This document shows, piece by piece, positions 1-64,000 of a stretch of 64,000 nt of DNA. The notes under the pieces are model-generated. The model made no database searches and was not told the DNA's origin. It saw only the letters and a list, made by a program, of their open reading frames with translations. The DNA is from a bacterium (GTDB lineage: Bacteria; Patescibacteriota; Minisyncoccia; UBA6257; 02-FULL-45-10c), in assembly GCA_021786945.1 (NCBI GenBank), contig JAJYMK010000003.1, forward strand, positions 151,299-215,298. Reading direction: 5' to 3'. Position numbers and translations under genes: made by a program. Numbering within the stretch: the stretch's first letter is position 1; each line of letters starts with the position of its first letter.

Positions 1-688
1 CATCGTTTCTTTAAAAAGAAACGGTAAGTCGAAAATATTCAGGATAGAAAAGGGCGTTGTAAAGGAAGATTCCGTATTTTTTACGAAAATTAGCCCGAGT
101 ATAGGCTATGTAAAACTTACCGGCTTTATTGAGACCTCGGAGGAAGACTTTGAGCTTGTAGTTTCCAGCCTTACTCAATCCGGAACCAAGGTTGCAATAA
201 TAGACCTAAGGAATAATCCAGGCGGCCTGTTGGAATCAGCCGTGAACATTGTCGGGCTTTTTCAGCCGAATAATGACCCGGTTGTTTATACCAAACACAG
301 GGACAAAGAATTCGTGTCCATAAAATCATCTTCCAAGAAAAACGGTATATTCAAAAACCTTAAAGTTGTTGTATTGGTGAATGAAAATACCGCGAGTGCC
401 GCCGAACTTTTTTCCGGCTGGCTGAAAGAAGAACATGGCGCCCAGATTATCGGGCACAGCACCTACGGAAAAGATTTGGTGCAAAGCCTGTTCGGCTTTC
501 CCGACGGGACAAGGCTTCATCTGACGACCGATCAGTATTACATCGGCAGTAAAAAGGTGAATATCGGTAAGGTTGGTGTGCAGCCCACGATAAAAGTAGA
601 GGCTAAAAGCAATCCAAAAAGCAGGATTGATCCTCAGCTGCAAAAAGCTGTTGAAATTGCTGAGAAGATAGTAAGTTCTTTAAATTAG
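1..688 (+). CDS. C-terminal processing peptidase (S41 family), 3' partial; frame is open from the window start
   Basis: The in-frame translation from nt 2 reads ...IGYVKLTGFIETSEEDFELVVSSLTQSGTKVAIIDLRNNPGGLLESAV..., then VVLVNENTASAAELFSGWLKEEHGAQIIGHSTYGK. These are classic S41 tail-specific protease motifs. No start codon lies in the window. Confidence 0.7.
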   Translation, partial: IVSLKRNGKSKIFRIEKGVVKEDSVFFTKISPSIGYVKLTGFIETSEEDFELVVSSLTQSGTKVAIIDLRNNPGGLLESAVNIVGLFQPNNDPVVYTKHRDKEFVSIKSSSKKNGIFKNLKVVVLVNENTASAAELFSGWLKEEHGAQIIGHSTYGKDLVQSLFGFPDGTRLHLTTDQYYIGSKKVNIGKVGVQPTIKVEAKSNPKSRIDPQLQKAVEIAEKIVSSLN

Positions 689-695
689 TTTCATA

Positions 696-745
696 CAAAA
701 AAGCGCTATAGACACTTTCGTGTCACGGCGCTTTTTATTTTTATC
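696..745 (+). terminator. Compound hairpin followed by a T-run, downstream of the peptidase gene
   Basis: AAAAAAGCGC...GACACtttcGTGTC...GCGCTTTTTATTTTT: nested GC stems followed by a U-tract. Confidence 0.5.
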
Positions 746-766
746 TAAATTTACTCTTCTGTGATA

Positions 767-798
767 TTGACGAAAAGACGATTTGTTTGCTATATTAT
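767..798 (+). promoter_or_regulatory. Sigma70-like promoter ahead of rpsL
   Basis: TTGACG at 767-772, then an approximately 18-nt spacer, then TATATT(AT), about 30 nt upstream of the rpsL ATG. Confidence 0.4.
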
Positions 799-823
799 AG
801 AAACTTGTTAAATTAAATTAATT

Positions 824-1231
824 ATGCCGACAATAAGACAACTAATAAAAAAGGGAAGAAAACCAAAAGTGAGCAAAACTAAGTCTCCGGCTCTTTTGCG
901 TTATTTCAATACAATTTTAAATAAGCCGGTCAGAACCGCATCTCCTTTTAAAAGAGGAGTTTGCTTAAAAGTTTTTACAACCACTCCGAAGAAACCGAAC
1001 TCAGCTCTTCGAAAAGTTGCCCGTGTACGTTTGACCAACGGCATGGAAGTCAGCGCTTACATTCCAGGAGAGGGACACAATTTGCAGGAACACTCTGTAG
1101 TTATGATCAGGGGAGGAAGAGTTAAAGATTTGCCGGGTGTACGATATCACATTGTAAGAGGTGTTTTGGATACCGGTGGTGTAGAAAGAAAGCAACAGAG
1201 ATCTAAGTATGGAGCCAAGAGACCGAAATAA
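824..1231 (+). CDS. rpsL: 30S ribosomal protein S12
   Basis: [15 protein letters not shown]...[59 protein letters not shown]: canonical S12. Confidence 0.97.
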
Positions 1232-1256
1232 TTTCAATCAACAAAGTTTTTAAATT

Positions 1257-1724
1257 ATGAGAAAAAAAAGAAATTACAAAAGAGAGCGTTTGCCAGATTT
1301 TAAATATAATAGCGTAGCTATAGGACGTTTTATTAACTACATAATGGAAGACGGTAAAAAAGCCGTTGCCGAAAAAGTTATTTATGATGCTTTGGATATC
1401 ATAAAAGCTAAAACCAAAGAAGAGCCTTTGGCTATTTTTGATAAAGCTATAGAAAATGTTTCTCCGATAGTTGAAGTAGGTACAAAAAGAATTGGAGGTG
1501 CCAACTATCAGATTCCAAAAGAAGTTAGACCGGAAAGAAGATTTACTTTGGCCAGCAGATGGATTATTGAGGTCGCTCGAAATAAAAAGGGTAAGCCAAT
1601 GGCCGAAAAATTAGCCGAAGAATTTTTGTCTGCGGCTAACAATGAAGGTGCAGCCATCAAGAAGAAGCAGGATACACACAGAATGGCCGAAGCCAATAGA
1701 GCTTTTGCCCATTTCTCAAGATAA
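1257..1724 (+). CDS. rpsG: 30S ribosomal protein S7
   Basis: LPDFKYNS...FINYIMEDGKKAVAEKVIYDA...VEVGTKRIGGANYQIPKEVRPERR: S7 signature. It follows rpsL in str-operon order. Confidence 0.95.
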   Translation: MRKKRNYKRERLPDFKYNSVAIGRFINYIMEDGKKAVAEKVIYDALDIIKAKTKEEPLAIFDKAIENVSPIVEVGTKRIGGANYQIPKEVRPERRFTLASRWIIEVARNKKGKPMAEKLAEEFLSAANNEGAAIKKKQDTHRMAEANRAFAHFSR

Positions 1725-2134
1725 TGTTTGAAAAAGGCGGAGAAAAACCGAGTTTTCCTTTTTCGGAAACTGCCAAAAAGATATTTTTAAGATTTGAATC
1801 CCGTTCGGACGATCCGGGAGAATTTTTATCTAGCGAAGAAAAAGATAGGCTGCAGGAAGCTACAAAGACAAATCCGGAAGCTTTGAAAAAATGGGAGGAA
1901 GATCGCAACAGTAAATACAGAGTGAACTCCCTTTATGCGCCGCTACTCGCTTCAGAAAATTTTATGAGATCGGTTGAGGCGGAATCGATATCTAAAGATT
2001 TAAAAAAAGAATTAATAAATAGAATTGATAAAGCGTATAAAGATTTGGAAAATTCCAGAGGTAAAAGAATTACAAAAGAGTTGGTTGATGAAGTTGAAGG
2101 AATAGTGAGCGAAGTAAAAAAATATTTAAAATAA
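1724..2134 (+). CDS. Hypothetical charged/coiled protein inserted between rpsG and fusA
   Basis: 136-aa ORF whose ATG overlaps the rpsG stop (TAATG). I recognise no domain. Composition is Lys/Glu-rich. Confidence 0.45.
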   Translation: MFEKGGEKPSFPFSETAKKIFLRFESRSDDPGEFLSSEEKDRLQEATKTNPEALKKWEEDRNSKYRVNSLYAPLLASENFMRSVEAESISKDLKKELINRIDKAYKDLENSRGKRITKELVDEVEGIVSEVKKYLK

Positions 2135-2155
2135 AAAATAAAATAATTTAAAAAT

Positions 2156-4264
2156 ATGGCCACATCACAACATTATCCATTAGAAAAAACAAGAAATTTC
2201 GGAGTCGTTGCCCACATCGATGCGGGTAAAACAACTACATCCGAAAGAATTCTTTTCTATACTGGTGTTTCCCACAAAATAGGTGAAGTGCACAAAGGAG
2301 AAGCTGTCATGGACTGGATGGATCAGGAAAGAGAAAGAGGTATTACAATTACTTCCGCCGCTACAACTTGTTTCTGGGTTCCTAGCTATAGGCACGGAGA
2401 TAAAAATTTTGAACACAGATTTAACGTTATTGATACCCCGGGACACATCGACTTTACTATTGAGGTTAAAAGATCTCTGCGTGTTTTGGACGGCGCCGTT
2501 GTTGTATTTGACGGTGTATCCGGTGTGGAACCGCAGTCCGAAACCAACTGGAGATATGCGGATGAATATAATGTACCGAGAATTTGTTTTATAAATAAAA
2601 TGGACCGATTGGGTGCCAGTTTTGAAAATAGCTTTAAATCAATCAGGGAAAGATTGAATCCAAATGCGGTTGCCCTTCAGCTTCCTATAGGATCTGAAAG
2701 TGCTTTCCAGGGCGTAGTTGATTTGCTCAGAATGAAAGCCTATACATTTGAAGGCGATAAGGGTGAAAATATTATTGAATCGGAAATTCCGGAAAATATG
2801 AAAGAAGCCGCCGCTACATGGAGGCATGAGCTTATCGAAAAAATTGTCGAAAATGACGACAAAATGATGTCCGATTATTTGGAAGGAAAAGAGCCTTCTT
2901 TAGAAGATTTGAAAAGAGTTTTGAGAAAGGCTACATTGGCCGTGAAATTAATCCCGGTTTTTACCGGTTCTTCACTGAAAAATAAAGGCGTGCAATTAAT
3001 GCTTGATGCGGTAGTTGATTATTTGCCGTCTCCATTGGATCTGCCTCCAACAAAAGGTATTGATCCAAAAACCGGCAATGAAATTCAAAGGCCTGCTTCG
3101 GATGATCAGCCGCTTACCGCTTTAGCCTTTAAGATAGCCGCAGATCCTTTTGTAGGTAGTTTGACATTCTTCAGGGTTTACGCCGGTGTTTTGAAAAAAG
3201 GAAGTTATATTTTAAATTCAACAAAAGATGTAAAAGAAAGAGTCGGCCGTATCGTTCGAATGCACGCCAATCATCGTGAAGAAGTTGATGAAATTTTTGC
3301 CGGTAATTTGGGTGCTATTGTTGGTTTGAAAGATACTACGACCGGAGATACTCTTTGCGACGAAGCCAGCCCGATTATTTTGGAAAAGATTTCAGTTCCG
3401 GAACCGGTTATTTCCATGAAGATCGAGCCGAAAACAAAAGCTGACCAGGAAAAAATGGGCGTTGCTTTGAGAAGGCTTTCCGAAGAAGATCCGACCTTCC
3501 GCGTTAGCGGCGATGCCGAAACAGGAGATACTATTATTGAAGGTATGGGTGAATTACACTTGGATGTATTGGTGGAAAGAATGAAGAGAGAATTCGGAGT
3601 TCAGACAAATGTCGGCAGGCCGCAGGTTGCCTATAAGGAAACTATCAAGAAAGATGCCGATGCTGAAGGTAAATATATCAAGCAGTCCGGAGGTAAGGGA
3701 CAGTACGGTCATTGCCGAATTAAGATTGAACCGACCGAAAAAGGAAAAGGATTTGAATTTGTTAACGATATTAAAGGAGGTGCAATTCCGAAAGAATTTA
3801 TCGCTCCTATTGAAAAGGGTGTTGTGGAAGCTATGTCTAAAGGTGTGGTTGCCGGATTCCCGATGGTAGATATAAAGGTGACTTTGTACGATGGATCATA
3901 CCACGATGTAGACTCTTCCGAAGCCGCTTTCAAAATTGCAGGATCTATGGCTTTCAAATCTGCAGCGTTGAATGCGAAACCAATTCTTCTCGAACCTATT
4001 ATGAAAGTGCAGTCTTTGGCTCCGACTGAATACATGGGTGATATAACTGGAGATTTCAATTCCAAGAGAGGTAAGATTGAGGCTATGAGCGACAGGATGA
4101 ACATAAAAGTTATTGATGCCTTGATCCCGCTTTCCGAAATGTTCGGATATGCAACCAAATTACGTTCTATGACTCAAGGCCGAGGAAACTTCACGATGGA
4201 ATTTTCTCACTACGATGAAGTTCCTGCGAACGTAGCTACTCTTATTAAAGAGGGTAAGAAATAA
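2156..4264 (+). CDS. fusA: Elongation factor G
   Basis: The G-domain motifs AHIDAGKTT and DTPGHIDF are present, and the length is 702 aa. It sits in the str-operon position. Confidence 0.97.
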
Positions 4265-4280
4265 TTAACACAATTTCTTA

Positions 4281-4308
4281 TTGACAAAATTCCTATTTTT
4301 CGTATAAA
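4281..4308 (+). promoter_or_regulatory. Sigma70-like promoter ahead of tuf
   Basis: TTGACA at 4281-4286, 16-nt spacer, TATAAA at 4303-4308. Confidence 0.4.
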
Positions 4309-4388
4309 ATAAATAGACGTTTATTGCTTTGCCGCTGGCAGGCGATAACATTAAAAAATAAATTAAAAAATAATTAAAAAATAAAACT

Positions 4389-5588
4389 ATGGCAGAAAAA
4401 GAAAAATTTGCTAGAACTAAGCCGCACGTTAACGTCGGAACAATTGGCCACGTCGACCACGGCAAAACTTCTTTAACAGCCGCTATTACCCACGTTCTCT
4501 TTTTAAAGGGTTGGGCTAAGAAAGAAGAAGGTGTAGATCAGATTGATAACGCTCCTGAAGAAAAAGCTCGTGGTATTACAATTGCTTTGCACCATTCTGA
4601 GTATGAGTCCGAAAAGAGACACTATGCTCACATTGATGCTCCGGGACACGCCGACTATATCAAGAACATGATTACCGGTGCTGCCCAGATGGATGGCGCC
4701 ATTCTCGTAGTTTCTGCCGCTGATGGTCCGATGCCTCAAACCAGAGAGCACATCTTGTTGGCTTATCAGGTAGGCGTTCCAAACCTTATTGTTTTCTTGA
4801 ACAAGTGCGATATGGTTGACGATCCGGAACTTATTGACTTGGTTGAATCCGAAGTCAGAGAGCTTCTCAAGAAATATAATTTCCCTGGCGACACCGTCCC
4901 AGTGATCAGAGGTTCCGCTACAAAGGCTATGGCTGTTAAGTCTGCCGATGAGCCGGATGCCAAACCGATCTTGGATCTCGTAAAGGCCATGGATGAATAT
5001 ATTCCTGACCCAGTCAGAGAAACAGGAAAGCCGTTCTTGATGCCTGTTGAAGATATTTTCTCAATTGAAGGAAGAGGTACGGTTGTTACCGGAAGAGTAG
5101 AAAGAGGTTCTGTTAAAGTAAACGAAGAAATTGAAATCATCGGTATTAAGCCGACTCAGAAGACGGTTGTTACCGGTATCGAAATGTTCCAAAAGGTTTT
5201 GGACGAAGGTACTGCTGGTGATAACGTAGGTATTCTCTTGAGAGGTCTTAAGAAAGAAGACGTAGAGAGAGGACAAGTCTTGGCTAAACCAGGAAGCGTT
5301 ACTCCTCACACTGACTTCGAATCTGAAGTTTACGTTCTCAGTAAAGAAGAAGGTGGTAGACACACCCCATTCTTTAAAGGATACAAACCACAGTTCTATA
5401 TCAGAACCACTGATGTTACGGGAGAAGTTACTTTGCCGGAAGGCATGGAAATGGTTATGCCTGGTGACACAGTAAAGTTCGTTGTTAAATTGATCGCTCC
5501 GGTTGCTTTGGAAGAAAAACAGCGTTTTGCTATCCGTGAAGGAGGTAAAACAGTTGGCGCTGGAGTTGTTACCAAAATCATTAAGTAA
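4389..5588 (+). CDS. tuf: Elongation factor Tu
   Basis: [27 protein letters not shown]...[26 protein letters not shown]: EF-Tu. Confidence 0.98.
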
Positions 5589-5642
5589 ATTTTGGAACAC
5601 CAAGGCTTTTAAATAGAATTATTTATATGCCTTCTAAAACGC

Positions 5643-5969
5643 ATGACTAAAAAAGACATTGAAAAAGAAAAATTAAGGTTAAGGATTCAGGCTTACGACC
5701 ACAAGTTGATAGACAATACTTGCAGGCAGATAATTGAAACTGCCAAAAGACAGGATGCTGAAATTGTGGGGCCAATCCCTCTGCCAACGGAAATTAAAAA
5801 ATACACCGTTAATCGCTCAACTTTTATTGATAAAAATTCAAGGGAGCAATTCGAGCTGAGGGTCCACAAGAGACTTTTGGACATAATGAATCCAAATCAG
5901 GCAATTATCGAATCGCTTTCTAATCTCAATTTACCTTCAGGGGTTGAAATAGAGATCAAAATGGTGTAA
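5643..5969 (+). CDS. rpsJ: 30S ribosomal protein S10
   Basis: RIQAYDHKLIDNTCRQIIETAKRQDAEIVGPIPLPTE...RSTFIDKNSREQFELRVHKRLLDI: S10. Confidence 0.95.
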   Translation: MTKKDIEKEKLRLRIQAYDHKLIDNTCRQIIETAKRQDAEIVGPIPLPTEIKKYTVNRSTFIDKNSREQFELRVHKRLLDIMNPNQAIIESLSNLNLPSGVEIEIKMV

Positions 5970-5987
5970 TATAGATTCACTATAAGA

Positions 5988-6020
5988 AATAATTCGAGGT
6001 TAGCCTCGAATTATTTTTTT
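5988..6020 (+). terminator. Hairpin plus U-run between rpsJ and rplC (possible intra-operon attenuator)
   Basis: AATTCGAGGttaGCCTCGAATT followed by ATTTTTTTT. Confidence 0.35.
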
Positions 6021-6036
6021 AGATAAATAAATAGAC

Positions 6037-6474
6037 ATGGACATAACAAAAGGAACAAAAATAAAAATGACTCAGATTTTCAAGAATGATATCGTTTACC
6101 CGGTATCGGTTATTAAGCTTGAAAAGAAAGAGTCTGCTGAAAATTTTAAAGAAGAAGAATTGGTTATTGTATCCGGTACAACCAAGGGACATGGATGGCA
6201 GGGTGTGGTAAAAAGATATAGTTTCGGAGGCGGACCTCAGACTCACGGTCAAAAAAACAGACTAAGAGCCCCGGGTTCTATTGGTAGCACCGCTCCGCAG
6301 CGTGTTTTACCGGGAAGAAAAATGGCAGGAAGAATGGGAGGCGCCAGAAAAACAATCAAGAATTTGAGAATTGTTTCCGTTGATAAAGAAAATGGTTTAA
6401 TTTTACTTCACGGTTCTGTACCGGGAAACAACAGAAGCAAGGTTGAAATTAAAAAAGCAGTTTCTGCTAAGTAA
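6037..6474 (+). CDS. rplC: 50S ribosomal protein L3 (shortened, 145 aa)
   Basis: The ends align with L3 (KMTQIF... at the N-terminus; GWQGVVKRYSFGGGPQTHGQKNRLRAPGSIGSTAPQRVLPGRKMAGRMGG at the C-terminus). About 60 aa of the usual central extension are missing. Confidence 0.85.
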   Translation: MDITKGTKIKMTQIFKNDIVYPVSVIKLEKKESAENFKEEELVIVSGTTKGHGWQGVVKRYSFGGGPQTHGQKNRLRAPGSIGSTAPQRVLPGRKMAGRMGGARKTIKNLRIVSVDKENGLILLHGSVPGNNRSKVEIKKAVSAK

Positions 6475-6479
6475 AAAAT

Positions 6480-7094
6480 ATGACAGCTATCAAAATTTAC
6501 AATCAAAAAGGAGAAGTTAAGGGTGAAATTGAAATACCTAAATTTTTACAAATAAAGTGGAACCCGCTTTTGGTTAAGCAGGTCGTTGATTCTATTCTTG
6601 CCAATTCCAGACAGGTTATTGCCCATACAAAAGGCAGAGGTGAAGTGGCGGGTGGCGGCAGAAAGCCATGGAAGCAGAAAGGAACAGGCCGAGCCAGGCA
6701 GGGATCAATCAGATCTCCGTTATGGAAAGGCGGTGGTGTGACTTTTGGTCCTAAAAAAGAAACCGATTATTCCAAGAAAATCAACAAGAAGATGCTTAAG
6801 AAAGCTTTGTTGGTAGCTCTTGCCAAGAAGGCCGAAGACGGCGAATTGAAGTTGGTTGAGAGTTTTGAGATGGTTTCTCCAAAAACTAAAGCCGTGGCCG
6901 GAATGATAAAGAGTATTACCGGAGGAAAATCAGCTTTAATTTTGATAGATAAGAAGAATAAAAATGCAGTTTTAGCCACAAGAAATTTGAAGAATTCTGT
7001 GAATTTAATCCCGGAAAATTTAAACGCTTTTGAAGTTTTGAAATATAAAAATGTCTTAATGGAAAAAGCAACATTAGAAAACTATGGCAAATAA
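6480..7094 (+). CDS. rplD: 50S ribosomal protein L4
   Basis: KPWKQKGTGRARQGSIRSPLWKGGGVTFGPK: L4 motif. Correct operon position. Confidence 0.93.
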   Translation: MTAIKIYNQKGEVKGEIEIPKFLQIKWNPLLVKQVVDSILANSRQVIAHTKGRGEVAGGGRKPWKQKGTGRARQGSIRSPLWKGGGVTFGPKKETDYSKKINKKMLKKALLVALAKKAEDGELKLVESFEMVSPKTKAVAGMIKSITGGKSALILIDKKNKNAVLATRNLKNSVNLIPENLNAFEVLKYKNVLMEKATLENYGK

Positions 7095-7365
7095 ATTTTT
7101 AATAAAAAATCCAATAATTACCGAAAAGGCTATTCGTGGCAGTGAATTGGGAAAATATGTTTTTTTGGTTGAAAAGAAGGCTACGGTCAATGAAATCAAG
7201 AAAGCCGTTGAAACTTTATACAATGTTAAGGTTGAAAAGACTAATGTTGTAAACGTTAAACCGAAAACAAGAAGGCTTGGTAAGACGGTTGGTGTAAAGC
7301 CGGGATATAAAAAGATCATAGTGACTTTGAAAAAGGGTCAAAAATTAGATATACTACCACAATAA
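7084..7365 (+). CDS. rplW: 50S ribosomal protein L23
   Basis: 93 aa with a KKIIVTLKKGQKLD C-terminus, positioned between L4 and L2. Confidence 0.9.
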   Translation: MANKFLIKNPIITEKAIRGSELGKYVFLVEKKATVNEIKKAVETLYNVKVEKTNVVNVKPKTRRLGKTVGVKPGYKKIIVTLKKGQKLDILPQ

Positions 7366-7369
7366 TTTT

Positions 7370-8194
7370 ATGAAAAGCTTTAGACCTACAACTCCATCAA
7401 GGAGACAAATGACTGTTGTCGAATATGACGTTCTTTCCAAGACCGCTCCTTTTAAGTCTTTGACTAAAAAGATTAAAGAATGCGCTGGAAGAAACAGCCA
7501 AGGAAGAATAACAACCAGACATCAGGGCGGAGGTAATAAAAAGATGTACAGGATGGTTGATTTTAATCAGAATAAACTTAATATTCCTGGAAGAGTAGAA
7601 ACCATTGAATATGATCCATATAGGACTGCTTTTATTGCCTTGGTTGTTTATAAAGACGGTGAAAGAAGATACGTTTTGGCTCCAAAGGATTTGAAAGTTG
7701 GAGACGAAATAGTTTCCGCTGAAAACGCTCCTTTAAAAACTGGCAACAGAATGATGGTTAAAAATATTCCTATCGGTTATCTGGTTCATAATATTGAGCT
7801 CGCTCCCGGCGAAGGTGGAAAAATGGTAAGATCCGCCGGATCTTTTGCCGAAATTCTGGGTCAGGAAGGCAGATTCGTAAATTTGAAACTTAGTTCTGGT
7901 GAAGTGAGAAAAGTTTTAGCCGATTCTTTGGCTTCCTTAGGGCAGGTATCCAATCCTGATTACAGCTTGACCGTTATTGGTAAAGCCGGAAGATCCAGGC
8001 ATTTGGGTATCAGGCCTACAGTTAGAGGTAAAGTCATGAATCCTTGCGATCATCCATACGGTGGTGGTGAAGGTAGAACCCAGAGAGGTACTAGGAAACC
8101 TAAAGATATTTGGGGTAATATTACTGGCGGAAGAAAAACCCGCGATAAAAAGAAGAGGTCAAATAAATTTATTATTCAAAGAAGAAAGAAATAA
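7370..8194 (+). CDS. rplB: 50S ribosomal protein L2
   Basis: HQGGGNKKMYRMVDF..., ...GRSRHLGIRPTVRGKVMNPCDHPYGGGEG: L2. Confidence 0.97.
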   Translation: MKSFRPTTPSRRQMTVVEYDVLSKTAPFKSLTKKIKECAGRNSQGRITTRHQGGGNKKMYRMVDFNQNKLNIPGRVETIEYDPYRTAFIALVVYKDGERRYVLAPKDLKVGDEIVSAENAPLKTGNRMMVKNIPIGYLVHNIELAPGEGGKMVRSAGSFAEILGQEGRFVNLKLSSGEVRKVLADSLASLGQVSNPDYSLTVIGKAGRSRHLGIRPTVRGKVMNPCDHPYGGGEGRTQRGTRKPKDIWGNITGGRKTRDKKKRSNKFIIQRRKK

Positions 8195-8206
8195 AATTAA
8201 ACTAAT

Positions 8207-8530
8207 ATGTCTAGATCAAGCAATAAGGGTCCGTTTGTAGATCCAAAATTATTAAAAAAGATTTCTAAGTTAAAAGCCGGCGATAAGACGGTTATTAAGA
8301 CTTGGTCTAGGGATTCCGTGATAGCTCCGGAAATGGTTGGTTTTACATTGGGAATTCATAACGGAAAGATTCACGTTGAGGTATTCGTGAAAGAAGAAAT
8401 GGTCGGACACAAACTTGGCGAATTTGCTTTAACCAGGAAGTTCGTTAAGCACGGAGGTAAAATGCAACGCGATTTGGAAGCCGCTGCTGCAGTTAAAGCC
8501 GCTACTCCCGCCGCTCCTGCTAAAAAATAA
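8207..8530 (+). CDS. rpsS: 30S ribosomal protein S19 (with Ala-rich C-terminal tail)
   Basis: [18 protein letters not shown]...[29 protein letters not shown]: S19. Confidence 0.95.
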
Positions 8531-8548
8531 TATATAAAATATTAAACT

Positions 8549-9067
8549 ATGCTTAGAGAAACAGTAAAATTGAAACATTTGCACATAACTCCGGATAAGG
8601 CCAGGCTTGTTGCCAACCTTGTTAAAAAAATGTCCGCCAATGAAGCCGAGGCTCAGCTTATGGTTTTGCCGAAAAGAGCCGCTAAACCAATTTTAAAACT
8701 TTTGAAATCGGGTATAGCCAATATGGTAAATAACAGAAAGGCTGATGCCGAAAAGTTGGTTATTGAGTCTATTACGGTTGACGAAGGTCCTACTTTTAAA
8801 AGATTCTTGCCCCGCTCAATGGGAAGAGCTACTCCGCTTTTAAAAAGAACTTCTCATGTAACTATAATCTTGAAAGAAATTGATAAGAAAAAGACGAGCA
8901 AGTTTAATACTGAAATTTCTAGAAAAAACAAAGAAGCTAAGAAAATAACGAAAGAAGCCAAACAGTCGAAGCCGGAAAATAAAGAGAAGGAAATGAAAGA
9001 TGTTTCTGCTTCGGCAGAAAACAAGCCGGGATTTGTTAAAAAAGTTTTTAGAAGAAAAAGCGTTTAA
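8549..9067 (+). CDS. rplV: 50S ribosomal protein L22 with an approximately 60-aa Lys-rich C-terminal extension
   Basis: The L22 core is ...LPRSMGRATPLLKRTSHVTIILKE. It is followed by a low-complexity basic tail. Confidence 0.9.
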   Translation: MLRETVKLKHLHITPDKARLVANLVKKMSANEAEAQLMVLPKRAAKPILKLLKSGIANMVNNRKADAEKLVIESITVDEGPTFKRFLPRSMGRATPLLKRTSHVTIILKEIDKKKTSKFNTEISRKNKEAKKITKEAKQSKPENKEKEMKDVSASAENKPGFVKKVFRRKSV

Positions 9068-9091
9068 TATATAGAGAAATAAATTTAAACT

Positions 9092-9754
9092 ATGGGACAA
9101 AAAATAAGACCAGATTCATATAGAACAGGAATAACCAAGGGATGGAATTCCCGATGGTTTCCCAAGAAAAACTTCAAGGAAATCCTGGAAGAAGATGTTT
9201 TAATTAGAAAAATAATCAAACAAAAGATAAAATTGGCCGGTATCGACAAGATCGAAATCGAAAAAAATAATAATAATTACAGAATTTTTATTAAAGTTGC
9301 TAAGCCGGGTTTGGTTATTGGCAGAGGCGGAAAGGGTGTTGATGAGCTCAGGAAATCAATCGAAGAAGCCCTTGTAAAGCTTTTTAAAGAAAGAAAGGTT
9401 AAACCGGATTTTTCCATTAGTTTAAATATTGAAGAGTTAAGAAGAAATGACGTTTCAGCAACTTTTATTGCTCAGAGCATTGCCTGGGATTTGGAAAAAA
9501 GAATGCCTTTCAGAAAAACAATCAAAAAATATTTGGAATCTGTTATGCAGAATAAAGAAGCCGAAGGAGTTAAGATAAAACTTTCCGGAAGATTGGATGG
9601 ATCCGAAATAGCTAGAAGAGAATGGTTAGCTAAAGGAAAACTTCCTCTTCAGACTCTGAGGGCTAACATTGATTACGGGGAAGGAACAGCTTTTTGTACT
9701 TATGGCACAGTCGGTATAAAAGTTTGGATTTACAAAGGAGAAGTAACTTTATAA
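9092..9754 (+). CDS. rpsC: 30S ribosomal protein S3
   Basis: MGQKIRPDSYRTGITKGWNSRWF...: KH domain, S3. Confidence 0.95.
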   Translation: MGQKIRPDSYRTGITKGWNSRWFPKKNFKEILEEDVLIRKIIKQKIKLAGIDKIEIEKNNNNYRIFIKVAKPGLVIGRGGKGVDELRKSIEEALVKLFKERKVKPDFSISLNIEELRRNDVSATFIAQSIAWDLEKRMPFRKTIKKYLESVMQNKEAEGVKIKLSGRLDGSEIARREWLAKGKLPLQTLRANIDYGEGTAFCTYGTVGIKVWIYKGEVTL

Positions 9755-9763
9755 AACACTAAT

Positions 9764-10177
9764 ATGTTGATGCCAAAAAAAGTAAAACACAGAAAGTGGC
9801 AGAGAGGCAGATCTAAAAATAGGATTGTCGAAACAAGAGGAACTACTATTGCTTATGGATCTTTCGGTCTTAAGGCTATGAGTCCGGCTTGGATGGATGG
9901 AAGACAACTTGAAGCTGCCAGAAAGACAATCACCAACTTTTTGAAAAGAGAAGGTAAGGTTTGGATCAGGGTTTTTCCGGACAAGCCAATTACCAAAAAG
10001 CCGCCTGAAGTTACTTTGGGTGGAGGTAAGGGTGATGTAGATAAGTATGTAGTTGTTGTTAAGCCGGGAAGAATACTTTTTGAAGTCGATGGAGTTTCTA
10101 AAGAAATCGCTACCCAGGCCTTGAATCTTGCTAGCTATAAATTGCCGGTAAGAACTAAGGTAGTTTCAAAAGATTAA
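9764..10177 (+). CDS. rplP: 50S ribosomal protein L16
   Basis: MLMPKKVKHRKWQRGRSKNRIVETRGTTIAYGSFGLKA: L16. Confidence 0.95.
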   Translation: MLMPKKVKHRKWQRGRSKNRIVETRGTTIAYGSFGLKAMSPAWMDGRQLEAARKTITNFLKREGKVWIRVFPDKPITKKPPEVTLGGGKGDVDKYVVVVKPGRILFEVDGVSKEIATQALNLASYKLPVRTKVVSKD

Positions 10178-10207
10178 TTTGAAAAAATACTAAAAATCAT
10201 ATAAAAT

Positions 10208-10420
10208 ATGAAGACCAAAGAAATGGAACAATTGAAAAACAAACAAGAAAACGAGCTTTTAAGCGATCTTAAAAAAAGCAAGGATAAGCTTTGGGATCTT
10301 CAGGTTGATTTGAGGGCCGGAAAGCTAAAAAACGTAAGTGATATCAATAAAACAAAAAAATTGATCGCCAGAATAAATACCGTTTTAAGCGAGAAGAAAA
10401 ACTCTAAAACGACTAAATAA
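10208..10420 (+). CDS. rpmC: 50S ribosomal protein L29
   Basis: 70 aa with the helical L29 pattern ([15 protein letters not shown]), in the operon position between L16 and S17. Confidence 0.85.
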
Positions 10421-10434
10421 TAAGCACAAATTTT

Positions 10435-10677
10435 ATGAATGAAGTTAAACATAGAAAATTAGAAGGAGTCGTGGTTTCCGATAAGATGAATAAGACTATC
10501 GTGGTTGCGGTTGAAAGATTGAAATTGAATAGTAAGTATAAGAAATATTTTAAAACCACAACTAAATTTAAAGTTCACGACGAGAATAATGAATTTCATA
10601 CCGGCGATAAGTTGGTTATTGAAGAAACCAGGCCGATAAGTAAAGATAAAAGATGGAAAGTTGTTAAAAAGATTTAA
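10435..10677 (+). CDS. rpsQ: 30S ribosomal protein S17
   Basis: [21 protein letters not shown]...[29 protein letters not shown]: S17. Confidence 0.93.
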
Positions 10678-10682
10678 CCTAT

Positions 10683-11051
10683 ATGATTCAAGAACGATCT
10701 ATATTAAAAGTTGCCGACAATAGCGGAGCCAAGATGGTCCGTTGTTTTAGGGTGTTGGGCGGAGGAAGAAAGAGATATGCGGAAATAGGCGATATAATTA
10801 TTGCCTCTGTTCAGAAAGCCGAACCAAGAAAAGCCGTTAAGAAAAAAGATATAGTTAAGGCCGTGGTTGTAAGAACCAGAAAAACACAGCACAGAAAAGA
10901 CGGATCTTATTACAGATTTGATGATAATGCCGTTGTTTTAATTGATGAAAAGAAAGAGCCAAAAGCTACCCGTATTTTCGGTCCTATTCCAAGAGAAATA
11001 AGAGAAAAAGGTTATGAAACTATTTTTACAATGGCCGAAGAAGTTATTTAA
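10683..11051 (+). CDS. rplN: 50S ribosomal protein L14
   Basis: [27 protein letters not shown]...: L14. Confidence 0.96.
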
Positions 11052-11064
11052 TTAAATTGAAATT

Positions 11065-11370
11065 ATGAAGATTAAAAAAGGTGATACAGTAAAAATATTG
11101 ACAGGAAAAGATAGCGGTAAAACCGGTAAGATTTTGGCTATCGACACTAAAAAAGAGAAGGTTTTGGTTGAGGGTTTGAATATGTTTAAAAAACATCAGA
11201 GACCGAAACGCCAGGGCGAAAAAGGTGAAATAGTCAGCGTTGCCAGACCAATGGAAGCTTCCAATGTTTTATTGGTTTGTCCGCGTTGTGGTCAGCCTAC
11301 AAGAGTTGGATATAAGCTTGAGGGTGGTAAAAAATTAAGAACTTGTAAAAAATGCAAAAGCACGATTTAA
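11065..11370 (+). CDS. rplX: 50S ribosomal protein L24 with a C-terminal Cys4 zinc-ribbon-like extension
   Basis: KOW core (MKIKKGDTVKILTGKDSGKTGKILAID) followed by CPRCGQPT...CKKCKST. Confidence 0.88.
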   Translation: MKIKKGDTVKILTGKDSGKTGKILAIDTKKEKVLVEGLNMFKKHQRPKRQGEKGEIVSVARPMEASNVLLVCPRCGQPTRVGYKLEGGKKLRTCKKCKSTI

Positions 11371-11846
11371 ATAACAAATTAGAAAAAGCTGTTGTGAATG
11401 TCGGAATTGGAAGGCTTACCCAGCAGCCTAATTTTGAGGACAAAGTTTTACCTGAAATAATCAAGGAAATTACCGCTATTACTGGCCAAAAACCAGCCTC
11501 TAGACCGGCTATGAAATCTATAGCAGGATTTAAATTGAGACAGGGAACAGTTGTTGGCCTTAAGACAACTTTGAGAGGAAAGTATATGGATTCCTTAATC
11601 AGTAAAATCGTAAATGTAACCTTGCCTCGTGTAAGAGATTTCAGGGGTATTGATATATCCGGTATAGATAAAAACGGAAATTTAAATTTTGGTTTTAAGG
11701 AACACTTGGTTTTTCCGGAAATTTCTCCGGAGCAGACCAAAGTAAACTTTGGAATTCAAATAACTTTGGTTCCGAAAAATCCTATAAAATCAAAAGAAGC
11801 TGCCGTCGAATTTTATAAAAAAATTGGAATTCCATTTAAGAAATAA
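11352..11846 (+). CDS. rplE: 50S ribosomal protein L5
   Basis: [15 protein letters not shown]...[30 protein letters not shown]: L5. It overlaps the end of rplX by 19 nt. Confidence 0.92.
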
Positions 11847-11851
11847 AAATT

Positions 11852-12037
11852 ATGGCTAAAACATCAGTAGTAGCAAGATCAAAAAAGAAAGCTAAATATA
11901 CTTCGCGTATCGTGAGAAGATGTTTCAGGTGCGGAAGGAAGCATGGCTATATGAGAGAGTTTGGAATTTGCAGGATTTGTTTTAGAGAATTGGCTGGTCG
12001 TGGAGAAATACCGGGAATTAAGAAGGCTTCTTGGTAA
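11852..12037 (+). CDS. rpsN: 30S ribosomal protein S14 type Z (zinc-binding, 61 aa)
   Basis: [38 protein letters not shown]: S14 type Z. Confidence 0.95.
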
Positions 12038-12068
12038 AATAAATTTCAGCTCACTATAAATAATCAAT

Positions 12069-12452
12069 ATGTATACAGACTTATTAGTAAAAATTAAAAA
12101 TGCTCAAGCCGTAAAAAGCGAAACCGTAAAATCGCCATATTCCATAATGGACAAGGCTATTTTGGATATTCTTGAAAAGAAGAATTTTGTTGGAACGGTT
12201 GAAGTGAAGGGAAGGGCCCCGAAGAAAGTTTTGGATATAAATTTAAAATATGATACTGCCGGTAAAGGTGTTATCAGCGGTGTAAAGATTTTGAGCAAGC
12301 CATCCAGACATTTATATGTTGGTTATGAAGAAATCAGACCCGTAAAGCAGGGATTTGGTTTATTAGTTGTTTCGACATCAAAGGGTATTATGGATGGATC
12401 TATGGCTAGAAAATCAAAATTGGGAGGCGAGCTTCTTTTCGAAATTTGGTAA
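12069..12452 (+). CDS. rpsH: 30S ribosomal protein S8
   Basis: MYTDLLVKIKNAQAVKSETVKSPYS...: S8. Confidence 0.93.
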   Translation: MYTDLLVKIKNAQAVKSETVKSPYSIMDKAILDILEKKNFVGTVEVKGRAPKKVLDINLKYDTAGKGVISGVKILSKPSRHLYVGYEEIRPVKQGFGLLVVSTSKGIMDGSMARKSKLGGELLFEIW

Positions 12453-12474
12453 TTAAGAATATTTAAATAAACAT

Positions 12475-13032
12475 ATGAGTAAAATAGGAAAAAAACCAAT
12501 AATGATTCCAGAAAATATCTCCGTTAAAATAGACGGATCTGTTTTGGAAATCTCTTCGAAAGACGGAAAGAAGGTGGCTAAGATAAACATTTTGCCGAAT
12601 ATTGAGGTTAAAGTTGAAGAAAATCAGCTTATATTTAAGGCTCTTAATGATGATCAGCAAACTAGAGCCAATTGGGGAACAATAAGGGCTTTGGCTCAGA
12701 ATGCTGTTTCCGGAATAAAGGAAGATTTCAAAAAAGTTTTGGAATTCAATGGAGTAGGTTTTAGGGCAAACGTTGAAGGTAAGACTCTGGTTTTGAACAT
12801 TGGTTTTTCTCATCCGGTTAAGTTTGAAATTCCTAATGGAATTACAATTACCGTAGAAAAAAGCAATATAAATATTTCGGGAATGGATAAATATTTAGTG
12901 GGTCAGGTTGCTACTAAGATCAGAGCTTTGAAGAAACCTAATCCGTATAGAGGAACCGGAATCAAATATAAAGAAGAAGTCATCAGAAGAAAGGCCGGTA
13001 AGAAAGCAACCAGCGGAGCTGCTGCCGCCTAG
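12475..13032 (+). CDS. rplF: 50S ribosomal protein L6
   Basis: MSKIGKKPIMIPENISVKIDGSVLEISS...: L6 two-domain pattern. Confidence 0.93.
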   Translation: MSKIGKKPIMIPENISVKIDGSVLEISSKDGKKVAKINILPNIEVKVEENQLIFKALNDDQQTRANWGTIRALAQNAVSGIKEDFKKVLEFNGVGFRANVEGKTLVLNIGFSHPVKFEIPNGITITVEKSNINISGMDKYLVGQVATKIRALKKPNPYRGTGIKYKEEVIRRKAGKKATSGAAAA

Positions 13033-13053
13033 TAATTAATATTTTTTAAAATT

Positions 13054-13410
13054 ATGGCAAATATTAAAGAAAAAAATAGAAAAGAGGAAAGGAGGCGCAT
13101 CAGAAATAAAGCTAAAATTTTTGGCACGGCTATAAAACCGAGACTTTCTATTTTTAGGAGTAATTTGTATACATATGCTCAGCTTATTGATGACAATACC
13201 GGAAAAACTTTGGCTTCAGCTTCAACTAAAGAATTGGGAAAGAAAAAGATGAAAAAAGCCGAGCAGGCTAAGGAGTTGGGGATGTTGATAGCCGAAAAGG
13301 CCAAGAAAGCAAATATTAAAGAAGCTGTTTTTAATAAAGGTCCATATCTTTATCACGGCAGAGTAAAAGCTGTTGCTGATGGAGCCAGGGATGGCGGAAT
13401 TAAAATATAG
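13054..13410 (+). CDS. rplR: 50S ribosomal protein L18
   Basis: ...PRLSIFRSNLYTYAQLIDDNTGKTLASAST...: L18. Confidence 0.9.
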   Translation: MANIKEKNRKEERRRIRNKAKIFGTAIKPRLSIFRSNLYTYAQLIDDNTGKTLASASTKELGKKKMKKAEQAKELGMLIAEKAKKANIKEAVFNKGPYLYHGRVKAVADGARDGGIKI

Positions 13411-13414
13411 GTTT

Positions 13415-13945
13415 ATGGATAACAATAATACAAAAAATACAAATACCAATAGTAATTTTAGGAATCCAAGATTTGGAGGAAGAAGGCCGAATACTTTTAA
13501 GAGAGAAAAACCGAAAGATGATTTCAGGGAAAAAGTTTTGGATCTCAGAAGAGTTACACGTGTGGTTGCCGGAGGTAAAAGATTCCGTTTTAGGACAACT
13601 TTGATTATAGGAGATGAAAAAGGTAATGTTGGCGTTGGTTTGGGTAAGGGAGTAGATGTTCAGGCTTCTATTGAAAAAGCTAAAATTGATGCCAGAAAAA
13701 ATCTTATTAAAATAAATTTGAAAGGAAGGACGATTGCCCATGAGATTGAGGCAAAATTCAGTGCCGCTAATATTAGAATTAAACCAGCAAAAGAAGGAAA
13801 CGGTCTTAAGGCCGGTGGAGCTGTCCGTGTAGTTCTGGCTTTGGCTGGAGTTAAAGATGCCACTGCAAAATGTCTTGGAAGGACTCCGAATAAGCTGACT
13901 AACGCTTTGGCCACTATTGAGGCTTTGAAAAAATTAAAAGCTTAA
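13415..13945 (+). CDS. rpsE: 30S ribosomal protein S5 with an Asn/Thr-rich N-terminal extension
   Basis: S5 core (VLDLRRVTRVVAGGKRFRFRTTLIIGDEKGNVGVGLGKGVDV). The ORF track starts at 13373, which overlaps rplR. I prefer the ATG at 13415, immediately after the rplR stop. Confidence 0.88.
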   Translation: MDNNNTKNTNTNSNFRNPRFGGRRPNTFKREKPKDDFREKVLDLRRVTRVVAGGKRFRFRTTLIIGDEKGNVGVGLGKGVDVQASIEKAKIDARKNLIKINLKGRTIAHEIEAKFSAANIRIKPAKEGNGLKAGGAVRVVLALAGVKDATAKCLGRTPNKLTNALATIEALKKLKA

Positions 13946-13949
13946 AAAT

Positions 13950-14357
13950 ATGCAGTTACACAATATATCCATAAAAAATAAAAGAGAAAAAAGAGTTGCT
14001 CGTGGAGGAAAACGAGGTACTACTGGCGGAAGAGGAACTAAGGGACAGAAGTCCCGTTCCGGACACAGAATTCGTCCGGCCCAAAGAGATCTTTTGATTA
14101 GGATTCCAAAATTGAGGGGTTATAGGAATAAACCCAAATCTGATTTTAATTTAGTTTTGCATTTATCCGATTTGGAAAAAATTAAAGGCGATGTGATAAA
14201 CAGAGCTACCTTGATGACCCATTTTGGAAAAAAATTTAAAGAAGAAATAAAGATTTTGGATATTGGCGAAATTAAAAAGCCTGTTAAAATTGAAGGTGTT
14301 AAAATTTCTAAATCAGCTAAAGAAAAAATTGAAAAAGCCGGAGGAAGTGTTAAGTAA
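13950..14357 (+). CDS. rplO: 50S ribosomal protein L15 (directly after S5; no L30 gene)
   Basis: ...ARGGKRGTTGGRGTKGQKSRSGHRIRP...: L15. Confidence 0.93.
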   Translation: MQLHNISIKNKREKRVARGGKRGTTGGRGTKGQKSRSGHRIRPAQRDLLIRIPKLRGYRNKPKSDFNLVLHLSDLEKIKGDVINRATLMTHFGKKFKEEIKILDIGEIKKPVKIEGVKISKSAKEKIEKAGGSVK

Positions 14358-14372
14358 TTTTAAAAATTATAC

Positions 14373-15641
14373 ATGGAAAAATTAATCCAAATTTTTAAAA
14401 ATCCTGATATCAGAAAAAAAATATTAATAGTTGCTTCATTGCTTTTGGTTTCAAGAATTTTTGCCACAATTCCTATTCCGAGTGTTGATTTACTTAAACT
14501 AAAAATGTTCTTAAGCTCCAGTCAGCTTTTGGGTTTTTTGGATATGTTTTCTGGCGGTTCTTTAGGAAAACTTTCTATTGTAATGTTGGGAGTTGGTCCT
14601 TATATTACAGCCACTATTATAATGCAGCTTTTGACCATGATTTTTCCTAATCTTAAAGAGATTTATTATGAACAAGGAGAAATGGGCAGGGCTAAATTCA
14701 ATAGAATTTCCCGATACATTACTGTGCCATTAGCTGCTTTACAAGGATATGGTTTTTTGAATCTTTTAAAATCCCAGCAGATTTTAACCATGACATCTCC
14801 TTTTGATATTGTAAGAAATGTAGTTATTATTACTGCCGGATCTATGTTTTTTGTGTGGCTTGGAGAAATTATTTCTGAGCAAAAAATAGGTAACGGAGTT
14901 TCTTTGTTGATTTTTGCCGGTATTGTCGACAGATTGCCGACAACTATAAAAACCTTACTTCTTAATTATTCTCCCAGTCAGATTCCGACTTATTTGTTAT
15001 TTTTGGCTCTTAGCGTAGTCGTTATTGCCGGTGTGGTATTTATTAATGAAGGCGAAAGAAAAATTCCAGTTTCTTATTCCAGAAGAGTAAGGGGCAATAA
15101 AATGTATGGGGGAGTTTCGACGTATCTACCTTTAAGAGTAAATCAGGCTGGCGTTATACCCATAATTTTTGCTATTTCTCTTTTGCTTTTACCTCAGTTT
15201 TTGGCTCAGGCCTCGGCTTTGATTTCTTCGGATTTTTCATTGAAATTCAATAGCCTGGTAAATAGCTTCATGAATGATATGGTTGTTTACTCTATAGTTT
15301 ATTTTGTTTTAGTCGTTGCCTTTACTTATTTTTATACCGCCGTTACCTTTGATCCCGCAGAGATTTCTAAGAATTTGCAAAGAAGCGGGGGATTTATTCC
15401 CGGAATAAGACCAGGCGACCCGTCCGGAATTTATTTGAATAAGGTTATTAATCGAATAACACTTTTCGGAGCTTTCTTTCTTGGCGTAATAGCTATTTTG
15501 CCTAATTTGGTAAGCATGACCACCGGAATAAGCGCTTTAACCTTGGGAGGTACCAGTTTGCTTATCGTTGTTTCTGTTGCATTAGAAGTTGAGAAGCAGA
15601 TAAATTCTCATTTGGTAATGAGGGAGTACGATACAATTTAA
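14373..15641 (+). CDS. secY: Preprotein translocase subunit SecY
   Basis: 422 aa and polytopic (10 TM). Follows rplO as in the spc operon. Confidence 0.92.
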   Translation: MEKLIQIFKNPDIRKKILIVASLLLVSRIFATIPIPSVDLLKLKMFLSSSQLLGFLDMFSGGSLGKLSIVMLGVGPYITATIIMQLLTMIFPNLKEIYYEQGEMGRAKFNRISRYITVPLAALQGYGFLNLLKSQQILTMTSPFDIVRNVVIITAGSMFFVWLGEIISEQKIGNGVSLLIFAGIVDRLPTTIKTLLLNYSPSQIPTYLLFLALSVVVIAGVVFINEGERKIPVSYSRRVRGNKMYGGVSTYLPLRVNQAGVIPIIFAISLLLLPQFLAQASALISSDFSLKFNSLVNSFMNDMVVYSIVYFVLVVAFTYFYTAVTFDPAEISKNLQRSGGFIPGIRPGDPSGIYLNKVINRITLFGAFFLGVIAILPNLVSMTTGISALTLGGTSLLIVVSVALEVEKQINSHLVMREYDTI

Positions 15642-15645
15642 TTTA

Positions 15646-15676
15646 TTAAAACCCCGCTAAGCGGGGTTTTTTGTTA
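15646..15676 (+). terminator. Rho-independent terminator after secY
   Basis: AAAACCCCGCtaaGCGGGGTTTTTTG. Confidence 0.7.
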
Positions 15677-15828
15677 TAATAAATAAAGAGATTGCAAATT
15701 CCGCGCACAACAAAGATAACAAAATTTGTATATGTGCGGTAAATATTAATAAGTCGTTTTAAATTAATAATTAATAAAAAAAACAAAGAACGAGAAAGTT
15801 TTAGTTTCAAGTCTTTGTTATTTGTAGA

Positions 15829-16506
15829 ATGAAAAAAGTTGTTTTATTTTATGGTGCTCCAGGTTCCGGTAAGGGAACTCAGGCTGATTTATTGGCGAAA
15901 AATTATGGATTTTATCATTTTGATACCGGCAAAAATATAGAGCAGACGGTTAACGACCCGGAAAATCTAAAAGATGAAAATATCAGAAAGGAAAAAGAAA
16001 TTTTTGATTCAGGAAAACTCAATACGCCTTCCTGGGTTTTGAACGATGTGGTTATTAAGAAAACTCAGAATTTGGCTAAGGCTGGTGTAAGACTTGTCTT
16101 TAGCGGTTCTCCCAGAACTCTTTTTGAGGCTTTTGGCGATGAAAAGCAGATTGGCCTTATAAAAACTTTAGAGAATTTATACGGAAAAGAAAATATTGGA
16201 ATTATGTATATTGAGGTTAAGCCGGAAACATCCGTTTTTAGAAATAGTAATAGATTGGTTTGTTCGGTTTGTGGAGCGCCGGTATTATATAAAGAAAATG
16301 GATTAACAACTTGTCCTTTTTGTGACGCACCTTTAAGAAAAAGAAGTCTCGATAATCCCGAAACCATAAAAGTAAGGCTCGAGGAGTATAAAAATAGAAC
16401 TCAGCCGATTATCGAAAAATTGAAAGAGCAGGGCTATGAAATAAACATGATCGATGGAGAGCCTGAGCCTTATAAAGTTTTTGAACAAATAAAAAATAGA
16501 ATCTAG
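15829..16506 (+). CDS. adk: Adenylate kinase (zinc-lid type)
   Basis: The P-loop GAPGSGKGTQA is present, and the Zn lid has four Cys (CSVCG...CPFCD). Confidence 0.93.
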   Translation: MKKVVLFYGAPGSGKGTQADLLAKNYGFYHFDTGKNIEQTVNDPENLKDENIRKEKEIFDSGKLNTPSWVLNDVVIKKTQNLAKAGVRLVFSGSPRTLFEAFGDEKQIGLIKTLENLYGKENIGIMYIEVKPETSVFRNSNRLVCSVCGAPVLYKENGLTTCPFCDAPLRKRSLDNPETIKVRLEEYKNRTQPIIEKLKEQGYEINMIDGEPEPYKVFEQIKNRI

Positions 16507-16508
16507 AA

Positions 16509-17267
16509 GTGCTTATTAAAACTCCAGAACAAATAAAAAAGATTAAAATTTCCGGAAAGATATTGGCTAGTGTGGCAAAAGAACTTAAGAAAAATATTGC
16601 GGAGGGCGTTGTTTTGAAGGATTTGGATATATTGGCCAGGAAATTGATTGAAGAGGCTGGTGCCGAACCGGCATTTTTGGGCTATCAGCCGCACGGAGCG
16701 GATCATCCATTTCCGGCCTCAATTTGCGCTTCTTTAAATGAGGTTGTGGTTCACGGTATTCCCAATAAATACAAACTTAAATCCGGAGATATTTTGAAGC
16801 TCGACTTTGGGGTGAGCTACCAAGGCTTTATAACAGATTCAGCTTTTACTATTGGAGTTGGGAAGATTTCCGGTGAAGCTCAAAAATTAATGGATGTTAC
16901 CAAACATTCTTTGATGCTTGGTATAAAAGAGTGCCGCGCCGGAAAAACATTGGGGGATATTGGCTGGGCAATAAATAATTATGTTCAAAAAAATGGATTC
17001 AAGGTTGTGAAGGGTCTTTGCGGCCATGGGGTGGGCATAGAACTTCACGAAGAGCCATCAGTATTTAATGAGGGTCAGAAAAATACCGGTTTAGAGCTTA
17101 GGCCGGGAATGGTACTGGCCTTGGAACCAATGGTCTCGGCGGGGGATCCGTATATAGTTCAGACTGAACAGGAAAGTTATGCTACAAGAGATGGCAGTCT
17201 TTCCGCACATTTTGAACACACAGTGCTTATTACCGAGAGAAATCCCGAGATATTGACAAATTTTTAA
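16509..17267 (+). CDS. map: Methionine aminopeptidase type I (GTG start)
   Basis: Pita-bread fold motifs: ...VHGIPN..., DFGVSYQGFITD, and metal ligands in GHGVGIELHEEP. Confidence 0.92.
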   Translation: MLIKTPEQIKKIKISGKILASVAKELKKNIAEGVVLKDLDILARKLIEEAGAEPAFLGYQPHGADHPFPASICASLNEVVVHGIPNKYKLKSGDILKLDFGVSYQGFITDSAFTIGVGKISGEAQKLMDVTKHSLMLGIKECRAGKTLGDIGWAINNYVQKNGFKVVKGLCGHGVGIELHEEPSVFNEGQKNTGLELRPGMVLALEPMVSAGDPYIVQTEQESYATRDGSLSAHFEHTVLITERNPEILTNF

Positions 17268-17281
17268 AAAAGACGTATTAT
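17253..17281 (+). promoter_or_regulatory. Near-consensus sigma70 promoter overlapping the 3' end of map
   Basis: TTGACA at 17253-17258, 17-nt spacer, TATTAT at 17276-17281. Confidence 0.55.
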
Positions 17282-17287
17282 TTATTT

Positions 17288-17465
17288 CAGAACGTTTTAG
17301 AGCGACTGCTATCATAGCTTAAGGGCACTCCTACGGCGGCAGGGGTTTTCACCTCCGTGGTTCTCCTGACCGAAACCACAACCCTTAAATTCCGGGAATT
17401 ATCCGTAGGCAATACGGAATAGTCGCTCCAATATTTACTCCCTGGCAACAACAGGGAGTTTTTAT
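17288..17465 (+). ncRNA. Candidate structured small RNA of about 175 nt (unclassified), with its own promoter and terminator
   Basis: A GC-rich, ORF-free segment in an AT-rich genome. AGCGACU at 17301-17307 pairs with AGUCGCU at 17421-17427 as a closing stem. Internal hairpins: GCUAucaUAGC, UUAAGGG...CCCUUAA, AAUUCcggGAAUU and CCGUAggcaaUACGG. It ends in the terminator ACTCCCTGgcaacaaCAGGGAGTTTTT (17438-17465). Confidence 0.5.
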
Positions 17466-17504
17466 TCCAAAAAACAATAAAATTTGATATAATTTTAACG
17501 ATAT

Positions 17505-18254
17505 ATGCCAAAACCTTTTTTATCCGTAATTATTCCGGCTTATAATGAAGCAAAGCGATTACCGCTTACTTTAATCGATATCGATAAACATTTGGATGAG
17601 CAGGAATATTCTTATGAAATTATTGTAGTAAACGATGGATCTACCGACGATACCGCCGAAATTGTTACAAGATTCTTGCCTTTAATAAATAATTTAAGAC
17701 TGATAGATAATAAAGAAAATAAAGGTAAGGGCGCGGTTGTTCGTCAGGGAATGCTGGAATCCAAGGGATTATGGCGTCTATTTATGGATGCCGATAATTC
17801 TACTTCCGTAGTGGAATTCAATAAAATGATTTCTTATTTCAAATCCGGATACGACGTGGTAATTGGTTCGCGTGACGTAAGGGGCGCCAGGATGATGCCC
17901 CCCCAACCTATTCATAAAAGATTTATGGGTAGATTAGGTAATCTTATTATCCAGTTGTTTTTGACTCCGGGTATTTGGGATACACAATGTGGTTTTAAGT
18001 GTTTTTCCGAGGAAGCAGCTGAGAGAGTTTTTTCTCTAACTAGGATAGATAAGTGGGGTTTTGATGCGGAGGCATTGGCTTTAGCCAAAGTTTTGGGATA
18101 TAAAATAAAAGAAATTCCGGTATTTTGGGTAAATGATATAAGAACTCACGTGAAACTTAAGGATTATTTGCAAGTATTATTTGAAACTGTTAAAGTACGT
18201 TGGTGGTTGTTACGCGATGTATATAATATTAAAAATCAAAATAAAAATTTTTAA
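17505..18254 (+). CDS. GT2 glycosyltransferase (dolichyl/polyprenyl-phosphate mannose or glucose synthase-like)
   Basis: ...SVIIPAYNEAKRL...IIVVNDGSTDDTAEI...MDADNS (DXD), typical of DPM1/GtrB-like GT2 enzymes. Confidence 0.75.
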   Translation: MPKPFLSVIIPAYNEAKRLPLTLIDIDKHLDEQEYSYEIIVVNDGSTDDTAEIVTRFLPLINNLRLIDNKENKGKGAVVRQGMLESKGLWRLFMDADNSTSVVEFNKMISYFKSGYDVVIGSRDVRGARMMPPQPIHKRFMGRLGNLIIQLFLTPGIWDTQCGFKCFSEEAAERVFSLTRIDKWGFDAEALALAKVLGYKIKEIPVFWVNDIRTHVKLKDYLQVLFETVKVRWWLLRDVYNIKNQNKNF

Positions 18255-18270
18255 AAAATAAAATAAAAAT

Positions 18271-18729
18271 ATGATGAAACAATATTTAACAAAAGAAAAA
18301 TTAGAGGAATTGAAAAATGAATTAAACGATTTGAAAACCGTAAAAAGAGTTGAAATCGCCGAAAAATTACAGAGAGCCAAAGAGCTGGGTGATCTTTCGG
18401 AGAACTCCGAATATTTTGAAGCCAGGGAAGAACAGGGCCAGATTGAGAGCCGAATTTTTGAATTAGAAGATATGCTTAAAGACGTTGAGCTTATTGATAA
18501 AACAAAAGCTACTGGAGTGGTTAAGGTTGGCTCTACAATAGAAGTTTCCAAAGCCGGTAAGAAAATGAAGTTTTGTATCGTGGGTTCCAACGAGGCTAAG
18601 CCGGAAGAAGGATTTATATCTAATGAATCTCCTTTGGGCAGGGCTTTTTTGGGCAAAAGAGAAGGAGACGTTATTACTGTTCAGGTGCCTAGCGGAAAAG
18701 TTGAATATAAAATGCTTTCTGTAGAATAA
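18271..18729 (+). CDS. greA: Transcription elongation factor GreA
   Basis: LTKEKLEELKNEL...GDLSENSEYFEAREEQGQIESRI...: GreA coiled-coil and FKBP-like domains. Confidence 0.9.
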   Translation: MMKQYLTKEKLEELKNELNDLKTVKRVEIAEKLQRAKELGDLSENSEYFEAREEQGQIESRIFELEDMLKDVELIDKTKATGVVKVGSTIEVSKAGKKMKFCIVGSNEAKPEEGFISNESPLGRAFLGKREGDVITVQVPSGKVEYKMLSVE

Positions 18730-18741
18730 GATTTATTTCGT

Positions 18742-20202
18742 ATGATAGAAGATCTTATAAAAGAACGATTAAGGAAAAAAGAAGGATTTGAAAAGGCCGG
18801 AATTGATTGTTATCCGGCAAAAATAGAAAGGGACTACAGAATTAAAGAAGTTCTCAAAAACTTCGTTTTTTTGTCTTTGTTTAAAAAGAAATTTTCGCTT
18901 GCCGGCAGGATTATGGGTATGCGTGTTCAGGGAGGAATAATGTTCGTAGATTTGAACGATGGCAGTGCTTCAATGCAGGCCGTGATTTCAAAAAAGAATT
19001 TTAAGGACTTTCCTCTTTTCAAGGAAAATTTGGATATCGGAGATTTTATTTCTGTTAAAGGCGGCGTTTTTACCACAAAAGCCGGACAGAAAAGTTTGAA
19101 GGCGGACAATGTTGTCTTAGCTTCAAAAAGCTTGAGGCCTATTCCGAGCCAGTGGTATGGACTTCAGGACGAAGAAGAAAAACTTAGGAAAAGATATCTG
19201 GATATTTTGCTGAATCCGGAAATAAAAGACATGTTCGAAAAAAGAGCGAGATTTTGGAATGCCATAAGAGATTTTTTGCTCAGCAGAGGTTTCACTGAAG
19301 TTGAAACTCCTGTTTTAGAAAATACAACCGGAGGTGCAGATGCGAAGCCTTTTGTGACACATCACAATGCTTTAGACATAGACGTCTATTTGCGTATTTC
19401 TATGGGTGAATTATGGCAAAAAAGACTTATGGTTGCCGGTTTCGAAAAAACATTTGAAATAGGAAGACAATTTAGGAATGAGGGGATGGATGCAGAGCAT
19501 TTACAGGATTATACACAGATGGAATTTTACTGGGCTTATGCCGATTATGAAATGGGAATGGAATTGGTTGAAGACTTGTATAAATATGTTGCCATGAAAA
19601 CTTTCGGAAAACTTAAATTTACGATTGGTGAGTTTGAAGTTGATTTAGGTAAAAAGTGGGAGAGATATGATTATGTTGAAACTATAAAAAAATATACAGG
19701 CATAGATATCTTGAATACCAATATCGACGAAATAAAACAAAGATTGAAAGAATTGAAAGTTGATTTTTCAAGAGAGGGTTTCAATATTACCAGAGCCATA
19801 GATAATCTTTGGAAATATTGCAGGAAACAGATTTGCGGTCCGGGATTTTTGATTGGAGTGCCGGTGGAGGTTTCTCCTTTAGCTAAAAGAGATAGTAAAA
19901 ATCCTAGGGTTACACAAAGATTTCAGCCGATCATTGCCGGTTCAGAACTCGGAAATGGATATAGCGAGCTAAATGATCCGGTGGACCAACTTGCTAGGTT
20001 TAACGAACAGGCAAAGTTAAGAGAAGCTGGAGATGAAGAGGCTCAGATGAAAGATGAAGATTTCGTGGAAGCTTTGGAATATGGAATGCCACCCACCTGC
20101 GGCTTCGGAATGAGTGAGAGGGTATTTGACTTCTTTATGAACAAAAGCGCCAGAGAATGCCAAATTTTTCCATTAATGAGGCCCAAAAAGGAAGAAAAGT
20201 AA
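18742..20202 (+). CDS. lysS: Lysyl-tRNA synthetase (class II)
   Basis: Class II motifs (FEIGRQFRNEGMDAEHLQDYTQMEFYWAY...GMPPTCGFGMSERV) plus an N-terminal OB domain. Confidence 0.92.
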   Translation: MIEDLIKERLRKKEGFEKAGIDCYPAKIERDYRIKEVLKNFVFLSLFKKKFSLAGRIMGMRVQGGIMFVDLNDGSASMQAVISKKNFKDFPLFKENLDIGDFISVKGGVFTTKAGQKSLKADNVVLASKSLRPIPSQWYGLQDEEEKLRKRYLDILLNPEIKDMFEKRARFWNAIRDFLLSRGFTEVETPVLENTTGGADAKPFVTHHNALDIDVYLRISMGELWQKRLMVAGFEKTFEIGRQFRNEGMDAEHLQDYTQMEFYWAYADYEMGMELVEDLYKYVAMKTFGKLKFTIGEFEVDLGKKWERYDYVETIKKYTGIDILNTNIDEIKQRLKELKVDFSREGFNITRAIDNLWKYCRKQICGPGFLIGVPVEVSPLAKRDSKNPRVTQRFQPIIAGSELGNGYSELNDPVDQLARFNEQAKLREAGDEEAQMKDEDFVEALEYGMPPTCGFGMSERVFDFFMNKSARECQIFPLMRPKKEEK

Positions 20203-20214
20203 AAATTTTTATTT

Positions 20215-21522
20215 ATGCTTGATATAAAATACATCAGGGAAAATTCCGAAAAAATTAAAGAAGCTGCAAAAAATAAAAACATTGATATAAATATCGATGA
20301 ACTTTTAGCCCTTGATGACAAGAGGCGTGCTTTACAGTTGGAAATTGATGAGCTTAGAGCTAAAAGAAATAAATTAGCTGAAGCCGGAAAATCCGGAAAG
20401 CCTACTAAAGAGCAGATTGAAGAAGGTAAATCGGTAAAAATTAAAGTTTTGGAAGTTGAGGCGGAATTGAAATTGGTTCAGGAAAAATATATGGCGCTTA
20501 TGGTAAGAGTGCCGACAATTCCTTCGCCGGATACTCCGGTTGGAAAAAGCGGAGATGATAATGTTGTGGCTGGAGAATGGGGAATAAAACCTGAATTTAA
20601 ATTTACTCCGAAAGACCATATTAAAATTGCCGAAGATCTCGGCTTGATAGATTTTGAAAGGGGAGTAAAAGTTGCTGGGTACAGAGGTTATTATTTGAGG
20701 GGTTACGGCGCCGGATTGGTTATGGGTTTAATGATGTACGCCTTACAGAAAATGTCCGAAAAAAAATATATACCCATGATCCCGCCTACCCTAGTCAAAG
20801 GCTTTGCCTTATTCGGCAGCGGATATTTTAAGGGTACGGAATACAATCCGGAAGTGGATGAAATTTATCAGATTGCCACATCGGAAAAAGAAGCCGACGG
20901 ATCGGAAAATAAAGAACAGAAATTTTTGGTTGGTACTGCCGAGCCTTCGTTATTGTCTTATTATTCGGGGGAAATTTTAAAAGAAGAAGATCTGCCTATA
21001 AGGCTTTGCGGATTTAGCCCGTGTTATAGAAGTGAAATAGGGAGCTACGGAAAAGATACTAAAGGTCTTTATAGAGTTCATGAATTTATGAAAGTTGAGC
21101 AAGTTGTAATTTGCAAAGCCGACATCGAAGAGGCTACCAAGTTGCAAGAAGAAATGATTGGAATTTCCAAAGAAATGCACGAAGAACTTGGTTTTAATTA
21201 TAGACAGCTTAGAATTTGTACCGGTGATATGTCTGCAGGAAAATATAAAGCGTATGATTTGGAAACATGGCTTCCGGGCTCGCAGCGTTGGGCAGAAACC
21301 GGGTCGGCTAGTAATTTTTTGGATTGGCAGGCCAGGAGGCTTAATGTTAAATATATCGACAAAAATGGCGAGAAGAAATATGTTTATATGTTGAATAATA
21401 CAGCCATGCCTTCACCGCGTCCGTTTATGGCAATTTTGGAAAGTTTTCAAACCGAATCGGGTTCGGTAAAAATCCCTAAAGTTTTACAAAAATTTACGGG
21501 TTTTGAAGAAATCAAAAAATAA
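20215..21522 (+). CDS. serS: Seryl-tRNA synthetase
   Basis: MLDIKYIRENSEKI... N-terminal coiled coil, and a class II core (...FSPCYRSEIGSYGKDTKGLYRVHEF...). Confidence 0.92.
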   Translation: MLDIKYIRENSEKIKEAAKNKNIDINIDELLALDDKRRALQLEIDELRAKRNKLAEAGKSGKPTKEQIEEGKSVKIKVLEVEAELKLVQEKYMALMVRVPTIPSPDTPVGKSGDDNVVAGEWGIKPEFKFTPKDHIKIAEDLGLIDFERGVKVAGYRGYYLRGYGAGLVMGLMMYALQKMSEKKYIPMIPPTLVKGFALFGSGYFKGTEYNPEVDEIYQIATSEKEADGSENKEQKFLVGTAEPSLLSYYSGEILKEEDLPIRLCGFSPCYRSEIGSYGKDTKGLYRVHEFMKVEQVVICKADIEEATKLQEEMIGISKEMHEELGFNYRQLRICTGDMSAGKYKAYDLETWLPGSQRWAETGSASNFLDWQARRLNVKYIDKNGEKKYVYMLNNTAMPSPRPFMAILESFQTESGSVKIPKVLQKFTGFEEIKK

Positions 21523-21530
21523 AAATAAAA

Positions 21531-21565
21531 AATCGCCTAGGTTAAGACCCGGGCGATTTTATTTA
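21531..21565. terminator. Bidirectional terminator between serS and the convergent minus-strand gene
   Basis: ATCGCCtaggttaagaccCGGGCGATTTTATTT. Confidence 0.55.
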
Positions 21566-21859
21566 AAGAAAGTACAATTTTAAGGTGGTAAGGTGTAGTA
21601 ACGCTATGATGATTTCTATGATAAGCCAGCATTTCACCACTGTTTCATATTTTCCCATAATTATCACAATGGCAGTTATTATTCCAAGAAGTGTATGAAT
21701 TAATAGCCAGTGATTTAAACTAACAGTTTTTTGTATAAGGGAATTTATCGGGCCGACTTCATATACACACCCGGTTTTTACCCAAATAAACGTCATTACT
21801 CCATCAAAATAGCTTAAGATTAAAGCTATTAAAAGCATATAGAATATGCCTTTTTTCAT
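21563..21859 (-). CDS. Small hypothetical membrane protein (3 predicted TM helices)
   Basis: 98-aa hydrophobic ORF with its own intergenic region. Confidence 0.4.
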   Translation of the reverse strand: MKKGIFYMLLIALILSYFDGVMTFIWVKTGCVYEVGPINSLIQKTVSLNHWLLIHTLLGIITAIVIIMGKYETVVKCWLIIEIIIALLHLTTLKLYFL

Positions 21860-22015
21860 TTACCTCACCCCCCTATAGTTTATTTGTTATTTTCAAGGAG
21901 TATGTATTAATTTTCTAACTTTTTTAAATATGTTGTCAATTCTAAAAAAGTTTAAAACTATTTATGATTTTATTTTTCTGTTAAAATTATATAAACAAGC
22001 GGTTATTAATATTTT

Positions 22016-22792
22016 ATGCCAATTTATTCAGACAAAAAAGCGATTGTCAGAAGAAAAAGAATTTTTAGGATAAAAATTTACTTCCTTATTTTTTTTGCGG
22101 CATTGGTATCTTTTGGAATTTATTATTTAGTGCTATATTCTTCGGTTTTTAAAATAAAATCCATTATTATAGAAAATAATAAATTTTTAACAAATGAAGA
22201 AATTATCCGTGATTTAAAACAATATGTTTTAAGAGGTGGGTTTGCCGGCCAGGCCGGTTTTGATAACTTATTTTCTTGGCCAAGCGGAAAAATTGCGGTT
22301 GCTGATCCGGCAGTTTCTGAATTAAAAATAAACAAAAACTGGATAGGAAGAGAAGTAAAAGTTAGTGTTGAAGAGCGTGAGAGATTTGCTATTTGGTGTG
22401 TATTTGGCGGAGATAATTGTTATTGGATGGATAGGCAGGGGATTATTTTTGCGGAAGCGCCATTAACCGAGGGGTCTTTGGTTTTTACGGTATTTGACTC
22501 AAGAAATAATGTTTTGTTGTTAGGATCAAAAATTGAAGAAGATAGATTTGTAGGTAATTTAATTTCTGTTTTGGAAAATCTCAATAAAACCGGTTTTGAA
22601 ATAACAAAAATTAATTTCGATAAAGATCTTCAGGAAATTACCGTTCAAACAATGGAAGGGACCAGATTATTGTTTAGCGACAGATTTAATTCCGCTCAAA
22701 ATATAGCACTAATAAAAGATTTAAACTTGAAAAATGTAGATTATATAGATTTGAGGGTAGAGAATAAGATTTATTATAAGAATAATAAATAA
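22016..22792 (+). CDS. ftsQ: Cell division protein FtsQ/DivIB-like (N-terminal TM plus POTRA)
   Basis: TM segment, then KSIIIENNKFLTNEEI...WIGREVKVSVEERERFAIWCV...YWMDRQGIIF, matching the POTRA/FtsQ pattern. Confidence 0.55.
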   Translation: MPIYSDKKAIVRRKRIFRIKIYFLIFFAALVSFGIYYLVLYSSVFKIKSIIIENNKFLTNEEIIRDLKQYVLRGGFAGQAGFDNLFSWPSGKIAVADPAVSELKINKNWIGREVKVSVEERERFAIWCVFGGDNCYWMDRQGIIFAEAPLTEGSLVFTVFDSRNNVLLLGSKIEEDRFVGNLISVLENLNKTGFEITKINFDKDLQEITVQTMEGTRLLFSDRFNSAQNIALIKDLNLKNVDYIDLRVENKIYYKNNK

Positions 22793-22798
22793 AAATTT

Positions 22799-24688
22799 TT
22801 ATAGTTTATAGATAAATATTGAAGTTCCTGCTTTGTAGTCTGGCGAGAGAGGATTTTTAAGCCAGAGATATTCGTCTTGCGGGCTTCTGGTGATTGTCGC
22901 GGTCGGGCTTAACCTAGAAATAGAATTCTGAATATTATTTACGGAAACCGCTAGCCAATTTATTCCATTTTCATTCGGATTTCCCATGGTTGAATTCCAA
23001 TTTTCTGCTTTATTCCCGAAATAATATTTTATATTTCCGCCGCCGAAATAATCTATAGCTATTTTGTCTATTTTTTCTCCGCTAGGCGGGTTATTTACGA
23101 AATCTTTTAAGCGTTTCAAATCTTGACCCCAGTCAAAATTGGAATCGGTTACGTATTTATAGCCATTCATATCTCCCCCAGCCAGTTCATTAAATTTTGA
23201 AAGGAAATAAGGGCTGGCAAATACAGTGCCGGTTATTAGCCAAATTAAAAGGCCGCTTAGGATAACCGATTTGATTCCCAGATTTAATATTTTATTGAAT
23301 GTTGATATTAGTTTCTGCGACAGGCTGCCTGATATATTTTTAGGGGCCCAATAGAATAATTTTTTAATGGCTGTGGAGGTAAGAATATAGACAAATGGGA
23401 GGGTGGGCATTATGTGCCTGAAGCCGATATTTAATGGGCTCTTCATGCTGTAAAGCCAGTATCCGGCCACGAAAATAATCATACAGAATTCAGAAAAGTT
23501 GGTAGTAAGATATTCAATGAATTTATTTTGGGTATATTTTTTTCCTTTATAAAAATTTTTTGCAATGTTCCAGATGCTCGCTAAAAACGCGGTAAAGATA
23601 AGTATCAATACGGGAAGCGATTCTTTCATTAAAAAAACAATAGGGAAATAATACCAATTTCCCAAATTACTGACTTGGCCTAATAGATAGCTGGTATTAC
23701 CACCAGAAGAACGTTGCATAACCATAAGAACTCCCAGTAAATATTCAGCCAATGGTCTTAAAATTTTATTACCGGACATGGCTACAACATTGTCGGCCAA
23801 AAGGCGGTTTCCAAAACCCTGCAAAATTGTTCCGGTGTCGGAATATTGTTTGTCTATCGGATAATTTATGGTAAATAGTCCGTAAACGAGATAGATTAAA
23901 ATACCGCCTATAAAAAATATCAGTAAAAGCTTTCCGAAATCAGTCAAGAAAATTTTGAATATTTTTTTAAACTTATTTTCAGCAACCGGGCTTTTTATTT
24001 CTTTTATTGTTTTTTCTATAAATAGGGCAGCTACTATAAAAATAAAGAATGGCCCGAGAAGAACGGCGGAGAATTTTAATAATTGCGCAAAACCAAAAGA
24101 AATTCCGGCTATTATAATATTTTTTCTAGTTGGATTATAAATGTATTTAAGGAAATAATAGCTTGCCACCAGAATTCCTAAAGCTGCTCCTACGTCTGTG
24201 GTTACATAGTGCCCATGAGCTAGAAAATTAGGGGAAAAAGCGATAAGTCCTGCCGGCAGAAGCGCCCACCATCTTCCCATTAGTTCATTTGCCCAGAAAT
24301 AAGTAAATCCTATGAGTATAAGCAATAGAATCATCGGCATCAGGCGGCTATAAAAAATGATTTTATCGGCGTTGTTTCCAGATTCATATAAAAATTGGTT
24401 TCCTACAGCCCATTGGCCATTAATATCGGTCTGCCAAGAATTTTGATTGGTTGGAAAATTAAGATTTTGGAATAAAAGCGGAATTGCGGCAAGGGCTTTT
24501 ACTAGAGGTGGGTGTTCTGGATTTAGCCTGTAATCCAAAAATTTAACATAAGAATATCCGGCTGGAATATGGGCAAGTTCATCCATGATAGCGGAGTCTT
24601 GTTTTGCGGGACCAAGCATCAATAAAAATGCGGAAATGATAATAAGGGATAAAATTGCTTTCGGTATGTAGTTTTGTAGTTTGGTCAT
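22799..24688 (-). CDS. GT-C fold membrane glycosyltransferase (PMT/ArnT, GT39/GT83-like)
   Basis: Polytopic membrane protein with the first-loop motif DELAHIPAGYSYVKFLDYRLNPEHPPLVKAL, as in dolichyl-phosphate-mannose protein mannosyltransferases and ArnT. The track starts it at 24739; I prefer the start at 24688 (MTKLQNY). Confidence 0.65.
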   Translation of the reverse strand: MTKLQNYIPKAILSLIIISAFLLMLGPAKQDSAIMDELAHIPAGYSYVKFLDYRLNPEHPPLVKALAAIPLLFQNLNFPTNQNSWQTDINGQWAVGNQFLYESGNNADKIIFYSRLMPMILLLILIGFTYFWANELMGRWWALLPAGLIAFSPNFLAHGHYVTTDVGAALGILVASYYFLKYIYNPTRKNIIIAGISFGFAQLLKFSAVLLGPFFIFIVAALFIEKTIKEIKSPVAENKFKKIFKIFLTDFGKLLLIFFIGGILIYLVYGLFTINYPIDKQYSDTGTILQGFGNRLLADNVVAMSGNKILRPLAEYLLGVLMVMQRSSGGNTSYLLGQVSNLGNWYYFPIVFLMKESLPVLILIFTAFLASIWNIAKNFYKGKKYTQNKFIEYLTTNFSEFCMIIFVAGYWLYSMKSPLNIGFRHIMPTLPFVYILTSTAIKKLFYWAPKNISGSLSQKLISTFNKILNLGIKSVILSGLLIWLITGTVFASPYFLSKFNELAGGDMNGYKYVTDSNFDWGQDLKRLKDFVNNPPSGEKIDKIAIDYFGGGNIKYYFGNKAENWNSTMGNPNENGINWLAVSVNNIQNSISRLSPTATITRSPQDEYLWLKNPLSPDYKAGTSIFIYKL

Positions 24689-24710
24689 AGTATAATTATA
24701 TAATAAAACC

Positions 24711-25058
24711 ATGGCTTTTGGACTTATAAAATTTCCCAAAAACGATAAGCATTTTGTATGGACGGATCATTCCAAATCAAAGATGATCCAGTATTTTATT
24801 TCGGAAACAAAAATAAAGGAATTAATAAAAAAACATGAGAGGTTGGAGGAGGGCGTGGCTCCAAAAACTGTGGCAGTGATGAAAAGGAATGACAAAGGGA
24901 AGAAAAAAGAAGAAATGTGGGTTATGTATCAAAAAATTGGTGATAAAAAAACAGGGGAAAAAATGAAGATAATTTCTGTATGGAGATATCCGGGAGTGAG
25001 TCCTAAAAAAGAAATTCCGATTCCGGAAGATGTTCTTAAAGAAATCGAGAATTTATAA
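24711..25058 (+). CDS. Small hypothetical protein, possibly a DUF4258/RelE-fold toxin-like protein
   Basis: FVWTDHSKSKMIQYFISETKIKELI...KMKIISVWRY resembles the T-x-H-A-x-x-R-M...VITVY pattern. This is a weak call. Confidence 0.3.
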   Translation: MAFGLIKFPKNDKHFVWTDHSKSKMIQYFISETKIKELIKKHERLEEGVAPKTVAVMKRNDKGKKKEEMWVMYQKIGDKKTGEKMKIISVWRYPGVSPKKEIPIPEDVLKEIENL

Positions 25059-25775
25059 ATTTAAAATAAATTCTTTTTCTTCTTTGGTGTGTTTTTCCAG
25101 GGCATAGATTAGAGTAATTCTTGGCATTTTTTTGATATTGGCCTTGATAAATTTTGTTTCAAGGGACTTGTTTCTTTTTCCGACTTCGCGTAGCATCCAG
25201 CCGACGGCTTTGTGTATTAAGTCGCGTTTATCTTTTAACAATATTTTAGATATTTTTAATGTGTCATTGAATTGATTTTCTTTTATAAAAGAAAAAGTTG
25301 CTATAATAGCTATTCTTTTTTGCCAGAGATTTTTTGATTTAGCTAGTTTATATAAAACTTTTTTGCTTGTCCTGAGCGAAGTTGAAGGATTTTTATCCAA
25401 TAAATATTCTCCGACTATTTTTGGAGCGGAATTATCAACTAGGTCCCAATTATTTATTTTTTTTGAATTTTTGATATAGAAATTAAAAATTTCTTCCTTT
25501 TGCAAATTGTCGGAGTTTTTGTATTGATTTACCAGAATTGCTAAGGCGCAAAAACGGTGTTCGTGAATTTTACTATTCAGGAGTTTTTGTAGTTCTGTAA
25601 AATTTAAATTCATGTATTTTTTACAAATTTTTCTTTGGGTTGGAACCATAATTCCCAGAAAAATATCGCCATGGCCGTATTCGCCGGGTGCGGTTTTAAA
25701 AAATCGCTGAAGTAGTTTAGCTTGTTCCGTATTTTTTAAGGCATTAAGATCTTTTTCCAGTTGAGAAACACTCAT
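25053..25775 (-). CDS. DNA alkylation repair protein (AlkD/AlkC-like HEAT-repeat glycosylase)
   Basis: ...LQRFFKTAPGEYGHGDIFLGIMVPTQRKI...NNWDLVDNSAPKIVG...IHKAVGWMLREVGK...: DNA_alkylation family pattern. Confidence 0.6.
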   Translation of the reverse strand: MSVSQLEKDLNALKNTEQAKLLQRFFKTAPGEYGHGDIFLGIMVPTQRKICKKYMNLNFTELQKLLNSKIHEHRFCALAILVNQYKNSDNLQKEEIFNFYIKNSKKINNWDLVDNSAPKIVGEYLLDKNPSTSLRTSKKVLYKLAKSKNLWQKRIAIIATFSFIKENQFNDTLKISKILLKDKRDLIHKAVGWMLREVGKRNKSLETKFIKANIKKMPRITLIYALEKHTKEEKEFILNL

Positions 25776-25798
25776 TAATTTATTATAATCTAATAATT

Positions 25799-26797
25799 AT
25801 GAATAAGCTTTCTTTGGGTATAGTAGGCCTTCCAAATGTCGGAAAATCAACGCTTTTTAAGGCTATAACCAATAATCCCGTAAACATAGCCAATTATCCT
25901 TTTTGCACAATAGATCCGAACATCGGTGTAGTTTCTGTACCCGATGAGCGTTTGGAGAAGCTTAATGAAATGTCTAAGTCCAAGAAGAAAATACCGGCCG
26001 TGGTTGAGTTTTATGATATTGCTGGATTAGTAAGAGGTGCCAACAAGGGCGAAGGTTTGGGTAATCAATTTTTGAGTCATATAAGGGAAACCAATGCTAT
26101 CGTAGAAGTTTTGCGTTGTTTTAAATCAACAGAAATAGTTCATGTGGAAAATTCGGTAGATCCTATAAGAGATATGGAAATTATTAATGCCGAGCTTGCT
26201 TTGAAAGATTTGGATACGGTTGAAAAAGTTTTGAAGAGTTTGGAAGCCGAGGCTAGGAGCGGAAAGAAAGATGCTCAAAAAGATTTGGAGGTGGCTAAAA
26301 AAGTCCATGAAAGACTTTTGAGAAACGAACTTTTGGTTGATTTGCGTCATGAACCGATAGTTAAAAAACTTCAGCTTTTGACTTCTAAGCCACAGGTATA
26401 TTTACTGAACGGCGATCCCGAAGATGTGCCGGCCGGACTCGTAGAAAAAATAAAAGCTTTAGGCGCCGACTATATTATAAAAAATATCGCCAAAGATCAG
26501 GATTTGGGAGAGCTGATCAGGAAGTCTTATGCAGTTTTGGATTTGATAAGTTTCTTTACTACCGGTGAAGACGAGACCAGGGCCTGGACAATTGTGAAGG
26601 GAGAAAAAGCGCCGCAAGCAGCCGGAACTATTCATACCGATTTTGAAAAAAGTTTTATACGAGCTGAAACTATCAGCTGGAATAAATTATTGGAAGTGGG
26701 TGGCTGGTCAAAGGCCAAGCAAAAAGGGCTGATCCGATCCGAAGGAAAAGAATATGTTTTTCAGGACGGGGATGTGGTAGAGATTAAACATGGATAA
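25799..26797 (+). CDS. ychF: Ribosome-binding ATPase YchF
   Basis: GIVGLPNVGKSTLFKAIT...ANYPFCTIDPNIGVV...DIAGLVRGANKGEGLGNQFL plus a TGS domain. Confidence 0.9.
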   Translation: MNKLSLGIVGLPNVGKSTLFKAITNNPVNIANYPFCTIDPNIGVVSVPDERLEKLNEMSKSKKKIPAVVEFYDIAGLVRGANKGEGLGNQFLSHIRETNAIVEVLRCFKSTEIVHVENSVDPIRDMEIINAELALKDLDTVEKVLKSLEAEARSGKKDAQKDLEVAKKVHERLLRNELLVDLRHEPIVKKLQLLTSKPQVYLLNGDPEDVPAGLVEKIKALGADYIIKNIAKDQDLGELIRKSYAVLDLISFFTTGEDETRAWTIVKGEKAPQAAGTIHTDFEKSFIRAETISWNKLLEVGGWSKAKQKGLIRSEGKEYVFQDGDVVEIKHG

Positions 26798-28031
26798 TAT
26801 TTTTGACGTTGTCGTAATCGGCGGCGGGCCAGCCGGAATGATGGCGGCAGGAAGAGCTGCGGAACTTGGCCGCTCTGTTTTGTTGTTGGAAAAAAATCAA
26901 AATCTTGGCAAGAAGCTTCTTTTAACAGGGGGCGGCAGATGTAATCTTACAAATAACAAACCAAATATCCGTGAATTGGCTTTAGGTTATAAAGGTAGCG
27001 ACCAATTTCTGATGTCCGCTTTTTCACAATTTGATGTAGCTAAAACTATAGAATTTTTTAATGACTTGGGCGTAAAAATAAAAGAAGAAGAATATGGAAG
27101 AGTTTTTCCCGTTTCGGATAAAGCACAAACAGTTTTAGATGCATTGCTAAAATACATGAAAAACGGGGGAGTAAAAATAAAAATAAAATCAGCCGTTAAA
27201 AATGTTTCTTTTGATAAAGAAAATAAAATTTTTACGATTCAATTGAAAAATGACGAGGTATTTATGGCAAAATCTTGTGTGGTTGCCACGGGCGGAGTAT
27301 CTCATCCGGAAACGGGTTCGACTGGAGAAGGTTTTGATTGGCTTAAAAAGCTGGGACATAAAATTATAAAAACAGACGCCTCGCTTGTGCCGATAGCGGT
27401 AAAGGATAAATGGATTAAAGATCTGTCGGGGTTAACTTTAAACGATATAAAACTTACGGTATTTCTGGATAACAAAAAACAGTTTATTAAAAAAGGAAAA
27501 ATATTGTTTACCCATTTTGGAGTTAGCGGGCCGACCGTATTGAATATGAGTAAGGACATCGGAGAATTGTTGAGTGCCGGGGAAGTGATTATTAAATTAG
27601 ATTTGTTTCCAAAACTTGATTTGGGCACATTAAAACAAAATCTTCAGAATATTTTAGTGGCCGAAAGCAATAAAAAATTAAAAAACACCTTAGGATTAAT
27701 AGTTCCATTAGCCATTGTTCCGATAATTTTAAAAATAACAGGAATAGACGGAGAAACATTAAATCATAGCGTTAGGCACGAAGAACGTATAAAACTTATT
27801 AATTGTATGAAGGAGATTCCTATGCATATAGAGGGCTTGTTGGGGCCGCATAGGGCCATTGTGTCTTCCGGAGGTGTGGCATTGGAAGAGATTAATTTCA
27901 AAACAATGCAGTCGCGAATTTTGCCGGAATTATTTATAGTTGGTGATTGTTTAAATATCGATCGTCCTTCGGGCGGATATAGCTTGCAGCTTTGTTGGAC
28001 TACCGGATTTATAGCCGGAAGTAGTATATAA
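26790..28031 (+). CDS. HI0933/BaiN-family FAD-dependent oxidoreductase
   Basis: DVVVIGGGPAGMMAA...GKKLLLTGGGRCNLTN: HI0933-like. Confidence 0.8.
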   Translation: MDNIFDVVVIGGGPAGMMAAGRAAELGRSVLLLEKNQNLGKKLLLTGGGRCNLTNNKPNIRELALGYKGSDQFLMSAFSQFDVAKTIEFFNDLGVKIKEEEYGRVFPVSDKAQTVLDALLKYMKNGGVKIKIKSAVKNVSFDKENKIFTIQLKNDEVFMAKSCVVATGGVSHPETGSTGEGFDWLKKLGHKIIKTDASLVPIAVKDKWIKDLSGLTLNDIKLTVFLDNKKQFIKKGKILFTHFGVSGPTVLNMSKDIGELLSAGEVIIKLDLFPKLDLGTLKQNLQNILVAESNKKLKNTLGLIVPLAIVPIILKITGIDGETLNHSVRHEERIKLINCMKEIPMHIEGLLGPHRAIVSSGGVALEEINFKTMQSRILPELFIVGDCLNIDRPSGGYSLQLCWTTGFIAGSSI

Positions 28032-28035
28032 AAAG

Positions 28036-28066
28036 TAAAACTCCCTGTTTTAAACAGGGAGTTATT
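28036..28066. terminator. Bidirectional terminator between convergent genes
   Basis: AAACTCCCTGTTTtaAAACAGGGAGTTATTTTATTT. Confidence 0.6.
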
Positions 28067-28555
28067 TTATTTGCGGCGAACGAAGATCCATTTACTGTTG
28101 ACACCCCAGACGCTCTCGGGATTTCCGTTATTACCATGAAGGATAAGGGTATTTCCGTCTCGTTCAATACCAAATGCTCGTGCGGAATTTTTTTCTCCTA
28201 AAATAGCCAACATCGCTATATTCAGATATTCACCCGAAGGTTGATTTTTATATTGCAGGCGAAGTTGCGGACCAACTTCCGGAGGACACAGCTCGAGATC
28301 TAATTCTTTGGCCCTCTTGTAGATGCTTGATCTGGTGGTATTACTTTTGAATCCTAGATCAGCAGGAGAAACAATTACCAAATTTACCTCTTTTTTATTC
28401 TTACTTACGCAAAAAGCGGCTCGGCCGAGAATGTCATTGGCCGATTCACCGATTTTCAGGCAGAGATTTTTGAAGGCTCTGCGGAAGTCGTCGGCAGTTT
28501 TAAGACCCGTGCCGAGCTTAACAATTTTCCATATAGGAAATTTGTTGGCACCCAT
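28067..28555 (-). CDS. Hypothetical protein of 162 aa with atypically high GC (about 43% by eye)
   Basis: Its own SD (GGGGGT) and promoter-like sequence. I recognise no domain. Confidence 0.45.
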   Translation of the reverse strand: MGANKFPIWKIVKLGTGLKTADDFRRAFKNLCLKIGESANDILGRAAFCVSKNKKEVNLVIVSPADLGFKSNTTRSSIYKRAKELDLELCPPEVGPQLRLQYKNQPSGEYLNIAMLAILGEKNSARAFGIERDGNTLILHGNNGNPESVWGVNSKWIFVRRK

Positions 28556-28634
28556 ACTGTTACCCCCCGATTTTATATTAAGTTCTAATTAAATAGTAAA
28601 ATAAACAAATATTTTTGTCTAAGTATGTTTTTGT

Positions 28635-28660
28635 AAAAAAACGCCCCGGTAGGCGTTTAT
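28635..28660 (-). terminator. Rho-independent terminator (minus strand), directly after the small ORF
   Basis: Minus strand reads AAACGCCuaccggGGCGUUUUUUU. Confidence 0.6.
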
Positions 28661-28740
28661 AGCTTACCGGGGCTGGTACGGCACCCGTTCGAGCAGTGCG
28701 CCACGGGGCGCAGCATGTAGCGTTTCTTCAACATGAACAT
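28657..28740 (-). CDS. Candidate 27-aa small ORF (MFMLKKRYMLRPVAHCSNGCRTSPGKL) in a GC-rich intergenic islet
   Basis: Strong SD (GGAGGTG) 7 nt upstream of the ATG. GC is about 55% locally. Its stop lies inside the terminator stem. Not in the ORF track because it is under 60 aa. Confidence 0.25.
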   Translation of the reverse strand: MFMLKKRYMLRPVAHCSNGCRTSPGKL

Positions 28741-28812
28741 GTGTGCTCACCTCCAATTTTGATTAAAGAACCGGATAGAAATATACCCCGTTTTTATTTT
28801 TAAGTCAATTTT

Positions 28813-30318
28813 TTATTTTAAATAGAAATAAAGAGCATTGTTTTCGGATCTGTCCTTTTCTTGTCCGGGTAGAAGATAGTGGATATTTTTTTCCGCTTGT
28901 TTTTTAAATGTAAAAGTATCGGTTATAAACATAACAGTTTGTGCCGGCATAGGAATACCGCGGACATCCGTGCCGCCGGTTCCAACAATGATATACTTCA
29001 TTGCATTTTGCGGTAAAGAGTTTAATTCATTGCCCAAATCAACATAGTTTTGGCTGAACGCATCTTTTACATTCTGATTTTGGCCCCATTCCAAGAAATA
29101 ATAATTATATGTTTGAACAATGAGACATGCAGAAAGAAGGATAAATGAATTTTTTATAAATTCATCATGGCGTTTATAAAATCCGGAAAATTTATTTCTG
29201 GAAATTTCGAATAATTTATAGGCGCCTGCACCCGCCAAAACAAAAATAGGCGGAATCATAAGTATTGATCTTAATGCGTGAGGGATGCTTTCGTTGGAAA
29301 CCACTACGGGAGCTGCGGCAACCGCAATCCATGCAAATAATACCAAGAATTCCCGAGCGGTTTTTTTGAATATGTTCTTTAACCCATAAAAAAGACCAAA
29401 AAGAAAAACAAGTCCTACCGGCCAATAAAGTTCCGGCTGTCCGGAAAAGTTGTGGCGCCAATTATAATCCCCGGAAAAATTAAACATTCCTAGGGTTTTT
29501 ACAACATTTAAACCAAGGTCTCTCAGGGGTGTGGGCGAATTGAAGACGGAAATTTGGGATGTGCGTCCGAAGAAGTCCTGAGGATTTTGGGTAAAATATC
29601 CTATAAACGGAAGGACGGCTATGAAAGCGAATAAAGAAAAAACCCTGAATACTTCCCAGACATCTTGCCGCCTGTTGTTTTTCAGCCAATAGATAAAAAA
29701 GATTATTAATATCAATAATGGAGTACCGCGATAGGCAATATAAGTATAAAATCCGGCGCCATAAATCAAACCGCTGAAAGCGGCCATGAGCCAAGCCGGA
29801 TGATCGGCGTGCAGAGGCTTATTGACTGTATTATTTCTTTTTATTGCCAAAATCAGAAGATAGGCGGACCATACAAGGAAAAACGGAGCCATTATGGCCC
29901 GGAAGCCGATGCGGGAGAAATTTATGTGCCAAAAAGAAATAGCTGCGAAAAAAGAAGATAATAGACCTATTGAAGCGTTACCAAAAAGGGTTGTTCCAAA
30001 AAAATAAATTCCCAAAACAGTTAGTATGCCTATGATTGCGCTAGGCAATCTTAGTACCCATGGATAGTTTCCTAGAAATTTTATAAAAAAAGCCTGAATA
30101 TTTATGAATAATCCTTCACGGCCGTTATTTTCCGGATAAAATATTTTGAAATTACCCGTATCCAATGCTTCCAGCGCGTTGTTGCCGTTCATCGCTTCGT
30201 CGGGATAAAGGCCGGGGGGGGTAGCGTTTATTCCGCCTAAATTATAAAACCTAAAAAAAGCGGCGATGATAATTATTATCAACAAAAAAAACGTTTGTTT
30301 GGATATTTTTTTGGCCAT
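28813..30318 (-). CDS. GT-C fold membrane glycosyltransferase (PMT/ArnT-like), second copy
   Basis: ATPPGLYPDEAMNGNNALEA, followed by more than 10 TM helices, as in dolichyl-phosphate-mannose-protein mannosyltransferase and ArnT. Confidence 0.65.
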   Translation of the reverse strand: MAKKISKQTFFLLIIIIIAAFFRFYNLGGINATPPGLYPDEAMNGNNALEALDTGNFKIFYPENNGREGLFINIQAFFIKFLGNYPWVLRLPSAIIGILTVLGIYFFGTTLFGNASIGLLSSFFAAISFWHINFSRIGFRAIMAPFFLVWSAYLLILAIKRNNTVNKPLHADHPAWLMAAFSGLIYGAGFYTYIAYRGTPLLILIIFFIYWLKNNRRQDVWEVFRVFSLFAFIAVLPFIGYFTQNPQDFFGRTSQISVFNSPTPLRDLGLNVVKTLGMFNFSGDYNWRHNFSGQPELYWPVGLVFLFGLFYGLKNIFKKTAREFLVLFAWIAVAAAPVVVSNESIPHALRSILMIPPIFVLAGAGAYKLFEISRNKFSGFYKRHDEFIKNSFILLSACLIVQTYNYYFLEWGQNQNVKDAFSQNYVDLGNELNSLPQNAMKYIIVGTGGTDVRGIPMPAQTVMFITDTFTFKKQAEKNIHYLLPGQEKDRSENNALYFYLK

Positions 30319-30346
30319 AAGTATATTATAATTATAGTATAAATCT

Positions 30347-30736
30347 ATGAATCAAAATTTTGAACGCAATGTATTTGAAAGAGATTTTCAGGCTTTCAGT
30401 AAGGAAATAAAAGAGCATCAGGAGAGAAATGGAATAGAAAATCTCAAGGAGGTCCATGTTAAGGATTATCTAAAATCAAAATTTACGGAATCTCAGCCGG
30501 TTTCGAAACAGCCAATGCAGATACAAGAGTCTGAATCTTTACCTGATTATCTTATTTCTGAGCCAAATGAAATAAAGGGGAGGGTTGAAAATCTCATTGC
30601 AATTGCTTTTAAAGACGGCATAGAAAGCGCAACAAAAGAAGCAAGGAAATCCGGACCGTTTATTTTGGATGCCTTTCATGATGCTTTAACATCAAAATTA
30701 TATTTGGAATTAAATAAAAGGGGCCTGCTGAAATAA
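30347..30736 (+). CDS. Hypothetical acidic protein, immediately upstream of the ATPase gene
   Basis: 129 aa, stop 2 nt before the next start. No recognised domain. Confidence 0.4.
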   Translation: MNQNFERNVFERDFQAFSKEIKEHQERNGIENLKEVHVKDYLKSKFTESQPVSKQPMQIQESESLPDYLISEPNEIKGRVENLIAIAFKDGIESATKEARKSGPFILDAFHDALTSKLYLELNKRGLLK

Positions 30737-30738
30737 AT

Positions 30739-33075
30739 ATGAATTTTTTATATATTGGTTTTGTATTTTTTATATTGTTTATCGGTGGTTACATAGTTTT
30801 TGTTTTATTTAAAAAAATAAAACACAAATATTTTCTTGATGCTTTAAAACTTAGAGCCTTATCTATAAAGATGATGCGTAAGTTTGATGAGGCTGACAAA
30901 GAGGCTTGGATGAAAGAAATTAATCAGTCCGGTCAATTAATGAGTATTTTGAGTAACTTAAAATCTCCTTTTTCTTTGGAGGTAGCGGTGAGTCATATCG
31001 GCGAGGAAATCATTTTTTATATTGCTGTTCCTGCCGATTCTGTCCAGTTTGCAATGAGGCAGATACAGGGTCTTTGGCCTGATTCACAAATTGAAGAGGT
31101 GGACGATTATAATATTTTTAACAATCAAGGATTTTCTTCTGGTATTTTTTTAAAACAAAAAAATAATGTTGTTTTGCCTTTTAGGACTTTTGAGGAAGCC
31201 AAGCTTGATACTTTTTTGCCTATTTTGAGTAATTTATCGAAAATTGAAGCATTAGGAGAGGGGGCTGCGTTACAGTTTATGGTTAAGCCGGTCCAACCAT
31301 CATTCAAAAAGAATTCTTTAAGAGTTTTGGAAAAACTAAAAAAGGGTAAAAAATTTGAAGAGGCTATAAAAGTTGAAAGCCCATTTATAACATTTAAGGA
31401 TATTAAAGAGGTCATCGCTGGTCCCGAAGAAAAGAAAAGCCAGGAAGAAAAAATAGTTATAGATGACGACACCATTAAAGCAATAGAAAAGAAGCTTTCT
31501 AAGCAGGTATTTTTGGTTAATGCTAGGCTTGTTGTGTCGGCGCCAAGTCAATTTAGAGCGGAAGAAATAATCAATAATCTTTCGGGATCTTTCGAACAGT
31601 TTAGCGCTCCTTTGAGAAACGAATTAAGACTCAGTAAGCCACGCAGCCAAAGCGATTTTATTTTTAAATTTATTTTTAGAGAATTTGATGATGGACAGGC
31701 AATGATTTTAGGGACGGATGAATTGGTTAGTTTATTTCATTTCCCGACTTCGGTTACGGAAATTCCTAAAATAAAATGGCTAAAATTCAGAGAGGTTGTT
31801 CCACCTTCAAATTTACCAAAGGACGGTGTATTAATAGGTAAGAGCATTTTCAGGAAAGATGAAAAGCCTGTATTTATAAGCGAAGAAGATAGGCGTAGGC
31901 ATATCTATATAATCGGTCAGACCGGAACCGGTAAATCAACTTTATTAAAAAATATGGCTGCAAGTGATATTGCCACTGGTAAGGGTTTGGCTATCATAGA
32001 TCCTCATGGAGATTTAGTTGAAGACGTTTTAGCTCTTATTCCGGAAAACAGAATTAATGATGTCGTTATCTTTGATCCGTCAGATGTTATGCGTCCGATA
32101 GGCTTAAATATGCTTGAATATGATTTGTCTAGACCCGAAGAAAAAACTTTTATAGTCAACGAAATTCAAAGCATTTTCAATAAATTGTTTTCCGCCGAAA
32201 GCATGGGGCCTATGTTTGAGCAATACATGCGCAATGCTTTGTTGCTTCTGATGGAAGATTCGGCCAATGAAATCCCAACATTTTTGGACGTGCCAAAGGT
32301 TTTTGTTGATTCTGATTTCAGATCGAAAAAACTGCAGCGTTGCCAGAATCCTGTTGTTAAAGATTTCTGGGAAAGAGAAGCTATTATGGTTGGAGGAGAG
32401 GCTTCTTTGCAAAATATAACTCCGTATATCACTTCAAAATTCAATAATTTTATTGCCAACGATTATATCAGGCCAATAATAAGTCAGCAAAAATCTTCCT
32501 TGAATTTCAGGGAAATGATGGATCAAGGAAAAATTCTTCTTGTAAATATGTCCAAAGGAAGAATAGGGGATATAAATGCCAGTCTTTTGGGTATGATTAT
32601 TGTCGGTAAAATTCTTATGTCTGCATTATCTCGTGCCGATATTTCAATGGAAAAAAGAAGAGATTTTAATCTTTATATTGATGAATTTCAGAATTTTACC
32701 ACTGATTCCATTTCGACTATTCTTTCGGAAGCCAGAAAGTACAGACTCAATCTTATTATCGCTCATCAATTTATAGCTCAAATTCCGGAAAAAATAAGAG
32801 ATTCCGTATTTGGCAATGTGGGTTCCACAATAGCATTTAGAGTTGGTCCAGACGATGCGGAGTATCTCGAAAAGGAATTTTCTCCTGTGTTTTCCAAAAA
32901 TGATTTGATGAATATCGATAATTTCAATGCTTATGTAAAAATTTTGATTAACAATGAAACAAGCAAGCCGTTTAATATCAAAATTATTGCTCCCCAAAAA
33001 GGAAATTCCGAGAGAAGAGATGCCATAAAAGAGATGTCGAGGGTTAAATATGGTTTCGATAGGACAATGATGTAA
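30739..33075 (+). CDS. Type IV secretion coupling-protein-like ATPase (TrwB/TraD/VirD4 AAD-binding, FtsK/HerA-superfamily P-loop), N-terminal TM anchor
   Basis: Walker A motif HIYIIGQTGTGKSTLLKNMAASDIATGKGLAIIDPHGDL, and Walker B motif FNLYIDEFQNF. 778 aa. Confidence 0.55.
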   Translation: MNFLYIGFVFFILFIGGYIVFVLFKKIKHKYFLDALKLRALSIKMMRKFDEADKEAWMKEINQSGQLMSILSNLKSPFSLEVAVSHIGEEIIFYIAVPADSVQFAMRQIQGLWPDSQIEEVDDYNIFNNQGFSSGIFLKQKNNVVLPFRTFEEAKLDTFLPILSNLSKIEALGEGAALQFMVKPVQPSFKKNSLRVLEKLKKGKKFEEAIKVESPFITFKDIKEVIAGPEEKKSQEEKIVIDDDTIKAIEKKLSKQVFLVNARLVVSAPSQFRAEEIINNLSGSFEQFSAPLRNELRLSKPRSQSDFIFKFIFREFDDGQAMILGTDELVSLFHFPTSVTEIPKIKWLKFREVVPPSNLPKDGVLIGKSIFRKDEKPVFISEEDRRRHIYIIGQTGTGKSTLLKNMAASDIATGKGLAIIDPHGDLVEDVLALIPENRINDVVIFDPSDVMRPIGLNMLEYDLSRPEEKTFIVNEIQSIFNKLFSAESMGPMFEQYMRNALLLLMEDSANEIPTFLDVPKVFVDSDFRSKKLQRCQNPVVKDFWEREAIMVGGEASLQNITPYITSKFNNFIANDYIRPIISQQKSSLNFREMMDQGKILLVNMSKGRIGDINASLLGMIIVGKILMSALSRADISMEKRRDFNLYIDEFQNFTTDSISTILSEARKYRLNLIIAHQFIAQIPEKIRDSVFGNVGSTIAFRVGPDDAEYLEKEFSPVFSKNDLMNIDNFNAYVKILINNETSKPFNIKIIAPQKGNSERRDAIKEMSRVKYGFDRTMM

Positions 33076-33077
33076 AA

Positions 33078-33108
33078 AAGACCCCGTTTAACGGGGTCTT
33101 TTATTTCC
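33078..33108 (+). terminator. Rho-independent terminator
   Basis: AAGACCCCGTttaACGGGGTCTTTTATTT. Confidence 0.65.
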
Positions 33109-33129
33109 AAAAATGATATAATTTTATAT

Positions 33130-34578
33130 ATGATTCTCATTAAACAGATTCAGATAGTTGATGGCAGCGGAAGCAAACCTTATTTCGGCGATATCCTTAT
33201 TAATGGAGAAAAAATTATTGCAATTGGAAAAAATCTTTCAAAAAAAAGAGCTGAAGAAGTGATTGATGGGCTTGGTTTAGTTGCGGCCCCGGGATTTATC
33301 GATGTAAATAATGATTCCGACCACCATCTTAGTCTTTTCACTAATCCTGGCCAAAATGATTATTTGAATCAAGGAATCACTTCAATTGTTGGCGGCCAGT
33401 GTGGAGCCTCTTTAGCCCCATTAATGTACGGTTCTTTGACTGCTATAGGACAATGGGTTAATACGGATAAAGTAAATGTAGGTTGGTCTTCGGTAGCTGA
33501 TTTAAAGAAAATATTATTAAGAATAGGTTTAAATATTAATTTTGAAACTTTAGTTGGATATTCTACATTGCGTAGGGATTTAGCTGGTACGGAAATACGT
33601 GATTTAACCGATTCGGAGATAAAAATTTTTCAGCATATTTTAGAGACGGCTTTAAATGATGGAGCGGTTGGACTTTCTACCGGCTTGGGATTTCTTGAGT
33701 CAAAATTCGTGCCTTATTCTGAGATAAAAAAAATTGTTTCAATAGTTGCAAATAAAGGCGGGGTTTATGCAACGCATTTGCGTGATGAAAAGGCAAATCT
33801 TTTGCATTCTGTTCAGGAGACTTTGATGTTGTCACGGGAAACCGGGGTAAAGACAATTATAAGTCATTTTCGCCCAATAAAGGGTTATGAAAAAGAGTTT
33901 GATGAATCTATGGCTCTTATTGAAAAAAGCTTGGTTGATTCAAATATTTATTTTGACATAAATCCATTTACAGCTACGGTTTTTCCTATCCATACATATC
34001 TTCCGTATTGGGCTCAAAATGAAAATATTGAAACAATGATGAGTAATATTAAAAATGACGATAGCAGGAAAAAGATCGTTGAAGAACTTAAAAATTCAGA
34101 CATTCAAGAACTTGTTATAGCCGATGTGAGGGGTCAGGAGCATTTAATAGGTAAAAGTTTATTGGAACTTTCCAGCGTCAGAGAAAAGGATATAATTTCT
34201 ACTTTATTAGATTTAATGGAGTCGAGTAAAATGCATGCTATGCTTATGTCAAAAAATTTAAATGCAGACTTATTAATGCCGCTTTTGACTCATCCGAGAT
34301 CTTTAATAGGTACAAATAGTTCCAGTTCTAAGCCGGGGCAATTTATAAAAGAAATTAGATTAGAGAGAACCACGTCAACTTTTTCGAAATATTTGGAAAT
34401 AGTTTTGAATCAAGGCATCCCTTTGGAGGTGGCAATAAAAAAAATAACTTATTTCCCGGCGCAAATTTTTGGGATCAGGAGAAGGGGACTCATAAAAGAA
34501 GGTTTTTTTGCGGATTTGGTTTTGTTGAGGGGCACTAAAGTAGAAAAAGTAATCAGAAATGGAAAGAAAATTCAATAA
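33130..34578 (+). CDS. Amidohydrolase superfamily protein (D-aminoacylase / N-acyl-D-amino-acid deacylase-like)
   Basis: ...IVDGSGSKPYFGDILINGEKIIAIGKN...VIDGLGLVAAPGFIDVNNDSDHH...: D-aminoacylase-like N-terminus, but the usual HxH metal motif is replaced by NND. Confidence 0.5.
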   Translation: MILIKQIQIVDGSGSKPYFGDILINGEKIIAIGKNLSKKRAEEVIDGLGLVAAPGFIDVNNDSDHHLSLFTNPGQNDYLNQGITSIVGGQCGASLAPLMYGSLTAIGQWVNTDKVNVGWSSVADLKKILLRIGLNINFETLVGYSTLRRDLAGTEIRDLTDSEIKIFQHILETALNDGAVGLSTGLGFLESKFVPYSEIKKIVSIVANKGGVYATHLRDEKANLLHSVQETLMLSRETGVKTIISHFRPIKGYEKEFDESMALIEKSLVDSNIYFDINPFTATVFPIHTYLPYWAQNENIETMMSNIKNDDSRKKIVEELKNSDIQELVIADVRGQEHLIGKSLLELSSVREKDIISTLLDLMESSKMHAMLMSKNLNADLLMPLLTHPRSLIGTNSSSSKPGQFIKEIRLERTTSTFSKYLEIVLNQGIPLEVAIKKITYFPAQIFGIRRRGLIKEGFFADLVLLRGTKVEKVIRNGKKIQ

Positions 34579-35662
34579 CAAACACAAGCCGGATTTTTTA
34601 ACTCTGGTTTTTATTTTTATAATCATTGCTTTCGGGCTGGTTATGCTTACCAGCGCTTCTTCTGATCTGGCCAAAAATAAATTTGGTAGTACATATTACT
34701 ATCTTAATCATCAGATTATTTATGGTTTTATTCCCGGTCTTTTCCTTTTTCTTTTTTTGTCTAATTTTTCTTATTTGAATATTAAAAAGTATGCCGCTTG
34801 GCTTCTGTCCTTTAATATAATTTTGTTGCTTTTGGTATTTTCTCCTCTAGGGGTTTCGGCCGGGGGTGCCGATCGCTGGCTCAATATTGGTGGTTTTGTT
34901 TTTCAGCCGTCCGAATTATTAAAAATCATTTTTATTATTTATATAGCCGCGTGGTTAAGTGGAAACGAAAAAAGGAAAAATAGTTTTTTGGGTGGATTTT
35001 TACCGTTTTTGATAATTTGCGGCGTAGTTGCTTTTTTGCTTATTATTCAGCCGACCACCAGTACTGTTGCTATCCTAATGGCAACGGCTTTAATTATTTA
35101 TTTTGCTAGTGGAGCAAGGATTTCTTATATTTTGGCAACTATAATTTTAGGACTTTCATTACTTTTGGCCGTTTCTTATTTTACTCCATATAGATGGCAG
35201 AGAATCATGAGCTTCGTTGATCCTAATCAGAATGTTTTGGGCGCCAGTTATCATATTCAACAGGCCTTGATTGCAATAGGCTCTGGCAATATTTTCGGAG
35301 TGGGTTACGGCCAATCGACCACAAAAATTAATTATTTACCGGAGCCGATAGGGGACTCTATTTTTGCGGTTATTGCCGAGGAGTTAGGTTTTGTTGGCAG
35401 CCTTGCACTTATTTTATGTTTTTTGATATTGATAACAAGAATATTTTTATTGGCTAAAAAAACGAATGATCAATTTGGGCAGCTCTTATTAATAGGTTTT
35501 GGGTCTATTATTGGTATTCAGGCTATTGTTAATATAGGTGCAATATCCGGAATATTGCCTTTAACGGGCATGCCGCTACCATTCATAAGCTATGGAGGAA
35601 GTTCGTTGGCTGTTTTTATGGGAATTTCGGGTATAATTATAAATATATCCAAGAATAATTAA
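34559..35662 (+). CDS. ftsW: SEDS family peptidoglycan glycosyltransferase FtsW/RodA
   Basis: ...LPEPIGDSIFAVIAEELGFVGS..., 10 TM, adjacent to murG. Confidence 0.88.
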   Translation: MERKFNNKHKPDFLTLVFIFIIIAFGLVMLTSASSDLAKNKFGSTYYYLNHQIIYGFIPGLFLFLFLSNFSYLNIKKYAAWLLSFNIILLLLVFSPLGVSAGGADRWLNIGGFVFQPSELLKIIFIIYIAAWLSGNEKRKNSFLGGFLPFLIICGVVAFLLIIQPTTSTVAILMATALIIYFASGARISYILATIILGLSLLLAVSYFTPYRWQRIMSFVDPNQNVLGASYHIQQALIAIGSGNIFGVGYGQSTTKINYLPEPIGDSIFAVIAEELGFVGSLALILCFLILITRIFLLAKKTNDQFGQLLLIGFGSIIGIQAIVNIGAISGILPLTGMPLPFISYGGSSLAVFMGISGIIINISKNN

Positions 35663-35674
35663 CTTGGTCATTTT

Positions 35675-36886
35675 ATGAAAAAGATAAGAATTTTATTGGT
35701 TGGCGGAGGCAGCGGTGGTCATATTTATCCGCTTATTGCCGTAGCTCAAAAAATACAAAGCTTTATCGGAGCTTCAGCTAAATTTAAAGCCGATTTACGA
35801 TATTTTGGAGATGCGGGAGATTATGAAAATTTATTGTCTGCCAACGGAATTAGGTGCTTTTATATTGTTTCCAGTAAACTAAGAAGATATTTCTCTTTGC
35901 GTAACTTTTTAGATGTTTTTAAATTTTTTATGGCTTTTTTCCATTCTCTTTGGAGAGTTTTTTGGTTTATGCCCGACGTTGTTTTTTCAAAGGGCGGCCC
36001 AGGTTCTTTGCCTATACTTTTTGCTTGTAAGTTATTTGCAATTCCGTTAGTAATTCATGAATCCGATAGCGTTCCTGGTTTAACAAATCTGATCAGTGGA
36101 AAAATAGCTAAAAAAATATTCCTATCTTTTGATTCGGCTAGAAAGTATTTTGTGAATAAAGATAATCAGGTTGTAGGAAATCCTATAAGAAGCGAATTAC
36201 TTTTAAATCAGGATGGCTTTGTTGCTAATTTATCCGATGAAGATGTACTTGCCTCCAAAAAACAATTCGGATTGGAAAATAAAAAACCAGTCTTATTAGT
36301 TTTGGGAGGCTCTCAGGGGGCCGTGGTAATAAATAATTTTGTACTTAAAAATATTGAATTTTTAACAAAAACTTTTTCGGTTTTGCATCAGACAGGGGAA
36401 GATAATTTCGAGGAATATAAAGCCGATTTTGATATCTTAAGTAAGGCGTTACCAGATGAAGTTAGGAATGATTATAAGTACTTTCCATATTTTGATGAGA
36501 ATCTAAAAAATGCATATATTGCTGCAGATTTGGTCTTGGCTCGTGCAGGCGCCGGAACTATTTTTGAATTAGCATATTTTGGCAAGCCTTCTGTTTTAAT
36601 TCCACTTCCTGATTCTGCCGGAGATCATCAGGCTATAAATGCTTCAGAATTTGCAGCTACGGGTGCAGCTTTGGACATTCAACAAGAGAATTTTTTAAGT
36701 CATTTAGTTTTAGTTCAACTTGAGAGTATAATCAATAATTCCGATAAATTAAAATCAATGAGCCGGGCTGCGACGGCTTTTTACAGACAATTTTCATCAG
36801 AAAATATCGCCGCTTATCTTTTGTCGTTTGGCGGGCTAAATATTTATCCGGATTCGGCCCCGATAAAAGAAGCCGTTTTAAAATAA
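35675..36886 (+). CDS. murG: UDP-GlcNAc:undecaprenyl-PP-MurNAc-pentapeptide GlcNAc transferase MurG
   Basis: ILLVGGGSGGHIYPLIAVAQ...: the GT28 N-terminal G-loop. The C-terminal domain has the donor-binding pattern. Confidence 0.88.
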   Translation: MKKIRILLVGGGSGGHIYPLIAVAQKIQSFIGASAKFKADLRYFGDAGDYENLLSANGIRCFYIVSSKLRRYFSLRNFLDVFKFFMAFFHSLWRVFWFMPDVVFSKGGPGSLPILFACKLFAIPLVIHESDSVPGLTNLISGKIAKKIFLSFDSARKYFVNKDNQVVGNPIRSELLLNQDGFVANLSDEDVLASKKQFGLENKKPVLLVLGGSQGAVVINNFVLKNIEFLTKTFSVLHQTGEDNFEEYKADFDILSKALPDEVRNDYKYFPYFDENLKNAYIAADLVLARAGAGTIFELAYFGKPSVLIPLPDSAGDHQAINASEFAATGAALDIQQENFLSHLVLVQLESIINNSDKLKSMSRAATAFYRQFSSENIAAYLLSFGGLNIYPDSAPIKEAVLK

Positions 36887-36903
36887 ATTTATAAATAATT
36901 ATT

Positions 36904-38343
36904 ATGTTTAATTTTTTAAAAAATATTTTAAGAAAAAAAGTAGTTGTAAGATTTGCTCCGAGTCCTACAGGTGAGCTCCATATCGGCGGCGCGCGCACGG
37001 CATTTTTTAATTATCTTTTTGCAAAGCATAATGGCGGAAAGTTTTTATTGAGAATAGAGGATACCGACAGAGAAAGATATGTCGAGGGTTCGGTGGAAAG
37101 AATTATTAAATCTTTAGCTTGGCTTGGATTAAATCCGGAAAATGCCGGAAAAATAATGGTTCAATCGGAAAGACTGAATATTTATAAAAAATATGCTTTT
37201 GAGCTGGTAGAAAAAGGAAATGCCTATGTTTGTATTTGCTCCAAAGAAAAATTAGCGGCTGATCAAGAAGCCCAGATGAAGGCGGGAAAACCCCCTATGT
37301 ATGCAGGTTATTGCCGCGAAGCCGGGATTAAAATTTCCGAAGTAGAAGGTAAAAAATCTTATGTCGTAAGAATGAAAATGCCGAAATCAGGGAAAATTAT
37401 AGTTGACGACCTTATCCGCGGAAGAGTTGAGTTTGACGCTTCGCTTATAGATGACCAGGTTTTACTTAAATCCGACGGTTATCCGACCTATCATTTAGCC
37501 AATATTATAGATGATCACGAAATGGGCATTACCCATGTAATTCGTGCCGAAGAATGGCTTCCGTCTACACCAAAACACAAGATTCTTTATAAGATGTTCG
37601 GGTGGCAGGAGCCGCAATTTGCTCACTTACCGATGATTTTAGCCCCCGACAAATCAAAGCTTTCAAAACGTCATGGCGCCACAGGTGTTTTTGAATATAA
37701 AAATTTGGGATATTTGCCGGAAGCCATTTTGAATTTTATAGGCCTGCTTGGCTGGCACCCTAAAGAAGACCGCGAGTTTCTGAGTTTGAAAGAAATGATA
37801 AAAGAATTTTCTTTGGATAGGGTCCAAAAAAGCGGAGCTATCTTTGATGTAAAAAAATTAAATTGGCTTAATTCGGAGCATATTAAAAAAGCTTCGGTTA
37901 CGGAATTAAAGCATTCTTTAGCGGATATTTTTGGACATGAATTTATTAAAAAAGATTTAATAGACAAGTTAATTTTTTTATCCAAAGAAAGAATGGAAAA
38001 ATTATCCGATTTCAAGGAAATGAATGAATTTTTCTTTAATTTGCCAAGTTATGAAAAGAGTATGCTTGTTTGGAAAAATTCTTCGCTGGAGAAGTCTCTG
38101 GAAAATTTGAAATTGGTATTGGAAAAAATTTCCGGAGTTGAAGAGTCTGATTTCAAAAAATCAAAACTGGAAAAAATCGTTATGCCCTTAGCGGATGAGC
38201 GTGGCAGGGGAGATGTGCTTTGGCCATTGAGAGTTTCTTTATCCGGAAAAGATAAATCTCCCGGTCCATTTGATATTATGGATATTCTGGGTAAGCAGGA
38301 AACGATTAGGCGCATAAACGTTGCTCTCGAAAAATTAAAATAA
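36904..38343 (+). CDS. gltX: Glutamyl-tRNA synthetase
   Basis: RFAPSPTGELHIGGARTAFFNYLFAK...LRIEDTDRER... and KLSKRHG (KMSKS-like). Confidence 0.92.
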   Translation: MFNFLKNILRKKVVVRFAPSPTGELHIGGARTAFFNYLFAKHNGGKFLLRIEDTDRERYVEGSVERIIKSLAWLGLNPENAGKIMVQSERLNIYKKYAFELVEKGNAYVCICSKEKLAADQEAQMKAGKPPMYAGYCREAGIKISEVEGKKSYVVRMKMPKSGKIIVDDLIRGRVEFDASLIDDQVLLKSDGYPTYHLANIIDDHEMGITHVIRAEEWLPSTPKHKILYKMFGWQEPQFAHLPMILAPDKSKLSKRHGATGVFEYKNLGYLPEAILNFIGLLGWHPKEDREFLSLKEMIKEFSLDRVQKSGAIFDVKKLNWLNSEHIKKASVTELKHSLADIFGHEFIKKDLIDKLIFLSKERMEKLSDFKEMNEFFFNLPSYEKSMLVWKNSSLEKSLENLKLVLEKISGVEESDFKKSKLEKIVMPLADERGRGDVLWPLRVSLSGKDKSPGPFDIMDILGKQETIRRINVALEKLK

Positions 38344-38354
38344 TTCAGGTTTTT

Positions 38355-39611
38355 ATGTCGAAGAAATTTTTAATTTATTTTTTTATTTTTTTATTTTTTA
38401 CCATTGCGGGAAGAATTTCTTTGGCCGCTGAAACTCCCGATGAATTAAAAAAAGCTATTGACGCCAAAAATCAGGAATTAGTAGAGATAAATCAAAAAAT
38501 CACCCAAGCCCAAAAGGACTTGGATGAAACAGAAAGTAAGAGTAAATCACTTCAAAATGAGCTTAAAAAGGCCGATTACACCATAAATCAGCTTAATTTA
38601 AGTATTAAATCAAGTGAACTTAATATACAAAAGCTTAATTTAGAAATAGAGGCCTTGAAATATGATATTGGGGATACTGAATCACAGATCGACATAAAAA
38701 AAATGGCTATAGCCGATCTTTTAAGAGAGCTACAGAAAAAAGATGCCGAAAATGCCTTGGTTGTTTTATTAAAAAATAAAAGTATTGCTGAGAGTTTGGA
38801 TGAGGCTCAGAGCATCGTTGATATAAACTCAGGTTTATCCACCCAGGTCGGAGATTTACAGGTTTTAAATGATCAGCTATCCGGCAAATTAACAACTCAA
38901 TCAACTAAAAAAGCCAGCATTGAATTGGAAAATAAAAACTTAAAAAATAGAAAAATTATTTTACAAAATCAGAAGGCGGATAAACAAAGTTTGCTTACAC
39001 AGACTAAAAATCAGGAAAAAACATATCAGCAATTGATAACTCAATTGCAAAAAGATCAGGAAAACTTATCCCAAGAAATTAATGATGCAGAAGAAAAATT
39101 AAGACAAAGTTTTGATCCTAATCTTTTACCGTCGAAAAGGCCCGGGGTTATTGCCTGGCCGGTAAAATTAAAAAAAGATGGCGGAGCGGGCTTGATCACT
39201 CAACATTACGGAGAGCTTTCAAAACTTTATAAATCCGGATGGCACAATGGCTTGGATATAGGAACGCCCATAGGAACACCCGTTTTTGCTGCGGCTGAAG
39301 GCAGGGTTATCGCTGTTGATAATAACGACCGAAGTTCTTGGCAGAGATATCAATATGGACAATATATTTTAATAGAGCATCAGAATAATTTAAGCACTAT
39401 TTATGCTCATCTTTCCGCAGTCGATGTTAAAAAAGGAGATGTTGTAACTCGCGGACAGTTAATCGGATATTCTGGCAATTCCGGATATAGTACCGGCCCG
39501 CATTTACATTTTGGGGTTTATTGGACCGCAAGCTTACTTTTTAAGAGTTTGCCGCCGGCTAAAGGCTTAGTTCCTATCGGGGTCACGGTAAATCCTGAAG
39601 ATTATTTGTGA
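38355..39611 (+). CDS. M23 family metallopeptidase with N-terminal coiled coil (EnvC/murein hydrolase activator-like)
   Basis: Signal/TM segment, a long coiled coil, then GWHNGLDIGTPIGTPVFAAAEGRV...GNSGYSTGPHLHFGVY. Confidence 0.85.
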   Translation: MSKKFLIYFFIFLFFTIAGRISLAAETPDELKKAIDAKNQELVEINQKITQAQKDLDETESKSKSLQNELKKADYTINQLNLSIKSSELNIQKLNLEIEALKYDIGDTESQIDIKKMAIADLLRELQKKDAENALVVLLKNKSIAESLDEAQSIVDINSGLSTQVGDLQVLNDQLSGKLTTQSTKKASIELENKNLKNRKIILQNQKADKQSLLTQTKNQEKTYQQLITQLQKDQENLSQEINDAEEKLRQSFDPNLLPSKRPGVIAWPVKLKKDGGAGLITQHYGELSKLYKSGWHNGLDIGTPIGTPVFAAAEGRVIAVDNNDRSSWQRYQYGQYILIEHQNNLSTIYAHLSAVDVKKGDVVTRGQLIGYSGNSGYSTGPHLHFGVYWTASLLFKSLPPAKGLVPIGVTVNPEDYL

Positions 39612-39656
39612 TTTTATGCATTTGTAGGTGTTTTTAATAAGGAATATACTTAAATT

Positions 39657-39923
39657 ATGGATATACTCATTAAATTATTTGGTATGTTTAACGCTTTGGC
39701 GGCAACGTTTGCTAAGTATATTCCGCAGAATAAGGAAGATATCTTGACGCTCGGAAAGCAAATCTGGGGTTTATTGGTAAATTTAAACGGATTAACCGCA
39801 AATGTATTGGGGACTGATATTCAAAAAATTATAAATCAATTCATTGGTTTTTTTATAAAATATTTTATAATCGCATTTAATTTTTTAATTGAGATTATTA
39901 AAAAATTAGCTGAAGGGGCTTAA
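39657..39923 (+). CDS. Small hypothetical protein (88 aa)
   Basis: ORF only. Confidence 0.3.
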   Translation: MDILIKLFGMFNALAATFAKYIPQNKEDILTLGKQIWGLLVNLNGLTANVLGTDIQKIINQFIGFFIKYFIIAFNFLIEIIKKLAEGA

Positions 39924-40175
39924 AAGGCGTTCGGAAGCGGCTTCCTTTATATTCATAGTATAAAGTGTCGCAAAAGGTATATTGTGCGACAGATAGCTTA
40001 GGAAAGGAAGCTCTCCTCCCCGTGGATTGGCTATTAATTTTCCCGGATTTTATTTGGCTCTAAACTATTAAATAATTGAATTTTAGACTATCCTTTGGTT
40101 AAAGATAGATAATCGGTAAGTTTTATTTGCTTTTATTACAATTCCCCGTATTTATCTCTCTATTTTTCTTATATA

Positions 40176-40204
40176 TTGACAAAATAGATATAGTATGCTA
40201 TTAT
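40176..40204 (+). promoter_or_regulatory. Consensus sigma70 promoter for the small membrane-protein gene
   Basis: TTGACA at 40176-40181, 17-nt spacer, TATTAT at 40199-40204. AAGGAG SD 7 nt before the ATG. Confidence 0.55.
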
Positions 40205-40247
40205 ATAAATTCAAATTTGAACTTTAATAGTTAAATAAGGAGACAAC

Positions 40248-40469
40248 ATGAAAGTAAATCTTAGTGTTATCCTGGCTTCAGTGGGAATATTCCTGATGAT
40301 GCTGGGTGCAGGAACCTCAGATGCCAATCTCAGTCCCCACAGTTTTCAGGTAGGGATGACGACCAGTGTTATCGGGATAATAATGCTTTTCTTCTCTTTC
40401 GAGGAGAACCGCAATCCCAAAAGGTTCAAGCGTCTTATACGGTATTACTGGAGTTACTTCTTCCGGTAA
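40248..40469 (+). CDS. Small two-TM membrane protein (73 aa) with atypical GC and a basic aromatic C-terminal tail
   Basis: Consensus promoter, SD and terminator. Coding GC is about 48% by eye. Confidence 0.55.
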   Translation: MKVNLSVILASVGIFLMMLGAGTSDANLSPHSFQVGMTTSVIGIIMLFFSFEENRNPKRFKRLIRYYWSYFFR

Positions 40470-40475
40470 TATCCC

Positions 40476-40506
40476 GGCCCGCGCTTTTATAGGCGGGCCT
40501 TTTTTG
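40476..40506 (+). terminator. Rho-independent terminator
   Basis: GGCCCGCgcttttataGCGGGCCTTTTTTG. Confidence 0.7.
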
Positions 40507-40520
40507 TTTTTAAAAAATCA

Positions 40521-40546
40521 AAAACCGCTTTTAAGGGCGGTTTTTG
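40521..40546. terminator. Bidirectional terminator at the 3' end of rnpB
   Basis: AAAAACCGCttttaaggGCGGTTTTTG. Confidence 0.6.
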
Positions 40547-40903
40547 AAGTATTGGCACTAATAAGCCGGATTCTGTTTCGTTTAAAAACGGACAACAATT
40601 TATCTGGGCCGTTAATTACTTAACGGCTCTAGCGGCACATCCCTTGCGGGATACGGCCTTGCACTTGGGTAAGGATTTAGCCGTTTCACCCCAGCTTTTT
40701 TGTCTCTATAGCTGGATTAGACCAATTAGCTTGAGATTAGGTCTGCCCGATCTTTTCAAAACGGGCCGTCACTGCTCGCACCTCTATATTACTATCGATG
40801 GGTGTTACCCACTACCCCGCTCTTTGTTGCAAGCAACAAAGAAGTGTCCGGACTTTCCTCTCCGGTTAAAAACCGAAGCTGTTGTTTAAGGTACCAATAC
40901 TTT
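40545..40903 (-). ncRNA. rnpB: RNase P RNA, bacterial type A
   Basis: The minus strand contains the P4 5' strand GAGGAAAGUCCGGACAC, GGGUAACACCC, ...GCCCAGAUAAAUUGUUGUCCG...ACAGAAUCCGGCUUAUUAG, and a P1 helix (AAGUAUUGGUAC pairing with GUGCCAAUACUU). Each has a clear counterpart in E. coli M1 RNA. Confidence 0.9.
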
Positions 40904-40907
40904 CAAT

Positions 40908-40936
40908 ATTATAAAATATTTATAAATTTTTGTCCA
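40908..40936 (-). promoter_or_regulatory. Promoter of rnpB
   Basis: On the minus strand: TGGACA (plus 40931-40936), 17-nt spacer, TATAAT (plus 40908-40913), about 6 nt before the P1 5' end. Confidence 0.5.
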
Positions 40937-42403
40937 CTAGAAATAGTTAGCTCGGATATTTTGAAGGTCAACTACTTCATCAATTTTAACTTTACCGATA
41001 ACATCAGGAGAGTGGCTTACTAAAATCATTGCTCCTTCGTATTTATTCAGAGCATCAACAATAATCGGAATATGTCTGAAGTTTATATGATTCGTCGGTT
41101 CATCTAAAATCAGAAGTCCGGGTCTTTGCAGTACCAGTCTGGCAAAAAGTAATAATCCTTTTTGTCCTTCGGATAAAGCACCAATTTTCTTTTTAAGGGT
41201 TTCTTCGTTAATCAGAAAGCCGGCCGCGGTTGAACGAAGTTCACTTTCCGTGCCACCTTTCATGATATCAGCTAACGATTTATATGCGGTATCTTCAAAA
41301 TTCAGGGTTGAGAAGTTTTGACGGTAGTATCCTACTTCTATTCCTTTGGTGATTGTAGCGTCTTTTGATTTTCCGGATGCGAGGGATTCCAGGAACGTGG
41401 TTTTTCCTATTCCATTTGGACCAGTCAAAAGAATTCTTTGTTTTTTTCCGAGACTAATATCGGTTTTTTTATGAACTAGTTTATGATTTTCCACCACCGA
41501 AATTGATTTTATATGGATAATTTCTCCGGAAATATCCTGCTGGCAAGGGATATAAAATTCTCTTATTGTTTTATCTTCTTGTCTCATTTCTACAAGCTCT
41601 TCTTCGAGCTCTTCAATTTTTTCTTTCATTTTTCTGGCAACGTCTCTCATGTGCCCTCCTTTTTGAGCGAAGAAATTAGCCTGTTCTTTTCGGTTTTGAA
41701 TGTCGCGCAGCAAACGCACATTTTTCATTCTTTCTCTTTCTATTCTTTTTTCTATTTCTGATACCACATCAAAATAATTTCCGACATATTGTTCTACTTT
41801 ATGGGTAAAAACATCAAGATATAAAACGCCTTGAGTAAAGGAATTAAGAAATTCGGCATCGTGAGAAATAACTATACAAGTTTTTTTATAATCAATCAGG
41901 AATTGTTTAAGATGTTCTATCCCGGCTTTATCAAGATTATTTGTAGGTTCGTCCAATAATAGAATATCGGGATTCTGGATTAAGGCAAAAGCCAAAAGAA
42001 GCCTGGCCTGTTGGCCGCCGGAAAATTCCTTTATTTTTTTATCCAGCGGAGCAGATAAATTTACTACTTTTAAAATTTTAGCTACTCTTGGATCGATGTC
42101 ATAAATTTTTTTGGTAAATGCCCCTTCAAAAAATTCTCTTACAGTTAAAGCCATTTGATCTTGCGGGATAACTTGCTTGGCTGTAGCAATGGTCAAGTCT
42201 TGATTTATAGAAATAGCGCCTTTTTCCGGCGTCAAAGCACCGGTAATTAGCTGGAAAATAGTACTTTTTCCTGCGCCGTTTTGACCCATAAGTGTTATTT
42301 TGGATCCTTTGCGTACAGAAAAATCAGCCGCTTTTAAAATCGGCATATTATGTCCGTATTCAAAATAAACCTCGTCGAATCTTAAAATTACTTCATTATT
42401 CAT
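40937..42403 (-). CDS. ABC-F family ATPase (tandem ABC domains, no TMD; EttA/Uup-like ribosome-associated factor)
   Basis: Two copies each of GQNGAGKST / LSGGQ / DEPTN..D motifs (LMGQNGAGKSTIF...FSGGQQARL...LLLDEPTNNLD, then LTGPNGIGKTTFL...LSEGQKGLL...LILDEPTNHI). Confidence 0.85.
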   Translation of the reverse strand: MNNEVILRFDEVYFEYGHNMPILKAADFSVRKGSKITLMGQNGAGKSTIFQLITGALTPEKGAISINQDLTIATAKQVIPQDQMALTVREFFEGAFTKKIYDIDPRVAKILKVVNLSAPLDKKIKEFSGGQQARLLLAFALIQNPDILLLDEPTNNLDKAGIEHLKQFLIDYKKTCIVISHDAEFLNSFTQGVLYLDVFTHKVEQYVGNYFDVVSEIEKRIERERMKNVRLLRDIQNRKEQANFFAQKGGHMRDVARKMKEKIEELEEELVEMRQEDKTIREFYIPCQQDISGEIIHIKSISVVENHKLVHKKTDISLGKKQRILLTGPNGIGKTTFLESLASGKSKDATITKGIEVGYYRQNFSTLNFEDTAYKSLADIMKGGTESELRSTAAGFLINEETLKKKIGALSEGQKGLLLFARLVLQRPGLLILDEPTNHINFRHIPIIVDALNKYEGAMILVSHSPDVIGKVKIDEVVDLQNIRANYF

Positions 42404-42446
42404 AGCTTACATAATATAAGCTATTTTTAATGATTAATAAAGAGGT

Positions 42447-43049
42447 TCATCTATGAAAACCCAAATCCGCAGGATTAAAATCCCCTTCTATAAATTCTAC
42501 TATTCCTCCTTGGCTTTCGAATTTTTTTCTAAGGTCCGAAACTTCCAAAGAAAGTTTTTGTGTTTTTTTAGGTAAATCCTTTTTGATAAATCCCTTGGAC
42601 CAATAATTCAATACAAGCTTACTGTCTCCGAATATATTTTTAATGCCAAGATCCAAGGCCAATTCCAATGCATATTTGCATGCCAGAAGCTCGCCGTAAT
42701 TATTGGTTGCTTTCGGCACCGGAAATTTTCCGAATTTATTGAGTTTTAATTTTGGCTTAATTTTTTCCAGCAAATCATATCCGGCTTCGTCCGTAACGCT
42801 TACCTCGACTTTCTGATTTCTGCCCGTGCCCGAATCAAAATAAATTCCTTTTTCTATTTTCTTGAATGATTTCGGTTTTATTTCGTAATTCGCTCCGGAA
42901 TCCAGCCATTTTTGGGCTTCTTCAGTCGAAGTAAATGATCTGTAGCGTGCATTTTTACCGGAAACTATTTTCTCGCAGTCTTTCCAGTTTTCGGTTATAC
43001 CTGATTCGTTTTTGTCTGGCAGTAAATAGCCGTAGTATTTATTTGGCAT
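42447..43049 (-). CDS. rnhA: Ribonuclease HI with N-terminal hybrid-binding domain (HBD)
   Basis: HBD-like YYGYLLPDKNESGITENWKDCEKIVSGKNARYRSFTSTEEAQKWL. RNase H motifs YFDSGTG (Asp), TNNYGELLA (Glu), FGDSKLV (Asp), and C-terminal GDFNPADLGF. The ORF track extends it to 43148, overlapping the upstream gene by 110 nt; I prefer the start at 43049. Confidence 0.75.
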   Translation of the reverse strand: MPNKYYGYLLPDKNESGITENWKDCEKIVSGKNARYRSFTSTEEAQKWLDSGANYEIKPKSFKKIEKGIYFDSGTGRNQKVEVSVTDEAGYDLLEKIKPKLKLNKFGKFPVPKATNNYGELLACKYALELALDLGIKNIFGDSKLVLNYWSKGFIKKDLPKKTQKLSLEVSDLRKKFESQGGIVEFIEGDFNPADLGFHR

Positions 43050-44211
43050 AAAACTTATTAAGGGCTTCTTTAAATTTTTCGAGATTTTGTTTTTTGATAT
43101 GAAATCCGGCAGCCCTAGGGTGGCCTCCGAAATCAATAAAAATGTCACCGCAGCTTTGAAGAGCCTCCACCACGCTCTTGTTTGAATAATTCGCTCTCAC
43201 ACTTCCTTTTAAATATTGTTTTTCTTTATTATAAAAATAAACAGGAATTTTAAAGTAATCATTCATCCTGTGGGCTATTTTTGATCCAGCGCCAACTAAT
43301 TTTATGTCTTTATCTAGCCCCCAAAGAATAAATTTTTCTTCGGTGTTTTTAAATTTTTTAATGCCTTGCTTGGCTATTTTTTTCACAAAATTTTCGAAAG
43401 CGATCTTGTGTCTGGCTATATCTTTTATTATTTTTACGGCGTCCTTATCGTCTTTGGAAGTAAGAAGTTTAAAAATATTATTTTTGCCACTGTTATTTTT
43501 CAGGATTCCGTAAAAATCGGTAACATCAAGACGGTTTTCAACGAGTTTTTTTATCGTAGTATTTTTTTCCAAGCCCAATTCTTTAAATGAGTCTTTTATT
43601 CCCGGCCTGGAATTATCTTTTATTTTTTTAAGGCTATTTTTAAGATAAGGTAAATTCCCCCTATCGATTTTAATATAATCAGTTATGGTTGGTATTAAAA
43701 CAAGGTCAAGGCTTTTTTCTAATTCTTTCACGTCTATTTTTAACGATTGGTACAAGTTTTCAAAAAATAAATAAGCAACTCCGGCGCCACTCCAATTCTT
43801 GTATTTTGAGCAATCACCCTTTTGCCACGGATTTATGAGCGTGGCCGGAAGTTTTCCCGGGCGTTGCCTGTGATGATCCAAAAGAATAACTTCGAATCCC
43901 ATTTTTTTTGCCATCCCAACTTGTTTAAAATCGGAAGTTCCAAAATCAATTCCAATTATCAATTTTATGCCCATCTTTTTAAGAATGGTTAAATGAAATA
44001 GGTTAAAACTTCGGCTGTATTTATATTGATTCGGAAGTATTAATTCGAGGTTCTTTTTCTTAAAACCCGCATTTAAAAGGGCTTCGTAAGCTAAAGTAAG
44101 AGCAAATGCCCCGTCCGGGTCATAATCGCTCCAAATGGCTATTTTTTCGCTGTTTTTAAGGGCTAAAATAAGGCGCCTGATAGCTTTTTGGCTATTTTTT
44201 AGTTTGATCAT
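43039..44211 (-). CDS. DHH/DHHA1 family phosphoesterase (RecJ-like or NrnA-like)
   Basis: IAIWSDYDPDGAFA (motif I), LIIGIDFGTSD (motif II), ILLDHHR (DHH motif) and GGHPRAAGF (DHHA1 GGH motif). Confidence 0.8.
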   Translation of the reverse strand: MIKLKNSQKAIRRLILALKNSEKIAIWSDYDPDGAFALTLAYEALLNAGFKKKNLELILPNQYKYSRSFNLFHLTILKKMGIKLIIGIDFGTSDFKQVGMAKKMGFEVILLDHHRQRPGKLPATLINPWQKGDCSKYKNWSGAGVAYLFFENLYQSLKIDVKELEKSLDLVLIPTITDYIKIDRGNLPYLKNSLKKIKDNSRPGIKDSFKELGLEKNTTIKKLVENRLDVTDFYGILKNNSGKNNIFKLLTSKDDKDAVKIIKDIARHKIAFENFVKKIAKQGIKKFKNTEEKFILWGLDKDIKLVGAGSKIAHRMNDYFKIPVYFYNKEKQYLKGSVRANYSNKSVVEALQSCGDIFIDFGGHPRAAGFHIKKQNLEKFKEALNKFYAK

Positions 44212-44212
44212 G

Positions 44213-45253
44213 TTACTTTAGGACTTTTAGCCCGGGCATTTCTTCGCCAGCCAAGAAATCCAACATAGCTCCTCCGCCCGTGGACAGAAGATCAACGTTT
44301 TTTTCTAGTTTTTTCTTAAGTATAAAATTAGCAGTTTCCCCTCCCCCAATAACCTTAAAGGCTTTGGAATTGGTTATTGCTTTGGCTATGGCCATTGTTC
44401 CTTTGGAGTATTGTTTGTCTTCAGACATTCCTACCGGCCCATTCCAGATTATCGTTTTCGCCCCCGTTATTATTTTTTTATATTTAGAAATAGTTTGGGG
44501 ACCGATATCAAAGTATTTTCCCTTTTTTTCGGCAAAATCCATTGGTGCTATACATTTTTTATTTTTTAAAATTTTTAATACTTTTGGATTTTTAATTTCA
44601 TTAAGTACCGAACTTCCAAAAAGAAAAAACTTAGCTTTTGGACTTAGGTTGCTAACTATACTTATTTTATCGCCGATTTTCGTACCGCCCAGAATAACTA
44701 TTAATGGTTTTTTGGGATTTTTTGTTGCTTTAGTTAGCCCCTTTACTTCTTTTTCCATTAGAAGCCCTGCGTAACTGGGAATGTATCTTGTAATGGCATG
44801 GATTGATGCGTTTTTTCTGTGTGATACCGCAAACGCATCATTTATGAATAAATCGCCAAGACTAGCAAGGTTTTTGGCTAGACCCTTGCCATCTATTTCC
44901 TCATCCGCGAAAAATCTAAGATTCTCTAGTGCAAATATATTACCTTGTCCCGAAGACAAGTCTTTTTTTATTTTTTCGAAATTAGTATTGGCAAAAAAAT
45001 TAATATTTGTTTTTAATTTTCTTGCTAATATTTTTATTACTGGTTTCAGGCTTAGTTTTTTATCAAATTTTTCCGGACGTCCACGATGGCTTAAGATGAT
45101 TATCCCTGCCCCGTTTTTTTTAAGATATTTTATAGTCGGTAAAATAGAGTTGATTCTGAACTGATCATCTAGCGATTTTATGTTTAAATCGACTCTTAAG
45201 AGACAAATACGCCCTTTTAATTTTTTTGGAGATAAATCTCTTAAAAATTTCAT
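44213..45253 (-). CDS. pgk: Phosphoglycerate kinase (short, 346 aa)
   Basis: LLRVDLNIK, ILSHRGRP, LENLRFFADEE, ILGGTKIGDKI, GGGETANF and STGGGAMLDFLAGEEMPG: the full PGK motif set. Confidence 0.88.
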   Translation of the reverse strand: MKFLRDLSPKKLKGRICLLRVDLNIKSLDDQFRINSILPTIKYLKKNGAGIIILSHRGRPEKFDKKLSLKPVIKILARKLKTNINFFANTNFEKIKKDLSSGQGNIFALENLRFFADEEIDGKGLAKNLASLGDLFINDAFAVSHRKNASIHAITRYIPSYAGLLMEKEVKGLTKATKNPKKPLIVILGGTKIGDKISIVSNLSPKAKFFLFGSSVLNEIKNPKVLKILKNKKCIAPMDFAEKKGKYFDIGPQTISKYKKIITGAKTIIWNGPVGMSEDKQYSKGTMAIAKAITNSKAFKVIGGGETANFILKKKLEKNVDLLSTGGGAMLDFLAGEEMPGLKVLK

Positions 45254-45254
45254 A

Positions 45255-46307
45255 TTATTTGATCAAAAACATAAAGCGACTCATAAGGAAAAGAACAAGT
45301 CCAAGAATACAAGAAATTACGGATATAATCCAAAAGCGCATAGTGATTTTTGTTTCATGCCATCCTTTTGCTTCAAAATGATGATGTATTGGAGTAGATA
45401 AAAAAATCTTTCTTTTTAATACTTTTTTGCTTATCATTTGGATTATTACCGATAAAGATTCAAATACGAGAATAAATCCGAAAAACGGCAAAAACAAAGT
45501 GGTATTTGTAAGCATAGCTACAACCCCCATTGTTATTCCTAAAGCCATTGATCCGGTATCCCCCATAAAGAATCTTGCTGGATAAATATTAAACCAAAGA
45601 AATGCCAAAAGTGCGCCGATAACCGCTCCGCCGAAAGCGGCCAAATCATATCTACCAAGTATAAAAGCGACGGTTGTTAGTGAAAAGAAAGCAAAAAGCA
45701 TAACTCCTCCCGCTAGTCCATCCAAGCCGTCGGTTTCGTTAGCAGAAAAAGCACTGGCGATAATGACAAACATAAAAATAGGAATGTACCACCAGCCTAT
45801 TGTAAGATTTCCCCAAAAAGGAATATATAACACATCCCAGTTTAATCGGTAGTAAAACCAAAAACCTCCAATAGCAGCTAAAACAGCATACATTATTATT
45901 TTTTGGGAAATTCTTAGTCCCCCGCCCTTTGGTCCAATCCTAAGTGCGCCTAAAATATCATCTATTAATCCCAAAATAGCAGCAATGAGCATGGCTGCTA
46001 TAGGAAGATAAGTCTGTGCTCTGTCCACAAAACTTAAATAATCAAAAACTCCACCAAAAATATCACTTAGAAGCCATATTAAAAGAGCTAGACCTAAAAC
46101 AGTCACCCAAATTATAACCCCTCCCATAGTTGGGGTGTTTTCTTTGTGTTTATGAAGACTGTAGAATACCGGCGCCGATTCCTGACTACGGATTTGTTTA
46201 TGGAGATGGAAACGGTCCAGTAATTTTATAAAAATCGGCGTTAAACTTAATGCTGTAATAAAGGACAACCCCGATAAAATTAAAAGTCTTATTGCTTGTG
46301 AAATCAT
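45255..46307 (-). CDS. mraY: Phospho-N-acetylmuramoyl-pentapeptide transferase MraY
   Basis: Polytopic, with ...NETDGLDGLAGG... and FFMGDTGSMALG. Confidence 0.9.
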   Translation of the reverse strand: MISQAIRLLILSGLSFITALSLTPIFIKLLDRFHLHKQIRSQESAPVFYSLHKHKENTPTMGGVIIWVTVLGLALLIWLLSDIFGGVFDYLSFVDRAQTYLPIAAMLIAAILGLIDDILGALRIGPKGGGLRISQKIIMYAVLAAIGGFWFYYRLNWDVLYIPFWGNLTIGWWYIPIFMFVIIASAFSANETDGLDGLAGGVMLFAFFSLTTVAFILGRYDLAAFGGAVIGALLAFLWFNIYPARFFMGDTGSMALGITMGVVAMLTNTTLFLPFFGFILVFESLSVIIQMISKKVLKRKIFLSTPIHHHFEAKGWHETKITMRFWIISVISCILGLVLFLMSRFMFLIK

Positions 46308-46308
46308 A

Positions 46309-47289
46309 TTAAAATTCGTATGAATTTTTTACCCAATCGAATAATTTTTGGGTATCGGCAAATCTATCAGTTGATCCTAATATTATAGTTAAAATCTTAT
46401 GTCCTTTATAGCTAAAAATAGATAAAAGATTTTGTTCGGACGATTCAATGAAACCAGTTTTACCCCCTAAAAAATCATTTTGTCCGGCAAAATAATTTAT
46501 ATTTGTATAAAATTTAACAGAATTGGACGATAACTCTACAACTGATAATTCCTTCGTTTTCGTGAAATTAAAAATTTCCGGCCTTTGTTTTAAAATATAT
46601 TGTGCCAGCTTTGTAAGATCCGAGGTGTTTGATTGGTTCAAAACGGACAAGCCGGTACAATCAAAAAAATTAGTCTCATTCATTCCTAATTCAGCCGCCT
46701 TCATATTCATTTCTTTTATGAAGTTTGTTTGACCATAAAATTCGGAAATTGCTACTGCGGCATCATTACTCGAAACAAAGAGCATTATTTTTACCATATC
46801 CCTGATTGAATATTTTTCGTTTAATTTAAAATCACCGGCTAAACCCTCGGTATCAATTGCTGTTTGTGAAATTGTAGCGATTTTATCTGGACCCAGTTTT
46901 TCCATTGCTATTACAGCTGTCATCAATTTTGAAATTGAAGCTATCGGCCATCTTTTTTCTGTTCCTTGGGAATACAATAATTTTTGAGAATCCAGATCTT
47001 CGGCAAAAGCAATTTTGGAAGTTAGATTTAGTTCGATTACTCCTTCTTTTTTGAATGGCCTAGACTCTTCTGTTTCTGAATTTACAACAGCCAGAGAACT
47101 GTTTGAATTTAATTTAGTCAAAATCGGAGTTCTGTCAGATAAGGCGCTTATTGCGGCAAGACTGGTATTTTTTATATCATCCTGAAAAGATACTTTGGCT
47201 ACCGTATTGTTGTTTAGTTTAGAAAATAAAACTAGGGCAAGTAAGATGCCGGTAAATAACAAACCTTGAAAATTTACTTTAGTTTTCAT
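46309..47289 (-). CDS. D-alanyl-D-alanine carboxypeptidase (S11, PBP5-like)
   Basis: Signal peptide, SxxK (IASISKLMT), SxN (VSSNDAA) and KTG (GGKTGF). Confidence 0.8.
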   Translation of the reverse strand: MKTKVNFQGLLFTGILLALVLFSKLNNNTVAKVSFQDDIKNTSLAAISALSDRTPILTKLNSNSSLAVVNSETEESRPFKKEGVIELNLTSKIAFAEDLDSQKLLYSQGTEKRWPIASISKLMTAVIAMEKLGPDKIATISQTAIDTEGLAGDFKLNEKYSIRDMVKIMLFVSSNDAAVAISEFYGQTNFIKEMNMKAAELGMNETNFFDCTGLSVLNQSNTSDLTKLAQYILKQRPEIFNFTKTKELSVVELSSNSVKFYTNINYFAGQNDFLGGKTGFIESSEQNLLSIFSYKGHKILTIILGSTDRFADTQKLFDWVKNSYEF

Positions 47290-47923
47290 TTTGATTATTT
47301 TCTTGGCCCGCGACTTGATGATCTTTTGTTTCGGAATTATTTTCTGATTCGGGAATTAAAACTTCGGCTTTTTCCGCTACCTGATTTAATGATGCTTCAT
47401 GAAGATTTTTTACCATCTGCCTGTATTTTTCGTAATCAGGAAGATCGGTTATTCCGGAAAGACCAAGCCTTTTTATGAGATCGAAACTAACGCTGTATAT
47501 ATAAGCGTTTGCCCTCTTGGGATCAACACTTCTCTCTATCAGTCCCCTCAGTAAAAGATTTCTGATTGTGAAGCTGGAATTAACTCCTCGGATATATTCT
47601 ATATCGGCGCGGCTGATAGGTCCTGAATAAGCTATTATTGAAATTGTTTCCAAAGACGCGGGTGTAAGATCTTCGGTAAATTCTTGTTTTACGATATCTT
47701 CCAATAGCTTTGTCAGTTCGGGTTTGGTGACTAATTGGATTTTATTGTTATTTTTAATAAGTGAAATTCCCCGTTCGTGTCGGTTTAATTCATTTGTGAG
47801 ATTTAGCAGCGCCGCATCAAGTTCTTCTTTGGTTATGTTAAGAATTTTTGCCAATCTTTCGGTTGAAATAGGCTCTCCGTAGGCAAATAAAACAGCTTCA
47901 ATTTTTGCTAATACATTATCCAT
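47279..47923 (-). CDS. scpB: Segregation and condensation protein B
   Basis: ...LETISIIAYSGPISRADIEYIRGVNSSFTIRNLLLRGLIER...: ScpB winged-helix pattern. Confidence 0.85.
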   Translation of the reverse strand: MDNVLAKIEAVLFAYGEPISTERLAKILNITKEELDAALLNLTNELNRHERGISLIKNNNKIQLVTKPELTKLLEDIVKQEFTEDLTPASLETISIIAYSGPISRADIEYIRGVNSSFTIRNLLLRGLIERSVDPKRANAYIYSVSFDLIKRLGLSGITDLPDYEKYRQMVKNLHEASLNQVAEKAEVLIPESENNSETKDHQVAGQENNQNEN

Positions 47924-48674
47924 TTTGATTAGAATTTTCGTTTGTTTGCTGGATAGACTCGGATTCTTTTTGTTTTATGATTATATCAGAAAACTGCCCT
48001 CCTTGAGTAGATGTAATTAAACGGTCGCGGATAAGATGAAGCACGGCTAAAAAGAAAATAATTATCTCTAATTTTGACTTTGATTCGGTTATTGTCTTGA
48101 AGCTATTTTCGGCGCGTTGTTTAAATCTGTTGAGCAACTCCTCCATTTTTTCTTTAACGGAAAAAACCGCTTTTTTGATATTCTTTTTTTCTGGAATCAG
48201 GGCTTTTAGTTCCACGATTATTTTTTCGATCGGATTTACAAGATCCCTTACTTCCATTTTTTCTGGAGGGTAAAAAATCGGCGGGAGATCCGTAAATAAT
48301 TCTTTGCCGAAAGAATATTGTTTTTTATCCCAAATTTTTTTTATCTCTAGGGACGCCTCTTTGAATTCCTTATATATCTTCAGCCTCAACTCCAGGTCCT
48401 TAATATCCTTTTCTTCTTCTTGTGTCAGTTCGAGTGACGGTAAGAGTGCTTTTGATTTTATCAATAAAAGCTTTGAAGCTACTATTACAAAATCAGCAAT
48501 AATACTAGGATGCGCGTTTTCTTGAGTTAGGCCTTGAAGGTATTTAAAGAAATCGTTGGTAATTTCAGCTAAATTGACCATAGTAATTTCCATTTTTCTT
48601 TCTTCAATAAGCTCCAGTAATTTTTCCAGAGGGCCCGAGAATTTATCAAGTTTTAATTCGTATTTGTCGGACAT
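47916..48674 (-). CDS. scpA: Segregation and condensation protein A
   Basis: The ScpA kleisin pattern (FSGPLEKLLELIEERKMEITMVNLAEITNDF...), adjacent to scpB. Confidence 0.8.
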   Translation of the reverse strand: MSDKYELKLDKFSGPLEKLLELIEERKMEITMVNLAEITNDFFKYLQGLTQENAHPSIIADFVIVASKLLLIKSKALLPSLELTQEEEKDIKDLELRLKIYKEFKEASLEIKKIWDKKQYSFGKELFTDLPPIFYPPEKMEVRDLVNPIEKIIVELKALIPEKKNIKKAVFSVKEKMEELLNRFKQRAENSFKTITESKSKLEIIIFFLAVLHLIRDRLITSTQGGQFSDIIIKQKESESIQQTNENSNQNG

Positions 48675-48683
48675 ACTTAAAAA

Positions 48684-49904
48684 TTATTTAGGTAATAAAG
48701 CGTCTTTTGTATAAACATTCGACGGACTCCACAACATCCAGCCTGATTTATCCAGACTGATACCAGTGGTCGATGCCGCATCGTATACGGCCTGAATTTG
48801 TGCTCTTACTTTAGCTGCGTCGTATTCGGCGCCCAAATCAAAGTCTTGCAACCATGGCCTGAATTGCGTCTCGGTCATTTTTATTGTTGTAGTTGAATTA
48901 TTGAATTGATTTAGCCGTTTATCGGCTTCCAACATAGAAGTGTATACAACATCGTAAGGATAATCGGCTGGATTTGTGTGGCCATTAAATCCTTTATTGT
49001 AGTGTGACGGATATACCATTGGTGCGATAAAGTCCAAATACGGAAAAGCATCATTTAAGTTTTGTCCTATTCCTAAGTCATCTTGAAGTAATGTTGTATA
49101 GCCAAATAAATCTCCGGAAATTTTTGCACCCGGTAAATTCTCTCTTAAATATTTAAAAAAACTATTCATTACTTGTCTTTTCGTAGTTATTTTTGAGTCG
49201 TAAAATGGATATTTTATGTCGGCCATATTTCCATCAGAAGCAAATCTTATATAGTCAAAATTAACTTCATCAAATCCCCTGTTCAATGCTTCTTTTGCTA
49301 TGGCAACATTGTAATCCCAGACTTCTTTTGAAGACGTATCCATCCAGGAAATTCCTTTATAATCCTTCCAGGTTGTTCCCTTGGATATGCTTTGTAATGC
49401 TAAATCAGGTCTGGCTTTGGCCAATGCCGGATCCTGGAAAACGGCTTGTCTCGCTATCACATATATTCCCTGATCATGAAGTTTTTTAATTAAAGCGTTG
49501 GGTTTTGAAATTTTTACTTCAATTGCCCCATATTTTTTTACCAAATCCAAATCTGATTTATAGCTTAAATTGCCAGTATAGTCTTTAATGTCTATTACAA
49601 CTGCATTTATCTCGGTATTTTTGATGATGTTTATAAAATAATCAATTTTTTTATCGCTGGACGCAGACCAGGCCGTTGAATAGATAGCTTTAATTATTTT
49701 AGGAGGATTTTCCAATGGTTTCTGGTTTTCTATATCGGCATTGGGATCGATCGGCTTTTCCGGTTTTACCTCGGGTTTTATTATATCCTCCTGACTTGCT
49801 GTTTTTGGTAAGTCGGATAGTACGAGATTGTTATTGGAAGTAAAAAATAAAAATAAGCCGATTCCGGCAATTACCAATATTAAAAAATAAATAAATTTTC
49901 GCAT
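48684..49904 (-). CDS. Secreted TIM-barrel glycoside-hydrolase-like protein (DUF4015/GHL10-like)
   Basis: Signal/TM, then AVVIDIKDYTGNLSYKS...GIYVIARQAVFQDPALA...GFDEVNFDYIRF, as in YngK-like putative glycosyl hydrolases. The family assignment is tentative. Confidence 0.45.
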   Translation of the reverse strand: MRKFIYFLILVIAGIGLFLFFTSNNNLVLSDLPKTASQEDIIKPEVKPEKPIDPNADIENQKPLENPPKIIKAIYSTAWSASSDKKIDYFINIIKNTEINAVVIDIKDYTGNLSYKSDLDLVKKYGAIEVKISKPNALIKKLHDQGIYVIARQAVFQDPALAKARPDLALQSISKGTTWKDYKGISWMDTSSKEVWDYNVAIAKEALNRGFDEVNFDYIRFASDGNMADIKYPFYDSKITTKRQVMNSFFKYLRENLPGAKISGDLFGYTTLLQDDLGIGQNLNDAFPYLDFIAPMVYPSHYNKGFNGHTNPADYPYDVVYTSMLEADKRLNQFNNSTTTIKMTETQFRPWLQDFDLGAEYDAAKVRAQIQAVYDAASTTGISLDKSGWMLWSPSNVYTKDALLPK

Positions 49905-49979
49905 TTTCCGGTCTTTGAATTATTTTAATTATAACTGATTTTTTTATCCGAATAAATACTGTATAATAAATAGGAAAAT

Positions 49980-51083
49980 ATGTTGGCTATCTACAGAAAA
50001 TATCGTCCTAAAAAACTTTCTGAATTGCTGGGTCAGGAGCATATTATTGAGGTTCTAAAAAATTCCGCCAGGCAAAATAGGTTCGCCCATGCTTATTTGT
50101 TTTATGGTTCTAGAGGTTCGGGCAAAACGACAACCGCTCGTCTTTTGGCTAAACTTGTTAATTGCGAAAAAAGAATAAAAGACGAAAAATTTAGGGAAAA
50201 AGGAGAGCCTTGTAATGAATGCCGGGCTTGTACCGAAATAGATTCAAACCAAGCCTTGGATGTTGTAGAAATTGATGCGGCTTCAAACAGGGGTATAGAC
50301 GAAATCAGGGATTTAAAAGAAAGTATAAAGCTATCCCCCATTTATTTGTCTAAAAAAGTTTATATTATCGATGAGGTTCACATGCTTACTCGTGAAGCGT
50401 TTAATGCTCTTTTGAAAACATTGGAGGAGCCTCCGGCACATGCAATTTTTATTTTGGCTACAACGGAATATGAAAAACTTCCCGCCACAATTTCTTCCAG
50501 AACGCAAAAATTTAATTTTAAGAAATTATCCATTGCTGATATTTTGAAGAAATTGAATAGCGTTGTAAAAGCTGAAAAAATAAAAATTTCCGATGAAGCC
50601 TTGGAACTGATTGCTTCGTTGGGCGAAGGCAGTTTTCGCGATGCTGAATCGCTTTTGGATCAGATAGCTTCTATGGACTCAGATATTGAGCTTAAAGATG
50701 TAGAAAAAATTGTCGGGAAAATCGGCTATAAAAAAACTGCGGAATTGGCCGGGCTACTGCTTTCCGGTGATTTAGATAAGTCATTAAGTTATTTATCTCA
50801 GATAAATGAAGAGGGATATAATTTGGTTCAATTTAATAAAGACTTAATTCATTATTTGAGACGTGCATTAGCTTTGAAGCTTAGCCCGAAGGTAGAAGAA
50901 TTTTACAAAAAAGAACTTACTTCCGATAATTTAGAAGGTTTGAGGAAAAATTCCCTTTTGATAAATCCGGAAAAGCATATAAATCTTTTAAAATCTTTTA
51001 TTCGTGCATATTCGGAAATGCGCTATTCCCCGTTTCCTATTGCCCCATTGGAAGTCGCTGTTATAGAAAATCTAAAAAAATAA
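49980..51083 (+). CDS. dnaX: DNA polymerase III gamma/tau subunit (short, gamma-like)
   Basis: RPKKLSELLGQEHI...HAYLFYGSRGSGKTTTARLLAK...C-x-EC-xx-C zinc module, and DEVHMLT (Walker B). Confidence 0.88.
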   Translation: MLAIYRKYRPKKLSELLGQEHIIEVLKNSARQNRFAHAYLFYGSRGSGKTTTARLLAKLVNCEKRIKDEKFREKGEPCNECRACTEIDSNQALDVVEIDAASNRGIDEIRDLKESIKLSPIYLSKKVYIIDEVHMLTREAFNALLKTLEEPPAHAIFILATTEYEKLPATISSRTQKFNFKKLSIADILKKLNSVVKAEKIKISDEALELIASLGEGSFRDAESLLDQIASMDSDIELKDVEKIVGKIGYKKTAELAGLLLSGDLDKSLSYLSQINEEGYNLVQFNKDLIHYLRRALALKLSPKVEEFYKKELTSDNLEGLRKNSLLINPEKHINLLKSFIRAYSEMRYSPFPIAPLEVAVIENLKK

Positions 51084-51087
51084 CCCG

Positions 51088-51112
51088 AAAATCGGGTTAT
51101 TTTTATAATTGA
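51088..51112 (+). terminator. Rho-independent terminator after dnaX
   Basis: AACCCGAaaaTCGGGTTATTTTTAT. Confidence 0.6.
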
Positions 51113-51185
51113 CTTTTTCTAAAAATAATGATATTATATGTATTAGTTATTTTGGATTGAAAATTTAATAAAATTAGGAGGGTGT

Positions 51186-51887
51186 ATGAATAAGATATGG
51201 GCGGCTGTACTGATATTTGTGTTTATTCCAGCGTTTAATTCTCAAGTAAGCGCTGAGATTAAAATTCTGGATATTGAGCTTCCGGAAACGGAAATTTCAA
51301 CATCAACACTTGTAAGCGAAGATGTTGTGATTTATACCGGAGAAAAATTGGAGAGGCCGAAATTAAGCATTGCGCTTGGTTTGGGCAATGGCTATAAACT
51401 TGGCGATCAAAAAGATGGACGTTATCATTATGATAATAGTTCTGTCATTTCTCTTCAATTTGGATATTTACCTTCAAAATATTTAGAAGTTCAGGGTGAA
51501 TATTCCAGAGTTGGAAATTTTTATCGCAAAAGATCATGGGGTGAGCAAAATCAAAGATTTAATAGTTATGGATTAAATCTTAAATTAAAAAGACCCTTGA
51601 TGTTTGATTCGATAAAATTATTTCCTTATATAGTAGTAGGTATGGGAAAAAACAGAATGACTTACTGCGGCATAGATACCGGAAAAAATTTCAGTTATTC
51701 CGGATTTGGAAATTACAGAAAAATAGGAGTAGGGGCTGAAGTTGACTTAAATAGGGATTTTTTTCTGTTTTCTGAATATAACTACTATAAAATGGGTTTA
51801 ATTACCTTCCGTCTTAAAAGCGGAAAGGAAGTCAAAAACTTCCCATATTATTCAGTAGTTTTTTCCGGAATTGGAATTAAATTCTAA
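51186..51887 (+). CDS. Secreted protein with outer-membrane beta-barrel-like features
   Basis: Signal peptide (MNKIWAAVLIFVFIPAFNSQVSA). Alternating hydrophobic, Gly/Tyr-rich strands (SIALGLGNGYKLG, FGYLPSKYLEVQGEY). C-terminal ...GIGIKF ends in Phe. Confidence 0.45.
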   Translation: MNKIWAAVLIFVFIPAFNSQVSAEIKILDIELPETEISTSTLVSEDVVIYTGEKLERPKLSIALGLGNGYKLGDQKDGRYHYDNSSVISLQFGYLPSKYLEVQGEYSRVGNFYRKRSWGEQNQRFNSYGLNLKLKRPLMFDSIKLFPYIVVGMGKNRMTYCGIDTGKNFSYSGFGNYRKIGVGAEVDLNRDFFLFSEYNYYKMGLITFRLKSGKEVKNFPYYSVVFSGIGIKF

Positions 51888-51902
51888 AGTAGCTAAAATC
51901 TA

Positions 51903-51935
51903 AAACCCGCATTTTTCAAAATGCGGGTTTTTTAT
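51903..51935. terminator. Strong bidirectional terminator between convergent genes
   Basis: AAAACCCGCATTTTtcAAAATGCGGGTTTTTTATTT. Confidence 0.7.
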
Positions 51936-51940
51936 TTATC

Positions 51941-54900
51941 TTAATTTTTCTGACATTCACCAGAAGATGAACATGTATATCCTTCATCACACGTTCCGCA
52001 ACTTATCATTCCCCCGCAAACCGGATCGGTCATATTTCCACACTCCCTTTTACTTTTATTAGCAGTTACACAAATGCTTGAAATATTCGGGACGCACACG
52101 CAATTATTATTGATACATTGTTCTTGTTTTGTCGTATTACAAATTTTTGGACCAAGCACGCTTTGATTTTTAACGGGACTGCAATTAGTAGTAGATTGTA
52201 AAAGTGTTCCGCATGTATTTGATGTAATAGCTGGACTCCAAATTGGCGTAAGAGTTCCCGATACATTGTATTTTCTAACTCCGCAATTACTTATTTGAGT
52301 AAGTGTTGATCCTTGGCAAACAGTTGAATCAGGCGGTGACCAGATTGAGTCGGTGCAAGTAAAAGCCGTTCCACCAACTGATTCTTCATAGCTATTTTCG
52401 TCTCCAGCAATAACTATTGAAAACTTATCCATATTTCCTTCTGCCGCAATAAACCAGGTGGGATCAATGTAGCAGCTCCCCCCTTCAAATTTAAGAGTAC
52501 TCCAATCATAGTTTGAAATACTAAAACAATAATGTTTTATTCCATTTACTGATACATAAACATTATAGCCGGTTGCTAAATCGCCGGAAACGGAGTTTAT
52601 AGTAAGCTTTCCTGATGTTAAATCAAAATTTAATGGATTAATTGTCACCGGTCCTGGTTCTGGATATGTTATCCTGAACCCATTTTTTAAAGTTGATTGA
52701 GTCAGGATATTGTTATTTGCATCTTTCATGACAACTTTAACGTCGAATAGTCCTGTAGTAACTGCGCTAATATCGCAAACGCCATTTGTTATTTCCGTAG
52801 AACTTGCAAATTTAAAACCTGAACAATTAATTAAATCATTAGCGCCTGGATTTATCAGTGCCACTTCTATTTTTACGGGAGGCGGCAAAAATCCTGCGCC
52901 GTAAATGGATATATTTTCAATTTTATTTTGATAGTTCAAACCATCAGTAGTTACTATTATTCCATCGCTTGAACCGAGGCTATTTTTAGCTCGAATTGTA
53001 TATGAAAGTTTTTGTTGTGGGGTTTCCTTGAATTTATTGTCGTCGAAAGAAGTTGTTGTTCTTTGTATTTCAGTTGTGCTTCCTACGCCACTTCTGGTGA
53101 TAATATATTCTAAATTTTCCCCACCTAAATTTAAAGGTGGATCCCATGACAAAGAAAACCCCCTATTTATTGGAATGATTTTGACATTTCTTGGATTAGA
53201 TGGCTTACTTTTTGTGGTATACACTAAAGAAGTGGGTACTGTATCTTCTATTCTTGAGCAGCCGGACAAGGATGCTTGCATTGTTCCACAAATTATTGTT
53301 TTAAGATGAATAGTTGGATTGCCCCATTCGGAATTATAGTCAACTTGCCTCATAGATCCACTAAAATAACCGTAATTGGCATAACTTGCGCCGCTAGGAA
53401 GACTGAATTTAATCTCATCCAGTGATTTATAAACCCATAAACTATCTAGGCCACAATTAGCGCAATAATTGTATCCCATATAGCCAATATGATACGGAAA
53501 ACAAATTCCATAATGATCAACGCAGTTGCCGGATAACGTACAACAAGAATTTGCATTTTGCTTTGTAAATGTAGATCCGCTTTCGGCACAGCTTGGTTTT
53601 GCTCCCCAGCAACTACTTCCTCTTCCGCCTAAAACATTTGGAGAGTTATACATTGTCCCATTCTTCCAAATAGGAAATGAATCTATAGAAGCTTTTATGT
53701 AGCCATTAGAATTTAAGCAGTTTAGCAAGGATTCCATAGTTTTCGTTGTTGCTTCTGTTTGTGTTTTGTAAGAACCCTGCCAATTAATATCCTCGGACGA
53801 TCTTAAAGAATCTGTTGGTGTAAGATACACAGATCCGTCTGGAGCAACGTATTTGCTTACAAATGGCGAACAAATATATTTTGCTTCTGGATTGGTACAC
53901 GGTATCCCAATAGCTTGTGGGCAATATCTGCGATAAACTACTTTATCAAATTTTATAGCTTTATATTCTATAGGACTTGGGCTTGCATTTATTTCCCCGC
54001 TTTGAGAGCTAGCCCCAACATTATTTTTTGCGGCAATTTTATAATAATAAGTGGCTCCATTTATTACGGCGGTATCCACATAGTTCAAAACATTTCCAAT
54101 TTCAATTGGACTGGAATTGAATTGCCCAGAAACCTCACTTTTATAGATGAGGTAACCAGTAATTGGACTTCCCCCGTCTTTTGTGGGAGAGTTCCAATTT
54201 AATGAAACTTGGGCATTTTCACTGTTGGCAGAAAAATTTTGAGGAATTTCCGGAGCTATGGCAAAGGGCGTAGCATCTGCTTCGCTGCTTTGAGTTCCAA
54301 TGCCTTTTGTATTTTTTGCGGCAATTTTATAAAAATATTTTGTACCGTTAGAAACAGTTGTGTCCGTATAGGTTAATACGTTTGCTGTTTCGGTCAAAAG
54401 CGTTTCTCCGCCAGAAGCGGTTCCTCTATAAATTTCATAATTAGTTATAGCATCACCGCCGTTATTAATTGGAGCTGCCCAGGAAAGAGAAGCTTGAGAA
54501 TTTTCACTTACAACGATTAAATTTTGCGGAGCATCTGGGCTGGAAATGGTAAATGCAGAAAAAGTTGGAACCACGATATGGCTAACATCGTAACAGTTTT
54601 TACCATTTATATCACATCTTGTTTTAGTAATATCAATTATTGGCGGGAGGAATGTTGGATACATAACTCTATCCTGGCCAATAATATCGAGTTTTCCGTA
54701 TGTCCAAATCTGAAATTCAGGGGTGTTTTCGAGGATGGTGTACCACCGTCCCGTCCAACCATATTGCAGACATTTTTTTTTCAAATTATTGATACTTTCA
54801 TCAATAGCTTGAGCTTGTGAGTTGAAGGTTTTTACTTCTGGCCCACCATATTTTGTAACGTCTAAGCAGGAATCATCATTCGATCTAAGAAAGCGTGAAT

Positions 54901-54982
54901 TTTTGTAAAAAGTATCTGCGTTAACCGAAAACGGATTTATTAATAAAGCTCCGACTAATAATAATAAATTTTTTTTATTCAT
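51941..54982 (-). CDS. Large secreted surface protein (1013 aa) with at least 3 fibronectin type III repeats and a Cys-rich C-terminal region
   Basis: Signal peptide MNKKNLLLLVGALLINPFSVNA. Repeated FN3 units (...PQNLIVVSENSQASLSWAAPINNGGDAITNYEIYRG...KYFYKIAAKNTKG...). The C-terminal 120 aa are Cys-dense. Confidence 0.7.
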   Translation of the reverse strand: MNKKNLLLLVGALLINPFSVNADTFYKNSRFLRSNDDSCLDVTKYGGPEVKTFNSQAQAIDESINNLKKKCLQYGWTGRWYTILENTPEFQIWTYGKLDIIGQDRVMYPTFLPPIIDITKTRCDINGKNCYDVSHIVVPTFSAFTISSPDAPQNLIVVSENSQASLSWAAPINNGGDAITNYEIYRGTASGGETLLTETANVLTYTDTTVSNGTKYFYKIAAKNTKGIGTQSSEADATPFAIAPEIPQNFSANSENAQVSLNWNSPTKDGGSPITGYLIYKSEVSGQFNSSPIEIGNVLNYVDTAVINGATYYYKIAAKNNVGASSQSGEINASPSPIEYKAIKFDKVVYRRYCPQAIGIPCTNPEAKYICSPFVSKYVAPDGSVYLTPTDSLRSSEDINWQGSYKTQTEATTKTMESLLNCLNSNGYIKASIDSFPIWKNGTMYNSPNVLGGRGSSCWGAKPSCAESGSTFTKQNANSCCTLSGNCVDHYGICFPYHIGYMGYNYCANCGLDSLWVYKSLDEIKFSLPSGASYANYGYFSGSMRQVDYNSEWGNPTIHLKTIICGTMQASLSGCSRIEDTVPTSLVYTTKSKPSNPRNVKIIPINRGFSLSWDPPLNLGGENLEYIITRSGVGSTTEIQRTTTSFDDNKFKETPQQKLSYTIRAKNSLGSSDGIIVTTDGLNYQNKIENISIYGAGFLPPPVKIEVALINPGANDLINCSGFKFASSTEITNGVCDISAVTTGLFDVKVVMKDANNNILTQSTLKNGFRITYPEPGPVTINPLNFDLTSGKLTINSVSGDLATGYNVYVSVNGIKHYCFSISNYDWSTLKFEGGSCYIDPTWFIAAEGNMDKFSIVIAGDENSYEESVGGTAFTCTDSIWSPPDSTVCQGSTLTQISNCGVRKYNVSGTLTPIWSPAITSNTCGTLLQSTTNCSPVKNQSVLGPKICNTTKQEQCINNNCVCVPNISSICVTANKSKRECGNMTDPVCGGMISCGTCDEGYTCSSSGECQKN

Positions 54983-54986
54983 GATT

Positions 54987-55508
54987 TTATTTAATTATCG
55001 TTAATTCAATTAAATCTAAGATTTTATTGGTTAAAACATTTTCTTTAATCAGGGCATCAAATTTATAGCCGGATTTTATTTCTCGAATTGATATGTCCGA
55101 TAAATAATTTCCATTAGGTTTTATTTCATTGATATATATTTTAGTAGAAGTTGATATATTTAAGGAATACTCATTTTCGGTGTAAGTATTATTAATACCT
55201 ATAGATGTTCTTTCGGCTGTTAATACCTTTGCCGTTACCAAGATTTTATTTCCATTAATTGATTTTATGGTTCCGTTTAAAGCATTTAATACAAATGCAT
55301 CATTTTCTAAATTTTTAAAAGATTCGGTTTGGGCTACAAGATAATTATCTGATTTTTTATAGATTGAATAAGTAAAATAACCAGCAATAATAAGAGTTAT
55401 AAAAATAATTACGAATATTAAAATTTTTTTATTTTTTGTCATACTTTTATTGTACCCCTCCCTTTTAATAATTACCAATTTGTTAATAATTTTTTTAAAA
55501 AATTGCAT
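54987..55508 (-). CDS. Hypothetical membrane-anchored protein (N-terminal TM), co-directional and 4 nt upstream of the large surface protein
   Basis: ORF and hydrophobic segment only. Confidence 0.4.
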   Translation of the reverse strand: MQFFKKIINKLVIIKREGYNKSMTKNKKILIFVIIFITLIIAGYFTYSIYKKSDNYLVAQTESFKNLENDAFVLNALNGTIKSINGNKILVTAKVLTAERTSIGINNTYTENEYSLNISTSTKIYINEIKPNGNYLSDISIREIKSGYKFDALIKENVLTNKILDLIELTIIK

Positions 55509-55540
55509 TTTTTGTTAATTTATTGTAAAATATTTACTCA

Positions 55541-57340
55541 ATGAAAAAGATACGCAACATAGCCATCATCGCTCACGTTGACCACGGCAAGTCTACTTTA
55601 GTGGACGCTATGATGAGACAATCAGATACTGATTTGGGTAAGCTTGGCGATCAGGAAATGATAATGGATTTTAATGATCTCGAAAGAGAGCGCGGTATTA
55701 CTATTTTTTCAAAAAATGCCGCTGTTTATTACGGCGATACCAAAATAAACATTATAGATACTCCGGGACACGCCGATTTCGGCGGCGAGGTAGAACGTGT
55801 ATTGAATATGGCCGATGGCGTATTACTTTTGGTTGACGCTCAGGAAGGCCCTATGCCTCAGACGAGATTTGTTTTGAAAAAGGCATTGTCTTTCAACCAC
55901 AAAGTTATTGTAGTTATAAATAAAATAGATAAAAAGAATGCCAGAATTAATTATGTATTAGATAAGATTATTGAGTTATTTATTGAACTTGGCGCTACTG
56001 ACGAACAGATAAATTTCCCCATTGTTTATGCCGCTTCAAAGCTTGGAAAGGCCGGCGATAGTCCTGAGTTAGATAAAATGACTGATGTAAAACCGGTTTT
56101 TGAGGCAGTTTTAAAACATATCCCCCAGCCAAAATTTGATCCGGAAGCTCCATTGCAAATGATGGTTGTAACTATTGGCTATGATAATTATAAAGGCAGA
56201 ATTGGGATAGGCAGAATTTATCAGGGTAAAATAAAAAACAATCAGCAGGTTATGCATATACCAAGAGAGGGTCAGGCTAAGCTTGGTAAAATTTCAAGTT
56301 TAATGACTTTTGTTGGTTTGGGTAAAGTTGAAGCCGCTGAATGTGAAGCCGGTGATATTGTCGCAATAAGCGGAATAGAAAATATAAATATTGGTGATAC
56401 CATTGCCGATCCGGTGAACCCAATAGCTCTCCCGCCGATCACCGTAGAAAAGCCGACGGTTAAAATGATTTTTAGCGTAAACAACTCCCCCTTTGCCGGT
56501 CAGGAGGGAGATTATTGTACTTCTAGAAATTTGAAGGAAAGATTGGAAAAAGAATTAGATAATGACGTGGCGCTCAAAGTGGAATCCGGCAAATCAACTG
56601 ATGAATTTGTGGTCAGCGGACGAGGAGAGCTCCATTTGGGAATTTTAATTGAAACTATGAGGCGTGAAGGTTATGAGTTCCAGGTTTCCAAACCCGAAGT
56701 TATTTTAAAAGAAGAAAACGGCCAGACAATGGAACCGTCGGAAGATGCCTGGATTGAAGCTCCGGAAAAATATTCCGGAACAATTATTGAAAGAATGAGT
56801 AATAGAAAGGGCATGATGAAAGATATGCGTACGGAAAACGGAATTGTTTACTTTTATTTTTCTATTCCCACAAGAGGTTTAATAGGATTTAGAAATGAAT
56901 TTATGATTGAAACCAAGGGCTTAGGAATTATTAATACTCTCTTTGCCGGATACATTCCTTTTGTTGATGGGTTAAAAACAAATCCTCACGGTTCAATAAT
57001 AGTTCACGAAACAGGAACAACTACTGCTTACGGACTTTTGATAGCTCAGGAAAGGGGCGAAATGTTTGTGGGTCCGGGCGTAAAAGTTTATGAAGGCCAA
57101 GTTGTGGGACAAAATGCAAAAGCCATGGATTTGGCTGTTCATGTATGCAGACAGAAACAGCTTACTAATTTTAGGGCAAAAACAGATGCTGTTACCGACG
57201 ACCTTATTCCTCCACGCGATATGAGCCTGGAACAATATTTGGAATATCTAGGTGACGACGAGCTTTTAGAAGTTACTCCAAAAAGCTTAAGGATCAGAAA
57301 GAGAATTTTAAGTAATGCCTTAAGAGAAAAAGGAAAATAA
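55541..57340 (+). CDS. typA: Translational GTPase TypA/BipA
   Basis: [22 protein letters not shown]...[16 protein letters not shown]...: an EF-G-like domain series. 599 aa. Confidence 0.93.
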
Positions 57341-57341
57341 A

Positions 57342-57366
57342 AACTCCCCTTTCGGGGAGATTTTAT
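57342..57366. terminator. Bidirectional terminator
   Basis: AAAACTCCCCtttcGGGGAGATTTTATT. Confidence 0.6.
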
Positions 57367-57722
57367 TATTTAGAAGATTTCTTTTTTGGCTTCACTTTCA
57401 AATCCTTTTTGATGTGTTTCCAATGGCTTTTCATTTCTTTTACCAAATGATTCAATTCTTTTTGGTCAACATTTTTAAGTATCTTGTATCTTTCGGCCAT
57501 GGCATCAATCACATCGTGATAAGTGCCCTCACTCATATTTTTCATATGCTCCATTTCCTGAAGAACTTCGCCTTTGGCTTTTAGCATCCAGCCTTTTACT
57601 TTCTTTCTGTTTTTTACTGAATTTTTACTTCCATACAAGAAATAAGTTCCTGCAGCGGCAGCGGCAAGAGCAGCCAATCCTAAACCTGTCTCAATTGCTA
57701 CTTTTTTTGTTTTCTTTTTCAT
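57366..57722 (-). CDS. Small hypothetical Lys-rich membrane protein
   Basis: ORF with one TM segment. Confidence 0.35.
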   Translation of the reverse strand: MKKKTKKVAIETGLGLAALAAAAAGTYFLYGSKNSVKNRKKVKGWMLKAKGEVLQEMEHMKNMSEGTYHDVIDAMAERYKILKNVDQKELNHLVKEMKSHWKHIKKDLKVKPKKKSSK

Positions 57723-57746
57723 TTTTTATTTTTTTTAATTTGTTAT

Positions 57747-58013
57747 TTATTTTTGTTTTTTACGGCCCTTTAAATTATTAAAAAAATTTACAAAATGCTT
57801 TACTTTGGCGCCTTCGGTTTTAACATTCTGTCTGAGTTCCGCAATATCTTCTTTAATTAGCCCTGCCTCATCTTTTGCTTTTTCCGAAATATCGTCAACA
57901 TTTCTTAGGATTCGTATGAGGTAAGTGATTAATATACCTAAAAGAATTGTTAGTATCACTACCGCGATAGATGTGATAAAAAAGAATATTTCAGATTTCA
58001 TTAAAGAGTCCAT
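57747..58013 (-). CDS. Small hypothetical membrane protein (single N-terminal TM, charged helical tail)
   Basis: ORF only. Confidence 0.35.
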   Translation of the reverse strand: MDSLMKSEIFFFITSIAVVILTILLGILITYLIRILRNVDDISEKAKDEAGLIKEDIAELRQNVKTEGAKVKHFVNFFNNLKGRKKQK

Positions 58014-58052
58014 TTTTTTATATTTTAGATATTGTTATTATTATAAACCAGT

Positions 58053-58529
58053 TTATTTTTTTAACAACAAGAAGATTAGGATAGCTACTATTATCGCCTG
58101 AGAGGATATTGTAATAATTTTATTTGTTACGACAGAATGAATTTTTTTATGAATTTCTGAATGTTTGTTTAGGGCCTTTGTAAAAATATTTCTTTCTTTA
58201 TTTTTAATGCAATAGTTTAAAAAAGCTAAGCCATCGGGAAGTATTGCAAAAAAAGCTCCTGTTAAAGCCAGTAATATTTCGCTTGAATTTTTATTCTGAA
58301 TTAAATATAAAATCGTAAGCAGCCCGATTGATAAATCGATAAAGATTTTGACAAATTCTTTTCCGGCGGATTTAAAATCCCCGTGTGTTATATTCTCTAT
58401 TTTATATTCAACATGAGGAATAGAATCTAAAAAATAATGACTGGTTAAGCCTAAAACTATTGCTGCGCCTACACTTCCACTGTTTGTTGCCAATACCGCT
58501 CCCGTTATTGAATGAACCGATAAAATCAT
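58053..58529 (-). CDS. Membrane protein, possibly a YdjM-like membrane-bound metal-dependent hydrolase
   Basis: MILSVHSITGA...SHYFLDSIPH... with multiple TM helices. This is a weak family guess. Confidence 0.35.
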   Translation of the reverse strand: MILSVHSITGAVLATNSGSVGAAIVLGLTSHYFLDSIPHVEYKIENITHGDFKSAGKEFVKIFIDLSIGLLTILYLIQNKNSSEILLALTGAFFAILPDGLAFLNYCIKNKERNIFTKALNKHSEIHKKIHSVVTNKIITISSQAIIVAILIFLLLKK

Positions 58530-58615
58530 ATGTTTTTTAAGTCTTTATATTATAACAAATACATTGGAATTTTAGAAAAATTGTGATAATATTTTTAAAT
58601 ATTCGTCGGTTTTAT

Positions 58616-58686
58616 TGCCGGGTCGTCTAACGGTAGGACATCGCCCTTTGGAGGCGAGTATCGGGGTTCGAGTCCCTGCCCGGCAG
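58616..58686 (+). tRNA. tRNA-Gln (anticodon UUG)
   Basis: Cloverleaf: acceptor TGCCGGG pairs with CCCGGCA. D-arm GTCT...GGAC. Anticodon stem TCGCC/GGCGA with loop cTTTGGa (anticodon TTG). T-arm CGGGG-TTCGAGT-CCCTG. Discriminator G, no encoded CCA. An extended -10 (TGTGATAAT) lies about 30 nt upstream. Confidence 0.85.
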
Positions 58687-58689
58687 CTC

Positions 58690-59397
58690 CTAAGTTTGCA
58701 GTTTATATAATTCTTCTAACGCTATAACATGGCTACAAATTTTTTTCTGTGTAAAAAAATCACAATCACAAAGCCATTGATTGTCTCGTTTTATTAAATT
58801 TCTAGTACCGTGTTCGGCATCTATTGTGGCTTTTTCTAATTCTATTTTGAATCTTCTGGGTTCATTTATATATTTTTTAGCTTTAATAATTTTTCCGATT
58901 AAATCCTCAACAAATTTTTGATTTAATTCCCTATTATTTTCAGTTAATTCAATTAATATTATATCCTTTCTTTTTTTAATATTTTCAATAAAATCGTCAC
59001 TATATATTTTAGATAAAGTTACTAAACAAATATTGGGAGAATTTAATATTAAATTGGTTGCTTTTTTAAATTTTTCTGAATAAAGTTCCATTTGTCCAAT
59101 CTCATCTAAATATAAAAGATCCCCTTCTTTAAATTGAAGTATTTCGGGAATGACTAATTCTAGATTGTTTATATCTACAAAATATCTTGAAACTTTATAT
59201 TCTGTTAAAAAATTAACACTTGCGAGCATGGCCTTTTTGCCGGTGCTGGTTACTATTTCAAAACCAACCCTTTCGCCATTTTCGCGAACTTCGTTAGTAA
59301 CAAATCCAACTTTGTTTGGATAACTCAAAATGACTTTATTTAAGAGTGTAGACTTACCACTTCTTGGCATTCCCGTAACAATAATATTTTTTCTCAT
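58690..59397 (-). CDS. THEP1-like NTPase fused to a C-terminal SWIM zinc finger
   Basis: Walker A IIVTGMPRSGKSTLLNKV, Walker B LLYLDEIGQMEL, and C-terminal W-x-CDCDFF...CSHVIA (CxC...CxH SWIM). The track ORF extends to 59478 across the 32-bp repeat; I prefer the start at M28 (59397). Confidence 0.6.
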   Translation of the reverse strand: MRKNIIVTGMPRSGKSTLLNKVILSYPNKVGFVTNEVRENGERVGFEIVTSTGKKAMLASVNFLTEYKVSRYFVDINNLELVIPEILQFKEGDLLYLDEIGQMELYSEKFKKATNLILNSPNICLVTLSKIYSDDFIENIKKRKDIILIELTENNRELNQKFVEDLIGKIIKAKKYINEPRRFKIELEKATIDAEHGTRNLIKRDNQWLCDCDFFTQKKICSHVIALEELYKLQT

Positions 59398-59438
59398 TAG
59401 ATAAATATTATCACATTTGTACGGCTTCTTTTTCTTTG

Positions 59439-59470
59439 AAAAAGGTTCCAACTTCGTCCCAGACGGCCAG
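59439..59470 (+). repeat. 32-bp direct repeat, copy 1: AAAAAGGTTCCAACTTCGTCCCAGACGGCCAG
   Basis: Identical 32-mer also at 60113-60144 and 63049-63080, same orientation, all intergenic. Confidence 0.9.
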
Positions 59471-59536
59471 CAAATCAATCCCCTATTTTTAAATCAAAAC
59501 TATTGATATAATTTTTGTATTAAATTTTTAAAAATT

Positions 59537-60088
59537 ATGAATAATATTTTTAAATCTAAAATCAAAAGAGAAATTGTCAATTTTTTAACCGGCGAAAAAT
59601 ATGAAATGCTTGGTGGCTTAGACATGTCTTTTTCGGAAGATGATGTTAAAAAGATTACAAAAATATGTTCCCAAAAAGATGCTTACGATATTTTATTTAA
59701 AAATAGATTAAGCGGAAAGCCTTATACAGAAAAAAATGCCCGGAGTTTTATAGATTGGATTAAAGACGGTTGGAAAAATCAAACTCATTTTGTGTTTTTG
59801 ATAAGAAAACAAGATTCGGAGATAATTGGCGCCATTGATATAAAAAGCCCCGATCTTAATAGGGCTGAGATTGGATATTGGGCTGATGAAAATTATAGAG
59901 GTTTTATGACAAGCGCTGTAAATGAATTATTTTTTATAGCAAAAGAAAGTGGTTATATTAAATTATTTGCCGGAGTTTTGGCTAAAAACAATAAATCTAT
60001 TGCCGTATTAGAACGTACTGGTTTTAGGAAGGTAAAAGAAGATAAAAAAGACGGCGAAGATCATTTCATATACGAAAAAGAATTATAA
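59537..60088 (+). CDS. GNAT family N-acetyltransferase (RimJ/RimL-like)
   Basis: ...HFVFLIRKQDSEIIGAIDIKSPDLNRAEIGYWADENYRGFMTSAVNELFFIAKESGYIKLFAGVLAKNNKSIAVLERTGF: GNAT motifs A/B. Confidence 0.75.
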   Translation: MNNIFKSKIKREIVNFLTGEKYEMLGGLDMSFSEDDVKKITKICSQKDAYDILFKNRLSGKPYTEKNARSFIDWIKDGWKNQTHFVFLIRKQDSEIIGAIDIKSPDLNRAEIGYWADENYRGFMTSAVNELFFIAKESGYIKLFAGVLAKNNKSIAVLERTGFRKVKEDKKDGEDHFIYEKEL

Positions 60089-60098
60089 TCTTAGCTTA

Positions 60099-60839
60099 GT
60101 GATTACCTTCAAAAAAAGGTTCCAACTTCGTCCCAGACGGCCAGAATACACCATAAAAGACGGCGTTGTTTTGGAATCAGAGCTAATAAAAAATCGTTTT
60201 TTTGATTCTAAACAAATTAAGAATTTAAAAGAATCAGTTGAGTGGAGAAGCGTTCCCTTATTTAATATGAATTACCCGATTAATCTTTATATATTATCAA
60301 AACACCCAGAAATAATTTCTAAAGAAGATTATAAAAAGTTTTTAAGACAATCACTTGAGAGAATAAAATTAGGCGTTTTAAAAGCAGAGGAAAATGTTAA
60401 GGGGGATGGACATAATTATTTAGAAATTACAAATAACTATGCCGGTAAGAGCATATGGTTTTCAGAAGAACGGGTAGTAAAAGAAGGAGATGATAAATAT
60501 AAAAAAATATCAGAATATGCTGAAAAATTTGTTAAAGATTTATTTGATCAGAATTCATCTAAATATGTGGGTATAACAAAGGATGAATATCAATTGAGTA
60601 ATGAGATATTAGAATATATAGAAAAATTAATTAATAATATAGAGATAGCCTCAAAAAATAAAGATGTTTTTAAAATTAAATATTTAGTTGCATCTATTTT
60701 TTTAACATTTATAATTTCTTTGATTGTTAGTTGGTTTGTAAAAATAAACGCATTTATTATTTTTATAGTCGTTCAAATAGTTACTTTTTTTCAGGCTTTT
60801 ATTGGTGGCTGGATAGATAAAAAAATTAAAAAAAGATAA
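60099..60839 (+). CDS. Hypothetical protein with two C-terminal TM helices (start uncertain)
   Basis: The ORF from a GTG at 60099 contains repeat copy 2. An internal ATG at 60267 (MNYPINLY...) is a more likely start. Confidence 0.35.
   Translation: MITFKKRFQLRPRRPEYTIKDGVVLESELIKNRFFDSKQIKNLKESVEWRSVPLFNMNYPINLYILSKHPEIISKEDYKKFLRQSLERIKLGVLKAEENVKGDGHNYLEITNNYAGKSIWFSEERVVKEGDDKYKKISEYAEKFVKDLFDQNSSKYVGITKDEYQLSNEILEYIEKLINNIEIASKNKDVFKIKYLVASIFLTFIISLIVSWFVKINAFIIFIVVQIVTFFQAFIGGWIDKKIKKR
60113..60144 (+). repeat. 32-bp direct repeat, copy 2
   Basis: Identical to copy 1. Confidence 0.9.
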
Positions 60840-60875
60840 ATCCCATTCCTTTGTAAAAATAGGTATTCAGGTATC

Positions 60876-61700
60876 ATGAATAAAGTTTTTAAATCACAAG
60901 AAGAATTAAAAAAAGAATTAGATTCACAATTCAAACTTCTAAAAGTTTTAACCGAGCAATATGACAAAGGCGATGTGATTATAGGAAAGTCGATAGCGAC
61001 TTCTATTCGGGTACTTGTTCATGACACAGATGATTCGCGCTCTTTGCTTGGGCAACTTAATTTTAAAAATAGAAAATTTTTTGACACGGCCTGCCCCGAC
61101 ATCTTTCCTGTACCAGGAAAAATTCAGCGTATTGGAAGTTTTTGTGGCTTAGTAAGTATCGGTAGCGTTAATAATGAGCAGACTTATATCCCCTATCTTG
61201 ATGAGGCTCCTGTTAAAAAATTTGGTTTTGTAAATTTTGATGAGTTTTGGAATAGGATAATTTTTATTGATAATAATAAAAACAGCTTTACAAGAAAAGA
61301 AATAGTTTTGGCTATTGCTAACCAAGATGGTGGTGCGCACGTTGATCCAAAAATTGAAAAAAAATACAAAGAGTTATCTAGAGAGAATTCTCTTGGTTGG
61401 AAAGCTAGTTTAGACGGAAAAATTTGGAATGATTCATGCGGTTCTGAGCTGGCTGCAGTACGTCAAATCGCACATGAGTTACTGCGCACATTTGAGATCG
61501 AATATCCTTATAAAAAAATGGTGACCGGTGATGCCGGATTTATTTTAGGTGGAATGGGTTTTATAATTAGTAATACCACCGATGTAAATAGTATTACGGA
61601 TTATTTGGTGAATAAGAAAAAAATTGGACCAAATAAAAAATGTCTATGCGGAAGTGGTCAGAAATATAAAAAATGTCATGGAAAGTATGGTTGGATATAA
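60876..61700 (+). CDS. SEC-C motif domain protein (C-terminal CxC...CH metal-binding motif) with an unknown N-terminal domain
   Basis: C-terminus KKCLCGSGQKYKKCHGKYGW is a SecA-C/YecA-type SEC-C motif. I recognise no family for the N-terminal domain of about 250 aa. Confidence 0.55.
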   Translation: MNKVFKSQEELKKELDSQFKLLKVLTEQYDKGDVIIGKSIATSIRVLVHDTDDSRSLLGQLNFKNRKFFDTACPDIFPVPGKIQRIGSFCGLVSIGSVNNEQTYIPYLDEAPVKKFGFVNFDEFWNRIIFIDNNKNSFTRKEIVLAIANQDGGAHVDPKIEKKYKELSRENSLGWKASLDGKIWNDSCGSELAAVRQIAHELLRTFEIEYPYKKMVTGDAGFILGGMGFIISNTTDVNSITDYLVNKKKIGPNKKCLCGSGQKYKKCHGKYGWI

Positions 61701-61718
61701 TTTTATAAAATTATATTT

Positions 61719-62468
61719 TTATGCCTTACTATTTCTAGATAATACTTCATTTAATTTATAACAAAATTCAGAATTAAAAACTGGTTCTATATATGTATCA
61801 TCTAGGTATTTTTTTAATCCGGCTAAATTTTCAATTATATAAACAAGGGGCTCTATTCGTTCAATAACTTTAGATTTGCCAACCAACAAAATAGCCTTCC
61901 TTGATTTAATTACTATTCCTTGTTTTTCGAGATAATTAATTAATTTTAGTTCGTGTCTATTAATTTCATCGATTGGATTTTGCCATTTATTTAATTCACA
62001 AATACATTTATTTCCTTTACACCACTCTTCTTTAAAAAATTTATCGCCCAAAACTCTGAAATTGCCAGATATATTTTTAATTTCAAATATCAATAAACCT
62101 TTCTTACCAACTACAATTGCATCAATATCAAATCCTCCATCTGAAAATTTAAAATTTTTATAAATTTTATAACCCTCATTATTTGGCAAGAGCTCTTCTA
62201 ATTTTTTAAAGGCCCTTCTTTCACCCATCCATCCCATAAGAGAATGCAATGAAATAAGTCCCAATCTATCCCCTAATCGTCCCATAAAAATCCAAAACCA
62301 AGAAAATATAATTCCGAATATTATTCCAGCGATAAATAATAAAGCTGGAACGTCTAGTTTAAAATCTTTTAAATTAGTAAGACCATATAAAATTACTGAT
62401 ATACCAAATAGCAATAAAGCTATTACTATAATTGTTACTTGCAAAAATTTACGTTTAGAATAAGACAT
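61719..62468 (-). CDS. NERD (nuclease-related domain) protein with two N-terminal TM helices
   Basis: GERRAFKKLEELLPNNEGYKIYKNFKF...GGFDIDAIVVGKKGLLIFEIKNISGNF...WQNPIDEINRHELKL: NERD pattern. Confidence 0.6.
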   Translation of the reverse strand: MSYSKRKFLQVTIIVIALLLFGISVILYGLTNLKDFKLDVPALLFIAGIIFGIIFSWFWIFMGRLGDRLGLISLHSLMGWMGERRAFKKLEELLPNNEGYKIYKNFKFSDGGFDIDAIVVGKKGLLIFEIKNISGNFRVLGDKFFKEEWCKGNKCICELNKWQNPIDEINRHELKLINYLEKQGIVIKSRKAILLVGKSKVIERIEPLVYIIENLAGLKKYLDDTYIEPVFNSEFCYKLNEVLSRNSKA

Positions 62469-62537
62469 TTTAAAATTATATCAAAATATTATTGACTATT
62501 AAATTTATTAAACATATATTAAATTTACAAATAAAAT

Positions 62538-62996
62538 ATGGATACTAAATTTCCAAAACTTGATAAAAAATTTATTAACTGGTCGACATTTTTTCATGCG
62601 GGTACTGAATGGTTAGAGATATTTGAAATATTAGACAAAGAAACAAATAAACAATATGGATTTATTTCTTTTTACGCATATCCGTATATTTTGTATTTTT
62701 CTTTAGAACTTTTTGTGAAATCATTAGCAAAATATGAGGACTGTACTTTTGACGCAAAAAAAGACGGGTTTCTTCACAGTGTAACGGATATATTTGTAAA
62801 ATATAAAGATATTCCATTTTTTTTTGAAATTATTCAGAATCACAAACTTTTTAACCTTATTAAAGAATATGAGAAAACTTTAAATACGCGTTTTGGCGAG
62901 ACGGCTGTGCAAATAAATGGATTAGATACTAAATTAGTATTAGAAACGGTTTATAAATTAAGAGGAGAAATATGTAAAAAAACAGGATTAAGATAA
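62538..62996 (+). CDS. Hypothetical protein (152 aa)
   Basis: ORF only. Confidence 0.3.
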   Translation: MDTKFPKLDKKFINWSTFFHAGTEWLEIFEILDKETNKQYGFISFYAYPYILYFSLELFVKSLAKYEDCTFDAKKDGFLHSVTDIFVKYKDIPFFFEIIQNHKLFNLIKEYEKTLNTRFGETAVQINGLDTKLVLETVYKLRGEICKKTGLR

Positions 62997-63048
62997 TAAC
63001 GCATTCGGAGATCTCAATAGCATATTAGATATATATAATATTTTTTAT

Positions 63049-63080
63049 AAAAAGGTTCCAACTTCGTCCCAGACGGCCAG
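63049..63080 (+). repeat. 32-bp direct repeat, copy 3
   Basis: Identical to copies 1 and 2. Confidence 0.9.
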
Positions 63081-63101
63081 CTCTCACTTTTTGAAAATAC
63101 T

Positions 63102-64000
63102 TTATTTTTGAGTATTATATATTGATAAAATTTCTATAGTAGATAGGGCCCTATTATAAACAGCAAACTCATCAATTAATCCATTAAAACAAAAATTAGT
63201 TGGAACGTAAAAAGTTCCAATTGTAGCGGTACTACCAGCTCCTCTGATTATTGTTCCTGTTTGAGTTGGGGTCGGACCCTTTAAAACCCCGTTTCTATAT
63301 AAATACATTTTTGATCCATCATAAACCAAGGCAATATGAGTCCACTCCCCGGTGTTTAAAATTACATCTCCAGAATTTGGCTGTAGTGTTACAACGCCTG
63401 AGGTTGTTTTTATACGAAATAACAAATTGTCAGGGTAAATAAAAATTCCCCAAGCATCATTATAATCACCCGACCACCCCAAAATTCCTTTATTGCTTTG
63501 ATCTATGGTTGGGTTTATCCAAAATTCAAGTGTCAGCGCCGACATTCCAACTAATGAAGTGGCTGCGCCTATATCAATATAGTCATTAATTCCGTCAAGA
63601 TTTATTGCGCTACCAATGACTCCCGTAGACCATGTCGGGTTATTTATTAAAGTTCCATTATTAGTATTTAATTCGTCGTAAGCGATATTTCCCGAGTTTT
63701 CGTCAAAATTCCAATAAGCAATGAGTCCATTTGTTGGAACATGATAAAGATTTTTATTTAAATTTAGTTCATTCCCAGCCTCAAACCTGGTACTGGATTG
63801 TCCCCCATCCGACGAAGCATTGGCGGCAAGATATTTGTCGGATTCCATGGTAGCAGAAAGAGCCCAGGAACCGTGGATATAGGTGTAGTAATAACCATTG
63901 GTAGCGGCAGCGGATAGATCGGATGCCTGAATGGGATCTATGGGAAGATTTGAGAATAAAGTTCCGGCTTGTCCTTGTATAGAACTTAGATCTACAGGTA
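63102..64000 (-). CDS. LamG/concanavalin-A-like (Laminin_G_3) domain protein, 5' partial (continues beyond the window)
   Basis: ...LTLEFWINP...EWTHIALVYDGSKMYLYRNGVL...IDEFAVYNRALS...: Laminin_G_3 jelly-roll. The reading frame stays open upstream of the track's Met at 63848, with no stop, out to position 64000. Confidence 0.6.
   Translation of the reverse strand, partial: PVDLSSIQGQAGTLFSNLPIDPIQASDLSAAATNGYYYTYIHGSWALSATMESDKYLAANASSDGGQSSTRFEAGNELNLNKNLYHVPTNGLIAYWNFDENSGNIAYDELNTNNGTLINNPTWSTGVIGSAINLDGINDYIDIGAATSLVGMSALTLEFWINPTIDQSNKGILGWSGDYNDAWGIFIYPDNLLFRIKTTSGVVTLQPNSGDVILNTGEWTHIALVYDGSKMYLYRNGVLKGPTPTQTGTIIRGAGSTATIGTFYVPTNFCFNGLIDEFAVYNRALSTIEILSIYNTQK

Follow-up and report, generated by a model that had tools for sequence, protein, structure and literature searches.

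A phylum-wide repeat beside tRNA-Gln in Patescibacteria: probable scars of serial LSR insertions

What process left three identical 32-nt direct repeats between genes beside a tRNA-Gln gene? The repeats lie in a window of 64,000 nt, which is the whole stretch of DNA that was analysed; the contig retrieved reaches about 88 nt beyond its end. An earlier note had described perfect, same-strand, intergenic 32-mers next to tRNA-Gln, together with the genes around them. The repeats and their position were verified by exact search, a profile search and ARAGORN, and ORF prediction together with Pfam returned the gene content as first described (NTPase_1 plus SWIM, GNAT, SEC-C, NERD and Laminin_G_3). 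The 32-mer, AAAAAGGTTCCAACTTCGTCCCAGACGGCCAG, is present in three exact plus-strand copies with 0 mismatches, spaced 674 and 2936 nt apart (Table 1). No additional copy was found in the 64-kb window at up to 3 mismatches, and the expectation from 100 shuffles was 0. Similarly, a profile built from 128 motif copies taken from other genomes detected only the three known copies in the 64 kb (E about 1e-12), the next match having E=2.6. The GC content is 26-31% at 58-63 kb, compared with 33-43% across the rest of the window. The ORFs reported by gene callers at 58690-59478 and 60099-60839 extend across copies 1 and 2; starts at 59397 and about 60267 are more probable and would make both copies intergenic.

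Table 1. Features of the repeat array and its flanks; positions are counted from the first nucleotide of the window
Feature	Position	Strand	Remarks
tRNA-Gln (anticodon ttg)	58616-58687	+	ARAGORN; Rfam tRNA 58.7 bits; left anchor of array
Putative attB-type (B) half-site GGTTCGAGTCCCTGCCCGGCAGC, the tRNA-Gln 3' end	58665-58687	+	Equals motif minus 5 nt
Putative crossover dinucleotide CA of B half-site	58684-58685	+	Centre taken from dyad-symmetric junctions at other loci
Unit 1: NTPase_1 + SWIM zinc-finger protein, 235 aa from ATG	58690-59397	-	Pfam E=6.9e-39 and E=1.8e-4
Motif copy 1	59439-59470	+	Putative attP P-arm in attR-type junction; core GTTCC...GGCCA at 59445-59469
Unit 2: GNAT acetyltransferase, 183 aa	59537-60088	+	Pfam Acetyltransf_3 E=1.5e-17
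Motif copy 2	60113-60144	+	Exact 32-mer and profile
Unit 3: four-gene cargo	60145-63048		ORFs and Pfam
Unit 3 membrane protein	ORF 60099-60839, likely start about 60267	+	No Pfam family
Unit 3 SEC-C-motif protein	60876-61700	+	Pfam SEC-C E=1.2e-5
Unit 3 NERD protein	61719-62468	-	Pfam NERD E=1.3e-17
Unit 3 152-aa protein	62538-62996	+	ORF; no Pfam family
Motif copy 3	63049-63080	+	Right edge of array
Laminin_G_3 (LamG-like) protein, right flank	63102-64000	-	Pfam E=3.5e-25; continues past window end

The genes between the repeats were compared with those of related loci and genomes. Genes at the position of unit 1 are unrelated from locus to locus. Homologues of the GNAT protein with 67-77% identity are present in other CPR genomes, with no motif beside them, and the remaining unit proteins have no homologue in any of the fetched loci. 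For the suggested defence locus, only matches at the level of domains were obtained: PADLOC assigned NERD to PglW/MkoA, the region of the SEC-C motif to E2 models and a P-loop to mad8, and it reported no complete defence system among the window proteins. Identical content was found in 5-7 contigs from other samples, so that presence/absence polymorphism within the species was not seen; copy 3 carries a single G to A change in contig k141_919906, from a different sample. The earlier note had named invariant content among related strains and a dispersed repeat unrelated to block boundaries as the findings that would speak against it. Content is indeed invariant in these contigs of the species and the repeat is phylum-wide, but at other loci the repeat does bound gene blocks.

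About 80 contigs of widely differing Patescibacteria carry the motif core of roughly 27-33 nt in near-identical form, an apparent conservation that is inflated because the loci were retrieved by exact 20-22-mers. GTDB contributed 12 contigs with exact 22-mer or 20-mer cores and metagenomes 68; these contigs have unrelated flanks and span Saccharibacteria, Paceibacterota, Kaiserbacteria, Nomurabacteria and others. Altogether, 148 motif copies were collected, with up to 8 per array, and the orientation was uniform in all 40 multi-copy loci. The copies in other loci are spaced 141-5100 nt apart, and the intervals contain genes. The 91 inter-motif units have a median length of 600 nt, 58 of them contain a single gene, and 81% of their genes run in the direction of the motif. 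The motif follows a stop codon at a median distance of 19 nt and precedes the next start by about 70 nt, and intrinsic terminators often adjoin it; on inspection, the units seem to bear their own promoters and terminators. The cargo varies enormously, hardly any gene having a homologue in another array; GNAT, NUDIX and isochorismatase genes are typical. A linked recombinase is missing from most arrays. The motif is conserved in sequence across classes, and the information in its logo ends at position +27. In two related loci, L016 and L066, the flanks are 79-93% identical and the units differ, with homology stopping at the motif edges. A full-text literature search returned no description of the sequence, or of integrons, cassettes or serine recombinases in CPR bacteria.

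Several familiar kinds of repeat were considered and rejected. The spacings in the window and elsewhere enclose genes and are not spacers of about 25-50 nt, as in a CRISPR array, and inverted copies, as at the ends of Tn7, are absent. A REP-like dispersed repeat does not agree with three copies confined to the island in 64 kb, a uniform orientation in the multi-copy loci and the lack of a significant hairpin. The 22-mer is absent from IMG/VR and relatives of the large serine recombinases (LSRs, or serine integrases) described below are almost absent from it, so that no free attP is readable there and a phage origin is unsupported.

The motif is closely related to the 3' end of tRNA-Gln. It corresponds to this end with 5 nt inserted between GGTTC.A and TCC..G.C...CAGC, and it matches 15 of the 16 positions that are invariant among tRNA-Gln 3' ends; other tRNAs fit worse. 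A plain duplication of the tRNA end was rejected, because the motif is not contained in the tRNA; it has 5 additional nt and is conserved better than the tRNA itself. In LSR systems, attP half-sites are 25 bp long and the motif of the zinc-ribbon domain (ZD) lies 5 bp nearer the centre in attB (PMC3783163). The same spacing was found here: RD/ZD-type blocks are common to the motif and the tRNA-Gln 3' ends and are separated by 5 nt more in the motif, and a CA occupies the equivalent place in both. The arrays are also polar, with the tRNA-Gln 3' end or an orphan copy on the left and the long motif copies on the right. In 18 unique related loci, a tRNA-Gln gene precedes the first motif on the same strand. 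When B-type sites, that is tRNA-Gln 3' ends or orphan partial copies of them, were scored in 69 unique loci, 34 were on the same strand upstream of the first motif, none was on the same strand downstream, and 2 were on the opposite strand.

No LSR or Rep gene, or remnant of either, was detectable in the 64-kb window, and an HMM of 24 LSRs gave no significant match there (best E=0.14); therefore, the link to an enzyme depends on other genomes. The six related elements that were examined (L047, L090, L096, L102, L109 and L110) encode homologous LSRs with 54-94% identity and the domains Resolvase, Recombinase and Zn_ribbon_recom. In all six, the Rep-LSR module adjoins tRNA-Gln, the 3' end of the LSR gene overlaps the tRNA end, and a motif copy in tRNA orientation marks the far end at a distance of 4-6.7 kb. 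The far-end motif of L096 is overlapped in this manner by a second LSR. The family is large, with more than 2800 relatives. An integrase just past position 64,000, which the earlier note had raised as a possibility, is not supported: in the six elements the recombinase is proximal to the tRNA, a place taken in the window by the NTPase-SWIM gene. This arrangement suggests that an LSR is the enzyme responsible for the arrays.

At some junctions the dyad is complete (GTTCCAAC...GGC-CA-TAGTT...TTTGGAAC); it puts the centre at CA, gives half-sites of about 23-25 bp and marks CA as the putative crossover dinucleotide. These junctions come from few, possibly related, genomes. Both L032 and L016 have an orphan B site joined to that same P' arm, then one gene (DAGK) and then a P motif, an order that reads as the attL...attR layout. 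A clear P' arm was found at about 6 junctions only; none is recognisable after most motif copies, including all three in the window, and the P' arm beside LSR genes is no evident mirror image of P. A search for half-motif hybrid sites yielded only 2 plausible cases, which is near the chance level.

Taken together, we consider it probable, at roughly two chances in three, that the repeats are attR-type scars, i.e. the P-arms of attP, left by serial LSR insertions at tRNA-Gln, and that the recombinase modules have since been lost. The 32-mer would be the P-arm of attP, made up of the central CA, one half-site of 25 bp and the A-rich stretch flanking it. The inserting elements would be small, integrative and Patescibacteria-wide, would encode a rolling-circle Rep and an LSR, and would use the tRNA-Gln 3' end as attB. 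Integration would fuse the tRNA end (B) to the P' arm beside the LSR gene, while the P-arm would stay at the far junction (attR). Later tRNA-proximal insertions would displace the older units rightward, giving the locus order B-unit-P-unit-P-unit-P, with the newest insertion presumably at the tRNA side. The NTPase-SWIM, GNAT and four-gene units of the window may have lost a recombinase and Rep module or may never have carried any, so that the remnant would be cargo between three P-arm scars. The strong conservation of the motif could arise because the LSR would have to recognise both the motif and the conserved tRNA end. The low GC content of the island is in keeping with insertion. The tandem site-specific insertions with att duplication, the first option of the earlier note, agree with the polar order of B and P sites and the 5-bp shift between attB and attP, and also with LSR elements bounded by tRNA-Gln and motif and with the content polymorphism at motif edges in related genomes. 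To our knowledge, canonical LSRs recombine attP with attB exclusively, so recombination of attP with attL or attR, or the renewal of attB, would be required to build tandem arrays. Random decay would not be expected to leave such tidy single-gene units with near-perfect motifs.

The arrays might instead be a working capture platform and not decayed elements. An LSR acting in trans would capture recombinase-free P'-gene-P cassettes, one by one, at tRNA-Gln or at an orphan B site; such a serine-recombinase analogue of integrons refines the scar explanation and is compatible with it, and we regard it as possible, at well below even odds. In their statistics the units are similar to integron cassettes, cargo diversity and the scarcity of linked recombinases are in agreement, and a single gene lies between a left P' and a right P in two units of L032 (2934-3534 and 3534-4083), as in the DAGK unit of L016 and L032. 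However, clear P' arms are confined to the few junctions described above and are missing from the window's own units, and because the logo is without information past +27, most units would be unable to re-form attP. No circular cassette or empty site was seen among the loci, and we know of no LSR that uses attL-like targets. The wider proposal of a phylum-wide, integron-like LSR platform, in which single-gene mini-cassettes with a full attP and no recombinase are inserted serially, at tRNA-Gln or at orphan tRNA-like attB sites, by LSRs acting in trans from small Rep-LSR plasmids, is more tentative still. Integrons proper were rejected, as neither IntI nor an attC hairpin is present: what stood of the earlier comparison with integrons is the small, mostly single-gene, co-oriented units, whereas an IntI-type recombinase and an attC-type palindrome are lacking. 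A true integron or CALIN, or another system with a tyrosine recombinase (Xer/dif or phage Int), is accordingly very improbable despite a compatible array layout. An attC-like hairpin was rejected because no inverted partner lies within 150 nt, and a dif/Xer site because palindromic arms are absent; the window and about 490 kb of related loci yielded neither a XerD-like protein (phmmer with an approximate query, of limited sensitivity) nor an H-x-L-R-H/Y-type motif (likewise of limited sensitivity). GTTCCAAC-TTC-GTCCCAG loosely resembles what we take to be the R''-L'' part of the aadA1 attC.

Two further explanations dispense with a site-specific recombinase. Naturally competent CPR cells could exchange, acquire or lose units by RecA-dependent recombination between the 27-33-bp repeats, which would then be short homology anchors. 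Conservation in sequence rather than structure, the recombinase-free arrays and the identity of the three window copies across 32 nt would suit such anchors, but the tRNA-like left boundary that is 5 nt shorter, the polarity and the boundaries shared with LSR elements are not accounted for, and the dyad-symmetric junctions favour a recombinase that binds as a dimer; this makes the explanation unlikely. Alternatively, a present-day function in cis, as an insulator or terminator, an RNA processing site or an operator, could preserve the motif, the arrays being punctuated operons. The position just past stop codons and about 70 nt ahead of the next start, often near intrinsic terminators, the conservation across classes and the occurrence of the motif beside apparently housekeeping units (DAGK and an ncRNA-like unit) point in this direction. 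Yet a structured RNA was rejected, because folds are no better than those of shuffles, the small hairpin is almost without covariation and Rfam returned no match even at E<=10. Moreover, only three copies exist in 64 kb, all inside the island, and the polarity towards tRNA-Gln-like sites, the 5-nt relation and the co-location with LSR genes would be left unexplained, so that we give a cis function little credence.

If the scar reading is correct, one short searchable sequence flags the place where many genomes of CPR/Patescibacteria chiefly gain genes; little is known of the mobile elements of these bacteria and of the ways in which they exchange genes. It would also predict natural attP/attB pairs for the very large LSR family, which would be useful for genome engineering and might provide a genetic tool for CPR bacteria, and it would raise the mechanistic question of how enzymes regarded as restricted to attP x attB assemble tandem arrays of attP arms. 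If the integron-like platform existed, reduced genomes would contain a dedicated, fast-turnover array of accessory genes, and LSR activity on attL-like targets would be implied. For annotation, the repeat accounts for assembly breaks at these places and for ORF callers reading across it.

The arrays share features with several known systems. Like integrons and CALINs, they consist of co-oriented, small, mostly single-gene units of diverse content that each end in a repeat resembling a recombination site, but they lack IntI, attI and attC hairpins, and the repeat is kept in sequence and not in structure. IMEX at dif and the pdif modules of Acinetobacter plasmids likewise place short gene modules between conserved sites of about 28 bp, with the recombinase encoded elsewhere; in contrast, no Xer-type palindromic arms and no nearby Xer-like gene are present here, and the anchor is tRNA-Gln rather than the replication terminus. 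With the LSR systems (the Listeria A118/LI integrase, Bxb1 and phiC31) the loci have in common a long and a short site built of the same two blocks, the outer one being shifted outward by 5 bp in the long site, half-sites of about 25 versus 20 bp round what would be a common central dinucleotide, and a recombinase gene beside one junction; the related loci encode proteins with Resolvase, Recombinase and Zn_ribbon_recom domains. Here, however, attB would lie inside a tRNA gene, plasmid-like, Rep-bearing elements of small size take the place of phages, and the putative P-arms form direct tandem arrays with mostly recombinase-free units. The tycheposons of Prochlorococcus are tRNA-anchored islands built by serial integration, with new elements displacing old ones (10.1101/2020.12.28.424599). 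As in these, the host genome is streamlined, a fixed tRNA gene is used, att repeats stand between the units, and degenerate remnants and cargo-only modules with defence-related or metabolic genes occur; in the window, tRNA-Gln adjoins the island and repeats in tRNA orientation divide the units. Thus, tRNA-anchored islands are already known as a kind, and the LSR version appears undescribed. Tycheposons mostly use a tyrosine recombinase and plain partial tRNA repeats (10.1101/2020.12.28.424599), whereas the repeat described here is a 5-nt-longer, attP-type mimic that is better conserved than the tRNA and shared across a phylum-level radiation, and many of its units are single genes of 350-800 nt.

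The 32-nt direct repeat AAAAAGGTTCCAACTTCGTCCCAGACGGCCAG, described in the earlier note, does occur in the window at 59439, 60113 and 63049, on the plus strand and with 0 mismatches. Allowing up to 3 mismatches added 0 copies (chance expectation 0), and a profile built from 128 copies taken from other genomes matched only the same three in the 64 kb (E ~1e-12; next match E=2.6). The gene list given earlier for the array was confirmed by ORFs and Pfam domains. The GC content at 58-63 kb is 26-31% vs 33-43% in the rest of the window. ORF callers run two ORFs across the repeat, at 58690-59478 and 60099-60839. Cumulative GC skew over the window (1-64000) climbs steadily until ~40 kb and is then flat.

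Features of the window and of related loci (L numbers: loci on other contigs)
Feature	Position	Strand	Remark
dnaX	window ~49974-51080		few kb upstream of tRNA-Gln
tRNA-Gln(ttg)	window 58616-58687		left of motif array
NTPase_1 + SWIM protein	window 58690-59397	-	
GNAT protein	window 59537-60088	+	
Membrane protein	window array		without family
SEC-C protein	window array		motif at end of protein
NERD protein	window array	-	
152-aa protein	window array		unknown
Laminin_G_3 protein	window, past last motif copy		
Protein of 234-235 aa with 'LIGVILGDG'	L008 2341-3045; L047 1457-2164 (oriented); L076 just upstream of 8419		
Full-dyad junctions	L032 at 2934 and 3534; L070 at 504; L015 at 1704		
ThsB_TIR, Mrr/NTPase, restriction-modification genes; SMODS/DncV-like cyclase with DUF2726; HEPN	L090 845-8003; L110 5726-8207; L102 987-1882		Rep-LSR element cargo

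A search outside this genome, as the earlier note had proposed, showed that the repeat is not private to it. An exact 22-nt core was found on 12 contigs among species-representative genomes, named as Saccharibacteria, Paceibacterota, Kaiserbacteria, Nomurabacteria and other Patescibacteria, and an exact 20-nt core on 68 metagenome contigs; the 22-nt core had 0 matches in IMG/VR. With mismatches allowed, 148 copies were obtained. Their orientation was uniform within the locus in 40 of 40 multi-copy loci, the largest arrays having 8 (L032) and 6 (L015) copies. Conservation covers about 33 nt, from the A six bases 5' of GTTCC to ...GGCCAGC, with none beyond this stretch, and the flanks in different contigs are unrelated. 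Recruitment of the loci via exact 20-22-mers overestimates core conservation, but secondary array copies, found by the mismatch search alone, still had mostly 0-3 mismatches. The motif is also an assembly break point, and short-read contigs of the window's species begin and end within it (L003, Logan, 2964 nt; L107).

Using a simple ORF heuristic, we delimited 91 units between consecutive boundaries, with a median length of 600 nt (interquartile range 412-801). Most (58/91) carry a single gene of at least 50 aa, and 81% of the genes are co-oriented with the motif, which follows the preceding stop codon after a median of 19 nt and precedes the next start by a median of 73 nt. The cargo includes NUDIX, isochorismatase, GNAT, methyltransferase and peptidase S51 proteins, P-loop kinases, TIR-like proteins and DAGK, and is almost never homologous across arrays. 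One unit of ~230 nt, flanked by two motif copies (L070 236-470, plus strand of the stored locus) and with a homologue in L052, is non-coding. A long helix, GGUGCUUGAGCGA...UCGCUCAAGCACC, closes this unit, and an intrinsic terminator of its own is present. Its fold is far more stable than those of shuffled controls (MFE -87.7 kcal/mol, z=-4.26), and an Rfam search with the cut-off relaxed to E<=10 gave no family; the unit may represent a small RNA not described so far.

Units differ between related genomes. The flanks of L016 and L066, with an Ada-like gene to the left and a gene of 130 aa to the right, are 79-93% identical. What they enclose differs: one 105-nt unit in L066, a DAGK unit plus a second unit on the other strand in L016. 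Their homology ends at the stop codon 5' of the B-type site (a tRNA-Gln 3' end or an orphan partial copy of it) and restarts at the last motif. Similarly, L052 and L070 share one unit, after which L052 has an additional one of 437 nt. Within the window's species no unit variation was seen. The unit content was the same in 5-7 contigs assembled from other samples; one of them has a G->A change in motif copy 3.

The arrays are polar. In 18 unique loci, ARAGORN placed a tRNA-Gln (ttg/ctg) 5' of the first motif and on its strand. Further upstream, dnaX is present in 15 related loci and in the window, indicating that the chromosomal setting of the array is conserved even among distant CPR lineages. 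From one locus to another, unrelated genes fill the interval between the tRNA and the first motif, so that the variable region is bounded on the left by the tRNA end itself. In many further loci there is an orphan fragment resembling the tRNA-Gln 3' end, GTTCGAGTCC..G.C...CA, at the same place and in the same orientation. In similar amounts of sequence (196 kb upstream and 156 kb downstream), 34 B-type sites were found upstream of the first motif on its strand, 0 downstream on that strand and 2 on the other strand; by our own arithmetic, the probability that all 34 lie upstream by chance is ~2e-9. Such a site is present in 28 of the 42 unique loci with >1.2 kb of upstream sequence. Directly upstream of tRNA-Gln, several unrelated loci encode a protein of 234-235 aa with a putative LAGLIDADG-like stretch.

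Scans of the window and ~490 kb of related loci by phmmer with an XerD query and by a catalytic-motif pattern, both of limited sensitivity, gave no tyrosine recombinase, and no large serine recombinase (LSR) was found in the window. The L047 array contains an intact LSR of 488 aa beside a rolling-circle Rep gene. The 3' end of this LSR gene covers the final 12 nt of tRNA-Gln; at the opposite end, at a distance of 4.8 kb, there is a motif copy. The LSR family comprises 2855 proteins at E<=1e-30, many from Patescibacteria by name and many on long contigs. All five further members that were inspected (54-90% identity) belong to a Rep-LSR module in which the LSR 3' end overlaps tRNA-Gln on the opposite strand. 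All five also have the motif in tRNA orientation at a distance of 4-6.7 kb (L090, L096, L102 and, with a more degenerate copy, L109 and L110). The motif of L096 is overlapped by a second LSR (608 aa) as the tRNA is by the first, which indicates tandem elements. LSR fragments occur within the arrays of L021/L069 and L052.

The cargo of Rep-LSR elements is often defence-like. Two genes, of 251 aa and 109 aa, are common to L096 (17548-18675) and L101 (1321-2448) but have opposite orientations there and flank an identical Rep-LSR-tRNA-Gln module on opposite sides; an inversion of the region around the element, or an assembly error, could account for this swap. In the Patescibacteria locus L085, another repeat family (2276-2410 and 2703-2796) adjoins a GIY-YIG gene, with the perfect 27-mer CGTCATTGCGAGCGGAGCGAAGCAATC twice, 108 nt apart, and related copies.

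The motif has the layout GGTTCCAA-CTTCG-TCCCAGACGGCCAGC and, without its five central bases, aligns with the tRNA-Gln 3' end (consensus GGTTCGAR-TCCnnGyCnnnCAGC). It matches 15 of the 16 invariant positions of 18 distinct tRNA-Gln ends, with a mean match of 16.8/23 vs 10-15 for other tRNAs of the same loci. In serine integrases, the attP half-site has 25 bp and the zinc-ribbon-domain motif in attB is "shifted by 5 bp toward the center" (PMC3783163); the motif and the tRNA-Gln end stand in the same relation. A few junctions contain a full dyad, GTTCCAAC.TCGTCCCAGACGGC-CA-TAGTT(9 nt)TTTGGAAC, which places the centre at CA and gives half-sites of ~23-25 bp. An orphan B-type site is fused to this right arm, again at the CA, in L016 (2089) and L032 (687); one gene (DAGK) and then the long motif come next. 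This layout is the B-P' ... P-B' that would be expected once a small circle has integrated. The clear dyad and B-P' cases stem from a small number of possibly related genomes and are, therefore, not independent. An 11-mer equal to the motif's outer block, AAAGGTTCCAA, also occurs in the same orientation on the tRNA strand within the LSR genes of L090, L096, L102 and L047, ~90 nt from the tRNA-Gln end, where it corresponds to invariant Trp-Asn codons; this is probably a coding coincidence.

Most economically, the 32-mer is read as the P-arm of attP in these Rep-LSR elements, and the tRNA-Gln 3' end as the B-arm of attB. The window locus, B / NTPase-SWIM / P / GNAT / P / four genes / P, would then record three insertions, the recombinase and replication parts of which would be gone or never have been present. 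If the same two LSR domains had to recognise both the conserved tRNA end and the element's own attP arm, this would account for the extreme conservation of the motif. The tandem att duplications proposed in the earlier note are right in outline. The integrase suspected just beyond the window is unlikely to lie there, as the recombinase is tRNA-proximal in six related elements.

Several features fit this reading less easily. A recognisable P' arm is missing after most motif copies, and the window itself has no LSR. Regular one-gene units bordered by near-perfect motifs are more suggestive of cassette capture than of random decay. Tandem arrays would require that the LSR uses attL-like or attR-like sites, or that attB is regenerated; to our knowledge, canonical LSRs do not use such sites. 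An integron, also considered earlier, is a resemblance only and was rejected: the recombinase scans described above gave no IntI, attI and the attC palindrome are absent, and conservation lies in sequence, not structure; the array statistics are, nevertheless, integron-like. REP-type repeats were rejected on the uniform orientation in arrays and the count of only 3 copies in the 64 kb, a CRISPR array on the spacing, and a dif/Xer site on the lack of palindromic arms. The defence locus suggested earlier likewise amounts to a resemblance, as no complete known defence system was recognised among the window genes.

The closest described parallel comes from Prochlorococcus, where tycheposons integrate serially at tRNA genes: each newcomer displaces earlier elements into the island, and partial tRNAs and degenerate remnants stay behind; tycheposons have mainly tyrosine recombinases and plain partial-tRNA repeats (10.1101/2020.12.28.424599). 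In the literature, as far as covered, we found no paper with the motif or describing such CPR arrays. The general kind of system, tRNA-anchored serial integration, is already known; its phylum-wide, LSR-based version with attP-arm arrays seems to be new and merits a study of its own.

Follow-up and report, generated by a model that had tools for sequence, protein, structure and literature searches.

Two neighbouring, probably defence-type accessory genes in a repeat-partitioned low-GC segment beside tRNA-Gln in a member of the Patescibacteria

We describe two convergent genes, here A and B, in a low-GC segment that adjoins a tRNA-Gln gene and is split by 32-nt direct repeats. On balance, we favour reading them as independent, horizontally acquired accessory genes that are not partners. 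Each is probably of defence type, as judged from sequence and from the genomic surroundings of its relatives, and their adjacency is best seen as a chance neighbourhood. Gene A is a candidate new single-gene immunity protein from a family of >1,400 clusters with members as far apart as CPR bacteria, Lactococcus plasmids, actinophages and archaea, and gene B adds a membrane-tethered nuclease family typical of small-genome bacteria.

A low-GC segment partitioned by direct repeats

The window (the whole 64,000-nt stretch of DNA analysed here) contains a variable segment at 58690–63100 with a GC content of 0.283, against 0.361 in the rest of the window. This segment of ~4.4 kb begins directly 3′ of tRNA-Gln in a small-genome bacterium, and a 32-nt direct repeat, present in three exact copies, partitions it (Table 1). 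The convergent pair A and B had been reported in a first-pass annotation at 60876–62468, and both ORFs are there, with 18 nt between their stop codons. That annotation also placed the pair inside a repeat-delimited cassette, which is borne out by three exact copies of AAAAAGGTTCCAACTTCGTCCCAGACGGCCAG; copies 2 and 3 enclose 2.9 kb, and the enclosed segment holds four ORFs, not two: the 60099–60839 ORF, A, B and a 152-aa ORF. Homologues of A and B exist elsewhere, so both are real genes and not chance ORFs. The two other ORFs are orphans: neither the 60099–60839 ORF nor the 152-aa ORF has a significant family match in Pfam, PADLOC, PHROG or NCBIfam, or a homologue in the other fetched loci. Gene A starts 36 nt beyond the stop of the 60099–60839 ORF on the same strand. 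The GTG start listed for that ORF overlaps repeat copy 2, and its real start is probably more 3′.

Table 1 Features of the tRNA-Gln-adjacent segment
Feature	Position	Strand	Basis or remark
tRNA-Gln (UUG)	58616..58687	+	ARAGORN; Rfam tRNA 58.7 bits
NTPase_1 (THEP1-like P-loop) with C-terminal SWIM zinc finger	58690..59400	-	Pfam NTPase_1 E 9.6e-39, SWIM E 2e-4
Direct repeat, 32 nt, copy 1	59439..59470	+	Exact match
GNAT acetyltransferase	59537..60088	+	Pfam Acetyltransf_3 E 1.5e-17; sole gene between repeat copies 1 and 2
Orphan ORF with C-terminal membrane helix (hydrophobic segment 196–214)	60099..60839	+	ORF list
Direct repeat, 32 nt, copy 2	60113..60144	+	Exact match
Gene A: phrog_7805 N-terminal domain, linker, SecA-type metal-binding tail	60876..61700	+	274 aa; profile matches, homologue conservation
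Gene B: two N-terminal membrane helices and NERD / PD-(D/E)xK nuclease domain	61719..62468	-	249 aa; profile matches, conservation
Orphan ORF, 152 aa	62538..62996	+	ORF list; divergent from B, 69-nt gap
Direct repeat, 32 nt, copy 3	63049..63080	+	Exact match; one SNP in sister contig

Gene A joins a conserved N-terminal domain to a SecA-type tail

Residues 253–270 of A match Pfam SEC-C (PF02810; 25.5 bits against a cut-off of 20.4) and form a zinc or iron knuckle of the type CxCx8CH (C256-x-C258-x8-C267-H268), whose three cysteines are invariant among 107 relatives. The C-terminal SEC-C motif of the first-pass annotation thereby stands, and its estimated length of ~250 aa is revised to the value in Table 1. 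Residues 1–250 have no Pfam family match; the N-terminal domain (~1–210) matches phrog_7805 (E 2.8e-43) and consists of a helical bundle into which a beta subdomain of ~80 residues (~57–139) is inserted; a flexible linker leads on to the knuckle. Peptides of the SecA metal-binding domain (MBD) match A at E 8e-4 as a single sequence and at 2e-8 with the family profile, and SEC-C peptides are the only matches of that profile among PDB sequences. In common with the SecA C-terminal MBD and with YecA and YchJ, A has a CxCx8C[HC] knuckle that follows a flexible linker, but only the last ~25 residues are shared and the N-terminal domains are unrelated. SecB and ribosomes are partners of the SecA MBD, according to a preprint (bioRxiv 10.1101/613315), and from this known behaviour of the domain one might speculate that the tail docks A on ribosomes, which would be an unusual way to target an effector.

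Ten residues are invariant in the family (D30, R45, W125, R140, G152, G153, H155, R196, Q197 and E201), and R196 forms an Rx3H pair with H200, conserved in at least 90% of members, inside helix 190–206. The modelled fold weakly resembles HEPN and, together with the R196-x3-H200 motif, tentatively suggests that A may be an RNase. Several features separate A from HEPN toxins and Abi proteins (HEPN/MNT toxins 7ae2 and 5yep, AbiV 9bj5, Csm6): the spacing is Rx3H and not Rx4-6H, the beta insertion and the SEC-C tail are additional, and neither a sequence-profile link nor a Foldseek match connects them. In searches of Pfam, NCBIfam and PADLOC, no HEPN-type match reached E ≤ 0.1, and a Foldseek search of the PDB with the A model returned nothing significant. 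To our knowledge, a second invariant cluster such as that of A (R140, D151-G-G-x-H155) is not a HEPN feature. An ImmA-type or zincin protease was considered and rejected, as the conserved H200-E201 is followed by no second His and HExxH is absent.

Relatives of gene A occur in defence-type positions

The A family is large, widespread and uncharacterised, with no Pfam or PADLOC model. We found 1,419 homologues (sequence clusters) scattered over Patescibacteria, Bacteroidota, Proteobacteria, Firmicutes, Chloroflexi and archaea, with heterogeneous direct neighbours. The nearest relatives adjoin DUF6886/DUF1905 (70% identity), SOD/ComEC (67%) and hsdS/hsdR (61%). In 6 of 79 genome loci, and also in locus L105, hsdS and hsdR flank a relative, and these R-M-embedded copies are accompanied by AbiTii, a KAP NTPase or a ParE/Phd pair. 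Those of Patescibacteria and Bacteroidales all come with a nearly identical large serine recombinase, and may be one mobile element counted several times. On the lactococcal plasmid pNCDO184J, a relative (WP_031559009.1) follows hsdR-M-S. Among phages, a relative adjoins the integrase of Lactobacillus phage PL-1, and another lies between the tail genes and the serine integrase of Gordonia phage JuJu, with RelBE in the same region. In IMG/VR, 50 contigs carry a relative; 35 of these reach 20 kb or more, and in 13 of the 35 the gene is no more than 3 kb away from a contig end, with 6 expected.

From this company (R-M operons, a plasmid, prophage lysogeny regions) we infer that A is a candidate stand-alone abortive-infection or defence effector. 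The family is missing from defence catalogues and Pfam models and has members in classic Abi positions in type I R-M operons and the lysogeny regions of temperate phages. PrrC classically sits among the hsd genes of a type I R-M operon, and the relatives between hsdS and hsdR, with reading frames that overlap or abut, resemble PrrC and RloC in this respect. They differ in that A lacks an ABC-ATPase domain and is similar to neither PrrC nor RloC; nor does A have an R-M partner here, with no hsdR, hsdM or hsdS homologue in the window. Our literature search on SEC-C with hsdR/hsdS or with defence islands found nothing relevant.

A further parallel is Rugutis (pUCCL633_059), an experimentally active single-gene antiphage protein from a lactococcal plasmid (PMC11381338). 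Like A, it is a stand-alone protein in which SEC-C is the only recognisable feature and the fold has no PDB match (PMC11381338). The two, compared by description only, differ in length (359 aa in Rugutis, 274 aa in A) and in the placement of SEC-C, which is N-terminal in Rugutis and C-terminal in A. Lactococcus, the genus of the plasmid-borne A relative, has established antiphage assays (PMC11381338).

Gene B encodes a putative membrane-tethered nuclease

Residues 79–187 of B match Pfam NERD (PF08378; E 1.3e-17, 64.7 bits against a cut-off of 22.1), and hydrophobic segments at 9–27 and 43–61 form two N-terminal membrane helices behind a positively charged N-terminus, in agreement with the two-TM NERD protein of the first-pass annotation. 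The nuclease domain has the PD-(D/E)xK fold, and its catalytic triad (D114, E129, K131) is intact and invariant in 36 family members. We read B as a cytoplasm-facing PD-(D/E)xK nuclease that its two helices tether to the membrane; it may cut DNA near the membrane, most likely for defence or for a mobile element.

The family is small and fast-evolving. A word-indexed search returned B itself and one relative, and a 36-sequence profile gave four matches; the informative search was an exhaustive one of representatives, which found 161, the best 37% identical to B. Three relatives lie in informative loci, and their neighbours are Fic and GNAT in one, AbiEi/AbiEii and a serine recombinase in another, and NYN/Mrr_cat in the third.

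Among known systems, the N-terminal NERD region of BREX PglW, Mokosh MkoA and MADS MAD6 aligns with B (E 6e-9 to 4e-4). This region alone aligns, and scores stay far under curated cut-offs (33 bits against 990 for PglW, 23.7 against 460 for MAD6); moreover, those proteins have 600–1600 aa, carry kinase or helicase domains and belong to multi-gene systems, whereas B has 249 aa and is membrane-anchored. From PD-(D/E)xK effectors such as Can2, NucC, McrC and type II restriction enzymes, B differs in having a two-helix membrane anchor instead of a CARF or other ligand-sensing domain.

A and B do not co-occur in the other loci examined

Across 79 distinct species-representative genome loci with a relative of A, each extended by up to 10 kb on either side, the B-family/NERD profile had no match at E<1e-3. 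In the full set of 139 non-self A-relative loci (1.7 Mb), which includes the 70%, 67% and 61% identical relatives, there was no convincing B-family/NERD match, and the only marginal ones (E ~0.005) lay 4.5 kb from the A relative in four near-identical viral contigs. Conversely, none of the three informative B-relative loci contains a relative of A. PADLOC recognised neither A nor B as a member of a known system, its matches being limited to the SEC-C tail of A and to the NERD domain of B by itself. The first-pass annotation had proposed a small defence or abortive-infection module and had itself named a failure of the pair to co-occur elsewhere as evidence against it, and such a failure is what we found. 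A defence role for each gene remains plausible from the contexts of relatives; the two-gene module does not hold up.

A version of the module idea that is confined to this lineage, in which A and B, possibly with both orphan ORFs, act together and one protein senses infection while the membrane-anchored nuclease executes, seems to us highly improbable. It would account for adjacent genes in a single repeat-bounded segment, for the defence-type neighbours that both families have elsewhere and for an arrangement kept in several sampled contigs of the same organism. Against it, besides the missing co-occurrence, the convergent orientation precludes co-transcription and hence a single operon, neither orphan ORF recurs beside relatives of A or B, and relatives of A stand alone in R-M operons, phages and plasmids. 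The preferred reading of two independent accessory genes has its own competitors at the level of each gene. That A is a housekeeping factor associated with SecA, SecB or the ribosome, of the YecA or YchJ kind and with no defence role, would suit the C-terminal SEC-C motif, the housekeeping neighbourhoods of some relatives (the 70% and 67% identity loci), one Xanthomonas relative that NCBI names a 'YecA family protein', and weak NCBIfam matches to YchJ/YecA-type models. These PRK matches, however, are confined to residues 236–271 and reach 15–36 bits against cut-offs of 120–158; the N-terminal domain is unrelated to those of YecA or YchJ, the distribution is patchy across phyla and includes phages, plasmids and R-M operons, and about one-fifth of the listed relatives have no SEC-C tail. 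We consider this housekeeping role quite improbable.

For B, the competing view is a nuclease for DNA uptake or nucleotide salvage, with which an auxotrophic small-genome bacterium would process imported DNA at its membrane, and not an immune effector. A membrane-tethered enzyme with an intact active site could serve such a role, and the family seems mostly confined to small-genome, CPR-like contigs, with no relative in phage records and, among plasmids, a single NERD-domain match (Methanothermobacter). Against this, the family is small, evolves fast and lacks synteny, its members adjoin AbiE, Mrr, NYN, Fic and a serine recombinase and not competence genes, and the gene sits inside a low-GC island; we judge the uptake or salvage role unlikely.

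The 32-nt repeat recurs downstream of tRNA genes

The repeat is the most unusual feature of the locus. All three copies are on the + strand, with none expected (100 shuffles). A 23-nt core, GGTTCCAACTTCGTCCCAGACGG, is identical in seven other, unrelated metagenome contigs with unrelated flanks; it lies a few hundred to ~1200 nt 3′ of a same-strand tRNA gene (Gln, Tyr or Leu) in five of these seven, and also in the window and in contig L004. In the other contigs, extra degenerate direct copies bound single small ORFs of unrelated function, and in L004, where a degenerate copy follows tRNA-Gln, the 70%-identical A comes after that copy. The repeat is 100% conserved, against 73–81% for the adjacent tRNA-Gln genes. 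It is absent from viral contigs and has no Rfam match.

Several simple identities were rejected. The repeat is not a copy of the 3′ end of tRNA-Gln, as judged by comparing the sequences by eye and from the same core following tRNAs of three specificities. Nor is it a stable RNA or DNA structure: self-complementarity is limited to a 4-bp hairpin (CGTC-CCA-GACG), and folding energies are no different from those of shuffles (z-scores −1.6 to +1.4). The inverted-repeat architecture of a dif-like or attC-like palindrome is missing, and a genome-wide REP element was dismissed because the other 60 kb of the window hold no more copies.

Small-genome bacteria of this kind have few classical mobile elements, and tRNA-linked repeat arrays could reveal how they exchange accessory genes. 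The segment might be an integron-like array of mobile gene cassettes, with the repeat as recombination site and A and B as mere cargo; in a more specific form, the repeat would be the recombination site of an undescribed Patescibacteria cassette-capture system with arrays 3′ of tRNA genes and a recombinase encoded elsewhere, and A, perhaps also B, would be circulating defence cassettes. We regard both forms as distinctly unlikely. The exact copies bounding a one-gene and a four-gene segment, the identical core amid unrelated flanks, its placement after tRNA genes, the degenerate copies around single ORFs, the position of A in L004 and a conservation exceeding that of the tRNA genes all speak for such an array. 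It would resemble integron arrays in its short, often one-ORF segments, set apart by one conserved repeat that always points the same way, and in its fixed chromosomal landmark. Unlike integron arrays, it lacks an adjacent integrase and an attC-type imperfect palindrome, its repeat has a length of just ~32 nt, the landmark is a tRNA gene, and the genes of the second segment point both ways. No recombinase was found beside the other arrays or, with the insensitive means of one tyrosine and one serine recombinase query in phmmer, across the 64 kb of the window; neither presence/absence polymorphism nor a circular intermediate was observed, and several of the 'cassette' genes resemble ordinary metabolic genes. 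Our literature search on integrons in Patescibacteria gave no relevant result. The spacing of the copies is just as compatible with a regulatory or RNA-level role, with 11 of 14 repeat copies lying 14–67 nt 5′ of a + strand start codon.

The island was also considered as a MADS system and this was rejected: the mad8 match of the NTPase gene and the MAD6 match of B (PADLOC, NCBIfam) are generic P-loop and NERD matches far under cut-offs. The NTPase_1/SWIM gene itself, between tRNA-Gln and repeat copy 1, probably starts with the ATG at 59400, and its product is 235 aa long in contig L002.

Layout of the variable stretch

The SEC-C-motif gene (gene A) and the NERD-domain gene (gene B) converge, their stop codons 18 nt apart, in a low-GC stretch directly downstream of a tRNA-Gln gene (28.3% GC in 58690-63100, compared with 36.1% in the rest of the window). 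The ORF list, Pfam and a hydropathy scan confirmed the arrangement described in the first-pass annotation, a SEC-C protein beside a NERD protein with two membrane segments, and the repeat-delimited cassette in which it had placed them is real. Three exact copies of a 32-nt direct repeat punctuate the stretch, with none expected by chance and no further copy in the 64 kb. Copies 1 and 2 enclose a single GNAT gene; copies 2 and 3 enclose four ORFs, namely an orphan ORF, gene A, gene B and an orphan 152-aa ORF.

Features of the variable stretch and of its surroundings in the window
Feature	Position	Strand	Remark
RNase P RNA, bacterial class A	40548-40897	-	104.6 bits, barely over the Rfam gathering threshold of 100
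ORF with OMP_b-brl (outer-membrane beta-barrel) match	51186-51887	+	233 aa; Pfam match from precomputed annotation of an identical contig
Sharp GC trough	54750-55500		GC 0.23-0.28
ORF in GC trough	54987-55508	-	173 aa
tRNA-Gln	58616-58687		upstream edge of variable stretch
NTPase_1 (THEP1-like) P-loop protein	58690-59400	-	fused C-terminal SWIM zinc finger
Repeat copy 1	59439-59470	+	32 nt, mismatch-free
Orphan ORF	60099-60839		C-terminal membrane helix; co-directional with gene A, 36 nt upstream of it
Repeat copy 2	60113-60144	+	32 nt, mismatch-free
Gene A	60876-61700	+	274 aa (ORF list)
Gene B	61719-62468	-	249 aa (ORF list)
Repeat copy 3	63049-63080	+	32 nt, mismatch-free

The NTPase gene lies between the tRNA and repeat copy 1. 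PADLOC matched its product weakly to the MADS component mad8 and that of gene B weakly to MAD6; these matches reflect generic domain similarity, and a MADS system is absent from the window. Outside the stretch, the GC trough spans the 173-aa ORF and a short gap before a typA/bipA-like GTPase gene. An outer-membrane beta-barrel protein, as the Pfam match suggests, would be unexpected in a Patescibacteria-like genome.

Gene A encodes an uncharacterized family

The SEC-C motif of A occupies residues 253-270 (Pfam, 25.5 bits, cut-off 20.4). Pfam assigned no family to the first 250 residues and a hydropathy scan found no membrane segment. Over its N-terminal 207 residues A matches phrog_7805, a family of phage proteins with unknown function (E 2.8e-43), and Pfam, NCBIfam and PADLOC all detect the C-terminal tail only. 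The domains of A and B are themselves already known; the N-terminal family of A is uncharacterized and absent from Pfam and PADLOC. A large search returned 1419 homologues, and in an alignment of 107 of these D30, R45, L57, W125, R140, G152, G153, H155, R196, Q197 and E201 are invariant, as are cysteines C256, C258 and C267. AlphaFold2, run on that alignment, gave a confident model (mean pLDDT 88, pTM 0.84). Two long N-terminal helices (8-30 and 34-48) are followed by a beta-rich insert (about 57-139), helices 140-150 and 162-169, and another beta element. Helix 190-206, also long, bears R196, Q197, H200 and E201, and a low-confidence linker leads from there to the zinc knuckle.

A scan with a single genome for each species gave 303 loci with A relatives. 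The best 80 fall in Patescibacteria, Bacteroidota, Alpha-, Beta-, Gamma- and Deltaproteobacteria, Firmicutes, Chloroflexi, Nitrospirae, Actinomycetota and two archaea, a wide but patchy spread of the kind that horizontally moving genes typically show. Immediate neighbours are heterogeneous: among 150 flanking proteins the commonest families are type I restriction-modification (R-M) specificity subunits (4), phage integrases (4) and N6 methylases (3). At 6 of 79 distinct genome loci hsdS and hsdR flank the relative, which shares their strand, and all six rank among the scan's best eight (47-51% identity); these operons also contain an inserted gene for AbiTii, a KAP NTPase or an unknown protein of about 250 aa. 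A metagenomic relative (61% identity) forms hsdS-A-hsdR with overlapping reading frames, followed by a Phd/ParE pair and a Fic gene, and the lactococcal dairy plasmid pNCDO184J carries a 37%-identical copy directly after hsdR-hsdM-hsdS. Because a nearly identical large serine recombinase (E 1e-159 to 1e-176 against one another) lies just upstream at all the R-M-linked A loci of Patescibacteria and Bacteroidales, these loci may represent one mobile element counted several times. Such recombinases precede hsdM in contigs L008, L009, L010, L012 and L013; another, at 11973-13313 of contig L088, is some 3 kb away from a B relative that has AbiEi/AbiEii as neighbours. Integrative elements of one kind seem to carry the A family in some Patescibacteria and Bacteroidales genomes and the B family in others.

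Phages carry the A family as well and, like the lactococcal plasmid, supply independent cases. An integrase adjoins the A relative in Lactobacillus phages PL-1 and J-1, and in Gordonia phage JuJu the relative lies between tail genes and a serine integrase, in a region also holding RelBE. IMG/VR yielded 50 viral contigs with an A relative, eight of them with a PL-1-like integrase in the examined flank; in 13 of the 35 contigs that reach 20 kb the relative was no more than 3 kb from an end, against 6 expected. Positions in R-M operons and beside integrases are the usual sites of abortive-infection and exclusion genes.

Gene B encodes a membrane-anchored NERD protein

The NERD domain of B spans residues 79-187 (Pfam, E 1.3e-17) and follows two membrane segments (9-27 and 43-61). 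A word-indexed search returned a single distant relative, and an exhaustive search of 1.84 billion cluster representatives returned 161 (E<=0.001), nearly all of 240-275 aa and aligning over their whole length; a phage search returned none. In a 36-member alignment the two N-terminal hydrophobic helices recur and D114, E129 and K131 are invariant; these three residues make up the D...ExK triad of restriction-endonuclease-like nucleases. Three loci were informative about context, with Fic and GNAT genes adjacent in one, AbiEi/AbiEii and a serine recombinase in another (a 588-kb contig), and in the third an NYN gene on one side and an Mrr_cat nuclease gene on the other.

A and B are probably independent accessory genes

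The first-pass annotation had suggested that A and B form a small defence or abortive-infection module. We searched A loci using a B-family profile of 79 sequences. No match reached E<1e-3 at the 79 distinct genome loci, each taken with up to 10 kb on each side, and all 139 non-self loci (1.7 Mb) gave marginal matches only (E ~0.005). These fall in four near-identical IMG/VR contigs (L111-L115; for example L111 10063-10449), 4.5 kb downstream of the A relative; the match is too weak to count as co-occurrence, yet it is the sole hint of one. No NERD gene adjoins A's three nearest relatives (70, 67 and 61% identity), A relatives are missing from every B-relative locus, and the segment's two orphan ORFs recur near relatives of neither A nor B. 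With no convincing co-occurrence elsewhere, an outcome that the first-pass annotation had named as refuting its proposal, and the genes convergent, the two-gene module is unsupported, and even a lineage-specific one is very improbable. If A has a partner, the co-directional orphan ORF upstream, likewise unique to this genome, is a better candidate than B.

A defence role stays plausible for each gene separately, and the probable reading is that each is an accessory gene independent of the other. A would most likely be a stand-alone abortive-infection-type effector, tentatively an RNase. A housekeeping, YecA-like role for A is improbable: housekeeping genes do surround some relatives, but YchJ/YecA-type NCBIfam matches are confined to residues 236-271 (15-36 bits against cut-offs of 120-158), so that the name 'YecA family' on one relative rests on the zinc knuckle. 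B is predicted to be a membrane-tethered DNase, a role in DNA uptake or salvage being unlikely; PADLOC and NCBIfam align it to only the NERD part of PglW, MkoA and MAD6, far under cut-offs. An integron-like cassette array merely carrying A and B, which is compatible with their independence, is unlikely, as no recombinase was found in the window or beside other repeat arrays and no cassette polymorphism was seen.

The lactococcal protein Rugutis, an experimentally active single-gene antiphage protein (PMC11381338), shares SEC-C with A but differs in architecture. By analogy with the SecA metal-binding domain, which is reported to bind SecB and ribosomes (bioRxiv 10.1101/613315), the SecA-type tail might, speculatively, dock A on ribosomes.

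The repeat recurs in tRNA-linked arrays

The 23-nt core of the repeat, GGTTCCAACTTCGTCCCAGACGG, is 100% identical in seven other metagenomic contigs, L093-L099, whose flanks are wholly unrelated on both sides. In five of these it lies roughly 400-1200 nt downstream of a same-strand tRNA gene (Gln in three, Tyr and Leu in one each), and it is identical across organisms whose tRNA-Gln genes are only 73-81% identical to that of the window. A profile search revealed further degenerate direct copies there, giving arrays of 2-3 that occupy short gaps between small ORFs with unrelated functions (including a diacylglycerol kinase, periplasmic binding protein, P-loop kinase and hydrolase); some of the ORFs are enclosed by copies, while others separate the tRNA from the copy nearest to it. 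Where A has its 70%-identical relative, that gene is the second after a tRNA-Gln gene and follows a degenerate copy (L004 7900-7930) at a distance of about 70 nt. Related organisms thus have this tRNA-proximal, repeat-punctuated variable locus in common, with A as one of its interchangeable contents, in L004 without B.

The repeat may be a recombination or a regulatory site; by our count, 11 of 14 copies are followed, 14-67 nt downstream, by a plus-strand start codon. It matched nothing in Rfam, gave no folding signal past a 4-bp hairpin and is unlike attC sites, dif sites and the 3' end of the tRNA. In one variant the hairpin shows a compensatory change (CGTA-CTA-TACG). We regard the arrays as the part most deserving dedicated study.

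Homing-type elements gather around these tRNA-linked arrays. In L093 an ORF of the LAGLIDADG type (about 234 aa; 4577-5281, minus strand) stops a few bases short of tRNA-Gln, and a closely similar ORF holds the same position in L098 (3124-3825, minus strand). Upstream of tRNA-Leu, L099 has a fragment of an HNH endonuclease gene (1397-1621, minus strand), and L096 carries a group I intron (1577-1823, 73 bits) 1.3 kb from the repeat.
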